A DNA stretch of 64,000 bases, from NCBI GenBank assembly GCA_964187785.1, contig OZ076419.1, positions 22,754,001-22,818,000 on the forward strand. Reading direction: 5' to 3'. Source of the stretch: Amphiscolops sp. MND2022 (lineage: Eukaryota). The notes below the pieces were generated by a model, which had not been told where the DNA came from, made no database searches, and worked only from the letters and a program-made list of their open reading frames with translations. Positions 1 to 64,000 of the stretch are shown piece by piece; the stretch's first letter is position 1, and the number at the start of each line of letters is the position of its first letter. Made by a program: the position numbers and the translations under genes.

Positions 1-654
1 TACCAAAAAATTTCTCTGATTTTTCTCAATCCCATGATAGTTTCCGTTTGTAGAAGTCACCAAGAAAACAAAAGTGGGAGCACTTTTTCGTTCAGTAAAA
101 TTTGAAATACATGTATTAAGATAGGAATTTCAGACTTATACTTGGTAAAACTCCCACCAATATACATTTTCAAATTATATCCAAAATCAAGTTTCATCTT
201 CGTTTTCGGGAAATTTGAGTGTATCTGCAAGGCAAAATTTATCAAAAAATATTTATTGGATCACTGATATTTTCTCAAAAATTAGCAATTTTAATTATTT
301 TCCTCCCAAAATCACATCTTTCTAACTTCGGAAACAATGATGGTTGAAATTTCAAACAAAAACCATTGTATTTTTAGCAAAAACTCAAGAAACTTTTGTT
401 TTTACCAAATTGAATCATTTCGAATAGTTTTGGAGAAATGAGACTGCAAAATTGGCCTTTTTGAGCAGCTAAGTCGCATTCTTTCTTCACACCACGGTAT
501 TCCTGGAATCTTCGATACACACTTGGTTACAGATTTAAAAATGGAAACTCATTCAAGATGTCTTTCGAAAATAATGACACTGTGATTAACAGGGAAACAG
601 CTGGTTGTACCCTTTGGGTCAAGTGCCCTCTCTGCAGGAAACAAGGATGCCTGC

Positions 655-1077
655 TCAGGCTAAAATAATGTCTGAACCCGAGGGACTATTTCAAATATTT
701 CTCAAACTTTAAAGTTTCAAAACTCATTATTTATTTGCTCTACAAGAGATAAATTTTTAAATTTCAATTATTTTTGTGATTTTTTTCACGAATGTTCATA
801 AATTCCATTATAAAACTGGTGCTATTTTTGTATTCAGTATACAATATTCAATGAAAGCTGTTTTCTCAGGCTAAAATAATGTCTGAACCCGAGGGACTAT
901 TTCAAATATTTCTCAAACTTTAAAGTTTCAAAACTCATTATTTATTTGCTCTACAAGAGATATATTTTTAAATTTCAATTATTTTTTGTGATTTTTTTCA
1001 CGAATGTTCATAAATTCCATTATAAGACTGGTGCTATTTTTGTATTCAGTATACAATATTCAATGAAAGCTGTTTTC
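655..1077. repeat. Tandem duplication, two near-identical ~211-bp units
   Basis: taaaataatgtctgaacccgagggactatt starts at 661 and again at 872; both units end in caatattcaatgaaagctgttttc. Confidence 0.9.
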
Positions 1078-1944
1078 TTCCTGGAAACACATAGTAAGAA
1101 AAGAAGGATACTGTACATGTAGTTGACAACAGGGAGAGTTTCTCAGAGCTGGTACTTAACTTAAAATATGGTTTAGCAACTTCGTTTTATATTTGCTCAC
1201 GACGGGGATCAAAAGTACCTGTATTTATGTTGCTTCTCAAAAATAATTGAAATAACTTGAGTCTCTAGTCTATAGCAAACATAACAAACAACTTGAGTCA
1301 AGTAATTTTATCAAACAACAGCAGCCGCCGGCGGAACGAACGAATAGATATCTTTGGCTAATCGAGGCCCACACGTTCATTTCATTGGTTGAGAGCTCTA
1401 GTACTGTGATTAAGAAAACATCCCCCGAGCAATTTCAGGTTTTCTGGCTCGATTTTTTCGGAATCGATTGCAAATTTGGAAAATTGTCAGAAGGAAATTA
1501 TTGTTGAATTTTCTTCTAGTTTAAATTAGTTTAACTTCGAAATTTTACAAACAAAAATTTAAAAAGTTACAGACATATGAATCTGAATTGGGACTTTTGG
1601 CCGTTTTTCTATTCTTTCAAAAATGACTTCAAGTTGACTGGGTTTTATATAACACAACTTTTAACAAGCCAACACTGGCTCATTTCGAGTTATTTCGTCG
1701 CAGAGCTTTTTAACAAACTAGTGGTTTCTAGGAATGATTCATCTCTGACATTACACACTGCTGCCTATAATCAAACCTTAAACACTGTTTTTCTCCTTAA
1801 CAAAGAGGTTTTTGCTTCTGTTATTCATACTCGGCTTGTACTGAAAGAGAAAACATACGATGCAAGGGAGCACAAAGGCGAAGTTAATTGGAAACTCCCT
1901 TACGATGACCCGATGACTTCCGGCGGCCATCAATGATTGATTTT

Positions 1945-2049
1945 GACGGTAGTTGACACTTTTTTTGGAAACAACCACCCGATATTTCCGACGGTAGATG
2001 TCCCTTTTTTTTGGGAACAACTACTCGATATTTCCGACAGTAATTGTCC
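1945..2049. repeat. ~45-bp tandem repeat, about 2.3 copies
   Basis: gacggtag...tttttgg(a/g)aacaac...cgatatttcc units start at 1945, 1990 and 2036. Confidence 0.8.
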
Positions 2050-3072
2050 AAAACACAGTTGGATACAATTCAGAACGTTACAAACTTACAGAAGAGCAAG
2101 GCTGTACAAATGCACTATAAATCGAAGGTAAATTGTACACATTAACTTATTGAATGAATAGTAACCTAATAATTGAATAATGGTCAACAACAAGTTTTTT
2201 TACCGTGAAATTATTAGTTAAAATAAAAATTTTAACTAGACTATTAAGTAATTGGACTTTGCCGTAATCATTTGCTGAATGTTTTGCTGAATTTGCTATG
2301 AACAAAAAATACCAGGTTGTTGACGGCAGGGGTATTAAAAAATATTTCTAGGTCACAATAATTGCAATAAAATTCTATACAATAATTATTTTCAGAACGT
2401 TATCAAATACAATACATTGTTGATTTTCCACAATAAGGAAAGAATTCGGAGACATGAGTTGGGTACCAACTACTTCCAATTTGGCGGACTTTTCAGTCAA
2501 ACTAATTACTTTGTATATAAAAATCGCAAAAAAATGCTGCCCATGCATCTCGAATGCCAATTATTTCTAATGATCAACGAACAATTTTCGAATGTTAATT
2601 TGATCAACAAATTAATTTGATTGGTTTTTCAAACAATCTTTTTCATAGACACAATAATTGCAATTATTGTTTCAACAAAATTCAGAAAAACAAAAGATTG
2701 TTTTATTAGTATTGCAATAGTATTGCAATGCAAAATTTAACACCTCTGGTTGACGGTCATTCGAAAATTCAGAGCAGTTTTTCAAACTACAAGTTTATAC
2801 CAAGCCACAGTGTACAATTTACTGAGCACAACAACTAACTCGGAGACAAGAAAGTTCAACATGTTAAGTTAACAATGATCAAGAACTTCTTATGCACAAC
2901 TCAGTCTGTACGCATTTACAGGCTGTATGCAGGGACATGGTGGCTAATGATCGACGCAACGTAACGATCAGTAGATGGTCTGAATTCTGAACTCAAAACA
3001 TTGAATTTGATTACCAATCCATTAATTTCATTCTGAAGTCTTTTTAGGAAATAAGAAAATCAAATGTAAGCC

Positions 3073-3610
3073 TTACGGATGTTCAACCAGGTGACCAATT
3101 TTGAGTTGAATAGTATCACTCACATTACCATTATGTAAATTAGGACGAAACAACCAGGATGTAACTAAAATGATAAGCAAATTTACCACGGTCTTGAACG
3201 AGGGTTTTTCTTTTCGGCATTTTGTGCAAACCTCTGACAGTTTGTGACGATCGCGGGTGAACATACGTGATGGCTTCCTCATAGCTGAATAAAACATCAC
3301 AATTCGGCTCGTCAACATCAGGTCTTCGGCACAAGAAAGTGAGGCGCTCCTCAGAAATTGCTTCCTTCGGGACCCTCACGCCGTCCTCGTTCGTATACCA
3401 GTTCCTCCTTCTGAAGCAAGGCTTGGGGCAAAGAAGATATGCTTTTTTTGAGGCCGTTTCCGTGAAAGCGGTGACACAAACATCGTTTACGAAGTCTTTG
3501 CGCGAGCAAATATTGTGAACGAGTCTCTCCTTGCTGAATTCGGGGCAAATCTGAAACAAAACTCGTGATAACTCACTAAGCAATTCGATCAACTTTGTTT
3601 CCTTATTCAT
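3073..3610 (-). pseudogene. Cys/His-rich (zinc-finger-like) ORF of unknown function, frameshifted; may continue in further degraded exons toward ~2.4 kb
   Basis: ORFs 3140-3688 (MNKETKLIELL...LCPKPC...LCRRPDVDEPNCDVLFSYEEAITYVH) and 3073-3318 (RDRHKLSEVCTKCRKEK) join across a frameshift. A candidate donor cc|gtaagg lies near 3078. Confidence 0.4.
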
Positions 3611-3647
3611 GATGATTACCAATTTTAGTTTTGGTCCCTGTTGTGAG

Positions 3648-6209
3648 TCACAACACGGCTTCATTATACAAAGACTTAATTCGATCACTTGTTTGATTCG
3701 AAACGATTGTGAACTGAAAAATACAACTCACAACAACAGCTTCACTTTCTTGATATCGATTCTCAATGGCCCTGTGAAGACGAAGGAAGTCCGGAGTTAT
3801 CATGCATCTCTCTGATGCTTTGAGCATCAAAATAGCTAGCATTTCCAACATGCCCGGAAACTTCTCATGCTCCCTGACGGAGTCTTCTTCAATGATCGCC
3901 TTTATTATCTGGTTCGAATGCCCTTCTGAAAAGAAATTCGTCCCTACTGCCACAGAGTCTCCACTTGTGAGGACTGCATGGATGTACTGAGACGGCATGA
4001 CGAAAACGTCGCCCGGATTAAGAGTAACCCTGAGGCAACCGCCCTCCAGTCTTTTGTGGCATCCAAAAAATGTTGGCCTAAAACGAAAACTCTAAGCGAC
4101 TATTCTCAAAATTTTCGGCGATGCAAAAACAATATAGTGCATTGAAATGATGCAAAAAATACAAAAATAGATGAACACAAAAGCTGAAATTCCTTTGTGA
4201 AAAATTACAACTTACATGTCGTCGCGTTCTTGTTTGGACCAGGCATTGAACAACTCCATGTTGTTTTCAGTTGGCGCAACCAGAAAGAAGGTCTTGGACC
4301 CAGTCAAGACTGTATAAAAGACAGATGTTGAACTGAAATCCGTGCGCCAAGTTGTTTGACAACCATCGTTGGAGATCAGCAAGTAGTATGAAGTCGCTAC
4401 TGAGAACGATTCTGCTGACTTACTGACCAGCTCATCCACAAGGTGGTTCACTGACGACTTTTTTATCATCGTTGGAACGCTGTAGATGGACTGAAAAGAC
4501 AAAAAAAATCAATATAAGTTGAAGTTGTTTCAAAACAATGTGCATTATGTTGAATAAAATCCTCAACGTCCAATTTGTAGGCAACTACTAGTAAACAGGG
4601 GGTTGGGGAAAAACAGAAAAGAAAAAGTTGTTTTTAAGTGGATTTGCGTTTTCCATCAAAGGAGCTAATTTAATGTTGTTTACCTTTGGCTGCATGGCGA
4701 TGTCTATAGCGTTTAAAGGATAGTAAACGCTGCTTCTGTCGGCGTTGATGAGCTCCTGCTTGAACTCGTCGAGACTGAGGTCACGACTCTGAAATGAAAT
4801 GATCATAAAGTGACTAAGACGGGAATAAGACGGACAACTTTTCCCTCGTTAGAATAGTTCAAATGCAGTTGTTCGACAAGTTCAACTTGTCCAAGTTGGA
4901 AAATGAGCTCACGACAGGGATCAAAGTGCAGTTGTTCCAGTTATTTTACGAAAAATACATGCTTCAAATTGAAAGTGATTCTACCAAAAACTTACTTCTC
5001 CAATTTTTGCCGACTTGACATTGATGGTTGCTGCACTTGCTTGTAGCTTCTGGGGGACTAGAAGCTCTTCGACAACTTCAGTGAAAGCGAGTTCTTCCAC
5101 TTGAGGTAGCTTCAAACCATGGCAATGGTTGACACCTCCACGCCACAACAGAGGCACACTGTGTCTCATCAGGGAATTGAATTTGACGACATGGTCGTCA
5201 ACGTTGCCTTCCCATTGAGCTACAGGAAACTTGTAGTCGAGGGGCACTTCCATCGCGAACTTGAAAAATCCATCAGATCCAAACACATCAGAAGGAATGT
5301 GGTTGAAATCTTCTGGCCTGAATCGCTCGTCAGTGTTGCTAGACGAATCGGAGCCCAAAGAAACTGCAGCCTAAACAGTTGCAAGTGTTAGCAAAACTAT
5401 ACATAGTCCGATAAAATGAAATCCAGTCACATTATCACCGTGTAAAACACGGCGTTTCGAGAAACAAATGGTCAATCAAATCATTCAACATGTGTTCTTA
5501 AATAGAAAAAAAAATAGGACAGACACTCACATTTGCTCCTTCCTGGCATTGAGGATTCTTCAAAAGGTGTACGCGCAAGTCATAAGGGTAAACATATGAC
5601 TTGCCACAACCTCTGCCGTAGCATAAGTTAGGCTTCCGCGTCAAGCCTTTTGCAGCTGCTGTAACATAAAAGTTACATGAATAAAAACACACTTTTTGTT
5701 TGAAATCTAGTTTATTTTTTTCAAAATCATTGAGTTTCCCTTATCGTTTCGGGCATGATAAATTGGACTTTTCAAAATGTTACAAGGCAATCAATTTTAA
5801 CACACATTGTAATGACTAACCGTACTGGTACATTCGGGTAGGCAGGCCTTCTGCTTTCCGCTTTTGCTGCTCCTTACAATACTTTGTATTGTAGTGCTTC
5901 TTCAGCAGTTTTTTGGCGGAAATGATCTGGCCGCAGAGCTGGCACGTTCTCTCCATGAGCTTGAACTGCTCTCTTGGCATTCGGGGACAGACTTTGCGGT
6001 GGCGTAGGATGTTGGACAGCTTGTCCACAACGTCACAAGTGCCTAAAAGAAATGCCATATGTCAGATTAAACTTTTCCGTGAAAAAAGTTACAGCTTGAT
6101 TACGTTACAGCTTGATCACAAAAAAATTGTTTATCGAACCTTGGCCGCATGGGACTTTCTCTGGTGTCTTTCGACGAGACGTTGATGGCGTGGTCGGCAG
6201 TGTTGCCAT
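3648..6209 (-). CDS. Zinc-finger + JmjC-domain protein (KDM2/KDM7/PHF8-like histone demethylase fold), 7 exons, ~534 aa; first Fe-binding His replaced by Arg
   Basis: Exons 6209-6140, 6042-5821, 5658-5531, 5370-4996, 4788-4684, 4490-4216 and 4077-3648 have GT-AG introns with consistent phases and no frameshift. YLLISNDGCQTTWRTDFSSTSVFYTVLTGSKTFFLVAPTENNMELFNAW aligns without gaps to the KDM7-type YCLMxxxxSYTDFHIDFGGTSVWYHVLxGEKIFYLIxPTxxNLxxYExW. MPSQYIHAVLTSGDSVAVGTNF is the distal His motif. Three N-terminal Cys/His fingers (CGQGTC..H..C, CQLC..H..C, CYGRGC..H..C). Confidence 0.85.
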
Positions 6210-6647
6210 TTGATATCAACTGAAAAAATTCCAGGAAGTCGCTCATGAGTTATACCCCATTCAATATTGTATGAAATTAACTATGAAATGATTGTCAAAT
6301 ATATACCCTCAACAACTCACAACAAGTCACACTATTCCAGGAAGTCACACGTCCTCATAGATCATTCTTGAGACAACTGTCATAGATTATTCAATAGTAA
6401 AAAAGGTAACAGAGGGAATGTAAACTCGATGCAGTTAAATATTGCGCTCACGACGGTAATCAAAAATTCGACTGATGAAACTTTCAGAGAAAACGTCACG
6501 GCGAAAAGATATACTATGGAAGTATAAGTTGAACTGCGAATATTTGGTTTAATCAATCATCATAGATCTATCATAAGTTTAAAATCTGCACTGAAATGAT
6601 AATTAAGCGGTCAAAGAGACCTTGTCTGATAAAACAAGTAGAATCTA

Positions 6648-6890
6648 CTAGGTGAACCAAAAAAACGGAACATCGTATTATTTGTGAGCAAGGCACTGAT
6701 AATCGTTCAATTTTTTCTGTCATTCATTCTGTCATTTCGTTCTCACTTTCAATGTGTGAAAGCATTTTCGCTTCTAAGAAATGTACCAATTTGAATGATT
6801 GGCAGGAGCTTTCAAACGATTGTTGACAAATATTAGGAACTTTGAGAGCTCGAAAAATTTGTGTACATTACGTTTTTTTGGTTCACCTAG
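6648..6890. mobile_element. MITE with TIR CTAGGTGAACCAAAAAAAACG and TA flanks (internally deleted copy)
   Basis: TA|CTAGGTGAACC...GGTTCACCTAG|TA; lacks ~80 bp present in the other copies. Confidence 0.8.
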
Positions 6891-7022
6891 TAGATAGCAC
6901 TGAATTGATAATGAAGCGGTCAAAGGGACCTTGTCTGATAAAATAAGTAAGTTTTTAGATATGCACTGTATTGATAATTAAGCGGTCAAAGAGACCTTGT
7001 CTGATAAAACAAGTAGAATCTA

Positions 7023-7347
7023 CTAGGTGAACCAAAAAAACGGAACATCGTATTATTTCTAAGCAAGGCACTGATAATCGTTCAATTTTTTCTGTCATTC
7101 ATTTAGATTTAAGATCAAATTACATAATCACATCTCCAACCAAAGATGATTTGAACCATCAAAAATAGTCTAGACGTCTATACCAGTCATTTCGTTCTCA
7201 CTTTCAATGTGTGAAAGCATTTTCGCTTCTAAGAAGTGTACCAATTTTGAATGATTGGCAGAAGCTTTCAAACGATTGTTGACAAATATTAGGAACTTTG
7301 AGAGCTCGAAAAATTTTTGTACATTCCGTTTTTTTTGGTTCACCTAG
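7023..7347. mobile_element. MITE, same family (longer copy)
   Basis: Same TIR and TA flanks; carries the extra internal ~80 bp also seen, inverted, at 49.1 kb. Confidence 0.8.
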
Positions 7348-7486
7348 TAGATAGCACTGAATTGATAATGAAGCGGTCAAAGGGACCTTGTCTGATAAAA
7401 TAATTAGATATGCACTGAATTGATAATGAAGCGGTCAAAGGGACCTTGTCTACTGAATTCGTAACAAATAAGTAAGCTTTTAGATA

Positions 7487-10400
7487 TTAAACGTCGTCTA
7501 GTTTTCTCTTCAAGGCGGCCTTTTTTAGTGTGTACTTGTACTTCCGCATTGCTGTGTGGTAAGTTAATGAACCATGTCGTAGGGGGTTTGATTGACGTTG
7601 TAATTGTGGGGCCATAGATATGTACTTCATCGTTTTGAATTTGGCTCTCGCAGACTCATCTTCTTCAAAAACAAAACCTTTGGGATCAATCAAGGACTTC
7701 GTCTGTACACAGGCGATTACAAATTCAGCATTCAAGTAAATCCAGTTACCGAGTATCGTATTGGAAAGCGCCTTAGTTGCAGCTTTTTCTTTACCTGGTT
7801 GACCTTTAATGAATGCGTCGATACAATTTCGATATGGTAAAATGCAATAGTGATGGCTCAAAAAATTCAGCTTGCTTCTGTTGATGATGTCTACATTGAA
7901 CACAACATTTCCTCCATTTTCAGTGATCTTCTTCTCAAGACTCGATTGAGTTTCTCTCAGGTGACCATATGTTCCAAGAGTGACAAAGTGCATACCTCTA
8001 AACATGTCTTCAGTTCTAAGATAGTCAAATTCAGGTTCTGGAATAGGTTCACGGCAAATTTCAAGATACGTCTTTGTCAAATCGGTTTTTCCATACAACT
8101 TCCGGCAAGATTCAAGTGTCGAAGACTTTGAAGAACATAAATCAACTGCACGGTAGAAGGAAAACTGAATATCGAGATAACTGCATGACATGTTCCAAGC
8201 ATCATTGCCACCATCACGCATTGTCTTCGTATTGTAGTCTTTGGCTGTCGTATGGTGGCTTTTTTCAGTTCCTTCTGTCATGTAATAAAATGGAGACAGA
8301 AGCTCACCCTTCTCAAAAAGTCTGAGTAAAATATCCAATTTCAATTTGTATGGCGTCAACGCACGATCACCGAAAAGACATAAAGTTGACTGGTAATAAA
8401 TCTCATAGAGATCTTTACACTTTGGAATGTCTTCAAGATTCAATTTTCTCTGTCGAAGCAAATCAAGTAACTGGTAAAAAGATTGGAATTGGAGGTCAGC
8501 CAGTTTCCGAACAGAAATGTCCACTCCTTTTGTGAAAGATGCCTCCAACCCGTCAACCAATGATATCAATACGTTATAAGACGTTGTAGAGGTTGTTTGG
8601 TCAGCTTTGTAGACATGAGGTGTTTCAAATGAATACACACGTTCACAAATTGGGCAGTCTGATTGGCCATAGTCGCTGATTCTGTTGCAGTCGGATATTA
8701 TGACTTCGGCGTCTCTGAAACTGAGAGATACAGCCTTGCAGAGTTTTTCAACGATCTCAAACTTGAATCTCGGCGGTTTCACATTTCGTTCCGTTATGTT
8801 ACATTCGAGTCTACATATTGCTGCATGGTCTTTCAACAGCAACATCGAGTCCACATGCAACTTCAAGTCACTTTCGACTGAACGAACAACCATATGCAGC
8901 AAATCAGGACATGTATTGAAAGTGGATTTGAGAAAAATGAGAGAATCTTTTGGGATGCATTCGTTGATGTCAATGATCAGTTCTGTTCTTCGACCAGTAG
9001 CATAATCGACAGTTGACGGAAGAATCACCCCCCTTCCTTCAATTTCTCTCTTATTTTCAGCGGTGTCTTTTTTTGTCTGTTACAGTGGTGGATTCGAAAT
9101 ATCTGCAGGATCACTGACATAAAGACACATCTTTGACAGACAAGAAACATCACTGCTAACACCTTTTAAAAGACGCAATTGGAATGGTGAATCACCCGAA
9201 CAACTCAGTATGGCACCTTCGTCATGCAAGGCCTTTGTTTCGTTGTATAGCCATCCAGGGCGTCCAAGCACTTCTGACATGGCGAGATTCTATTCTAGGT
9301 TGATTCGCACATCTTTACCCTGGGAAACATTCCAAAAATTCATATTTAAACCTCCAGTATCTCACAACAGGGAAAAATTTAAAATTATATCAACAAAACA
9401 TCTGAGTGCTGCTCAAGGCGGACCAAATTGGTTTTCCAACTACTTAGTTATCATTTAAGTGTAACTCACGACAGGGACCAAGTTCAGTTTTGCGTTACCA
9501 CTAAACTATTAAGGGTAGCTCACAACAGGGACCAAACTTAGGTTCTCAATAAACATTTTGATGTAGCCCACAAAAGAAATCAAGTTCCAAATTTTTAGAT
9601 TAAAACTTGAAAGATTCACCTCAAACACAGCAAACGTGAAGACATGGGTTGAGGATTGCTCAGTTTCGATGCCGCTTTGCAAAATTCGGAAGGCCATTCG
9701 TACGACGTCTTTTTCCCCCGAGACATTGCATCACCATAAATGTCGACTCTCAAGCCGACTGGGCTGGTCTTGTTATACAAATTGCAGGCAACGAATCTGA
9801 CAAATGTAACAAGATTAACACGGAACCCAGTGGGGGTTTTTCTGGGAGTGAGTATTGATCTGAAATCTTCGTTCAATTTATATGGTATTGCTTGAAGTTC
9901 ACGTCTTGAAGGGAGAATGGTGGCTTTGATGAAAGGGCTTTGTATAAGTCGACGTATTTTGACTAAAAATCCTGAGGATTACTGAGAGTAAGTAGACATT
10001 GAATCTCCATTTGAATGTCTTCCCTTTCAAGGCAAAACAAGTTCGGCAGAAATAGATGAAGAAGTTTATGAACTAAGGTGTTTTTTTTCCTGTTGAAAGT
10101 TTGACTTGTGAAAAACTGCTTGAGAGTTTCAATAAAATGACCCAATGCAATTTCTGATTCTGATATAGTCTTCAAAGAAGACCTCCAAAGATTCTGCAGC
10201 GAAACGCATGTTTCGAAAGTCGAGGAGGATCCTTGCAAGGATGACTGTTGTGAAAAAGTAGTGTCAATTGTCGAAAAAAATAAGTTGAGCCTGGAATGGG
10301 CAACGAAGGGAAAAATTGTCGTATATAGCTAACTCTTTCAGTCGTCCAGGGAATCAATGATGGGGGTGCAGATATTATCAATAAATCGAATACGTCCTCG

Positions 10401-10551
10401 CGCAACAAAGCACACCTTTCATTGAATCCATGGGGCTTGTATACATCAGAGAAGTTTACATTCAGTCCTGCAACAATCATGAATCAGAACGTGCCACGAA
10501 CGATCAACTACAATGCTATGCTTAAGTGCATTCCTTACATCTCACAATCAT
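7487..10551 (-). pseudogene. RAG1/Transib/Chapaev-like DDE transposase with C-terminal BRCT domain; frameshifts and premature stops
   Basis: Candidate catalytic residues: LRVDIYGDAMS (D at 9730-9732), SCSGDSPFQLRLLKG (D at 9191-9193) and YYMTEGTEKSHH (E at 8264-8266), plus the CPDLLHMVVRSVE motif. GT-AG intron 9619-9320 joins FAVFE|GKD. In-frame TAG near 9290 and TAA at 9080-9082; frameshifts near 10170, 9965 and 9710. C-terminal FRGMHFVTLG...KITENGGNVV...LNAEFVIACVQTKSLID is a BRCT pattern (~8005-7670). Confidence 0.75.
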
Positions 10552-10623
10552 GTTTTGGACAATTACGTTTACGATCTCTAGTTATGTTTTTGATTGAAAA
10601 AGGAAAGAAAATAAACCTTTTAA

Positions 10624-11028
10624 ATGCTTCTTGAGGAAATCTGTAGCCTTCCTGCGATCATTGGGAAGAAGACAGTCATTGCTTTCCAGCAGGAACACAT
10701 TCGGGAACAAGACGTTCAGGAATATGAGTTTCACATAATTGATGCCAGCATAAGTGATGATTGGTTTTTGTGTCATTTCGATCTGAAATACAAAACATGT
10801 TCAAGCAAGAAACCAGAAACAAGTCACAAAAACGATGATACTTGCTGTAATGATTATAAAAACAATTTGAAAAGTTATGATAGCCACCAGAAGTGGACCG
10901 TAGAAGTGACTGTAGAAGAAAAAACAAATTGCAAACTACCGACAGACTTTTTGAAATGTCCGAGATCATACAGCTGCGTGACTGAAACCTATTTTACCGG
11001 GTTGTCTCGTTATGCGCAAAAGCGTTAA
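10624..11028 (+). CDS. 134-aa ORF of unknown function, divergent from the transposase; faint resemblance to a degenerate Ulp1-type protease
   Basis: Open ORF. IIDASISDDWFLCHFDLKYK recalls the Ulp1 HWxLxxxD strand but lacks the catalytic His. Confidence 0.3.
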   Translation: MLLEEICSLPAIIGKKTVIAFQQEHIREQDVQEYEFHIIDASISDDWFLCHFDLKYKTCSSKKPETSHKNDDTCCNDYKNNLKSYDSHQKWTVEVTVEEKTNCKLPTDFLKCPRSYSCVTETYFTGLSRYAQKR

Positions 11029-11410
11029 CCCCAGAGAAAAATCCAAGTAACTCGAAACGTAAATCAAAAATTCAAAAAAAACTTCTTTGGATGTCCTGAA
11101 AACATTTTTAAATATATGTGAGACACCACTAGTATCATACGTATCATCATCATGTAAGGAACAAAAGACTGTCTTCGGCCTGGGGCTCGTTTTTGCAAAT
11201 GGTTGAAAACTTTGTGAAATGGCACAACTGCTAAATTTGCGCGGAACTGATACCTAGGCATTGGGGAGCAAATAGGCATTTTTAAAATTTGATCATCGCT
11301 CAATCAATCAATTATGATAACGCTCAGTGTAGAAGCAGGCCGCCGGCGGGCATTTTTTAAATCACGGTACTGTACTAAGATCACCTTCACTAATGATTAC
11401 ACTTCAAGTT

Positions 11411-12148
11411 TCAAAAGAGGGTAGGACTTTCAGGCTTCTCGGTCACTTGGGAGTTACTAGTAGTAGTAGTCGTAGAGGTCTCTCGCTCAGATTCACTGGT
11501 AGATGTTCCTGGGGGCTGTGTGGACCGTGAGGCACAAGAGGAATTGGAACGTTGCCGGCAAAACTCTGCCCTGCAAGCTGCATCATTGTAATCGAAGCAG
11601 AGTTCCTCCAAGGCATCGATGGATCTCTTCGCAATGAACAGAACTACATTTTGGCCACCGATATGTGCCCGCTTCATTCTCACATTACATTCTTGGTTGT
11701 TGCTCGGTCTGTAGTTGAGGAGACGTCCAAACGATCTTCTACCAGGGTGACATTTGCACGTTTCGGCAGTAGCATCGAGCACAAAATCACCACAGTCAAG
11801 AACATACTGCGTGTTTGAACGTTCTCGTAATAGTGTCTGGTCTATGACAATGTCTGTGTGGTAGTCACAAACTATTTCCGATTCTTTGATTGAGGCAGTT
11901 GTGACCACTCCTCGGCCGACAGAACCATTCTCGAACATTATTTTTTCACGAACTTGAAGGAAGGGCCACTCTTGGTTACAGATGTACTCTTGTATTTTTG
12001 AGGTCTTCACAAAAGTTGATGTCAGCTTGCGAAAAAACATACTCACGCCTCTTCCGAGATCCGTCTGAATTACTTCAGGTACTGTACGTCTAGTGCTTCG
12101 TCTAACATCACTATTTGAAGGCTTCCACGCTAACATCGTGTTGTCCAC
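11411..12148 (-). CDS. SET domain, SETD8/PR-Set7-like; C-terminal part of a frameshifted fusion gene
   Basis: GRGVVTTASIKESEIVCDY, FVLDAT, FGRLLNYRPS (NH motif reads NY), VVLFIAKRSIDALEELCFDYND (ELxFDY intact). Confidence 0.9.
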   Translation of the reverse strand: MDNTMLAWKPSNSDVRRSTRRTVPEVIQTDLGRGVSMFFRKLTSTFVKTSKIQEYICNQEWPFLQVREKIMFENGSVGRGVVTTASIKESEIVCDYHTDIVIDQTLLRERSNTQYVLDCGDFVLDATAETCKCHPGRRSFGRLLNYRPSNNQECNVRMKRAHIGGQNVVLFIAKRSIDALEELCFDYNDAACRAEFCRQRSNSSCASRSTQPPGTSTSESERETSTTTTTSNSQVTEKPESPTLF

Positions 12149-13660
12149 AATTCTTGCGTGATCCGACCAACCGTAGGACGAATTTCGCTACGCAATCTTT
12201 GGACGGTTGAGTCGGTCCATGGAAGAAATTATTGATTTTTTGGACACGCAAACTCACGAGTTTGTAGCGCAAGTGGTCATTCACACGTCCTCCGAGGTTC
12301 ACTCGTCTCCGATGCTGTCGCATCAATACAAACTCTTCTCATGATTTCTTTGCTGCATTCGGCCGGGGTCGGAATAGTGTCCTCGGGATTTTTTGGAAGA
12401 AGGAAAAATTTTTTCAGCTGAAAAAGACCATCATGGTTAGTTTTATGATAACCTAACTACTTTAGTAGTGTTTTGTAGGAGTTTTGTTCATCGAGAAACC
12501 TTAAAGTCTAAATTGCTCGAAAAGTTTGGTGAACAAACGAAAAGCAAAATGATCAACCTGATTGGGTCGAAGTTGGTCACTGCCATGGGCACAGCTGAAA
12601 AATTTTATTGAATAAAAATTTTCAGCTGTGCTCATGGCAGGACCAAATTCAATCCAATAACTTCTTTCAGTGCGCACGATGGATATCAAAAGTTTTAACT
12701 TACTGAATTGATACTGGCGAAACTATCACTGGAGTACAGTTGTTTTTTTGAAGTCGGGGACATCGTAGTCATCTCTACTGGCTTCAACTGTCTTTGAGTT
12801 GCTGAATCAGAATCGGGGGTGTTGGTTGTTGGCGTTTTGGTTGCCTGCGAGATCACTTCCACTGTTGAACTAACAGTTCCATCATTTTCGAGAATTGTTG
12901 TAGTTGGCTCGTAGACGAGTTTTCTTTTTGGCTTCCTGTGGGCTGCATTCATTTTGTTTTGAAAGTTCTCACAAACTCTGGTAACATTCAATTGTTTTTT
13001 CTCTTGTGAATTATAAAAAAATGACTGTGTTACTTCTTGCAGAGTCAAATCGAAGGGTTCTGTGAGAAAACTATCTTTCAGAACATCGAATGCATTTATC
13101 CAAAATGGGCGAACACGTTTGAAATAGAAAGTCATCACTTTTTTCTCGAACTCGTTGAACTTTAGAGCCCTCCTAAATTTGTACTTGTTTCCATCAGTCA
13201 CAGCACAAACATATTGACCATTTCCTTTCCTGACGAAATTCACGAAGTCATACACCGTGAACTTCTTGAGAAGTCGGGCAGGGGGGAGTTGTTGATGACA
13301 CACCAGATGATCACGAGCGACTGGAACACAAGCATGGCTTCTTTTTTTTGAGGAACACGGTCAATTTGCCATAGATGTTCGACATTAGAGCGTCCTTCTG
13401 CCCATTTTCACATGACGCTCAACAGTCCACCACAATCACTTGCATCCTGGGCCGCTGGCTGAAGTTCGAGGGGAGAAGCATTGTTGCACCCGTTGGAATT
13501 GACCGCGTCGATTGGGCTCGTCGAAGTTCGTTGATGACACATGGTTCGGATGTGGTGTTGAATGGGGGTTATCCAATCCCTCTGGGCGTGTTTGAAGCGG
13601 GATACTAGAATTTTCAAGCTGCTCATGATGGCCTTGGGGTTTCCAGATGGAGTTTGATAA
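12149..13660 (-). pseudogene. Tyrosine-recombinase-like region upstream of, and probably fused to, the SET domain; multiple frameshifts
   Basis: VFQSLVIIWCVINNS in one frame continues as PARLLKKFTVYDF in another across the G6 run at ~13281-13286; restoring one base gives NNS-R-PARLLKKFTVYDF. It is followed by YVCAVTDGNK..., FYFKRVRP and MRRVCIDAT, resembling YR-family box I and downstream segments. Confidence 0.55.
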
Positions 13661-16600
13661 CCTTAAATTACAAAAAACATGTAATTCGATTTGATTACCG
13701 AAACCTAATTGATTTTTGAAATCGACCTGTTTTTTTTAATAAGAGAAAGCAGATAAATCCAAGGAAATTCAGAAAAAAATGATTGCATTCAGTTATCTAA
13801 AAAAAACGATTTTTGTTTTACACTGATTGTTTAGCTCAATAATTTACTCAGTTGAGCTTGGAGACATCCGTTTTCTACGAAAACAAATTCGATGTTCTAC
13901 TTTTGATTTCAAAATTTTGGTTCCTGGTGTGAGCTCCATTACAAGGCATAAAATTATTCCAGTGAAATCACTCAGAATTTCAGTTATACACACTGCGAGT
14001 TGAACTGAAATCAGCATAAAGTACTTTATTTTGTGTCTATAAACACTGCAGCACATTATGCAGCAAAACATGATGTATCAACGACTTTAGGAAGTTGTAA
14101 AATCGGAATATTATTTCAATCGAAGTACATCGGGAGGATCATTTTCGACGCCAAATGTTTGACCAAAAATTGTTCAGAAAGTATTCTTCAACTTATTTAG
14201 GATATTATATTATGAAAAAAGTGAAAATCATTTGTTGAAATTGAAAAAAGTGGTAATCATTTGTTAAGTAACTTGTTAGAAATTACATTAGCCTAACAAC
14301 TGTTCACTCTAATATACTTTTGCATTTTTCTGAATCACATATAGATATTTAGGAATACGCCCCCGGCTTTGTCACAATTTAATCATAAAAATATTGCTTA
14401 TCTGTTATTCCTTCACTCATGGAGTCTGAGAAATAGAACTAATAAAAAAGTCTAAGTTCAAAAAAAGTCAAACTGAAATAAGTTTACTTTATGAACAAAA
14501 CAACTTTGGATATAAAATGTTTGATTTCAAATAGCATCATTCGCAGACAAAAATGAATTGTCAAAGAAACGTGACTGAATTCTACGTGTCGTCCATATTC
14601 ACCCGTGGTCAGTCATTTGAAGAACGAACTAGCTGTTGTTCATACAATCATGGAGTCGTTACTTTGCTCGTGAAGAGTCGTTTAGAGATATTTGAAGAAG
14701 TTGATATGTTTGAATTCAAATAGAACAATTTTGGACGAAATTATCAATAAATGTTGTTTCAATCAGACACTGTGTGTATCAGTGTGTCGATTCTCCGTCG
14801 ATTTTAATTGAGGTATTGTTATAAAGAACTGAGATAAGTGTTTGAAGAATCCAGAAAAATGTTCAAGAATTGAGAAACGTAAACAAGAATTCAGATAAGT
14901 AAACAAAAAATGACAAAATGCGAAGAATCCTCACACCAATGATGTTACACGTGCGGCATAGATTATCATTAATATGAAGAATCCACAAATCAATTTTCTC
15001 ATTTCTTGAAATTTTCATTTTTGCACTGCCAATATTAGTGTGTGAATTGTTCAATCATTTTGGCGGCACTGCCAATTTGTTTGAAGTGCGCAACTTTTGT
15101 GATTTCTTGAGAACACATTTTGGTAGGTGAGAAAACCAACTTTTGTCAATCCTTGAAAAAAGCAAAACTTCCCCGATTAGCGTCGTAATGAGAGTGCATA
15201 GGCAAGCTTAATTTGCTCAAAGCACAACTTTGTGCTTTCAATATCTCGGATTTCACGACCATACCTTCAACCGGGCAAAATTGGTAAAGTGCGTCATAAG
15301 TCCCGGATTCCACGGATTTCGTCGTGGATTCCAGTAACAATGCTTAGCTGTACGCACTGTCGGCATGCTGCTGTGTCCTGGATTCCACAAAAACGTAAGT
15401 TTTGCAAAATGAACCAATGTAGTACAGCCATCCTCCAGATCGAACGACCATTGCAGGTAGAATGCTATAGAAAACTAATAGATAACAGAGTCAGCTAGCA
15501 ATTATAGAACCATGGTTTTACCTACAATAATCAGAGTACAGACAAAAGATGGCAAGAATTTAATGTTCTCCGTCTAAGTAAACTTTTCGAATATACTCAT
15601 TCATGGTTTCACTGCTTTCCTTTATGGCCTTCTATTTCATTTCCCATAGCTTATTTTCTCAGGTTCAGCTTTTTACATTTTCTTACTCAACTCAAGCGTT
15701 CTCTATTGGTCCATACTACACTGGTTTATGGAGCACTGTCGTTATAGCGCAGCGCGCCAACAAAAACTGTACGTGTACCTAATAGCACTAAATTTTGCTT
15801 TTGGAATCTGGCATGGAGTCGACCAGTATAGAAGAAAAATTCAGTTGAACAGAATTTCTTCATAAAATTTTAAAGCAGAACGTCAGCTAAGCTCCAAAAA
15901 AAGTTCCGCCCTGAACGTGTTTTAACGGCGTTTTTTGAAGCACGATAAAATTATGGCATTATAAAGTTTCATAACTTGAAGGAAATCATGGAAAGTTCAA
16001 ACGGTTTGACAATTTTTGGCTTTGTTCAACTTGGAAATTCAGTTCTTCAAAACTTAATCTTTCCTATCAGAAAGTATGATAAAGAGTGTTTTATTTTTTC
16101 AAATAAATATCTGCATCTTGACCCCGACAAAATGAGTTAGAAATTTTGCATTAAAATTAAAAAAATTGAACGCTTTGCAATTATTCCGGCCAATTTGGCA
16201 GTTTTCACAAACACATATGCAACTAAGCTCAAATTTTTCCTAATTTAACGCCTAACAGAAATGAAGTTTATATCTTTTGAGTATAGAAATAGTCTACAGC
16301 AAAATTTCGGAAGAAACCAGGCTGAGAAATGATTTTTCCCACATGCGAATAATGGCGGTGGAAAAATTTTTGTCGCACGCATGGTTAAATTCTAGTTCTA
16401 AGTTCTGTTTTGAGGGACTGTTCAAAGTGGTCAGTATTATTCATTACAGCAGCAGTAGCTTTTTTGCAAATTGCTCAAAAGCGACAGTTCTAATATCGGT
16501 ATCGAATGGGTCAGAAAATCTCTATAGCTGACTCTGTCTAATTTTACCAAGAATTGCTTTGCTTGTAAGTGCGAACAAAGAGTGTTGCGTGAATAAGTGC

Positions 16601-16819
16601 AAGGCGGTGTTTGTATATGAGCGCTGGGTTTGTAGGAAATCTGTGGAAAAAGCATGTGTTGAAGTTATATAGTTGTTTGGTAATCAGTAGTTTCGCAATG
16701 TTGCAACAAACTCATTTAACAGCAAACTTAGAAAAATCAGAAACATTTGGCAATATCAGAAACCTTTCTACCAAGAGTTTGCAAATAAAAATTTAGATTA
16801 CTACTAAACTAACATTGTT

Positions 16820-16955
16820 TACTAATGATAATAATACAAGACGCCTGCTAAACGCCGGGATATTTTCCGCCAAAAATTTGACGCTTCAGCACGGTTTCGA
16901 ACCCATGACCGGTGTATGGCAGGCAGACGCACTACCAATTGTACCACTGCCACAG
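16820..16955 (-). mobile_element. tRNA(Gly-GCC)-derived SINE-like element or tRNA pseudogene
   Basis: The minus strand reads GGCAGTGGTACAATTGGTAGTGCGTCTGCCTGCCATACACCGGTCATGGGTTCGAAACCG, with A-box, GCC loop and B-box GGTTCGAAACC. Acceptor and anticodon stems do not pair. It ends in a tattattatc simple-repeat tail. Confidence 0.6.
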
Positions 16956-17449
16956 TGACAAAAATATCGTTTTACTAAATGGAGTAAAAAAAGAGAGGAT
17001 TTGGCAGAATTTGGAAAAAAAGCAACACAGATGATGATTATCTTCCCTATACACAAATAAAATTTTGTGGCGGTAAAAGTTAATCAGCAAAACTTCATGT
17101 TTGAAGTCTTCATTCAGTAAAACTTTAATAGCATTTGGGCTTTTTTGAAAACAAATTTCTCAGCCTAACAATTAATTACCACTTCATCGGGGGTTATCAT
17201 TAATCAAAGGTCGGCGGAAAACTTATCTACGCTGAAATTTTATAACACCGGCTTACGACAGATGTATAGAATGCTCACATCGTTGGTTGAAAACATTCTA
17301 AGATAAAATATTGCACAACCTCAGAATAAAACCAGGGGGAAACTTTCTAAGTGAGAATGTAAGAAAACCGCTGGGTAGGCATCTGCAGAAAAAACTAAGA
17401 TTTGTTGAAAAAACTTGTACAATTGCACAAGGAAACTAGACGAAGCTAC

Positions 17450-20030
17450 TCTATGACAGATTTTTGGAGTTGCTGAGGTTAGATCAGCGGAAAACAATCT
17501 GAAATAGAAGTTGAGACCGCTGCAGATTGAAATTAGCGGAAAAGTTTTGCAGATAGAATTTTAGACAAGCCTAGACTGGAACCAGCGTAGAATTTTTAAA
17601 AGTTTCGTGACCACCGCAGATTGAAATCAGCGAAAATTAATTTCAGGTAGAATTTTGTCTACTAAAGATTTGAAACCTGCGGAACTTAATTTTAGATCGA
17701 TGTTTGTGAATCGTAGAACCAAAACCTGCAGAAAATATTTTGAGGTGACATCGAGTCAATCGCAAAATATAAAAGAGGAAAAACAATCTAAGAAAAGTTT
17801 CAGACCACTGCAGGCTGAAATCTGAGAGAAACATTCGAAGATTGAATATTGAAATACTGCAGAGTCAAATTAGCGTAAATAATTCGAGATAATATTTCAG
17901 ACAGCCACAAATTGAAACGAGCATAAATTTTTCCAGGATGAAAGTTTGGACTAACGCATAATGAAATCAGAGGCAATACAATAAGAAAACACCTTTTTAC
18001 AACCACAGTATGAAATCAGCAGAATTATTCCAAGACAGAGTTTCGTCAACGGCAAAAGCGAAATCTATTGAAACAACTACAAGATCCAAATTTGGACTAC
18101 TGCATAGTGAACTCAGCGGAAATACACGCAGATTGATCTTTTGACAACCGAAGGCTCAAATTAGCGGAGGTTTTCTAAGATAGAGTTTTGTCAACCGCAA
18201 AATTGACTCTGCGCGAATTGTTCAAAAGTAAAATCTAGTCAACTGCGGAAACTATTCCACGATAAAATTTTGGACAACCGCAGAACGGAGCCTCAGAAAA
18301 CTATTTAAGGTAGATTAATTTTTTCAATTGCAGGAGTGAATTTTCATCAAACAATTCTGAGATACAGCTTTCGATTATCGCAGAGTAGAACTCAGGACAA
18401 CTTTTCAGGTTAATTTTATCAGGAGAAAGATTTAGAAAAAAATTGGGTGGAAATCAGCGGGCAACAATCTAAGGTTTCTAGACACAATTCAGACCATTGC
18501 AGGATGAAACCGTTTGAAAAAATCTCAGATACAGTTTTGGAGATAGAATTTTAGACAAGCCTAGACTGGAACCAGCGTAGAATTTTTAAAAGTTTCGTGA
18601 CCACCGCAGATTGAAATCAGCGAAAATTAATTTCAGGTAGAATTTTGTCTACTAAAGATTTGAAACCTGCGGAACTTAATTTTAGATCGATGTTTGTGAA
18701 TCGTAGAACCAAAACCTGCAGAAAATATTTTGAGGTGACATCGAGTCAATCGCAAAATATAAAAGAGGAAAAACAATCTAAGAAAAGTTTCAGACCACTG
18801 CAGGCTGAAATCTGAGAGAAACATTCGAAGATTGAATATTGAAATACTGCAGAGTCAAATTAGCGTAAATAATTCGAGATAATATTTCAGACAGCCACAA
18901 ATTGAAACGAGCATAAATTTTTCCAGGATGAAAGTTTGGACTAACGCATAATGAAATCAGAGGCAATACAATAAGAAAACACCTTTTTACAACCACAGTA
19001 TGAAATCAGCAGAATTATTCCAAGACAGAGTTTCGTCAACGGCAAAAGCGAAATCTATTGAAACAACTACAAGATCCAAATTTGGACTACTGCATAGTGA
19101 ACTCAGCGGAAATACACGCAGATTGATCTTTTGACAACCGAAGGCTCAAATTAGCGGAGGTTTTCTAAGATAGAGTTTTGTCAACCGCAAAATTGACTCT
19201 GCGCGAATTGTTCAAAAGTAAAATCTAGTCAACTGCGGAAACTATTCCACGATAAAATTTTGGACAACCGCAGAACGGAGCCTCAGAAAACTATTTAAGG
19301 TAGATTAATTTTTTCAATTGCAGGAGTGAATTTTCATCAAACAATTCTGAGATACAGCTTTCGATTATCGCAGAGTAGAACTCAGGACAACTTTTCAGGT
19401 TAATTTTATCAGGAGAAAGATTTAGAAAAAAATTGGGTGGAAATCAGCGGGCAACAATCTAAGGTTTCTAGACACAATTCAGACCATTGCAGGATGAAAC
19501 CGTTTGAAAAAATCTCAGATACAGTTTTGGAATACAGCAGTGTGAAGTTAGCGAAAAGTCTTCGTAAATGGAATTTCAGACAACTGCTGCGTCGCAATCA
19601 GCCAAAATGTTTTAAGATTGGCTTTCGTCAACCGCAGAAGTGAAACCTGCGGAAAATATTCGGCGATCGAGTTTTGGACAAACCTCAGCTTGAAATCAGC
19701 GGAAATATTCTCAGACAAAAATTTGTGAAACGGAAAAGAAAAAAAATGTAGTGAAACTCTTGTAAAATTCAGAATGAATTCTGTGGAAAAATCTAAAGTA
19801 CAATTTTGGACTACCTCAGAGTGAAATCATCGGACACAATTACGAGACAGAATTTAAGTGAATCGCTGAATGAAACCAGCGATAAACATTTTAACATAGG
19901 TCGTTGTCCACCGCAGCATGAAATCAGCGGACCTTTTCGAACAGAGACTTTTGGACAACTGCAGAAGAAAATCAGCGGAAAATATTGCAAGATAGAATTT
20001 ATGACATTGCTAAGAATTGCACAGTGTAAT
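17450..20030 (+). repeat. Degenerate ~49-bp satellite array, block 1
   Basis: Recurrent unit, approximately atagaattttagacaac(c/t)gcagaatgaaatcagcggaaaatattctaag. Confidence 0.9.
17551..19530 (+). repeat. Apparently exact 990-bp tandem duplication inside the satellite
   Basis: agatagaattttagacaagcctagactgga starts at 17551 and 18541; both copies end acagttttgg (18540, 19530). Identical ORF pairs are offset by 990. Confidence 0.9.
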
Positions 20031-21172
20031 CAAAAAGGTGGATTGAGATTATTTTGCCTAATTAAAGAAAAATGGAAACCAGTCAGGAATTTTTGACCCT
20101 GAATTGGCTCAATTTTGTTACATGAAGAAAACGTAAATAAACAATTTCCGAATAGAATTCAGTTTTTATGTCCCAAGAAATTTCATTCAATTATATAGGG
20201 TACGTAGTGAAAGATTGACATCATTACACCAAAACAATACTTCCTATTGCTTTATTGTTTCTTTAAATTAGTTCAATAGAATGCAGTCGTTAATTAGTTC
20301 GACTGTTTTACGCTATTATATTTGACTAGTTTACACTGAGTAGACTAATTTTAAAATAACATTTGACAGCCTTACACTCGATTGATTGTTTTGCATCAAA
20401 ATAGTCGTTTTCCAGAAATCACTAAACTATTGACTTTCCGGACATTAAAGCTTTTGTAAACGTATCACGTATAAATAATGTATGTATACGTTTTTATATA
20501 CCTACATTGTGTAAAGATTGAGATAACTTTATAATTAGTTGTGAGTTGGAAAAATACAGTAAGTGTTTATAATATGTGTAATGTTTTCAATAATACTAGA
20601 GTAAACATAATGTATACGTGTTTTAACTGGTGTGTTATTGTTATCGTTAGCTGTCACTGTTTATAAAGTCAAATGGAATTTTAATTTAAAATTTTGCATC
20701 ATATGTGAAACAAAAACGAGAAAATAAAAGATGGTACATTGAACTAGTATTCAAATGTTGGCGACTAGAGGCAATTAGATCTTTTATTTCCTTCATTCGT
20801 CTTTACTTCTCTCGACATTTTATTTTAGACTGGCTTATAACAGTTTTAGTTCATGATTATTTCGATGGTTTATAACTGGTTAAAGATTACCTTGAATGGT
20901 TCATTTAAAATTTTAAAAAAACTTTTCTGCTCTTGCTATCTATGATGAACCAACGTGTTGGGAAATTACTCATTTTCATGGTAAGTCACAAACAACTGAA
21001 TGTTTTTTTTTCAAACTCGATTGATTTTAAAGTTTCGCTACCTGTGATGAGCAACTATATTTTTAGGTAGACCGTTCCTAACGTTAGTCTCGCAAAACTG
21101 AATTTATATGTTGCTACCTGTGATGAGCAACTGTGATGATGTTTTTGAGACCAAGTCTAGAGTATCTGAAAA

Positions 21173-21786
21173 ACAAGCCGGGAACGGCATAATTCGGCGC
21201 CATATTTTAGGCTCAAAAATAGCGAAAGGACATGGAAGTGTCAAAAAACTTGAAATATCAAACTCACGAAAAATCCAAATGAGGAAACTGGCGCGCCATG
21301 GGCCCGCTAGCGCGAGCCCTTAGCGCATTAATGAGGCACCCTTTCGCATTTTTTTTACATCCATTGTTGCAAAACATCAAAAAATTGAACGATGAAAAAA
21401 ATTTGGTGAAAAAACATTTTCCGCAAAAAAGTCTCACAATGCCGAAAAAACTGAAAGGGGGGCCCTTTGGGATTTTTCAACATGCATTCTGTCGCAAAAC
21501 ATCAAAAAATTGAAGGGGAGACCCTTTGGTGAAAATTTTTTTTCGGAAAAAGAGTCTCACAGTGCCGAAAAAACTGAAAGGGGGGACTCTTTAGTCTGTC
21601 CCGGTATTGTATGTTACGCGGAAAAAAAAGGAAAAACCTTTTTGGTTCAGTTTGCTAGGCCAAATGCATCAATTTGGGACCATAAAATTTTGTAGAACTT
21701 GTAGAATTATTTTGGTCAGTTCGTGTGGATAGAAAAAAAATGAGTCACTATAATAGTCGCGTTTCACTTCATGAAGCGCCGACTAA
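21173..21786 (+). repeat. Interspersed non-autonomous repeat (ACAAGCCGGGAACGG...GCGCCGACTA), Helentron/MITE-like
   Basis: A second copy lies at 27706-28175 and an inverted partial at ~46290-46900. There is a 3' hairpin tagtcg...cgacta and internal aaaactgaaagggggaccc subrepeats. Confidence 0.75.
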
Positions 21787-22189
21787 TAAGAACATTGACA
21801 TTAGTCACGCAGAAACTTTATAAACTTTGCTGTTAGTCAAGCGTAACTAGAAAGTTGATCGTTTGTTGAAATCAAAATTTATTTTCTCGAACTTGGACAA
21901 CCTATTTTTTTTCATTTTCAAAATGGATTCAGGTCTAAATTTGACCCTTATTGGAGTGTAAATAATTCAATTCTCGTCTACGTGTATGAAATGGAATCCG
22001 GTCAAAGTACGTAATTCTAGATAAAGTAAGGTAGTCACTTACTGCTTTTCGATCACTACGCGTAACGCCAAATCACACAGTGTAAAGAGCACAACACGTA
22101 ACTCCTATTTTTTAAAATTGCACTGCGATTTCAATGGCTGTTATTCGAATTAACAAAATTTTGCTAGTTTGTTGCAGCATATGTATAGT

Positions 22190-24830
22190 ATAGTGCAGAG
22201 ATTGAAATCATAACTCAAAATTCTTAGATAGTAATTTAGACAACTGCCGAGCGTAAATCAGCGAAAAAGTCTAAAACTACCTTCGTCAATCGCAGATGTA
22301 AGATTTTTGAAGCAAAATGAAAATTTTATCAAACAGAATTTTAGACAACCGCAGAATGGTCCAGAGGAAACATTCTAAATACAAGTTTTAACCATCGCAG
22401 ATTGAAATCAAGTCAGAACTCTAGGTTAAGAGGTTTGACAACTTAAGAAAGAAACAAGTGGAGAAAATCTAAGATAATGTTTTGGAATACCGTAATATGA
22501 AGTTAGCGAAAAACTTTCCTGGATAGAACTTCAGACAACTCATGGGTAGCAATCATCCTAAATGTTCAAAGATAGGCTTTCATCAACCGCAGAAGTGAAA
22601 GCTGCGGGAGAAATTACAAGCATTCGGACTACCGCAGAGTGAAATTTGGGACATCATTTTAGGACAAATGTCAGATGAGAGAATTTTAAACAAATGCTGA
22701 GTAGAAATCAGCAGGCACTTTTCCAAGGTGGGTTTTAGATAACTGCAGGATGGATACAGCGCAACATTATTTGAAGTAGTTGTTTGAACTACCGCAGAAT
22801 GAAAACACGGAAATTTGTCTTACATGGCATTGTAGGCACCTGTCGAGTAGCAATCAGAAAATATTCTCATAGAATTTCGTCAACTGCAGAATCGAAGTCT
22901 GCAAATGATTTTCTATTTTGAAATCGAGTCAACAGCCCAATGATTTTACGGGAAAATGATCCAACAAATTAATTGACCGTTCAATTTGACCGATCCAACA
23001 AAAACCATTCAGTAGAACTCAGCGGAGACTTTTTTAAAACAGATGTCTGGACTATATAGAAAATATAGACTAATATAGAATGGTGTCGACTGCAGAAGTT
23101 TAATTTGAAGCAAATTTTATAGAAGAGAATTTTGGACTACCGCAGAGTGAAATTAGCAATATCACTCAAAGAACGAAGTTTTTAAACCGCAGAATTTAAG
23201 TCTGCGGAAATTATTCTAAGATAGAAAATAGGACAACTGCCGAATGATATCAGCGGAAAATTCCTCATTAGAATTTTGGACAACTGCTGACGAAAAATCA
23301 ACGGAATTTATCTGAAATAGCATTTTGCCAACCGCAGAATTGAATTCAGCAGACAATATTTCAGGTTAACACTTGGTCAATTGAAGAAGTTAAGTCTGTC
23401 GTAAGTATTCGAAGTTGAAATATAGTCAACTGCTGAATGAGTCTCCGAGCAACCTTCTAAGATAGAGTTTTGAACAACTGCCGAATTGAATCAGCTAAAA
23501 TTTTTCCACCAAATAAGTTTTGAAAACCGCTGGCAAAAATCTGCGATACTATCTATTTTGGACTACCGCATACGTTAGTCAGCGGTAAAACTCTAAGATA
23601 GAACCTAGTCAACCGTCTGCGGAAACATTCCGTGATAAAGCTTAATTAGTCTTAGAAATGTAATCTGCGGAAAAGTTTCAAAGTTGAAATCTAGCCAACC
23701 GCAGAATGAAATCAGTGGGCAGTATCCCGAAATACAGTTTTGGAGTACCGGGTAGAAATCGGCGGAAAATACTCCTACATAGAACTTCAGACAACTGTTG
23801 TGTAGAAATCAGCGAAAACATTGAAAGAAAGAATTTTGGGCAACTGCAGAATTGAATCTGCGGAGCATATACTTAGATATAATTTTAGACAACTGCTGAG
23901 TAACAATCAACGCGTATCTTCTAAGATAGACATTTGTCAACCGCAAAAAGTAAACCTGTGGAAAATTTTTAGAGATTAAATATTGAACTTTTGCTCAGTA
24001 AAAACGACGGAAATATTCTTTAAAAAGGTTTGTCAACAGCCAACTGGAGTCTGCGGAAACATTTTGAGTCAAAATTTAGTCAATTCAAGAATTGAACACC
24101 TCAGAAATTGTTCTAGCTGAAATCTACTCAGTGGAAATCTATTCAACTGCAGAATGTGATCCGCGGGCATTTTTTAAGATTTCTAGACAACTGCAGAATT
24201 CATTCAGCGGAAAAGGTTCTAAGATAGAAATTTTGTAAATCGCTGATGAAGAATAATAGACTCCCGCATAAGGAAACTTGCGGGAAAAGTTTCCTGGATA
24301 GACTTGTAGACTACTGCTGAGTAGAAATCAGCGCACGTATTCTAAGATCAAATGAAATCAAACGCAGAATGAAATCAGCGGACATTATTCCAGCAACCGT
24401 AAAATGAAACCAGCGGAAAACATTCTAGGATAGAATTGAGGATTACCGCAGAAGAATTTTGGAAAAGATTTTAGAACAATTTCAGAATGAAAAAATGTCA
24501 GACAACTGTTGAGTAGAAATCAGCGGGCAATGTTCTAGGATAGAAATTTACACAAATGCAGAATGAAGTCAACGGAAAATAATATAGGATCCAATTTTGT
24601 AAACCGCAGAAGTTTAATCCTGCGGAAATATTCTAGGATATTATTTAGTTAACTAGTTGAATGCAGAATGAAATCAGCGTAAAACATTCTTGGATACAGT
24701 GAAATCAGCAGAAGGTATTCTAGGATAGAGCTTTAGACGACGGCAAAAATGAAATCCATAGAAATTACTCAAAGTTAAAATTCTGTGCTACTGCAGAGGT
24801 AAATATCCTTGATAGAATTTTTACACCTAT
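22190..24830 (+). repeat. Degenerate ~49-bp satellite array, block 2
   Basis: Same unit as block 1, e.g. units starting at 23221, ~23268 and ~23317. Confidence 0.9.
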
Positions 24831-25708
24831 GAGTTCGTATGATTAACATTATATCCGCTTCATTATTATGTCCTTAGGTTGTTTCCTATTCCCCCCACCC
24901 ACGATCAATATTTTATGAAAGTAAATTTCCTCAAATACTTCAGAAAAATTACTAATTTAATCAAAAACCTTCTTTCAAAACAGGAAGTTAACGTCTATTA
25001 GAATATTTTTTTGTTTGAACGATCCTTTTTTCTCACATTTTGACTATACTTACGTTCTTCTTCACTGTTTTTGTCACTCAAAACAGGAAGTTGTTGATTT
25101 GGTAATCAAAAATGTGTGACTTCATACACAAAAATGTGAACTAAGTTTGTATTTCAATTCCAAACTGTCACATTGGAAGTAAATTCAAAATGGAAGGTTT
25201 CTGGTTTGTATTCAAGTCTTTTTGTTAAAATATTTCCTCCAATTTCTCAAAAAATGGTGGTGGGGATGAAAACAAAAGAACCAAAAGAATATGCTGCGAC
25301 CGCTGTTATAATGGCCGCCGTCGATATTTTTTCCACTTTCGTTCTTTCATCCACTCCTTTACTCCCCTTTCTTTACTCAATGTTTAATTTGTTTCCTGTT
25401 TCTTTTAGCACGTGCTATTGTATTAAAAACCGCACTGTAGCTGTTAAACATATTCGCTAGAGCGTTAGTAACAGCGTTACAAATCATTCCAATTTTTGTG
25501 CTTATTGTTTTGCTTACCAGCTCACGGTTATCATTGCATCATTTTTGTTTGTTAGTTTTTTTTGGTTTTATCTATTGGTTACTGTCCCGCAAATAAACCT
25601 TCGTCGGAGACAAAACAGTTCGTTCTCATTGAGCAGATTGATATATACGTCAATAGCGTAAATTAGCGTTGTCACGAATCTCGAATTCCACTGCAATAAT
25701 TTGGCCGA

Positions 25709-27307
25709 ATGGAAACTCAGCAGCAATCAACCTCAACTAACCTTGGAACCCGGGAACCCATTCATGAATTCATTGAAACGTCAAAATGGCAAATGGAAAA
25801 GTTTTTCCCTTCTTGGAAAAACAGTGGGAAAAACTGGTGGAAAAAAACATATCTGATCCCACCCTCTCCGATTATCAAATTTCCAGGGCCAATTGACGAA
25901 GGGGCTTCAGGATATGACGACGGTCTTGTTTCAAAACAGAAGCCAATTATTCAAGGCGATTGTGCTGAATCAAAAGTTCACAAATTTCTGGCCGAATCGA
26001 ATCGACATTGCTTCGTTTTACAAAACTTCACCACGTCAAAGTGGAGAGGAATTTTCGGAGATGCCGGTTACGATACTTCGAACGAGACTTTAAGGGAAAT
26101 TTTTGCGGGGCCCGATATCGAAATTGATTTTCTGGTGTTGCACCCATACCTTGGCATTATCGCTTTTGAAGTGAAAAGCATTGGCTCGTTCAAAGCGAAC
26201 AGATACAATGATGCCAAAAAACAACTGAAAACAAAAATAGCTTTCCTAAAACGAGTTCAAAACTTCTTCCTAGGGAATCCTTCTGAAGTTCAAGAAATGA
26301 TTCCCTCGACGAAAGTGATAAGTTTCCCGTCTGTTACAATGAAAGATGGAATTGAAGACTTTTTCAATTTGGGAGAGAACCATTTGAAACATCCTAATAA
26401 ATGGTGGAGTTGTCTGGCGGAAACGGGAGCCGATTCGAAGAATTTGTTTGAGAGTTCTCGTCTCTATCAGCAATTAATTCATCTTTTTGTGGGCTTGTAC
26501 CTCACAGAGGATCTTTCATTTGGCGAAAACGTTATGAAATTATTCAAACAAATCGGACATCAAGACTATCTGCCCAGCTGCTCAAGACTTTCAACTCAAT
26601 TTGAAACTAAAGTTCGCCCGTCAGCTTTTGAGGAACCCTTCTTCCTAACCCCCGAACAAAATTGTGTGTTGTCCTGCCAAGCGGAGAGACAGTTAATTTA
26701 TGGAGAATATGGGACCGGTAAGACGCTTCTGCTGATGCAAAAAGCTCTGAATGAAATGAAGGAGGGAAATGAAATAGTGATTTACATCCCAGGGAAGTTG
26801 AAACCACGGTATGAACAGTTTAGAAAACAATATAGGCACTTGGCAAAATGTCACATTTTTACTCACGAGGAATTCATCCAAGGAAACCACAAGTTTTCCG
26901 AGTTTTGTGAAACTGCCCTTTTTGCCGATGAGTTTGATATTGACAAAACTTTTCTGGAGGTCGACGCACCCGAAGATTTTAGTTATTCTATTAGTGACAA
27001 TTTTTTTGATTCCTTGAAATCCCGATCGGCAAAGGCTGTAATTGCATTGTCCAATTGTTCGATTGAAGACGATCACGAACGTCCCTATCGAGAAGAAAGA
27101 TTTCCATATCAGAGACCTGCTCCTTATCTGTGGGTATGGGGTTCGAGGGATTTCGAAATGTTAGAATTAAAATCGATCATGAGAAATACTTGTTCAATAA
27201 TTGATTACTGGAGACAATTATTCGGTTCCCTTCACAATCGTTTTGATGGTCACAAGCTTGGATTCTCAGGGTTCCAGGTAGGGAAACATGCTTGGTTACG
27301 ATATTAA
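25709..27307 (+). CDS. NERD (PD-(D/E)xK) nuclease + SF1 helicase, N-terminal part
   Basis: Uninterrupted 532-aa ORF. Nuclease core QGDCAE...EIDFLVLHPYLGIIAFEVKS...AKKQL. Helicase: LTPEQ, Walker A GEYGTGKT, Walker B LFADE, and LKSIMRNTCSI. Helicase motifs V and VI are missing here. Confidence 0.85.
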   Translation: METQQQSTSTNLGTREPIHEFIETSKWQMEKFFPSWKNSGKNWWKKTYLIPPSPIIKFPGPIDEGASGYDDGLVSKQKPIIQGDCAESKVHKFLAESNRHCFVLQNFTTSKWRGIFGDAGYDTSNETLREIFAGPDIEIDFLVLHPYLGIIAFEVKSIGSFKANRYNDAKKQLKTKIAFLKRVQNFFLGNPSEVQEMIPSTKVISFPSVTMKDGIEDFFNLGENHLKHPNKWWSCLAETGADSKNLFESSRLYQQLIHLFVGLYLTEDLSFGENVMKLFKQIGHQDYLPSCSRLSTQFETKVRPSAFEEPFFLTPEQNCVLSCQAERQLIYGEYGTGKTLLLMQKALNEMKEGNEIVIYIPGKLKPRYEQFRKQYRHLAKCHIFTHEEFIQGNHKFSEFCETALFADEFDIDKTFLEVDAPEDFSYSISDNFFDSLKSRSAKAVIALSNCSIEDDHERPYREERFPYQRPAPYLWVWGSRDFEMLELKSIMRNTCSIIDYWRQLFGSLHNRFDGHKLGFSGFQVGKHAWLRY

Positions 27308-27705
27308 ATGATATTTCGAACTTTTAAAAGATTTGAACAGTACCCTTGTAAAATAGATAACTTCGTTTTTTTCCTACTTCATTGCCTTTGAAAACAAAAA
27401 GCAGACACATTCCACTTTCCATTATTTGACACAAAGGCACCAGAATAACTTGAACTTGATTGAAAAGTCTTCACTGAACCGAAAACTACTTCATGCATTT
27501 ATGCATATAAGTTCCGGAAAGAAAAATTGAGAAAAGTATTTCCCTTGCCGTCATCATCGCAATAACCAATATTGTTCGAGAATAACGTTGAAAGGTCGGA
27601 TATAGGGATATTTGATCGTTTAAATGTGTTATAAAAGAAAATTTTTGATCCAACTGAAAAATACAGTTGTTCGACATTGGTTGCACTAGACTTAAGTACA
27701 TCTCA

Positions 27706-28175
27706 ACAAGCCGGGAACGGCATAAGTCGGCCCCATTTTTAAGGCTGAAAAATAGCAAAAATACATGGACGTGTCAAAAAAACTCAAAGTATCAAACTCA
27801 TAAAAAGAGTATCAAACTCACAAAAAAACCCAAACGACCGAACTGGCGCGCTAAAAGGGGGGACCCTTTCCCATTTTTCAACATCGTTTGTTGCAAAACA
27901 TCAAATAATTGAAAGAGGGACCCCTTGGTGAAAAGATAATTCGAAAAAAAGTTTCCACAATGCCAAAAAATTGAAAGGGTTGACCCTTTAGTCTCTCCTG
28001 GTATTGTATGTTCTGCGGAAAACAAAAAAAACTTTCTTGGATCAGTTCGGTAGTCCAAATATTTCAATTTGGCACCATAAAATTTCGTAGAACTTTCGAG
28101 AACTATTCTGGTCAATTGGTGTGGATTAAAAAAGTCACTAAAATAGTCGCGTTTCACTTCATGAAGCGCCGATTA
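27706..28175 (+). repeat. Second, shorter copy of the 21173-21786 repeat family
   Basis: Same 5' acaagccgggaacggcataa and 3' gtcgcgtttcacttcatgaagcgccga ends. Confidence 0.8.
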
Positions 28176-28976
28176 GGAATACTTCAATTTAGCTCATAAT
28201 TACAGTCATCAACAACACTGCCGGTTCGTCATTCAACTCTAATGCTTATAGGGTTGAACACTGCAATATCGTAACTGAAAATAATTTTAAAAAACAAGGA
28301 CGATCCCCAAGTGCAGAAGCTCCCACAGTGCAGTAGGGGTTCCCCAGTGCAGGAGGGATGCACAGAAGATGCCATAGTGCAGGAGGGGTGTTATAGGCTT
28401 GAAAATTGCAATATCGTAACTGAAAACAATTTCAAAAAACAAGGACGATCGCCAAGTGAAAAAAACAAAGGAACTCGAGTAGCCAAAAAAACTCTGGTAG
28501 TCAGAAGTGGGGAGGGATATCGACAACCCTTTGGTTCCATCACGTTTTTCAATCAGTCTGAAAATTAAAAGAAATAGTGGAAACCTCTTGCCACTCCTAG
28601 ATCTGGCACTAACTTACAAACTAGAAATTGAGATAAAGTCACAAAGTGCCAACGATTATCCAACCTGTTACCCGTTGGGCATGAAAATGGCGACTTTTAA
28701 ATTAACTGTGGGCAATTTTTTCCGCAAAAATTTGTCGATCTTTGTTGAGTAATTAGACATTTTAAAGGGAACTACTTTCGTACACTCTTACGAGCACGGC
28801 AAATGATTGATTTGCAGTTGTGAAGCGACACGCTATTCTTCCTCTGTAACGTCATTATTAATATGACGCAATTCCAGCGTATACGCTTTCAAAAATCTGA
28901 GTTTTGCCAGCTGAAACTTTCAGAAATTCGCGGGGAAAGTGTCTTGAATTTTTTCCATGTTGCTCGGAAAACTAGC

Positions 28977-30439
28977 TGTAATGACCGCCTGATTGGGTCA
29001 TTTCAATTCAATCACGCTGACCTAGACGTAGAGGCCGTATTTTCAAGGTTGATTTTGTTTGTTCCTGGGAAAGTAGTCCCGGGCGTTCTGCCGGACAATG
29101 TATCAATTTTGGATGTTAGGTTTTCCATCATTTTGAGAATTTCCCTTTGGTTTGTTTCAGCCTTCTTTTTACTCCTACTAACAGACTTTTCGACCTTTTC
29201 GAAGATTTCGGAAAAAACTTTGTCAGAAATGGTTGTGACGTTTTTCGTCCTCAGGCTTGCTGCTTCAGACTGGTCCAGCGAACTAGTCAAAGATTTTCTT
29301 CTAGCCTTTCTTTTGGATGATCTTTCAGGCATTCTATATCACACTTTCTTCTCTCTCTGGAGCTTTTAAATCTCAGTTTTCTTTCAAAGGTGGCAAACTG
29401 GAGATTTCAGAACAGTTTATTGATTCATTTCGTTTCAAAGGGGAACGAAACCAACTGACTTTTAGATATCAATTCAAACTTGCAGGTTTACGATTTTCGA
29501 ATGATCACAACACAAATTTCACAAGTATTTATGACTTTTCCTGAACGAGCATCCTTCATACCTTGTTCACACCGGCGTCCTTCCAAGGCGGAGAAAGTGG
29601 AAGTTCCGATCAGCTCCGCCAAACAGACTCTCAGTTTGTTCATGCTTCTAGGGGAAAGCAAGCGTCCACTTCATGTCTGAGTTGCGGCTTCGCTTTTCTT
29701 CACTTCCAATTCCCGCCTTTCTAAGAACGCTGAAACTAAACTTGGGCAAGGAATTTCGCGCGTGTTTTATCATGCGTTTTTTGAGGATAGTAAATACAGC
29801 ATGACACTCAATTTCACAAAAAAAGACAATCTTTATCTAATTAATTTCAAGCATTTTCAGCAAATATTATGAACTTCAAATAATATAACTTCACCTAGTT
29901 TCTAGGGCAATTTTCTAAAATGTCGCTTCAGTTATTTACTTAGCACGTTGATAAATTATAGAGCTAATGATAAATTATAAAGCACGTTATATACACTCGG
30001 TAGCGTTATTAGTGTTTAAACAAAAATTCACTACACAATTCACTCTGAGGCTGCTTGCCAGGCTGGCGTCACAGTTCGCAACTTTGAGGCCGCTTGCCAG
30101 GCCGCGGGACTGCTGCTCTAGTCTACCGGCCGTTAGCCGTGCAGCGTGCTGCGTTTACTAATAATCATTTGGCTCAATTTTAAGTACTATTTAGAATGAG
30201 TTAGCTCCAATCTTATTCTTGTTGATTTTGCAAGAAATATATACTTTTTAACGAACTATTATCAATATTATTAATAATCATTAAAAATATGTTAGCTCCG
30301 TATGTGTATTTTAGTATAATATGTTAATTGTTTTTTGTTTGCTTGCTGTTCTTTCCTCTCATCTATTCCCACTTCCCTTCTACGTAAACTGCGCTCGGTC
30401 TTTTGCAGAATTCACAGCTTCTTAGTTGGGGCTGTGACA
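28977..30439 (-). repeat. 3' LTR (1463 bp)
   Basis: TG...CA termini; homologous to 41127-42873. Confidence 0.85.
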
Positions 30440-31129
30440 GTCCTCGGCTTTTTGGCGCTGTCTCGTCGATGAGAACGAATTGGGAGATAGAACGAAAGGG
30501 TGTTTCAAATATGGTCGGTAGGTTATCCCGCATCGAGTCGTAAGGCCGCCAAGTTGAGTCCGTATCACAGTCACTTCCCGAGCAGTATCCCTCTGAACTG
30601 CTGTAAATACTAATTATCCTGAGCAAAACATCGTCGGGGATGACTGGATTATTTCTCAATACGCGTCTTATGGTGTCTTGATTGTCTTCCCCATTGGTAG
30701 TATTAATAGGTGGCTGTCAATGGACTGGGACCACATGTTAGTTCTCAGTCTAGACGATCTCGTAAGTAATGACTGTTTGCGGTTGATTGATCAATAGGTA
30801 ATTTGGCGGCGTGTACTTGGCCTTTCGCTTGAATGGTTTGGTTGGTCGCGGTCAAGAATAAAGATACCTTCATTTGTTTGCTTGTTCAAAGTTGTATTAT
30901 TGATTGTACTGTAGTAACAAGCTGAAGGTCAGTCAATTTTCAGTACGACTGAATTATCCCGCTTTGTGAATTTCGTTCACTCCATTTGTGTTGAATTTTG
31001 AAATGTTCAGCTTGCAGACTGAACAACTCTCCCTATACAGTAAATAATTTTTTGATAGTAGTCATTCCTGGATTTACGCCACATCTTCTTTTTATTTTAC
31101 GTCATTTGGTACTTTCAGATTAATTTGAG

Positions 31130-34100
31130 ATGAGTTCTACAGAAAAGGAAAACGCCCTTCTACATCGAATTCATCGGGCTGGGAAAATGGAGAGTGATGT
31201 GAGGTCTGAGTCAGTAGTCGGGTCATTCATTTGTGTAGAGAAGAATACTAGTGGAAGTGGATAGGTGGATGAAACTGAATTGGCTGACCAGAGTGTTTAA
31301 ATTCCGAAGGCTTGTGTTTGGTGAGAAACATGTTAGCGATGATTGGATGATGAGGATGTGGAATTTCAAGCGGAGACTAAATCTGTGCACTCAGCTGCTC
31401 GCGACGACCGGCATGGTGTTGACCGCCTTGCAAAACATAAAGGTAATCTTTTCCAGAAACTATAAGGTGGCCAGCTTTTCCTAGTTGTTTTGAACGCGTT
31501 CTTTCATTCTCTACTTTCATTAGTGACTTGTTGATATGCTTGATGGTGACTACGTCCCTTCCTCCAGTCTCAAGTCGCGGGGTCAGAAGAAACGTCGGGC
31601 TAGTCGTGTGCCATCTGTTGGGAGCGTGGGACCTGCTAGACGAGTGCGCGTGGCAAAGATCATGGCAGGGGCCACTCCGGACCCTCCAACTCCGCGTGAC
31701 AGTCTTGGAGACGAGTACGATCCTCCCACCAGTTCTGCATCCAGAACACTTGAAAGTAGGTATTTCATCTTCCTTCCTGTTTAATGCAAGGTTTTATGGG
31801 TATATGCTTTGGTTAGGTAATACCCATTCTTTATGTACATAAGAGTTGTTGTATTATAGACGCTGATCTCGGTGCTCGGCCTGGATTGGGTTCATCAGCT
31901 GAGAGTGATGTGTTCATCTGCGAGCAGTCTCTTGAAGCTCCGGCTCCTGAAAGTGAGGCTGCTCCAGAACTGCCTACTAGTCAGATGCGATTTTCAAGGA
32001 CTCAGCATGGTTGTTCAGCAGTCGGCCTGGAGCCATCCGTTATCCACATTGAGTGGGAAAAAATAGCATTGCACGCTTTCTGCAACGTCTTTCTATTTAT
32101 GTCGGTGTTGTTGTAGTCTTAGAGTCTGTTTTGCATTTTGTTTCTCATTGTTGTTTGGTTTTGTTCGATTATGGTGTTCTTCTGGAACGAGGGTTGGTTT
32201 ATTCTGTTTAGCTGGGTTGGAGACTGTCCCTCCTAGGTCTCCTATGATGACGTCAGCCGCACAGTGTGTGATGCTTGCTCGTTGTGCCGCACAAAGTGAA
32301 CGAACTGAGACCATGAAAAAGATGGAAACTTTAGCAAAGCGAGAGTATTTCTTGTTTATATTGATCTTGTTAGTTGGTTGTTGTCATTGTCCTGGTTCTC
32401 TCTGTGCTAGATGTTTTGTTTTTTGTTTGCATGATTGGTGTATCACTCTGGGGTCTCGGTACTGTCGGGTTGTTCTGTTTGATGTGGTCTTGTTTAGAGT
32501 TCGAAAAGCTATCCCGATTACTCAACGTAAAAGGGATTGTTGCTAGTGATCCCGGCCGCGTCCTGGACCCCGTCTAAATCAGGAAGGAGAAATTGTTTGC
32601 GCAGGAAGAAGAGAGAGCTAAGAGGCAGACTGAGCGTCATGTTTTAGCCAAGGCTATGTTCAATCATCCTATTCAACGTTTGATCGTTTGCCGTCGCAAC
32701 TATAGAGGTCCGAACGGGTTCGATTGTGCCATCTGTCAGAAAGATGTCTCGTTCCTGTCACGTCGGTCCCGAGGCATTTGGAGACATTCCAAATGCAAAG
32801 GGCACTACCTGAAGGACCGTAAATATCGGCTGGACCACGAGGAGGCAGTATAAAAATTTTTATGCAATTCCCGTCGGCGAGGTACCTGCAGAGTTGCGGG
32901 CCGAGATTGAACAGACACCACCGGTCACGCTGGGCAAAATGAACAAACTTCTCGAGTACGAAGTTGATGCTTTGGTTGGCGTCCCATCCAATGTGCTCCC
33001 TGTGACCCTCGTGGGTTGTTTATTCGAGCTTTTGCGGAGTGGTGGATCACAAATGTTCTTGCGCCGTTAATGGAATCAAATCAGGACCGTTACTACCTGA
33101 ATGCTTCCGTTACTTGGAGCAAGACCGAAACTTTGGTCGTTCTGGTGCAGACGCTGTATCCTTGGGTGCTACAGCGAGTGAAATCATCGCTAGGAGACAG
33201 TCCCTTTAGCTTGGCGCTGCATTCTTCACACTCCGGTGTGAAGTGTATCGTCCGTTGCTATACCAATGATTCCACTCGAGAGATCTGTATTGTGGACGAG
33301 AATCAGCCTGCTGTTTCTTGTGAAGGTGAGATACGGTGCTTGTCTCGGACCCTGTCACTGGTGTCGACTCGTCGTGGACCTGTCGCTGTGAAAAACCCCT
33401 CCAGTTCCATTCAACGCGTACGTTGATTGGTGTCGATCAATTGGACGTCCGGTGATCCTGGTTGCTGAATTTTTTGATGAGGCTCCATTGCGACGTTTCG
33501 TGAACGAGTCTGGTCTCTCTTGTGTTGGGTCAGTGGATCCTTTCGCTGTTGTGGAGAATCTGGCGCAGCGCTTGAAAAGTTTTCGCCAACAGTCGTGGCT
33601 TTCGAATCTGCCACGGTTTCGTCTTGGCCTTGAGGATGGTGTGATCCCTTTTACTGTATTGTGTGATGTTCTTCAAAATTTGTTAGAGAACTGATCTGAC
33701 GTGAAGATTTGACTTCCAAACGATGTGCTGTTGATGAAGAAGTCTATCAACGTGGTTGATTTTGATTTTCTTCTATGCTTCGATCGTTTGGGACTGCCCC
33801 GACTCTCACTGTTGCATGTTTCTGGTCCCCTGTTTCCGTACGAACTGCGCGAAGATGTTCGATCCTCCGTTAGAGATTACGCGAATAGGAACTTTGCCGA
33901 CTTTTGCTTTTTATACTTGAGTCTCTTGAGCAAAGTTAAAAAGGTGAGCCAGTTGCCTTCCATCGACCAGTGGTTTGATTATATCGAAAAGCCTCTGACG
34001 AGCTGGGCTAATGTTACTGCTCCCGAGGGTCTCCAAGGTGAGCCTAGTATTCAGAGGGCACAGCGAGGGCTGGATGATACGCCCCGACGTTCGTTCCTGT

Positions 34101-34813
34101 GGGAGTGTCAGAGTTTCTTGCTGGAATCCCCTAAACAGCTGGGTTCTTCCGCATATGCCCGTTTCGAGACGCCCGGTCACTCAGCTGACTAAGTGTAGAC
34201 ATGCTGTTGGGAGGCGACGCTGACTACGTCGTGGAGTTGTTTCTGGATTTGGTCGCGTGCTTCCAGGAAGCTGGCTATCTAGACAGTCGGGATCGGGAAG
34301 CAGTCATAACTGAATTCAAATGTTTGGTTGTGGATCTACGTCAACAGCGATTGGATTCGTCGCAATTTGCACGTATTTTTGATATTTGGAGAGTAGTGGA
34401 AGTTATCCGTGTCAAACCACGTGAAGCAGATAGTTCGTCTGGTGCGAGTCATTATTTATATGTCTTAGTGCTATGCATGCTGGTGAAGTTTCCATTAGTG
34501 AGACAAGTCTGCCGACGAGTGTTGTCCGTCTTCGTTTGGGTGCAGTACAATCGTTCGTGCTCCATCCTAAATTTATGGAAAGTGATTTGCTAACAGATGG
34601 ATGTTTGGAGGAACGTGTACAAAAATTTATGACAGCCTGATTCATTGGTATACAGCGTAAAAATCGGGACAAGTGGAGGATTTGAGGGACCGAGTGTCAA
34701 CTGCTCGTCGTTGCTCTAGTGGAGTTTCAAACGTTGGTAAGAGTGCATCCGGATCTGGATCTGGAGTGAAGAAGAAAAATGCCAGAGCTCGGCGTCATGG
34801 CAAATCCAATTAG
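31130..34813 (+). pseudogene. Spliced gene derived from a hAT-type transposase, antisense within the Gypsy element, decayed
   Basis: Zinc finger FDCAICQKDVSF...IWRHSKCKGH. hAT-like segment WSKTETLVVLVQTLYPWVLQRVKSSLGDSPFSLALHSS (catalytic D position not retained). C-terminal FPLVRQVCRRVLSV and a basic tail KKKNARARRHGKSN*. GT-AG introns at 31443-31523 and 31756-31859, the latter phase-consistent. Confidence 0.55.
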
Positions 34814-35299
34814 AATTAAATTTCGTTGAAATTTATCCACTGTATGCTATGATTGCTACTGTATTTATTGTTTGTTGATACTATTGTTGTTTGTTTGATA
34901 TCTATGGGTTCCGCACGTCGTGTCTGTCGTGAAAAATTGGAAATTTGTTCGCTCTGGTGGTATGGGGCGAAATAAAAATCAGTGAAGCCAAAAAAAACTA
35001 GTTGCGACTCAGTTATTCATTGGGTCTTTTCATTTTAGCATTTAGCCTCTCACACGTTTTCATCCAAGTAATAGAGTGAGAGTCTAGCCATGCTGAATTT
35101 AGTCGAGATGAATATTAGGACGTGTGTCCTGGCAGTTGCCCGAGGCAACTTCAATTTTGCGATCTCAGGCCATCGTGCAGGCCTGGGTTCGTGATGATTT
35201 GTATTTATGGGCTGTTGTCCAAGCTATGGTTCGGGGATATCGAATTTTCTGTATCAGCATCTAAACGGTTGTAATAGGCTGTAATAGGTTTTAAGTCTG

Positions 35300-38200
35300 T
35301 TTTCCAATTTGAAGGAGGAATTCGTCGCGAGTCGTAGTTAGATTTTTGGGGTGATTTTTGTGAAGGGGGTTGGCGGTGTGTTAATTGGTTTTATTTAGTG
35401 TACTTGAGTTTTCTTGATCAGCCAGAGCGTTAACTATTTCTTGGGGTATCTGCTTTAGGCCAGGGCTCGGGAGGTTGGTGTTCAGCTCTGGAATTTCCAT
35501 ACTGGGGGTTGGGTGAATTAGGCAGGTTCATCTATATGTTGGGTTATACTTTGGGCTTCGTTTTCCTTGTAGGTCTCTTGCCATTCCATTGCGTACAGGT
35601 CGTTGTGCTGTGTTGTGACTCCATCATCTTCTTGAAATTCTTTAGGAAGTACTGTGATGTTAGGCAGTCGTTTGCTGCAAGTGAATGGTCGTAATCGGAT
35701 CCTGTTAGGTTAGTTTGAAGCTTTCGTATTAGGTAGTTATTATTGGGGAGGGTTTTGACCACTATATAGTCCTGTCCAATGGTCTTCTCGAAACGGCAGT
35801 TTTGTCGCTTGGATGCAGTGCATAGCAGTAGTCATTTACTACTAGTGGATTAGCTGATGCCTTTCTGTCATAATATCGTTTATGCCAAACGTAGGCTTGC
35901 ACCAGTGCTTACTGGCATTGGTTGAGGATTTGTTGCGTCTGTTGTAACACTCCCTCGGCTATCTTGTGGTTCGGTGAGGTTCTTGCCTGTGGTTTGAGTC
36001 CATATTCCAGGCCGAGCATGTTGTATGGGATTCTTCCATGAACAACTCTGCTGGGTGCGCAGCCCAGTGATGTGTGGTAGCAATTGTTGTAGTTTAGCAC
36101 AGCCATCGTTCTGATTGGCCAGAGGAACTGGTGCCACATCGTTCGTCTCTCCCCAGTCATGATTTTGAGTGTTTCTTTAAGGGATGCATGTGTCCTCACC
36201 AGTATACCAATGGTCTGTGCATGTTTGGTGGTGGCGTGTTTCAGTTGTATGCCCAGCACTTTAGTTGTTTGCTTCTTGGCTTCTGATATGAACTGGGAAC
36301 CTTTAGCAGTTATTATTGTCGGGGGTAAGTAGCAATGTCTTGTAATGATGTCTGTCACAAACCGGTCACAATTTTGATGTCTATTCTAATGACGCTGTAA
36401 GCAAAGAAGTACCTGGAAAACAGGCCCATAGCGATGATAAATGCGTTCTAGCCTCCCGAATAGTCTTGGTGGCATATTCGGGCTGAAAGTCCCGGGAAGT
36501 AGTATTTCTTACGACATTGCTGTAGTGTTTTGGCGATGCCGGGATGATTTTGCGAACTTCCCGTGGAGAGGCTGAATACATTCGGTTACAAGTTGTTTGG
36601 GTATGAGGACTTGTAAGTCTTTTAGTTTCGCAGTGTGTCCGAAATACTGCCTAAAGAGGTGTCCGTCTTTGATAATGACTCTGTCATCTTGGGCTAGATA
36701 TTTCGCTGCTCTAGTGTCGTCTCGTCATGTATAAGTTGGGCGTCGTATTGTTTTTTGAGGAGTTTGAGTTTGAGCTTTCTTAGGACAGGTTCTTGTTCTT
36801 TTTGTGTTCTCAGGCTACGTGGGAAGTTGTTTTCATTGTGGAGTTGTCTTTTCTACTCTTGTTCGGGATCCTGGATGTTGTTACAGACTGCTTTGAGGTT
36901 CCTGCTGCTGAGCTTCCGTTTCAGGTTCGGTTGGGGGGTTGTGTTTTGAATATATTTCCTTTGTTGCAGCTTGTTTTCTGTCCCAGATATCTTCTTCCAT
37001 TTCGGAGTCATCATCAGGGAAGAAGTGAAATTGGTAATCTTCAAGGATGTCTGAAGATTGGACGTTCAGTTGGATCGACGTGGTTTGTATGTCTTCTCTG
37101 ATTTAGAGGAGAATCTTTTCCTTAGGATCAACATCCAGTCCTGAGAGAAAATCTCCTGCTGTATTCATTCTGCCGAGTACATGCGCGATTTTGAAGTTAA
37201 ACTGGAGAACGAAATCGCATGCGTTCCAGCGTGATGGCAAGATGATTTTGCTTTGAAAAAACATGGTTACGGATTTGTTATCCGTCAAGACAATTGTCGG
37301 CTTTGAAGATCCCTACAGATGTGGCTATATTCCATGAAAGCAAAATAAATAGCCAGAAATTCTTTTGCGTGAATAGACAGTTTCAATTTGGAGGGTGAAA
37401 ATGATTTGATCCAAAAGCTGCTGGTGCGTAGGTCTTTTTAACTGATTTTATTTTTTGCTCGGGGTCTTCCTTGGTCATCGGAATAACCGGGGTAACCGGG
37501 GTTTTTGAAATTTGCGTCAGACGTCAGTACGTACTGCCTGTTTGGCAGTGGCTGTTTGAGCCAGAGATAACAGGCATTGTTGAGGGATTTGATTATGGCC
37601 TCAACAATTGTGATCAGTTCTTGATCTGTCTTGGCTGGCTGGTGGAACGGGGCATTTTTTTCGGACAGACAGGGAATGTAATTTTTGATACAATTTACGA
37701 ATCCGATGTAACGTTGCAATCCTTTTTTTCTCCTCGGGACTTTTAGTGTCTTCAGGTAGTTTTGTATCTTGTGGTTCTGTGAGGCTACGCCTAAGGGGGA
37801 AATTGTGCGTCCTAGGACTTCCACTCCCTTCGATCCGAATTGGCATTTGGCCATTGTAAGCCGGAGCCCTGCTTTGCGGATGCATTGGAACACTTCTGTC
37901 ATGGTGTTTTTCAGTTCTTCTGGGGTGTTGGTGGCTATACCAATGTCGTCCACATACTGGGCGCATTTGTCTGCTTTGATGGCTTTATAGAGGTACTCCC
38001 TCATAAAACTTGAGAAAGAAGACAATGAACAGTTGAGGCCTTGGGTCAGCCTGATGTACGCAAATGTCCTGCTGCCGAAGTTGAATGCGAGATGTTGGAT
38101 TGACTTCTGGTCTGCCATTTGCAGTGCGTGGTAAGCTTGTGAGCAATCAAACTTACAAAATAGCTTCTAGCCAGCGAGGTGTTGCGCCGCGTCCGTCATT

Positions 38201-41200
38201 GTGCTGACTGTATGATTGTGATTTGTATAATCATCCGAGATTAAATTGTTGATCTTCCTGAGTTCAACTAACAGGCGTAATCTTCCGTTCAGTTTTCGTT
38301 AAGCGAATATAGGACTGGCATATTTACTAAAAAATGAGTGGTAATTGTTCTAAAGAAGTGCATTAGTGCCAGTTCTACGGTAAGATTATCCTTTAAGTTG
38401 ATTGGACACGGTAGGTTTTGTGAATAAGCGGATTCATCATATTTGGGTGTGAGATTTACTTTGAACTCGTGATTGATCACAATGTCTAGCCTGTGCCTTG
38501 CGAATATCGTTCAATTGTGATTCGTTCCATTTGAATCTTTGGAGGAAATTTTTCCGTTCTTCAGGGCTTTTTTGGGGTTGAAATTTTGTATCTTTTCGAG
38601 TTCTTGGATTTCTCGTAGTAATCTACTTTCGAATGGTGTGTGCGTTTTTGGGTCTCCTGGGTTCTCTGGTGTTAGAACCCAGAAGTTCCGGATGTTGGGT
38701 GGGCTGTCCTCGATCTTTTGAAGCTCGTTAACGTATGAGATGGCGTCTCCTGAGTCATCTTCTGCCAGTACATTTAGAGTTGCTGTGTTTAACGGTTATA
38801 GTTCTTTTGTTTCTTCCGAGGACAATTTTTTGAACTCTGTAACTGTCGTGTTCTTTTTGATCGTGCACGGTGTTTGTGTGTTGTTAGTGACCCTGACTTC
38901 GACTTTCCGTTTTGAGGCGGTAGAGATTGAACTTGCTACTACGAGGGGTCACCGCTGCAGTGGTTTGTAGCTGGATTGATAACGCCTGTTGTGTCAATGG
39001 TCGATGCTACATCACCGTGGACAGTGTTGGTTTGCGTTGTCTCGGGCGGTATTGTGATAGGGGTTTTGGTTTGGACCGTGTATAGCTTTTTATTCCGGGT
39101 ATTCTTGTCGATTTCGATAGAGTATATGAGGTGGAAGTATAACAGTCCTTGGCTCACATCGAGTATGGCGCTGTTGTTTTGGAGAAAAGTGAAGCCCTGT
39201 TTGGGTCTAGTGATTCTCTTTGCTACAATGAACGTTTCTTTAAAGTTCCAGTCCCCTCTTTCAAATTGGAGCATTATGGTTTTAGTTGGAGTTTAAATGT
39301 CGCGTTTTGCGACTTGTAATTTGACCGGGTGTGGCTCCATTTCTTCGACGATGTCTTTGGGTGAGATCGTTGTATATTGGCGTAGAATACTTCGGACGGG
39401 CAGTTGACGAGGGCGCCCGAATCGAATCAATGAGTGCATCTAGATGAGTTCATGGAATTCCATGGGAGCGAAAAGCATTTTCTTCTTTTTCTTGAGAGTA
39501 ATGGCTGAGAAAATTGGGATGCACGTTTCTTTGGTTATAGGGTCTCGGGTGAGGTTTTCTGCAACCTGGTTGATGGTGAAGGACCGAGGTTCGTCCTGGG
39601 TTGGTGTGTCGCTTACATCACCTGAGAGGGATCCAGATTGCATGTTGGTTGCGTCAATCGTAATGGGTCGAGGGTCCTCGACTATATTTCCTGAGTGACT
39701 ATCTTGAGAGGCGATGGAGACTGGTTTCTCTTCGGGGGAGAGGGGTCGCAGAAGCAGAGACCTCTTGATTTTAATTGTTTGTGGTTTCGAAATTACTGTT
39801 TCCGTGTTCGTTTGTATTTGGGCCGTGTCCACGGCTTCAGTTGTTGGTCTGCTGGTGGCATTTTCGATTGAGTGGATGTCGGGAGCGACTTCCATTGTTG
39901 GTGACCTGACGTTACCTGCACTTAAAGGGTTTGGTATTTGGTTTATGGTTAGCGAGTGTTCGACGGTAAGGGCCGAATCTTTGGTTTTGAGGGTGGAATT
40001 GGTTTGTGTGATATTTCGTTATCACACGTTATCCACTGTTATTTCGATCACACGTTTATCATCTTGGTGATATTCTGGGACTGTCTGGACGTGTTTCGCT
40101 CTGTGGCGGGGTTCTGTTGATATATTCATGCCTGTTTTCCTAATGTATTCCTCGAATGGCGTATTTTCCTGTTGTTTAAAGGTTAAATCATTTTTGTCGT
40201 AAATTTCGGGGTGTCGTACGGGTCACAGTTAAAGTCTGGATCATGTATGTAAGTTTCATGGTGGTACATACTATGCTGGGTCGCTTGGTAGTGTTGTAGT
40301 AGGTTGGGTTGTCAATGTATCATTGTGGGTAGTCTGTTTTTTTAGTCGTTTGTCGATTATGTTGATTTAGCTTATGAATCTGCCATCTTCGATGCCAGTC
40401 GAGAGATGGTTGATCGTGACACTCTTCATGTATTTTTTGGTCATATTCTCTTGGGGGTTCAGATATAGTATATTTTCGGGTTTCGACAGTCTCCCCAAAC
40501 CGACGATGTGGCGAAGCTAGCTTTTCTGTCTGGGTTTGATCTTCAATTTGGATTTGGGGTTGTACTGCTGTGAGAATTGGTGGTCGGAAGCCAATTTGGC
40601 TACTAGGTGGATGTGGGCACTGCGATTGGGTGGGGGTGAATATGTCCTTATTGTACAGACCTTGTTGTGATATGGGAATGTTATTTGGTGGAGTGGCTTT
40701 GGGGGTTTTCCATCATTGTTGTCTGTTGTTGGCCCAATTTGCTCCTGAGTAAAACTCCTCGGGTTGTATAACGTTTCTTGCCGCAGGTTTCGCAAGGGTC
40801 AGTGATCTTGTTTGGGACTCTATTGGCACCGTTTTCTTGCTTCTCGGGCTGTCTTTTTACAGTTTTTGATGACGTGACCCGGGTGTCCGCATCTATAACA
40901 CGTCCTGGTGGCTTGGGTGAATTTTGTGTTTGTTCGGAGCTCTGTACATCGACTTGATGTATCCGGCGATGTTGGTGTCGAAGGCGGCTCACTGTCCATT
41001 TAGTTTCATTTCGCGCTCCAGGTGCTGGACCATGGTATCGTAAGATTCAGTTTCCAACTTTGCTTGATTTAGGACCCTCTTGAAATGTGGCGGCATTTTG
41101 TTAGGTGACAGTTACCTCTGTCACCATGTAATGACCACCTGCGTGGGTCATTTCTTTCAGTTCCGCTGACCTAGACGTAGAGGCCGTATTTTCAAGGTTG

Positions 41201-41467
41201 ATTTCGTTTGTTCCTGGGAAAGTAGACCCGGGCGTTCTGCCGGACAAGGTATCGATTTGGGAAGTAAGTATTTCTATCATTTTGAGAATTTCCCTTTGGT
41301 TTGCTTCAGTCTCCTTGTTTTTCCTACTAACAGACTTTTCGACCTTTTCGGAGAGTTCGGAAAAATCTTTGTCAGAAATGGTTGTGACGTTTTGCTGCTT
41401 CAGGCTCGTCTAGCGAACTAGTCAACAAATCTCTTCTAGCCTTTCTTTTGGATGATCTTTCAGGCAT
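35300..41467 (-). pseudogene. gag-pol of the old Gypsy element, many frameshifts and stops
   Basis: Gag: MVQHLEREMKLNG and the CETCGKK knuckle. Protease near 39.4 kb. RT QGLNCSLSSFSSFMREYL...QYVDDIGIA at 37438-38118. RNase H near 37.1-37.5 kb. Integrase IITAKGSQF at 35909-36358. GPY/F-like LPNNNYLIRKL near 35.7 kb. Confidence 0.9.
41114..41126 (-). promoter_or_regulatory. Primer-binding site TGGTGACAGAGGT (Leu-tRNA-like, tentative)
   Basis: Immediately follows the ...CATTACA end of the 5' LTR on the minus strand. Confidence 0.65.
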
Positions 41468-42873
41468 TTTATCTCACACTTTCTCCTCTGTCTGGAGCTT
41501 TCAAATCTCAGTTCTCTTTCAATGGTGAAAAAATGGAAGGTTCAGAACAGTACAATTAATTCTTTTCGGTTTAACGGGGAACGAAACGAATTGACTTTTA
41601 AATATCAAATCAAGCTTGCAAGTTAACAATTTTCGAATGATCACAACACAAAGTTCACAAGTATTTATGCCTTTTCCTCAACGCGCACCGGATGTTACAC
41701 GGCACCCTTCACACCTTGTTCAGTCCGGCGTCCTTCCTAAGCGAAGAAAGCGGAAGTTCCGATCATCTCCGCTGAACTCAGACCCTCAGTTTGTTAATGC
41801 TTCCCGGAGAATGCAAGCGTCCACTTCCTGAGCTTCGCTTCTCTTCACCTCCGTTTCCCGCCTTTAAGGGACGTCGAACCTGAACTTGGGCAAGGGCTTA
41901 CGCGCGTGTTTTATCAAGCATTTTTAGAGCAATGGAAAAGTAAAAATACAGCATGACACTCAATTTTACAAAAGGAAACAAGCCTTACCTCATTAAACTC
42001 AGGCAATTTCAGCAATTATTTATGAACTTCAAATAATATAACTGCACTTAGTTTTTAGGGCATTTCTAGGCGCAAAACATGAGTATGTCCAAATCTCAGG
42101 TCCAGGCGGTGGCTCAAGTATTCACAAACACCGGCAACACTTACATTCAAACTTTCATGTTTCAAAGCATATGATCAATACTAGAACTTTCAAAACAGAT
42201 CATTTAAAGACATTGTTTAGTTGGAAAGTAATAATCGTTTAGCATCGGTGCAACAAAGTCTTTCCTGCAAGGAGTTTGGGGTATTTTTAGTTCAATCTTC
42301 GTCCTGAGACGTAGCGCATGACGTTCATATGTTTAACACATATAATCAATAATTTAAAGCAATTACTTGTAAAATGTCGCTTCAGTCATTCACTTAGCAC
42401 GTTGATAATATGAGTTATACACACTCGGTAGCGTATTTAGTGTTTAAATAATAAATCACGGCACAATTCATTCTGAGGCCGCTTGCCAGAACGGCGTCAT
42501 AGTTCATAATTTCGAGGCCGCTTGCCAGGCCGCGGGAGTGCTACTCTAATCTTCAGGCCGTTTGCAGTGCCGCGTGCTGCGTTTACTAATAATCATTTAG
42601 CTCCATTTTAAATACGGACTATTTACTTGAGTTAGCTCCATTCCCCACTGTTGTTGATTTTGCACAGGCAGGAATGTTTACTTAATAACGGACTTTTATC
42701 ATCATTATTAAATAATAACATGAAAATGTTAGCTCCGTTGTTGTATTTTAGTATAATATGGTAATTGTTTACTGTTTGCTTGCTGTTCTTTCCTTTGTTC
42801 TATTCCCACTTCCCTTCTCCGTAGACTGCGCTCGGCTTATTGCAGAATTCACAGCTTAGCTGGGGCTGTGACA
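41127..42873 (-). repeat. 5' LTR (1747 bp)
   Basis: TG...CA termini; contains ~300 bp (about 42.06-42.36 kb) absent from the left LTR. Confidence 0.85.
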
Positions 42874-43434
42874 CCCGCAAATATAGAAATCCTAATAAAT
42901 ACTTGAAGAAATAGCTTTGCATCAGGGAAAATATTTCTTGAATGATTCTCCATGAAACTCCAAAAAACATGCTGAAAGTGTTTGACCAACCTAAAAGAAC
43001 ATGTAAAATTTCCCAGCAAATTCAACTAGGGTTAAGTTGAAACCTCTGAAAAACCAAGGGAGCGAACTCGTTTTGAATCGAAAAATTTTTCCAGAAAATT
43101 CTCTCAGTATCAAAAACAAACCGAAGGTCTTTACACTTTGTTTGAAGGCAAAATCTAAAAAACTCTCAGTATTCTCGCAGAACCAAGAAAGAGGCCGGGA
43201 CAAATAAAGAACTTATTTTTAGCCGGCGCCTAATGTAAGATAATTCGACTTTTACAGGTTTTCTTCAAGTAAATAAAGAAGTTCTAGAATCTTTGATTTC
43301 TAAGATCAGTAGTAGGGATTGATGATTTGTCAGATTGATAACAATTCGTGATAAAGGATAAAAAATATAGCAGTCTTTGAGATAATATTTCAAAATAGTG
43401 AACCATGCTTTCCTTTCAAACACGTAGCCTTTAG

Positions 43435-44102
43435 ACGGAGTATACCATAGTGTAAATGGGCACAATGTTGTTGGACCTGGTGTTGAGGAGGTAATCAGCA
43501 CTCCAAACGATTACATCGAACAATTGGTGAAAGTTTTGCAGGAATTGAAGCGCCAAAGTGAGAACATGCACGAAAACCAGGTCAGACCATGGCCAAACAA
43601 AGTATGCGTTTTATCATACCACCATGAATTGATTGCAAACGTGAAAGAAGAACTATCAAAGAAGGGATTCCCAATTGGTTCCATATCCGAGCAACTCCAT
43701 GACGACACTGGCAGTATTTTAGCTGTGGACGTCGCTGAAAATTCAGTCTCATTGGAGTGGCCTGTTGTGATAGCTCTGATGAACGTGAATGAGAAAATGA
43801 TGGAAGAAGAATTTGCCCTTGGCCATAAAGTTGTCTTGTCTCGAGCCATCAGCAAGCTTTTTCATGTGGTGATTTTCAGCGAAGAAGACCGGCCCTCAAA
43901 GAAGAGTTGGCCAGGCATGGGCAATTACATGAAGAAGAAAAAAGAAAGAAAAAGAAAAGAAAAAAAGGCAAGATTGGAAAACTTATCACGTATTACTAAG
44001 GAAAATCCACAGTTGCATGAGGATGAGTGGAATAGACAGCGTGCGAGCTCTTTTATTCTCTCCCAGGAGATAAATAATCTCACAGCTTCAAAAGACCTTT
44101 AG
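43435..44102 (+). CDS. SF1 helicase C-terminal part, probably the second half of the NERD-helicase gene
   Basis: The frame opens at 43428 next to a pyrimidine-rich acceptor (cctttag, 43434). It reads GHNVVGPGVEEV, NKVCVLS, motif V-like SVSLEWPVVI and motif VI VVLSRAISKLFHV, followed by a Lys-rich tail. Confidence 0.7.
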
Positions 44103-45900
44103 TAAAGTGTTAAACTCTTCATTTGGAATCCTATATTCTCTTGCGCAGTTTCAATCAAATTAATTAAAGTTGCTAATTCAACAATATAAAGGAAATGATT
44201 TGTCGATATCTTGAGAAAGAGGACCTCATACTGACACATTTTCACAATTATCACCCAGGTTGGTCTCTCTAGGTTGTCTGTAATGGATTCTTCAAGGTGT
44301 TCCATCCATGTTCAAGGGTCCCATTTTTTGTGTTTCATGCCAAATCAGGTGACCCACGGCAAAAGGATCCTTAATGAGCTCAGCCATGATTCAATCATCG
44401 ACTGCTATGGTGAAAATATCGTGTCAGCAGGTCTCATATAATATTTTGATCAACCGAGTTTGCCAATAAAATTGATTCACAGTTACCTTGAAGACCGGTG
44501 TTCTAATCTCTTTAGATACAATTGCTTCAGTATTTACAGTAATTTCAATCTTTAATTCAAACTCACCAAAAATTCAATATTTGATACATTCTTTTTGTTT
44601 TTTTGAGAATTTTCTGGACTCTACGGAGGCCACGTTCACGTCGTGAGTCCTGTCACGCGCCATTTCTAATGGTTACTTTTCTGTGCCAGTATAAGAAAAC
44701 TTCCAACCCAGATTTTTCAAATTTTATAAACTTTGAATCCGGAAGAACTATAAGTCCGACATTCAAACATCTAACTTCCTCTTTAACCTCATTGGTCTAA
44801 AGACTATAAGCCTGATAAAATTCCCTTTGGAGGGTTTTCATGCATCACCATTCAGTGGACGATCTGACCTTTTACTGTTTAGGTTTTTGTTCTTGGACCA
44901 CAAAATTTCAAGGCTCGTCATCCATGGAACTACTAGTTCTATAACATGCGTTGTGGTACAACCAGATAAATCAGTTGTAAATGTCAAAAAAACGATAATG
45001 AGAATTTTCTAATTTCAACAAACTTATCAATCGCCAATAAAATCATCGGAAGTCTTTGTATAAAAATTACATGCTTTTAGTAAGGAAAAAAGGAAAAAAA
45101 GCCCGACTTTTACAGTGGTTAGTTTTTTTAGTCAGCGCCTTTTCCTTTAAGGAAAAAAAGCCCGACTATTACAGTGGGTAGTTTTTTTCAGTTGACAATC
45201 TCACTCTGTGTGGTCCACTTTTTACAATTTTCATGAGTCATGAATTTTAGGAAATTTATAAATAGTTGCGCAAAAACAAAAGCTTGCTAGGTATTTTTAC
45301 ATTATCTAAGAAACTCAACGGGACCAAAGGGTACACCTTTAGAATATTTTGATTCCACCGTACAACCTTCCCCCTTCTGGGCTTCTCTTTTACATTTTGG
45401 ATGTTCCGGGCATTGGGCTCATTTCTCGTGCAAAATCAGCGGGCTTCTGCAACTCTAGTGTTGAGTTATTTCAGTTATATCCTGAAACAAAACATTTATC
45501 TTCCTTTATCACACCCAAAAGTTTTTTGTGTACTGCACTCCCACGTATCCATTCGGTTGCATGCATTTTCGGTTAGATATTCTAACGGCTAGATTTTCGG
45601 TTTTTAAATATTCATTTTCATTCTCACCGGTGGGCATCTCACCGTCAGTGTGCAGTTTCAGTTCGTCGTCGGGGTTTGTGCAGATTGGCTTATACCCGTT
45701 TCTTTCGGATGTGTCCGGATTTTCAATTTCGAAGTCACTTTCTTCGTCGATCTCGCCTTCTTCGCTTTCCGATTCCGATTCAGATTTCCGTGTTCGGTTC
45801 TGAATTGTTTTCAGTTTGCCATTCAGTATGTCTAAAACTCAGTACCCATCAAAACCTTTTTGAATGCAACATGTCGCGATTTTGTGGCCACCGGATCGAA
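44100..45900 (-). mobile_element. Highly degraded non-LTR retrotransposon (LINE) remnant, tentative
   Basis: Minus-strand fragments: an acidic SESESEEGEIDEE stretch (~45.75 kb), then VGVQYTK and GGRLYGGIKIF (~45.35 kb), resembling APE endonuclease motifs. Many stops. Confidence 0.35.
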
Positions 45901-46289
45901 ATGCTAGTTTATGTTGCTTTTTAACTTAAACGAAATTGTAATAATTTTGTTATCAATCCACGTATTTCCATTCGTTGAATCATCTTTCACAGAAACGGCA
46001 TGAAGTTTTCGCATGGAACCATGCGCTTGGATGCATGTAATTGCATGGAATGTTATAGAAGCGCATGTGGCGATACATCCGAGTTGTACTCAAACCTTCC
46101 ATTGCTTATGCCATCTGCGCCAATTTTTTTCACTTTTCTCATCAAATCATTCAACCTTGAACGCTGTCAAAAAATTTTGCAGGTAGACAAGTTGGTTATA
46201 GACTTTCGTATTTTTCAAAACCGCTCGCTTTAAACTTCGCGACTAAGTTAAAAATATTACATTATGCACGTTTCGACAAAAATTCAACA

Positions 46290-46900
46290 GGTTTGCATTT
46301 TTAGTCGGCGCTTTTATATAAAAGAGCAGCCCGTTTATTACAGTCACTCTTTTCTTGTTTTTCCTTAAAACAGATTCGAAGGCGACGAAATTTTTGTTCA
46401 GTTTGTTTAGCTAAACAATTACCTAAACGAAAACGCATCTAAGATAATGCAAAGGGTCCCACCTTTTATTTTTTAACTTTTCAACGTAACATGCAAAACC
46501 GGACCTGACTAAAAGGTCCCCCTTTCAATTTTTTTCGGCACTGTGAGACTGTTCGAAAAATGTTCAATGTCTCCAATGGCTCCCCTTTCAATTTTGTGAT
46601 GTTTTGCAACAAAACGAATGTTAAGAAATCCCAATGGGTTCCCCTTTCACTTTTTTAGGCACTATGAGACTGTTTTAAACTTCTCATTTCGGTCTGAAAA
46701 TTGACTTTTTTCGATTTTTTCTTTAATGTCTTCAAAAGGTCCCCTATTCATTTTTTTGATATTTTGCAACTGATTGGATGTTGAAAAATCCTCAAGTCTC
46801 CTTTTCAAGTTTTTCGACGCTATGAGACAATTCAAATTTCTCATTTTTCGATTGACGTTATATCCGAACAATATTGCGTTTTCCAAGGAGGCGGCGGTTC
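46290..46900 (-). repeat. Inverted partial copy of the 21173-21786 repeat family
   Basis: tttagtcggcgc at ~46300 is the reverse complement of the family 3' end; internal ggtcccctttcaattttttcggcactgtgagact. Confidence 0.6.
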
Positions 46901-47444
46901 AAAACAAGCGCTCCCATTTGTTCCACCACTCTGTATCCGAACTTCTTAAGTGTTTTCCGAGCACGAAAGGCAAATCTTGTTGGTGTCTAGGAACTATTTG
47001 GTGCATTTTTTCCTAACGTCCTGAGCATGTTTCAAAAACATTTTGAGCCTTCGGTAAAACGCCGACTTGAGACGTTCCTGTCTTGTTTCTTGATTAATGA
47101 AGTTAATGTTTTCAAGCTATCTCGACAAAATTTCACAGCACAAGTCCTCTGAGGATGCTGATTAGTTTTGCTTATAGGCTTTTTTGAGATCAAATGAAAA
47201 TCATGATGCAACTCTATTTCAAAATGCAACTCTATTAGCTTATTTAGCTCATTCATATGCATGTACAGTGGTACTCTTTGACATGAAAAAGTGTTTTTTT
47301 CTAATTCAAAATAAACTGGAAATCAAGGAATATCAATTTGTATGAGGATCTATACTGAGTTGGTTCAGAATTTAATTTTTAACAGGTGATTTTTCAATCA
47401 TTATCCACCATTCAGAACATTCTTCTGAGAAGCAACATCAGACA

Positions 47445-48073
47445 TACAGTACTGTGATTCAGAAAACCTCCCCGGGCAACTTTGGGCTCGATTCACTCGT
47501 TTGGAAAACATCAGAAATATAAATATCTTCGAATTTCATCAAATTTGGGTTAGTATTTTTCTAAACTTTTCTGGGAGCAAGTTTGTGAAAGCTACAAACA
47601 GCTAATTTTGAGCAAAATTGGGACTTTTTGACTGCTTTATCTACAGTTTTTTGACACGTTTTATGCTCATTTAACTCCCACAAATCTACTAAATCTATGT
47701 ATATATTTAGATTTCAAAATATTCAACCGTTTTGGAAACATCATGCTCCAAAAGTAAAATTTCGTCGATTTACATGTCTTAAATTAGAAAACTAACGTTT
47801 CGCGGTAAAAAAAATGCAGTTATTTTTTTATTTAGAAGGGTTTTGAAACGCAAAATATATCTTTGAAGTCTAGACAATCTGCCAAATACAATGATTTTGA
47901 TTTTTTTTGAAAACCATTTCAAAAACCTGTCCAAAATTGAGAAAATAACAAAAGTGTTTTTTCTGCGCCTGAGAATTCACTTGATGTGATCAAAATTGAA
48001 AGTCATAACAAAGAAGCGATTTTAAAAAACGACGCTCAGCGCATAGGCACGTTTTCTTAATCACAGTACTGTG
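47445..48073. mobile_element. ~630-bp MITE with TIR (C/T)ACAGTACTGTGATT(A/C)AGAAAAC, related to the ends of the 1399-11374 element
   Basis: Left tacagtactgtgattcagaaaac; right gttttcttaatcacagtactgtg. The first ~200 bp share motifs with 1400-1600 (ggctcgatt, aattgggacttt). acgctcagcgca resembles 11320-11332. Confidence 0.8.
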
Positions 48074-48977
48074 TATTGCAGGTACTTCGAAATTTCATAA
48101 ATAAAACGGCTATCCAGCACCCATTTCTTGATATCTGCCAGTTGAAAGACACATTTCAATTAGTAGTTTCGAAAATTGCTTGATTGACAGCTTAGTTTAC
48201 ACTCAAACTTCGTTTCGAGATACATTTTGATGTTTTTTCACTCACATTTGGTTCTCAATTTCATCAAAAAATTCAAGTTGAACCAAAAACCGGAACGCAC
48301 CAAAAAATTCATTTTTCAAACTTGTAATTTTTGGGAACAAGACAGTGATATTTCACATTCTCTGTCAATCATCCGCCTATTGCGTTATCAAGTCTTCAAC
48401 AAAGAATCATCCGAATTTTCAGAAAAAAATGATTTCGCTCACACTTTTGGTGTAAAAGTTTTTTAGCTTGGAAGAGAAGCTGTCAAATTGAATGGTTGAC
48501 AAACTGAATTCCAACGTTCAGAGTTGTTTTGAAACATTTGGTGATAATTATTTGAAACCTTGAGATCCAAACAATTTCAAACGTTCCGTTTTTCATGGTT
48601 CATCTGATAATACGTGTTCCGTTTTTCGCGAATTGCCTAATAGCATCTTGGTGTAAAAATTCCACAAACTTGACAACGTAAACGTTTGTCAACAAGAAGT
48701 CAAAGGTTTTCTGAGTTTCATTCAGTTAATTGCCAATCATCAATTGCCGATCAATTTCGATGTTAACATCGTTCTGATTTGGCAGGTATTTTGAACTCAA
48801 ATCTAGAAACCGTCATTCAAAACCCAGTTTTTTGACATCAGGAAGTTTGATTGACAGCTCAGTTCAAATTTTTATTTCGTTTCAAGACGCATGCCAATGT
48901 TTTGCTTACTCATTCTTGGTTCCAAATTTGAGCAAAAAAATTAACGCGTATACCGTTTTTTACGGGTCATCTAATAC

Positions 48978-49289
48978 TTAAGGTGAACCAAAAAAACGGA
49001 CGGAGAAAACTTTTCGAAGATCTCAAAATTGCAAATATTTGATCTTTCCTCAGAAGCTAAAAAACTTTCACATGTTAAAAGTTAGAACGAAAACACAGGT
49101 CAAGACGTCTACACTGTTGTTGATGGTTCGAACCATGTTTAGTTGCAGATGTGATTATGTAATATGATCTTCAATCTAGATGATTGACAGATATTTTTTT
49201 CAGAAAACGATTTTCAGTGCCTTGTTTACAAATAATACGGTTTTGAAGATGAAAAATTTGCACGTTCCGTTTTTTTTTGGTTCACCTAG
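48978..49289. mobile_element. Third, inverted copy of the CTAGGTGAACC MITE
   Basis: aggtgaaccaaaaaaacgga...ccgttttttttggttcacctag|ta. Confidence 0.75.
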
Positions 49290-49317
49290 TAGTAGTGATA
49301 GTACTTTTACTGCTCCT

Positions 49318-49445
49318 TAAGGCTGATTATTGCGCAATAACTTGATATATCTTTTCTGCACTTTCTATTGAGTAATGATAGGGCTTTTATTGATCATTAA
49401 GGCAGATTATTGCGCAATAACTTGATATATCTTTTCTGCACTTTC
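49318..49445. repeat. Direct repeat, two ~48-bp copies each containing the palindrome TTATTGCGCAATAA
   Basis: taaggc(t/a)gattattgcgcaataacttgatatatcttttctgcacttt occurs twice. Confidence 0.8.
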
Positions 49446-51568
49446 AATTGAACATTGAAGTGTGAACAAAATGAGTCGCACTTGCTGCTAACTCAAAGGC
49501 GAAATTTTGGCACTAATGATTTATCAGGCGTGAATTATCAAGTCGTTCACACCAGAATCCAGATATGGAATTAGTTCAACCAGCACTAACGAGCCAATGA
49601 AATCTTAGTATCCGGACTCTAATTTTGTCCTGGCTTGATTGAACAAGTTATAACCCATTAATATTCCAAAACAGAACATTTGCGGCCTTTTAATGATTTT
49701 ACGCTTATAACTAATTTGTAATTGCAATTATTGCTAATGTTCTGAAATTAACCAAATTTACCTCCGAATCATACTTAGTTGTTACAGAACTCCTTTCACC
49801 GAGGTTTAATAATATTTACTAGTTATAACTATAAACTTTATCACAGATTCATCATGGGAGAAACATTTATCGTGGAAAAGGAGAAGGCAAGTAATTCATC
49901 AAAAACAGTAGTTAGCTAATTTACGCCCAAACTAATTTGCAATTTTGAAAACATTTATTGGGGAAAATTCTAGGCAATAATAGATTTAGAAAATTCAGTG
50001 AAAACAAGGAAAGACGTGTAATCCCAATGCAAAACCTTTCCCCTGGTATTCCCCGAAAAGCCATTTGGGTTTCCCGGCAGTGCGAGACTGAATAAATGTC
50101 TGGATGTTGAGGTTTTTCCTAATTTTCTGAAACTACACATCTAAACTTGCCCGCATGGTTAATCCGTCGACTATATCTTAGCTCAAATTTCTCTAAGGCA
50201 AATGGTATTTTGAAATCTGCATATTTTTATTATTTCAATCCCAAATTTCAATTTCAATAATATTACAAAAAAAGCACTTCCTTACGACTTTTCTATTCAA
50301 TTGGAATTGAAATATTCAAAATATACAGAACTTTCGGTTCAAGAACTTTGCATTTTATTTTTCAACTATTTTGAAATAAACCTCCATCTATTTAAATGAA
50401 TTTCAGAAAAAAAATAATGATCGGTTTGTTTTGGAATATATCAAAAGACCTCATTGTTTGATTTTTGAAGTTAAACACTATGAGGTTTTCATTCTTTCGA
50501 CAGAAATTTTGTATCTAATAATGACAGGCCATTTTTTGGTCAAACAGTGCACGATATTAACAATACTAAGTTTTTCAAATGCGTATGCTAAATGGCTATT
50601 TTTATGAAAATTCTGGAAAATCTCAATGTGTAGAAAAACTCTTTGGGCTTAAAAAGTCTTTCATTCTCAAAAAAGTTGACCACGTTCCCGTCTTTTCTGT
50701 TCTCAGTTGCAAATAAAATTTTCAAACCATTTTCTTTCCACAATTTTGTTTTTAAAACAAAACAACACCACAGGTGGCTCAAAGTACTATAAACAAAGTA
50801 AAACAATAATTACTTGTTATAACGCGAATTTCAATTGAAAGTTTACCGCCCACTGAGGTAGCCTGCGGCGGTTATTCGAATTGGCGCCGTCCTTGTGAAA
50901 ACCTTAGACTCTTTTGCCATTTCACGCCGCCAGCAACGTTGTTAACCCCCCTTGTGGGATCCTTTTAGTTGTGGCTTCCAAAGTCTTAGAGGTGCTCCGA
51001 ACTATAGCTAATAATCAACGGGGAAGTAGCAAGTTTGAATGCTAATGAATTTTACTTAATCCGCGCTTTCTCAACTTCCATTTTAATGACTGGTTAAGTT
51101 AAATTCTTCAATCATTGTTAATTTCAATGGGAAATTACGTGGTAGGTGAAATTGTATGGACTATATATGTAAACTCTTTTTTCTATTGGTAGTAAAACAT
51201 CTAGAAGTTTTTCATTTGATAATCTGCTTTTTCCGGTTATTTAGTACAGTGAAATTGATAATGTAATGGATGATTTTTCCGGTTTTTTAATTGATTTAAT
51301 TTTTATTAACCATATCTGATCACCATTCCTTTCGAAACGTACGACATATTTATTCAATTTAACGATATCGTATTAACGATATACGAAATATTTTATTTTT
51401 TAAAATTCGACGTTCCCAAAAACAATGAATCCTTTCTAGAACGGTTTCGCAAAATTCTTCAAATTATAATCACGTTTATACTTTTCGACATCAACTGTTT
51501 TTTTCTGTTTCAAGGATCCTAGCGAATCTTCCTTAAATGGAAGCTTTTCTTTCTCCATTGGCACCGGA

Positions 51569-54500
51569 ATGGCCGAACTGGAACGCATGAAAAGCAGAGA
51601 GCCAATCATATTCTCTCAGATGAGCGTGAACATTCTCAGATACATAGCCACTGATCTACCTGGTGACGTCATTAAAGGTCTATTGACCTATAGGAGTGGT
51701 GACCCCTGTTTGACCTCTGTGACGTCAGCGCCATCATCATCAGATGACCTTGACTGTGACCTCTCGGTTGAGTGGCCTCAGATCTTCAGCTGGGATAGTC
51801 AATACTCCAATGTCAATCTGCTCATCAAATACCTTGAAAATTGTAAGTAGGTTTGAAAGAGAACATTACATTTAGTATAATGACCTCAATTGCGAAAAGG
51901 TCAGAATCAACCCATAATCCGGACATCGAAAAAATCATGGGCCAAAAAGTGATTTGCAAAATGCCATCTAAATCATGGTCATTGAGATAATCATAAAATC
52001 TCGTCTGAGATGTTGGTCGTAATAATTCATCCAAAAACTCAACTCACAGCATCGAAACTTTTCGTCTATCCTTTTTTTCAATTACTTTGGATTTTAAATG
52101 GATTCTTATCCATTTTCTATCAATTTGACGCCAAATTTGCTTTTTATGTCAATTTCCTACAACAAAATCAATCTACCTAGGACAATGGCGTCTTTAGGGG
52201 GGGGGCCTCGCTGAAACATTTCTACAATGTTTTTCTATAGTTGCGTTATCAAATTACAGCAACATGACTCTTCCTAGTTCACTTAAATTACAAACTCGTC
52301 AAATGTACCATTCAGAATGGATTAATCGGTGGGATATTATTAACCTAATGAGCAAAAACGCATCCCAAGTTTATGTCGTCTCTTCAGTTAACAATTAAGG
52401 AAGGTAATTCTTGATGAACATTCTTGATATGCATATTAAAGCAATTAACTTGCTGAGAATCTCAGCTGGGGACGGTGTCAATAATTTCAGAAAAATGGTC
52501 ATTTTTGCCATTTTGTGGTAAAATGTAATTTGCAAGTTGAAAAATTTATTACAATATTGATAAACATTATTGATCATGGCAATGAAGAAATTCATGCATG
52601 GTAAAACTGCATGCACATGGTAAAACATGGCAGTGGATTGCACTCAGCATGTAATTCAACATGGCAATTACTGAAAGCCAGAGCTTGGCCAGACATCAGA
52701 ATTTCCAGTCGAGACAACTGTTGCGACAGAACATCTTTAGAAATAATGCTATCTTCTGAATGATTTGCATATTTCATACTGAAACTTTGTTATAGACCTG
52801 CGTAATTCTGCAATTCGTGTAGAAAAGGATTGAGTATGCAAGACTGTATTGAATGTATGAATTTCGCTGTTCTCGCAATGGTGTTAACTTTGCCACTTTT
52901 GATGTATTTGGCAGGTTGTTATTAAATACATTATTTCACACAATTGTCTTTTTACAGTAATATGTCAACATGAGATTAGCATCTACCACACTCCCCTTTT
53001 TTAATTTATAGCGTTCAAGGTAGTTAGGGGTTTTTAATATCAAAGTCGAGACAATTTGTTAACACAATTTTACTGCATCGATTCATTACAAGAATTGCAT
53101 ACTGCTTTCAATTTAACTAAAATTAATAACTCACATGTATGTATGTATTGTTATAAATACGGCATACTAAGGTTACAAATCAACGTAACACAGGTAACAC
53201 AAGTTGACATCAATTAAGTGTCACAGTTTTTTAAAAGTTTGACATGTGGGGTTTGTTAATTTGTATTCGGGTTTTTGATTTCGAATACACTTGGGAGACT
53301 TTCTTCTTCGGCACTTGACATTGCTTCAATTTTTGTCACCATTATGTTGTGACCCCATCTATCTGGCTTTTTGGAAACGCGAGATGAACTTCTAGCCTTT
53401 TCCCATTTCACCGTTCCCGATACTGGGACTTTTTGAGTTTCGTCTTTTTCTTCAATGGCTGTATTTTGGTCTTCTGGGTTTTCACTGCAGTCCGCGTCTT
53501 CCTTTATCTCGATTTGTTGCTGACTTTTTTCGTCAGTTTGCTTTCCTGCTGGAATTGGGGCTATGTACAGTTCTGGGTTGGGGGGTTGTCCGATGTCTTC
53601 TGACTCCGAGTCGCTTTCAATTAGTTTTCTCTTTAGTTGTGCCTTTTCGGACTTATTTGGCATATCACTTGTTTTTGGCATTTTGGTACCTTTCTCAATT
53701 TTCTTTTGCTTTGGCTTCTTGTCTTTGCTGATTGTTTTAGAGCTTGACGCTACATCTCGTTTGGAGTAGGTTACTTCTTTGTTATTTGTTTTGGGTACCA
53801 CTGTTACTGTGTTTTCAGATTGCCTCACTATTTGCCCTCTCACTTTTTTAAATGCACTTTCTAGCTTTGAGCCTCGAACTCTTTCCCTCACGAAGATGGT
53901 AGAGTCTGCCTCTTCGCTAAAATCCTCGGGCTCGATCTCTATGGCTGGGTCTTTCTCTAAAATACATTTTTCGATTAAGCGAGACTTCGGCGTATTCGGT
54001 TTTCTCCCGATATGTTTTTCAAATGCGGATTTTCCGTCCGAGCCTTTTTCTGATCTTAAAGCAAATAGTATTCTTGGCAGACCTTCCTTTTCTTTAGAAA
54101 TTATGATTTCTTTGTTTGTTCTCAATCTCTCATTAATTGTGCGAATCATCCGTTCTACTTTTCCATTTCCCCGATGGTCTCTAACCGGACATACAGTATG
54201 ATCGATAAAATGTTTTGTGCAAAATTGTTTAAACTTCTCACTTTTGAAAACGGTTTCGGGGTCAGTTCGGATTCTTTTTGGTATTCCATTTGCAGCTATA
54301 TATTCTGACAAAAATTCAATAACTTTTTCAGTGGTTGGATTTGGCAAAAATAGCGCATCCGGCCATCCTGAGTGATTATCTACAGACACAAGCAAGTACT
54401 TTTTCTTTTGGTTTGCATTTTGAAAGGGTCCCGCGAAATCTAGCGCAATTTCTTCGTTCGGTTCGGTTGATTCGGGAATTTTTCCAAATTCATTTTGTGA

Positions 54501-57500
54501 TTTTATGCATTTTAAGTTCTTACCTGCTAGTTGGCATTGCGGGCAATTTTTTGCTTTTTCCACGACTTCTCTGTGGACGCGGGGCCACCATACATCCGCC
54601 GCTTTTTTTAACATAGCGTCTCGTCCCGCATGTCCGAAGTGAATAGCTCTGAGGACATTTTCGCGCATGTTTTTGGGGATCACTAAACGGTTGTCCATAT
54701 AAAGTAACCCATTGTCACTAACGGAAAATGAATTAAATTTTTCCCTCCAAGGAGGGGGAAGTCGAGCAATTATTGCGTTATTTTTGTTTTGGATTAAGCT
54801 TTTGACCTTTTGGATCATTCGGTCTTCTTCGGCGTTTGCTTGGATGTAAACGTCACTTATTTTAGAAACTGGCTTTTCAGAGTTAAACGCCATTTCGTCG
54901 CTGTTTTGCGGATTAACAATTTCTATGCTTTCTTTATTTGTTTGCATAGGCGCGTGCACTGTCAATACACTATTTACATTCGTTCGCTCAGAATTCTCAC
55001 GTTCTCGCGATCTGATTGGTTGTCGCCAATTCTCCAATCCTTTCACTTTTGGCGTGACGTCCTTCACTACGTTTACCGTAAACCAATCAATAAAAAGTTT
55101 CTCAGCTTGAATTGATGCGCCTTCATAATTAGATGGGTGCCTTGATAGGTAATCTGCCATTCCTAACGTTCGTCCGGGTGTATGTACAATTGAAAAATCA
55201 AATGGCAAAAGTCTATCGACCCATCTTGTCAATCTGCTCGAGTACGTTTTGTTCCCTTTATTTGACTTTAGAGCACTTTGTAGAGCTTTATGATCTGAAA
55301 CTATGCCGAATGGAACCCCATACACGTAATTTTTAAAATGTTCAACTGACCACACTACTGCTAATAGTTCTAATTCGTTTATTGAGTACTTTGATTCTAA
55401 TTCCGTTAAAAATCTAGATGCATAAGAAATGAGTTTCCATTCGTTTTCCTCGCATTGTTGCAGGACCGCCCCTAGTCCTTGTTTGCTTGCATCGCAGATT
55501 ATTCGTAAAGGTTTATTTCTTTTGAAATGTGTCAATTCAGCTGCTTTCTTTACTTCATTATTTACACGAATAAATGCCGTTTCATGTTCTGGCGTCCATT
55601 TCCACGTTGCATCTTTTTTAAGAATTGGTCTAAATGGAAAACAAATTGATGCAAGGTCCGGAATAAATTTGTTGAATTGATTTACTGCCCCCAAGAAGGA
55701 TCTCAATTCTTTTAAATTCTCAGGTCGCAGTTTTTCTGTGATTGCTTGCACTTTTGTATTTACAGGCGAAATTCCGTCTTTTGTCATTTTGAAGCCAAGC
55801 CATTCAATTTCGCTTTGTGCTATTTTACATTTTCCCGCTTTTAATTGCAGTTCAGCGTTATCGAGTGTTTTTAGAATTTCCCGCACTTTGTCTAAATGTT
55901 CATTCTTTGTTCCCTTGGTTACTATTAAAATATCGTCTATGAATACAAATACTTCTCTAAATTTTGCTAATAATGAGTCCATTACTTTTTGAAATTCTGT
56001 AGGCATAACCGACAGACCGTAAAAACCTGATACGAATCTATATGTTCCCGTTGATTCTCCTCCAATTATTTGAAAGTTACAATGCTTTGCCGTTGAAATA
56101 TGCAAGGGTACTTGACCATACGCATAGGTCATATCAACTGATGAAAACCATGCCTCTTCTGTTTCTACATCAAGCTTTTCTGCCACCATGTCTAGCAAAT
56201 TTTCCACATTGGGCATTTGATATTTGTCCTTGTCTATGGCTTGGTTAAGTGCTCTTGCATCTAACGCAATTTTTACTGAACGATCCTTTTTTACTGTTAT
56301 TACTGTCGGCTGTATAAATACATCGTCTTTTATTTCGTTAATTTTTTCGATATGGCCTTCCTTTAATAACCTGGCAATTTCTTTGTCTACGGCCTTTTGT
56401 AGTTGAATTGGGATTCGTCTCCCTTTTTGCTGAGTAATTTTTGCATCTGCTTTGAAGTTGATTTTTACTTTATGGTTGGTTACTTTTCCGCGTCGTTCGA
56501 ACAGTTTTGGAAATTCTTTCACGAATTGCTTAGTTTCTACGCTTAGTTCTTGGTCCTTTTCTATAGAATTAACCTCAAACTCACCTTTTTGTTCTGGAGC
56601 AACTTGGTAATTTAGCGTGGATAGCCATTCTCTGCCGATAATTGATTTCGTGCCTTTCTTAGCTATCAGGATTCTGGCCTTCTTTACATAGCTGTCATTT
56701 ACTTGGAGCTCACAGAACACATATCCCAGCAGATGAAGTGGCTTGCCATTGAAGTCAACGTACCGCTCATTCTCCACCATTTCTCGAACTGGTAACTTTT
56801 CTCTTTTCATGATTTTCTTTATTTCGTCCAGTGCGTAGATTGTGACCGGTGACCCGGTATCAATCATGGTCTTGAAACGGTTTTCATTTATGAAGCCTTC
56901 CATGTAGTAGGGTTTAGTGTTGTTGTCGTTTCCTTCAATATTCAGAACCATGTAATTTCCATCCTCATCGTCGTTCTCTTCTTGATCGACAAGTTGCACC
57001 CTTTTGGCAAAACCACGATTTTTGCCAAAATTTTGATTGTTATCACTTTTCTTTTGGTTGCATACTTTTTCCAGATGCCCCTTCTTGCCACAGTAGTTGC
57101 ACATTGAATTGGGGGCTTTGCAACGATTCAGATGGTCTAACGTGAAATTTGTAGCACCACATCTCCAACATTCTCGATTGTTTTGTTTGGCCCCACTCAC
57201 CGAGCAGACCGGTTCTTCTTTTATCTTTGTCTCCTGGTTGATATACCCGTAAGTTCTTTGCCTTTTTAGGCCATCTTCGAAAGCAATTGCAAATTGAAGG
57301 GCGTCCGCTGGGTTATCTTTAGGCTCGGTGCAAAGTTTTTCTTGCACCTGCTTGTTTGCCATATTTAAAACAAATATATCGTAAACAAGCCCCTCAGTTT
57401 GATTCCCAAAATCGCACTTTGCCGCGAGTCCGTTCAATATGTTCCAGAATTGATGTAAGGTTTCATTCGGTTTCTGTTTTCGAGAAAGAAATGTGTGTCT

Positions 57501-60500
57501 ATCTAAAGTACGGTTTCGTCGAACTTGAAAGCACTCTTCGCAATTTTGGGCAGTATCTTGTAGTTGGATTGTAAGGATATTGATCTGTGGAAACTTATCC
57601 ATCAACATTTTTCGCCCCGTCTTTCCAATTGAAATGTAAAGAAGACTAACTACTTTTCTTTTTGCGTGATTTTCTTCTAGGTTTCCCATCAATGCTGCTT
57701 GTCTGGGATTTTGCTGATCTGCCACCCGAAGAAGTTCCGTAATGGAAATGGAGTGTCTGGCTAATACGGCGACTTCGAATAATTGTCTCCACTGTTCCCA
57801 ATCATAGCTGGGAGGTTTATCAGCATCTTGCCAGAAGTACGTTACACCTGGGAGTGGTGAATTCGAGCTATCTTCTTCTGCTCGCAGCGCCATGTTATAG
57901 ACCTGCGTAATTCTGCAATTCGTGTAGAAAAGGATTGAGTATGCAAGACTGTATTGAATGTATGAATTTCGCTGTTCTCGCAATGGTGTTAACTTTGCCA
58001 CTTTTGATGTATTTGGCAGGTTGTTATTAAATACATTATTTCACACAATTGTCTTTTTACAGTAATATGTCAACATGAGATTAGCATCTACCACAAACTT
58101 TCATCTTTCGAACTGTAAAATCCTGGTCGTTACTGCGTCCAATTTACCAAGGTTGAACAAGGATAATATGCGAAAAATGTAGGTTCAAAATTTTTCAAAG
58201 GAAAAAACTGCGAAGCTTTCGTCCCAAATGTCTAAGCTTCGTCACGTCATTGAGCGTGAAATAATTTTTTGTTCATCTGCATTTCAGACAGTGAGAAAGA
58301 GGGAATTTTCCGCATTCCTGGAAACAGCGTGCGAGTGCAGAGATTGAAGCAAGATCTGACCAATCACAACTTGATAGATCTTGCCAAGAAGAAGTACACT
58401 CATAATGACGTCAGCTCAGCCCTGAAGCAGCTGTTGAAACAAGCGCCGGGTTCTCTCATTCCAGACACACTGCATAAGGCTCATATCGCTGTGGCAGGTA
58501 AGGTCAACAGGTCAAAGGTCAAAAGTTACAGCAATTACCTTGAGAGCTTAATTGATCGATGTCGCAATTTTCCTTAATCAACCCTAGTTTGGAAAAAATT
58601 GTGAGAAAAACAGTTTGCAAGAATATTGCATTGTCTCGCAAGATCTTGAAAGACGTCTTGCAAGATATTTTCAAGGAACATACTTTTTTCAACCTAGGGA
58701 AGACCTTGGAAATATTTCGATAAAGCCATTTGTAAGTACACTTTTGGAGTCTGTTGTTTCCTTGGACTAACATTTCTGTTTCGACATCATTTTTTCTTAA
58801 AACTCATTTTCCGGATTTTTATTTCGGAGTAGTTAGAAAACTTCTCCAGATAATTAGCTAGTAGTTTCTTCATCAAATTGGCAAATAGCTCATCGTCAAA
58901 TTGGCAAATAGCTGCTCCAGCTAATTAGCTAATTGCAGTGCATCTTGCTAATTGATTCTTTCATGTTTCAAACGTGAAAAATATTTGACGGTAGATAAAA
59001 CTAGTTTAAAACTACTTGAGATAATACCAAGTATACTTAATTAATACCACATATTATACAATTTCAACCCATCAAAGTAGCCTCGAAATTTACTGTGGAT
59101 ACAATATCAACACTTGGATATTGTGTCGAAATTATCAGTTTTGATGTAGCCATTTTGATACGCCGCTGTTAATCTTTGATAACAATTAAATACAATAATC
59201 AGAAGAGTTGCTAATCTAGAAATAAACTTTTAGATATCACTTTGGAACTTGAAAGCCGCCGACAACAAGTGTTACTTTCGTGGCAAAGCTACGAAGACTC
59301 GGAGATTACAGAGAGTGAGATATTTGACGACATTTCCCAGGCCAGAGATCGGCACATCGAGGCTCTGCAAATCCTTTTGTTTTTGATGCCAACTGAGAAG
59401 TGGAGTGTGCTGAAAAACTTGGTGGAATTGCTTCACACCATCGCGAAGAAACAAAGTGTGAACAAAATGTCAGCGACTAACTTGGCTACTATTTTCACAC
59501 CTCATCTTTTGTGGCCCAGTTGTGAAAAGGTGTGACATCTTTCCAAGTCTTTTTTTCAGTATTGGTTTTTTGAAATTTCTATGAAGCTTTGTTTTTCAAT
59601 TGCATTCAATTTTGAGGGTTATTGGACTGAATATCAGAGGACAAATTACCAGAGGTCGAAAGACCAGAGGTCATACAACTACAAAATCAAATTACCAGAC
59701 GGTCAAGTTACCAGACGGTCAAAATACCAAGGTAGAATAGAACTTTAGCGAAGTTCGGTATAAAAAGATTTCATTGCTTTCAGAATCGAAAGTGTTGCCT
59801 TAATTAGTTAGAACATTTGAAGAAAGGGGCCATTAACTTATCTACGTTTATCGAATCAAAGACAATACAATTGTAGTTGTAATAATTAAATAATTATAAA
59901 TGAGTAATCTAGCTCTAGCTCTAAATGAGACTTTTTATTTACGAAGAAATAATAATCACACTTCACGTTGAGGTAATTTGATTATGCGGTTTTACGACCT
60001 ATGGTTTTTCGGCCTCTGCTATTTCGACTTGTGATATTTTAACCTGACTCCATTTTCTGGAACTTTCGAAATTCTAAAAATTCTTGTAATTTGATATTTT
60101 TGTTGAAGGTTTCAACCTTGTAATGAAATTTTAGTAATGAAAATGTCAAAGAGTTGCAAGTTTGTTAACAATAGATTAATATGCATCCTAAGAGTTTTGT
60201 TCTAGCATCCAAAGTTCACGAAATTTTCGCCAACTTTCTGAACTTGAAACTATATAATCTGAATTGAATGTTTCAGAAACGAAAAGATCCGTCTCGTCAC
60301 AAAGGACCAATTGATAACAACATGAGCACAGAATTCATGAACAAAGCATGTTACGCAATCACTTTCATGATCAGACATTGTAATCGAATTTTTGAGCCTC
60401 ACTTCGAAATGGTGGAAAGAGTGCGAAGTTACTACAAAACTCAGCGCTCCCTGCAAATATCGTCAACTGTTGATTTGACCTTCTGCAAGAACGGGAAATC

Positions 60501-62321
60501 TTGGAAGGGAAGTGCGTCACACAAAGGACCGAGGTCAATCAAGAGGATGTTGTTTCCCGGGTCAAATCATAATGGTTCTAAAAGGTCAAAAGAAGAACCC
60601 AGTCAAAAGTTCAAACCAACTCATGGGGTAAAGATAATTTTAGAGAAAAATTCTGGAAAAAAGAAAAAGTTTGCTTGCTTTTTGATCTCATAGAAATTTT
60701 TTTATCCCAAAAATTTTCAGATTTTTGATCTTAAATAGTTCAATTCTACCAAGCCACATCATTTGAAATATTAATAATGATATTTACAACAAAGTCAGCT
60801 TTAATTAGAGCGCGCAAGTATTATTTAAAAACAGTAAAAACAAAAAAAGATTGAAAATTTCGTTGTTACAAGTGCCTTGTTTCTTTCAAATGAACAAATT
60901 TTTTGAGCTGGTCTTTATTTAGCCATAGTTAACGACTTTCCTTTGAATAGGCTCTTTTATTCTAGAAGTAATGTTTAGATTTGCTCATTCCTTCAGTACG
61001 AATCACCTCTAGGAAATTGAAACTCAACTTATTCCATTAGGTCGAAGGTTCAAATGATCTGGTTTCGAGAGACGAGGAACAGTCTGGAGGTCACTCGAGG
61101 TCAAAGCGCAGTCGGTCTCTGGGGTCAGTTTTCAGGAACAAGGTCACTTCCAGGGTCGAAGAAGCAGCCAGAAATGTCAAGAAAGCAGGTCAAAATTGTG
61201 CCGCCCAGCAACTTTTTGTAAGTATTGTGTCACATAGAATTTCTGTAATTTAAGAGATAACCCATCAAAGACGGCGATTTCAATTTCATAAAAGTTGTGT
61301 AAACTTTTAAAAATTTTGAGACCTTACCACTGCAACCATTGATACATTAACATTATTAATATTATCCGGTTCCGGGTAATTTCGAGGCTTTTTGAATTAC
61401 GTTTCTGTCCTAATGAGTGTTCTACATAAATACTCGTTTCGTTTCTGGACACTGGTTTTTCATAGCCACCAAAATACCCAAAAATTGCATTGAACTGAAA
61501 ATTTTTTAAAGGATTTTTTGAGCATATAAAGACTTTTTTAAATAACTGCTGATTGCTACGTCGAAAGGCCTCCCAAGTTAATGGCTCTTTTGGATTTGAA
61601 ATATGTAAATTTTCATATCCATGAAAAAATAAAAAAAAATGTACAGAAAGTGCTTGAAATGATGAAGGTTTGGAATGTGTCACATTTAGGGAAACATCGT
61701 TGCATTTTTTGGACAAACAAAATCAAAATTCTTATCTAAACAGCATTTTAGATATTTTGTGTCAACTTGGCACTAGTTGTATATTCTATCTTTGAAAGGT
61801 TCATGAAACAAACAAAAAATTTGACATGTTTTCGGTCTTTTTTGGTATCATTTCCAAATTGCTCGTCGTAGAAGCGCGTCAGATGACTTTTTGGTTCGTC
61901 TATATTTTTCTGGGTATTTGAATTTTGGGAGAAAATGAATTAAAAAACCGCGGCTGAGTAAGTAATTTAGTTCTCCCATGGGCGAAAAAAAAACAATAAA
62001 GCGCGAAAACTTAGTTTATTCTAACTAATAGTGCCGTGGATAATCATTTCATCACCACACATTGATTAAGAAAACAGAAAGAACATCTTCAGTGAACTGC
62101 AAAATCTTATGAATTTGGTTGGCTTTTTTGACTTTTTTCAGACCTATGCAAACTAATAGATGGGAAATTGAATATCTATCGAATAATATTTTTAATTATT
62201 TCGTTATTATTTTATCGTTTCTGATGGGTTTCTGTTTCAGGTGGATTCTGAGACCTCTGGTTTTCCCTGTGCCTCCCCCGGAGGTATCTCCTACCCTGGA
62301 TACTACCACCTGCTAGTCTGA
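51569..62321 (+). CDS. ARHGAP19: Rho GTPase-activating protein 19-like, 6 exons
   Basis: Exons 51569-51842, 58288-58497, 59234-59529, 60277-60627, 61041-61217 and 62241-62321 are all GT-AG and phase-consistent. Motifs EGIFRIPGNSVR (Arg finger), NDVSSALKQLL, DRHIEALQILL, NKMSATNLATIFTPHLLWP and ITFMIRH match ARHGAP19 as I recall it. The frame is open upstream to an acceptor at 51514, so an earlier exon may exist. Confidence 0.88.
52991..53002 (-). promoter_or_regulatory. Polypurine tract AAAAAAGGGGAG
   Basis: Directly precedes the 3' LTR on the minus strand. Confidence 0.85.
53256..57893 (-). CDS. Gag-Pol polyprotein, ~1545 aa (Gag with two Zn knuckles, PR, RT, RNase H, IN)
   Basis: CWRCGATNFTLDHLNRC and CNYCGKKGHLEKVC knuckles; IDTGSPVT; VFIDDILI; CDASKQGLGAVL; HFGHAG...CPQC; LDFAGPF; IRTDPET; GKVERMIRT. 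Likely start is MALRAEED at 57893; the 36 extra upstream codons lie in the LTR. Confidence 0.95.
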   Translation of the reverse strand: MALRAEEDSSNSPLPGVTYFWQDADKPPSYDWEQWRQLFEVAVLARHSISITELLRVADQQNPRQAALMGNLEENHAKRKVVSLLYISIGKTGRKMLMDKFPQINILTIQLQDTAQNCEECFQVRRNRTLDRHTFLSRKQKPNETLHQFWNILNGLAAKCDFGNQTEGLVYDIFVLNMANKQVQEKLCTEPKDNPADALQFAIAFEDGLKRQRTYGYINQETKIKEEPVCSVSGAKQNNRECWRCGATNFTLDHLNRCKAPNSMCNYCGKKGHLEKVCNQKKSDNNQNFGKNRGFAKRVQLVDQEENDDEDGNYMVLNIEGNDNNTKPYYMEGFINENRFKTMIDTGSPVTIYALDEIKKIMKREKLPVREMVENERYVDFNGKPLHLLGYVFCELQVNDSYVKKARILIAKKGTKSIIGREWLSTLNYQVAPEQKGEFEVNSIEKDQELSVETKQFVKEFPKLFERRGKVTNHKVKINFKADAKITQQKGRRIPIQLQKAVDKEIARLLKEGHIEKINEIKDDVFIQPTVITVKKDRSVKIALDARALNQAIDKDKYQMPNVENLLDMVAEKLDVETEEAWFSSVDMTYAYGQVPLHISTAKHCNFQIIGGESTGTYRFVSGFYGLSVMPTEFQKVMDSLLAKFREVFVFIDDILIVTKGTKNEHLDKVREILKTLDNAELQLKAGKCKIAQSEIEWLGFKMTKDGISPVNTKVQAITEKLRPENLKELRSFLGAVNQFNKFIPDLASICFPFRPILKKDATWKWTPEHETAFIRVNNEVKKAAELTHFKRNKPLRIICDASKQGLGAVLQQCEENEWKLISYASRFLTELESKYSINELELLAVVWSVEHFKNYVYGVPFGIVSDHKALQSALKSNKGNKTYSSRLTRWVDRLLPFDFSIVHTPGRTLGMADYLSRHPSNYEGASIQAEKLFIDWFTVNVVKDVTPKVKGLENWRQPIRSRERENSERTNVNSVLTVHAPMQTNKESIEIVNPQNSDEMAFNSEKPVSKISDVYIQANAEEDRMIQKVKSLIQNKNNAIIARLPPPWREKFNSFSVSDNGLLYMDNRLVIPKNMRENVLRAIHFGHAGRDAMLKKAADVWWPRVHREVVEKAKNCPQCQLAGKNLKCIKSQNEFGKIPESTEPNEEIALDFAGPFQNANQKKKYLLVSVDNHSGWPDALFLPNPTTEKVIEFLSEYIAANGIPKRIRTDPETVFKSEKFKQFCTKHFIDHTVCPVRDHRGNGKVERMIRTINERLRTNKEIIISKEKEGLPRILFALRSEKGSDGKSAFEKHIGRKPNTPKSRLIEKCILEKDPAIEIEPEDFSEEADSTIFVRERVRGSKLESAFKKVRGQIVRQSENTVTVVPKTNNKEVTYSKRDVASSSKTISKDKKPKQKKIEKGTKMPKTSDMPNKSEKAQLKRKLIESDSESEDIGQPPNPELYIAPIPAGKQTDEKSQQQIEIKEDADCSENPEDQNTAIEEKDETQKVPVSGTVKWEKARSSSRVSKKPDRWGHNIMVTKIEAMSSAEEESLPSVFEIKNPNTN
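57878..57892 (-). promoter_or_regulatory. Primer-binding site TGGCGCTGCGAGCAG (tRNA-Ser type)
   Basis: Abuts the 5' LTR and is complementary to a ...CUGCUCGCAGCGCCA 3' end, typical of Ser tRNAs. Confidence 0.8.
59610..60060. mobile_element. MITE-like element with long imperfect inverted ends, intronic
   Basis: Left attaccagaggtcgaaagaccagaggtc...aatcaaattacc is mirrored by ggtaatttgatt...gacctatggtttttcggcctctgctatt. Confidence 0.55.
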
Positions 62322-63089
62322 GTCAAATTAATTAATTAATTCAATTAATTAATTAATTTAATTAACTCAAATGCCAACCCTACCTTTTGGATCACAGCCT
62401 CGCAGAACTTCGGCTCAAAAACTTTCGAAATATCATTTGAATCAAATTCTACAAATTTTCGCGCTTTTCTATTCATTAGTTTCTTTTCGTCTGTTTGTTT
62501 TATTATGTTTCTTTATTTCCTTTTTAATATGTTATTTGACAAAGTCGGGACTGTATTTAGTAGCAGTTCTCATCAATTACTTGCCATACGAATGAAAAAT
62601 TTTGGTTACCACATCTTTTTTCCATCGAACTTTTCCAAAACTGAGAAAACCTTATAGTAGGGAGCATAGGCTAGCATATTGGATTAATAATTTTGTAACA
62701 TCATGATATCCAAAATTTGCAATTTCCAGTAAATAGAACAACTTGAAAAAGGAACTGCTGGAATGTTTTAAAAACTGAAAGTATGCCTGAAAATACCTAT
62801 AAACCACTATCGAAAGCAATTCAAGAGGCAGTTTTTCTAAAAAACAATCATAAATACTCCAGAAAAACTGTTTCAATCTCAGTCGTTCGTGAATTCTTGA
62901 TAAATTTAGTCGGCGCTATATCAAAGGTAGAGTACCAATTTCAGTGATTTTTCGTCGGTTCTATTTCAATGCGCTCAAAGTGAACCAAAACTTCTACAAA
63001 ATTTCTACTTTTCGTCTGACAACTAGAGGCGTGCAATAACGCCCATTCGATTTTTCTATTTTTAAGAGCTGGCTTTTTTAAGACAGACT

Positions 63090-63565
63090 TTATAAACTGT
63101 AACGTATACCGGATATAACGTTCCTTGGAAAATTTTCAAAGCTGTAAAAAGTACTAAGGAGTCCCCTTCGACAATAACAAAACCCATACCGGACTTAGCG
63201 CAAACCGGATATAACGAATTCCTGATATAACGTATACCGTTAAAAAAACGTTTTTTGGAGAACACACCGTAAAAATCGTTTTTTGGAAAAATTTTCAATG
63301 TGACAAAAGGCCCCTTTGCATTTTTTGGCGCAAACCCGATTTAACGCAAACCGGATAAAACGAATTCCGGATATAACGTTTCTCGTTTATGCTTTCGAAA
63401 GTAGAGGGGAGACCAAACGGTTTTTTCCTTTGGGTTTTCTCCCGACTTCTATGAGCAACTTCTTCAAAAAGCGACATCTTTCCGAAAATAACGTTTTAAA
63501 AGTTCGGATAAAACGTTTTCAAAGTTTGGGTGTAACATTTTCAAAGTTCGGGTATAACGTTTGCC
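63090..63565. repeat. Cluster of CGGATA(T/A)AACG subrepeats, MITE-like
   Basis: The motif recurs near 63109, 63207, 63350, 63367 and 63505. Confidence 0.6.
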
Positions 63566-64000
63566 TGACACTTTGAAGTCTTTCTGCTATTTTTGAGCCT
63601 TAGATGTGGCGCCGACTCGGGCCGTTCCCCGGCTTGTTTAAGTTACCAATGTTTATGCGAACAAAATTAAAAACTTTACAAGGGACTTTTTTGAGCCCGG
63701 AAAGTCGGAGAATGTTTTTATCACAATGATTTTCGACAACTTTCAGCTTAACCTTACACACTAGGTTACCAAAAAGATAAAGACCTTGATTTCAAATCTC
63801 AAATGGCAGGAAGTTTTTACGAAATCAATAGTCACAAAAGTCCTGGGAGCAAAACCTCAAATCTCAATCAGAATTACTGGGGTAATTTTTGTTTTGAACT
63901 CACATAAAAATTACAAATGTTAGTAGCTAACAAATGTCTTCAATAACTATTGACTTGAAATTTATAATGCAATATTTCGAGAACTTAACTAAACGTGTTC

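Follow-up and report, generated by a model that had tools for sequence, protein, structure and literature searches.

The locus studied here raises the question of whether the block at positions 1399-11374 of the window (the whole 64,000-nucleotide stretch analysed) is a transposon in its own right. In the initial annotation it was described as a large DNA transposon with ends at 1399 and 11374, carrying a DDE transposase, a JmjC gene and zinc-finger ORFs, and as the parent of a MITE located at 47445-48073. A large DNA transposon is indeed present, but its ends are elsewhere. Most probably, the block is the centre of a copy, now old, mutated and truncated on its 5' side, of a cut-and-paste transposon of ~27.6 kb in which a RAG1-fold transposase is accompanied by SET and JmjC genes as cargo, while the inverted motifs at the block ends are MITE remnants.

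The inverted motifs themselves are real. The 19-nt motif at 1400-1418 returns inverted at 11353-11371 (16/19 positions) and again at either end of the 47445-48073 MITE, which makes four matches in the window against 0.06 expected from shuffled sequences. Relative to each other, the motifs at the block ends are oriented as a TIR pair should be, and both adjoin a TA. Alignment of genomic copies shows, however, that these motifs do not delimit the element. The outer flank is identical at 26/26 left junctions (position 1399) and at 10/10 right junctions (position 11374), and independent flanks at the block ends were found in none of the 26 copies. Homology of the repeat, established on five extended copies and 16 further ones, continues beyond the block: leftward it reaches window -5488, and rightward it passes 14208.

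Similarity of the two motifs to the MITE was found to be more limited than first described. The left one is part of an embedded fragment of the MITE family, of the left-end type (1399-1609, plus strand, TIR at 1399-1418). Its segment 1400-1609 is ~70% identical to the corresponding ~210 bp (207 nt) of another family member, a 467-bp MITE, whereas the direct match to the window's own MITE spans only 36 bp; the annotated similarity over ~200 bp holds for the former but not for the latter. On the right, an inverted MITE-type TIR fragment (11337-11374, minus strand) follows the SET stop codon at a distance of 37 bp. It matches the right TIR of the MITE as proposed (23/27), but only ~27-38 bp are in common, with a marginal extension past the TIR. 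The left fragment is fixed in all copies and the right one in all copies of the subfamily to which the window copy belongs, while in a divergent subfamily, L104, such motifs are absent from the equivalent sites. The best reading of both motifs is the one already considered in the initial annotation as a refutation, namely independent MITE fragments: embedded remnants of an unrelated small transposon and not functional ends. A TA-duplicating MITE family would have inserted into the ancestor of the window-copy subfamily and left its remnants at 1399 and 11374. MITE-type inverted repeats within a large element can thus pass for its ends, which is a caution for annotation in general.

Termini of the giant element were determined from copies that differ in their surroundings. 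A sharp boundary lies at window -5488 on the left, with unrelated flanks in ~40 copies, and at L067:15778 on the right, in 38 copies of 99-100% identity. The two termini are inverted repeats of each other and read CATTACG...CGTAATG in more than 30 copies. In detail, a 13-bp terminal inverted repeat, CATTACGATACAC, is followed by 3 bp and then by CCGGTA common to both ends, ~22 bp in total. Clustered subterminal TTGACTAACTTAC repeats adjoin the termini; in a full copy of 27,593 bp found on one contig, 8/9 motif matches are less than 400 bp from the ends. Target-site duplications of 2 bp, CC and GA, were read in two copies whose flanks both lie on a single contig, and a 108-bp mini-derivative is flanked by an AT duplication, for which the window copy and copy C2 offer empty sites. 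Copies on ctg184405 and ctg185213, searched for a fourth duplication pair, are without the 5' terminus. In the CC, GA and AT cases, insertion duplicated 2 bp of target regardless of sequence. The 1.07-Gb genome contains at least hundreds of copies of the family, the youngest of which are nearly identical at their termini; members of the family appear to have been recently active.

The window copy extends from window -5488 to 14219, so that positions 1-14219 (minus strand) are the part of it included in the window, as defined by homology to other copies, and its 3' terminus is 5,488 bp to the left of the window. It lacks ~8.3 kb of the 5' side, since past 14219 other copies go on while the window copy diverges. 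Continuation of the sequence after 14219 as an L104-type element was also considered and rejected. In the 5' 8 kb of the 27.6-kb element no recognisable gene was detected among the ORFs searched. A private 467-bp insertion at window -3599..-3133 is a member of the MITE family with a TA duplication, and the corresponding site is empty in four other copies.

The DDE transposase announced for the block is present. Its gene occupies 7487-10480 on the minus strand, with a BRCT domain at ~7679-8005, and in the window copy it is a pseudogene, interrupted by in-frame stops at 9290-9292 and 9080-9082, and is 93% identical to the intact 616-aa P0001. A representative library contains 385 homologues, among which full-length ones have ~1,000-1,150 aa. 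As modelled, the family transposase is predicted to be spliced and about 1000 aa long, with a DDE core and a C-terminal BRCT domain. The AlphaFold model (pLDDT 81) resembles RAG1 (E 2.6e-8 in Foldseek, and Z 17.9 by VIA over 422 residues), HzTransib (Z 16.3) and BbRAGL (Z 16.1), as well as the BRCA1 BRCT (Z 11.5); the RAG1/Transib-like affinity first assigned is in this way borne out at the level of fold. Invariant acidic residues are D321, D426 and E725/E728, accompanied by the motifs C(26/39)-P-D-x-x-H-x-x-x-R-x-x-E and H722..E725..E728...H732. The dN/dS ratio is ~0.55, compared with ~1.1 in frame-shifted controls. Sequence profiles gave little: the Pfam RAG1 model PF12940 had no match in the genome, which carries no weight as the search controls were likewise silent; Pfam scans, run on nine full-length homologues and, at E up to 1, on the 48 members of the alignment, disclosed BRCT alone and no CACTA or RAG1 model; a profile search of PDB sequences returned only BRCT-containing proteins, and an atlas search with the transposase ORF gave no usable match. 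As the sole DDE gene found in the element, this transposase would be expected to bind the outer ends, excise the element and reinsert it with a 2-bp stagger.

Among the other genes named for the block, the JmjC gene is well supported. Its exons, of KDM2/PHF8/KDM7 type, are at 3140-5358 (minus strand), and exon 4212-4502 matches KDM2A (E 4.7e-9) and PHF8 (E 1.8e-8). The first iron-binding His is replaced by Arg in the window copy (R-T-D), a change private to it, while H-T-D of the HxD...H iron ligands characteristic of the KDM2/KDM7/PHF8 group is intact in 17/17 other copies. The later His ligand is kept in most copies, with Tyr in C3b and Leu in L068. Support is weaker for the zinc-finger ORFs. 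These putative C2H2 exons, at 5498-6058 (minus strand) upstream of the JmjC exons, have zf-C2H2 matches that are below threshold (E 0.01 and 0.07). The dN/dS ratio is ~0.55-0.7 for the JmjC exons (~1.1 in frame-shifted controls) and 0.57 for the zinc-finger exons; many copies have stop codons. The JmjC/zinc-finger gene proved to be multicopy cargo, present in every examined copy of the window-copy subfamily.

A SET-domain exon at 11411-12148 (minus strand) belongs to the giant element though it is outside the 1399-11374 block. It exceeds the Pfam SET cut-off (42.8 against 22.4 bits), and its nearest solved structure is KMT5A, also known as SETD8 (E 1.6e-6). The dN/dS ratio, obtained from five copies only, is ~1.0. 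Upstream of SET, one or more exons at 12695-13626 (minus strand) encode a conserved N-terminal domain with 22 homologues. Its weak named matches in the atlas (0.84-0.86) are all tyrosine recombinases, and its model, a poor one (pLDDT 47), aligns with XerH at Z 6.6, below significance and over the first half of the catalytic domain only. The domain is possibly a recombinase-like remnant. The motif HxxR..Y was not found in an alignment of 13 homologues, and assignment to Cryptons or tyrosine recombinases was rejected, as neither R..HxxR..Y nor a complete recombinase fold was found.

Subfamily L104 shows which of these modules have remained together. In it, the N-terminal domain, SET and transposase follow one another as in the window-copy subfamily (46-54% amino acid identity for SET and its N-terminal domain, 63-69% identity for the transposase), and JmjC is lacking. 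Retention of SET and its N-terminal domain beside the transposase at such divergence indicates long co-inheritance under constraint, while the missing JmjC indicates that this gene is dispensable for mobility.

The role of the cargo can be seen in two ways. The KMT5A-like SET and the KDM2/PHF8-like zinc-finger/JmjC proteins would exert their effect on chromatin, be it that of the element or that of its targets. It can tentatively be proposed that this is a recently active giant transposon of an undescribed RAG1-fold lineage, probably of an animal, which uses this cargo, beside its BRCT-fused transposase, to rewrite histone marks on itself or on its targets and to engage the DNA-damage response, in counter-silencing or in self-targeting; we regard this as a rather unlikely possibility at present. 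SET and JmjC might instead be host-gene copies that were captured by the element, do nothing for it and decay as passive passengers, in the manner of Pack-MULEs; we find this explanation doubtful as well. Absence of JmjC from L104, SET evolving at a dN/dS near 1.0 in its small sample and the stop codons seen in many copies all agree with passengers. They are opposed by the reduced dN/dS of JmjC and zinc-finger exons (~0.55) relative to frame-shifted controls, by H-T-D of the iron site preserved in 17/17 other copies, and by the SET gene that has stayed next to the transposase in L104.

Alternatives were also weighed for the structure of the element. In one of them, 1399-11374 would be an ancient autonomous element similar to ESTA, with TIRs of the MITE family and TA duplications, nested in an unrelated carrier and amplified with it as a composite, and its transposase would be the parent of the MITE. 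The motif pair is compatible with this in being non-random, properly oriented and bordered by TA at each end; the MITE family has been recently active, so some transposase recognises its TIRs, and fungal RAG1-like transposons with TA duplications (ESTA) are known (PMC12730594). We nevertheless consider such nesting improbable. No copy has independent flanks at the block ends, and L104 holds SET and transposase together across the supposed boundary without MITE-type TIRs there. Furthermore, no other transposase able to move the outer element was found among the ORFs searched, while the outer ends show the 5'-CA..TG-3' and 2-bp duplications expected of a RAG1-like enzyme of the CACTA/Mirage/Chapaev/Transib (CMCT) clade, and the right-end match to the MITE is limited to ~27-38 bp. 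As for the MITE at 47445-48073 (plus strand), it is an old copy, ~75% identical to others of a TA-duplicating family with ~1,900 first-look candidates in the genome. It cannot be maintained as a derivative or passenger of the giant element, because both termini and type of duplication differ (TA against any 2 bp); nor does the giant element qualify as its autonomous parent, its true ends differing from CAGTACTGTGATT and the MITE-type motifs being internal and fixed. Finally, segmental duplications or an element without TIRs (Helitron, LINE, LTR element or Crypton) might account for a copy number that declines from the 3' end toward the 5' side (2,706, 991 and 147-254 first-look candidates) and for a 24-bp palindrome located 23 bp from the 3' terminus; the possibly recombinase-like domain upstream of SET would also fit. 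These were dropped as very improbable, given sharp inverted-repeat termini with unrelated flanks, 2-bp duplications and an empty site, and termini that are neither TC..CTRR nor TG..CA; moreover, the ORFs searched contained neither a reverse transcriptase nor a Rep/helicase, and the catalytic motif of tyrosine recombinases was not found complete. The giant cut-and-paste transposon with its own outer ends is the reading retained in the comparisons below.

TA-duplicating MITEs, either Tc1/mariner-type (Stowaway-like) or ESTA-like, resemble the window MITE and the fragments at 1399 and 11374 in their 5'-CAGT termini, and in the TA duplication with an empty site. The giant element differs from them in termini and in duplication type. 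We tentatively place it in or near the CMCT clade as a new lineage with unusual cargo, on the basis of fold, 5'-CA..TG-3' termini and 2-bp duplications. Among the clade features tested, the RAG1-like similarity of the DDE transposase, the terminal CA..TG and a target-site duplication within the range of 2-5 bp were all found, while C-P-D-x-x-H and H..E..E...H stand where the canonical zinc motifs, C(2)C and H(3-4)H, would be expected. Mirage elements also make 2-bp duplications, and CACTA elements are large and multi-gene, with subterminal repeats. A 2-bp duplication is reported for PlavakaA/B as well (PMC12730594). Differences from the clade are the missing Pfam CACTA or RAG1 match, the C-terminal BRCT, the length of 27.6 kb and the presence of SET and JmjC aboard.

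With RAG1, Transib and ProtoRAG (BbRAGL), the giant element shares a core fold of ~420 residues (Z 16-18; model residues 219-775 against RAG1 459-1006), and its D, D and E are located in equivalent structural elements. Sequence identity is only 10-12%, and membership in the Transib superfamily was rejected, since duplications are of 2 and not 5 bp and termini of the CACGGTG/RSS type are lacking. The ORFs searched did not include a RAG2-like partner. V(D)J recombination descends from a RAG1-fold transposase, and the giant family adds to this fold a distinct lineage, unrepresented in Pfam, that counts several hundred homologues, makes 2-bp duplications and has BRCT fused to its transposase. Because its members appear recently active, transposase and ends could be obtained for biochemistry from natural intact copies. 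In the literature searched (Repbase being outside the search), we encountered neither a RAG1-like transposase fused to BRCT nor a transposon with JmjC as cargo.

Cargo that modifies epigenetic marks has precedents. Fungal KDZ, Plavaka and ESTA transposons carry TET/JBP (PMC12730594), and HarbingerS/MuDR elements of the oomycete Phytophthora, cited in the same paper, carry SET. The likeness is in the enzyme class transported, a 2-oxoglutarate dioxygenase or a SET methyltransferase. In contrast to the fungal elements, the dioxygenase of the giant element is a JmjC of the histone-demethylase type, SET is present in the same element, and the host is probably an animal. SET and an intact JmjC in one element would extend the known range of epigenetic-enzyme cargo to histone demethylation, and would make it possible to examine directly whether transposons actively edit the chromatin responsible for their silencing.

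Copies of the giant element, the 27.6-kb TIR transposon family to which the window contributes one copy, were used to establish its ends. The left end is sharp: in about 40 copies, whose flanks are unrelated, homology ends at window -5488, 5.5 kb before the window start (negative coordinates lie to the left of the window). At ~14219 on the right, the window copy departs from all others, which run on; the right terminus, reached by walking a contig of the same species (99% match to the window's genome in the unique flank), was located at L067:15778, where 38 copies stop at the same base with 99–100% identity. The two termini are inverted repeats comprised of 13 bp (CATTACGATACAC), 3 variable bases, and then CCGGTA. 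One complete copy is 27,593 bp long; it contains the motif TTGACTAACTTAC nine times, eight of them within 400 bp of the ends. In two copies for which a single contig contains both flanks, the target-site duplications are CC and GA; they are limited to 2 bp, as the third base differs. Some copies also contain a 108-bp mini-derivative with AT..AT flanks (L067:5823-5932, with equivalents in copies C3c and C1), composed of CAT and the last ~90 bp of the 5' end. It lies within the intron that separates the N-terminal-domain exon from the SET exon, and its empty site, with a single AT, is found in the window copy (window 12680) and in copy C2. Many copies of the giant element are young and near-identical. 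A large DNA transposon is thus present, as the initial annotation proposed.

Because of its divergence on the right side, past which other copies continue, and its ~90% identity to them, the window copy (-5488 to 14219) is an old, 5'-truncated member. Missing from it, relative to the full-length copy, is the initial ~8.3 kb of the 5' side (L067:7340-15778), in which no recognisable gene was found. Two antisense ORFs of ~240 aa without a family match were noted there, and internal segments of this region are themselves very high-copy (~4,000 first-look candidates). In the left flank, a second terminus, CATTACGATACATGTGCCGTC, of the type found in the divergent subfamily L104, lies at L033:4180 (window -5820), 333 bp upstream of the 3' terminus of the window copy and oriented alike; neither of its sides showed a matching element body.

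The borders had initially been drawn at window 1399 and 11374, and the resulting 10-kb block was considered the parent of the MITE at 47445-48073. A 19-nt motif (1400-1418, plus strand) recurs on the minus strand at 11353-11371 (16/19) and matches both ends of this MITE, giving four occurrences in the window versus 0.06 in shuffled sequence. The resemblance is real but weaker than claimed: at the left end, the match to the MITE in the window is limited to 36 bp, while ~70% identity over ~210 bp is reached with the corresponding end of another family member, and on the right only the TIR, ~27–38 bp, is common. Segments from either end occur in many copies, with paired matches 9–10 kb apart. Comparison included 10 copies with flanks, five of them extended by 10 kb per side, and 16 further left-end matches. 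Homology to the window crosses both motif positions in every copy compared. The outer sequence preceding the motif is identical in 26/26 left junctions, and that following it in 10/10 right junctions, so these positions are not element boundaries; no stand-alone 10-kb block occurs among these copies.

The two motifs are best read as remnants of MITE insertions in the subfamily ancestor. That they represent the ends of an ancient nested autonomous element is very improbable, as the lack of stand-alone copies and synteny in L104 (contig ctg185078, from the same genome) both speak against it. The L104 transposase is 63–69% identical, the 3' terminus is related, and the gene order is the same (N-terminal domain, SET, transposase), with neither JmjC nor the zinc-finger gene, and with no MITE-type motif between SET and transposase; one MITE-type end is located elsewhere in the copy. 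The L104 transposase gene has almost no introns, its called ORFs of 460 and 610 aa overlapping, and ~7 kb of unexplained sequence extends from the transposase to the 3' terminus. Since L104 keeps SET and transposase in order and is devoid of JmjC, the former constitute a long-standing pair spanning the presumed right boundary, and JmjC a later acquisition by one subfamily.

MITE termini (CAGTACTGTGATT) and the TA duplication are both unlike those of the giant element, which is therefore not the MITE parent. A 467-bp MITE private to the window copy (-3599 to -3133; L033:6401-6867) has its empty site in four other copies, demonstrating the TA duplication and indicating that the family was active after the window copy had inserted. 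The initial annotation thus found a real, unusual transposon but placed its borders at embedded MITE fragments, hence the erroneous MITE link.

Relative to the window, all genes of the giant element are encoded on the minus strand. The 513-aa transposase ORF (7487-9028) is part of the last exon (7490-9343), which shows 93% identity to an intact 616-aa protein. In the window copy this exon is interrupted by stop codons at 9290-9292 and 9080-9082. The family profile recovered 385 proteins in a representative library, full-length members being ~1,000–1,150 aa, and BRCT is the only domain recognised by Pfam. The AlphaFold model of one full-length member (pLDDT 81) aligns at residues 219-775 with the mouse RAG1 core, 459-1006 (Foldseek E 2.6e-8; Z 17.9, rmsd 4.4, 422 residues), and resembles Helicoverpa Transib (Z 16.3) and Amphioxus RAG-like (Z 16.1), while residues 816-965 resemble BRCA1-type BRCT domains (Z 11.5). 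At the level of fold, the transposase is thus RAG1/Transib-like, as proposed. Invariant acidic residues occupy the expected D, D, E places (model D321, D426, and E725/E728), and these motifs are kept in the window copy. Canonical cysteine and histidine zinc motifs of the clade are absent in standard form from the transposase family. Fold relatives among AlphaFold DB clusters include uncharacterised proteins annotated with MULE, DUF4218, SET, PHD, RING, or SAP domains, which suggests that RAG1-fold transposases with chromatin domains, either fused or accompanying, are widespread and poorly annotated.

The JmjC exon (4212-4502, minus strand) matches KDM2A (E 4.7e-9), PHF8, and KDM7. Its iron ligands are intact in most copies; the first iron-binding His is replaced by Arg in the window copy only (His in 17/17 others), which is decay of this copy alone. 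The SET ORF (11411-12148, minus strand) exceeds the Pfam threshold and comes closest to KMT5A/SETD8. A conserved domain upstream of it (22 homologues) shows weak but consistent likeness to the first half of the tyrosine-recombinase catalytic domain, with the catalytic HxxR..Y absent. Among copies, dN/dS is ~0.55 for transposase, JmjC, and zinc-finger exons (~1.1 in frame-shifted controls) and ~1.0 for SET (five copies). Copies C10a and C1 carry ~8–9-kb insertions at the same (TAG)n-rich position, a little upstream of the SET stop region and equivalent to window 11455-11475, with ~21 bp of apparent overlap. Inverted and direct repeats of 23–28 nt (ATCTACTAGGTGAACCAAAAAAA) are clustered at 6583-7405, in the stretch that separates the zinc-finger gene from the transposase, and the cluster differs in length among copies.

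With regard to mechanism, inverted termini, subterminal repeats, 2-bp duplications, the empty site, and a RAG1-fold protein with conserved D, D, E are observed. The transposase would bind the outer ends and cut and paste the element, its BRCT domain might connect DNA-damage or repair factors with the reaction, and SET and JmjC proteins could alter chromatin in the element's favour.

Hallmarks of the CMCT clade (CACTA/Mirage/Chapaev/Transib and allies) are RAG1-like transposases, 5'-CA..TG-3' termini, and 2–5 bp duplications (PMC12730594). TET/JBP cargo has been documented in fungal elements (PMC12730594), and SET cargo in oomycete elements (cited in PMC12730594). No report of a BRCT-fused clade member or of JmjC cargo was found in the literature searched, Repbase being outside this search. 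The giant element shares fold, termini, and duplication with the clade and differs from it in the zinc motifs. Placed by these three shared features, it is probably a new lineage or variant of the known clade, with notable cargo.
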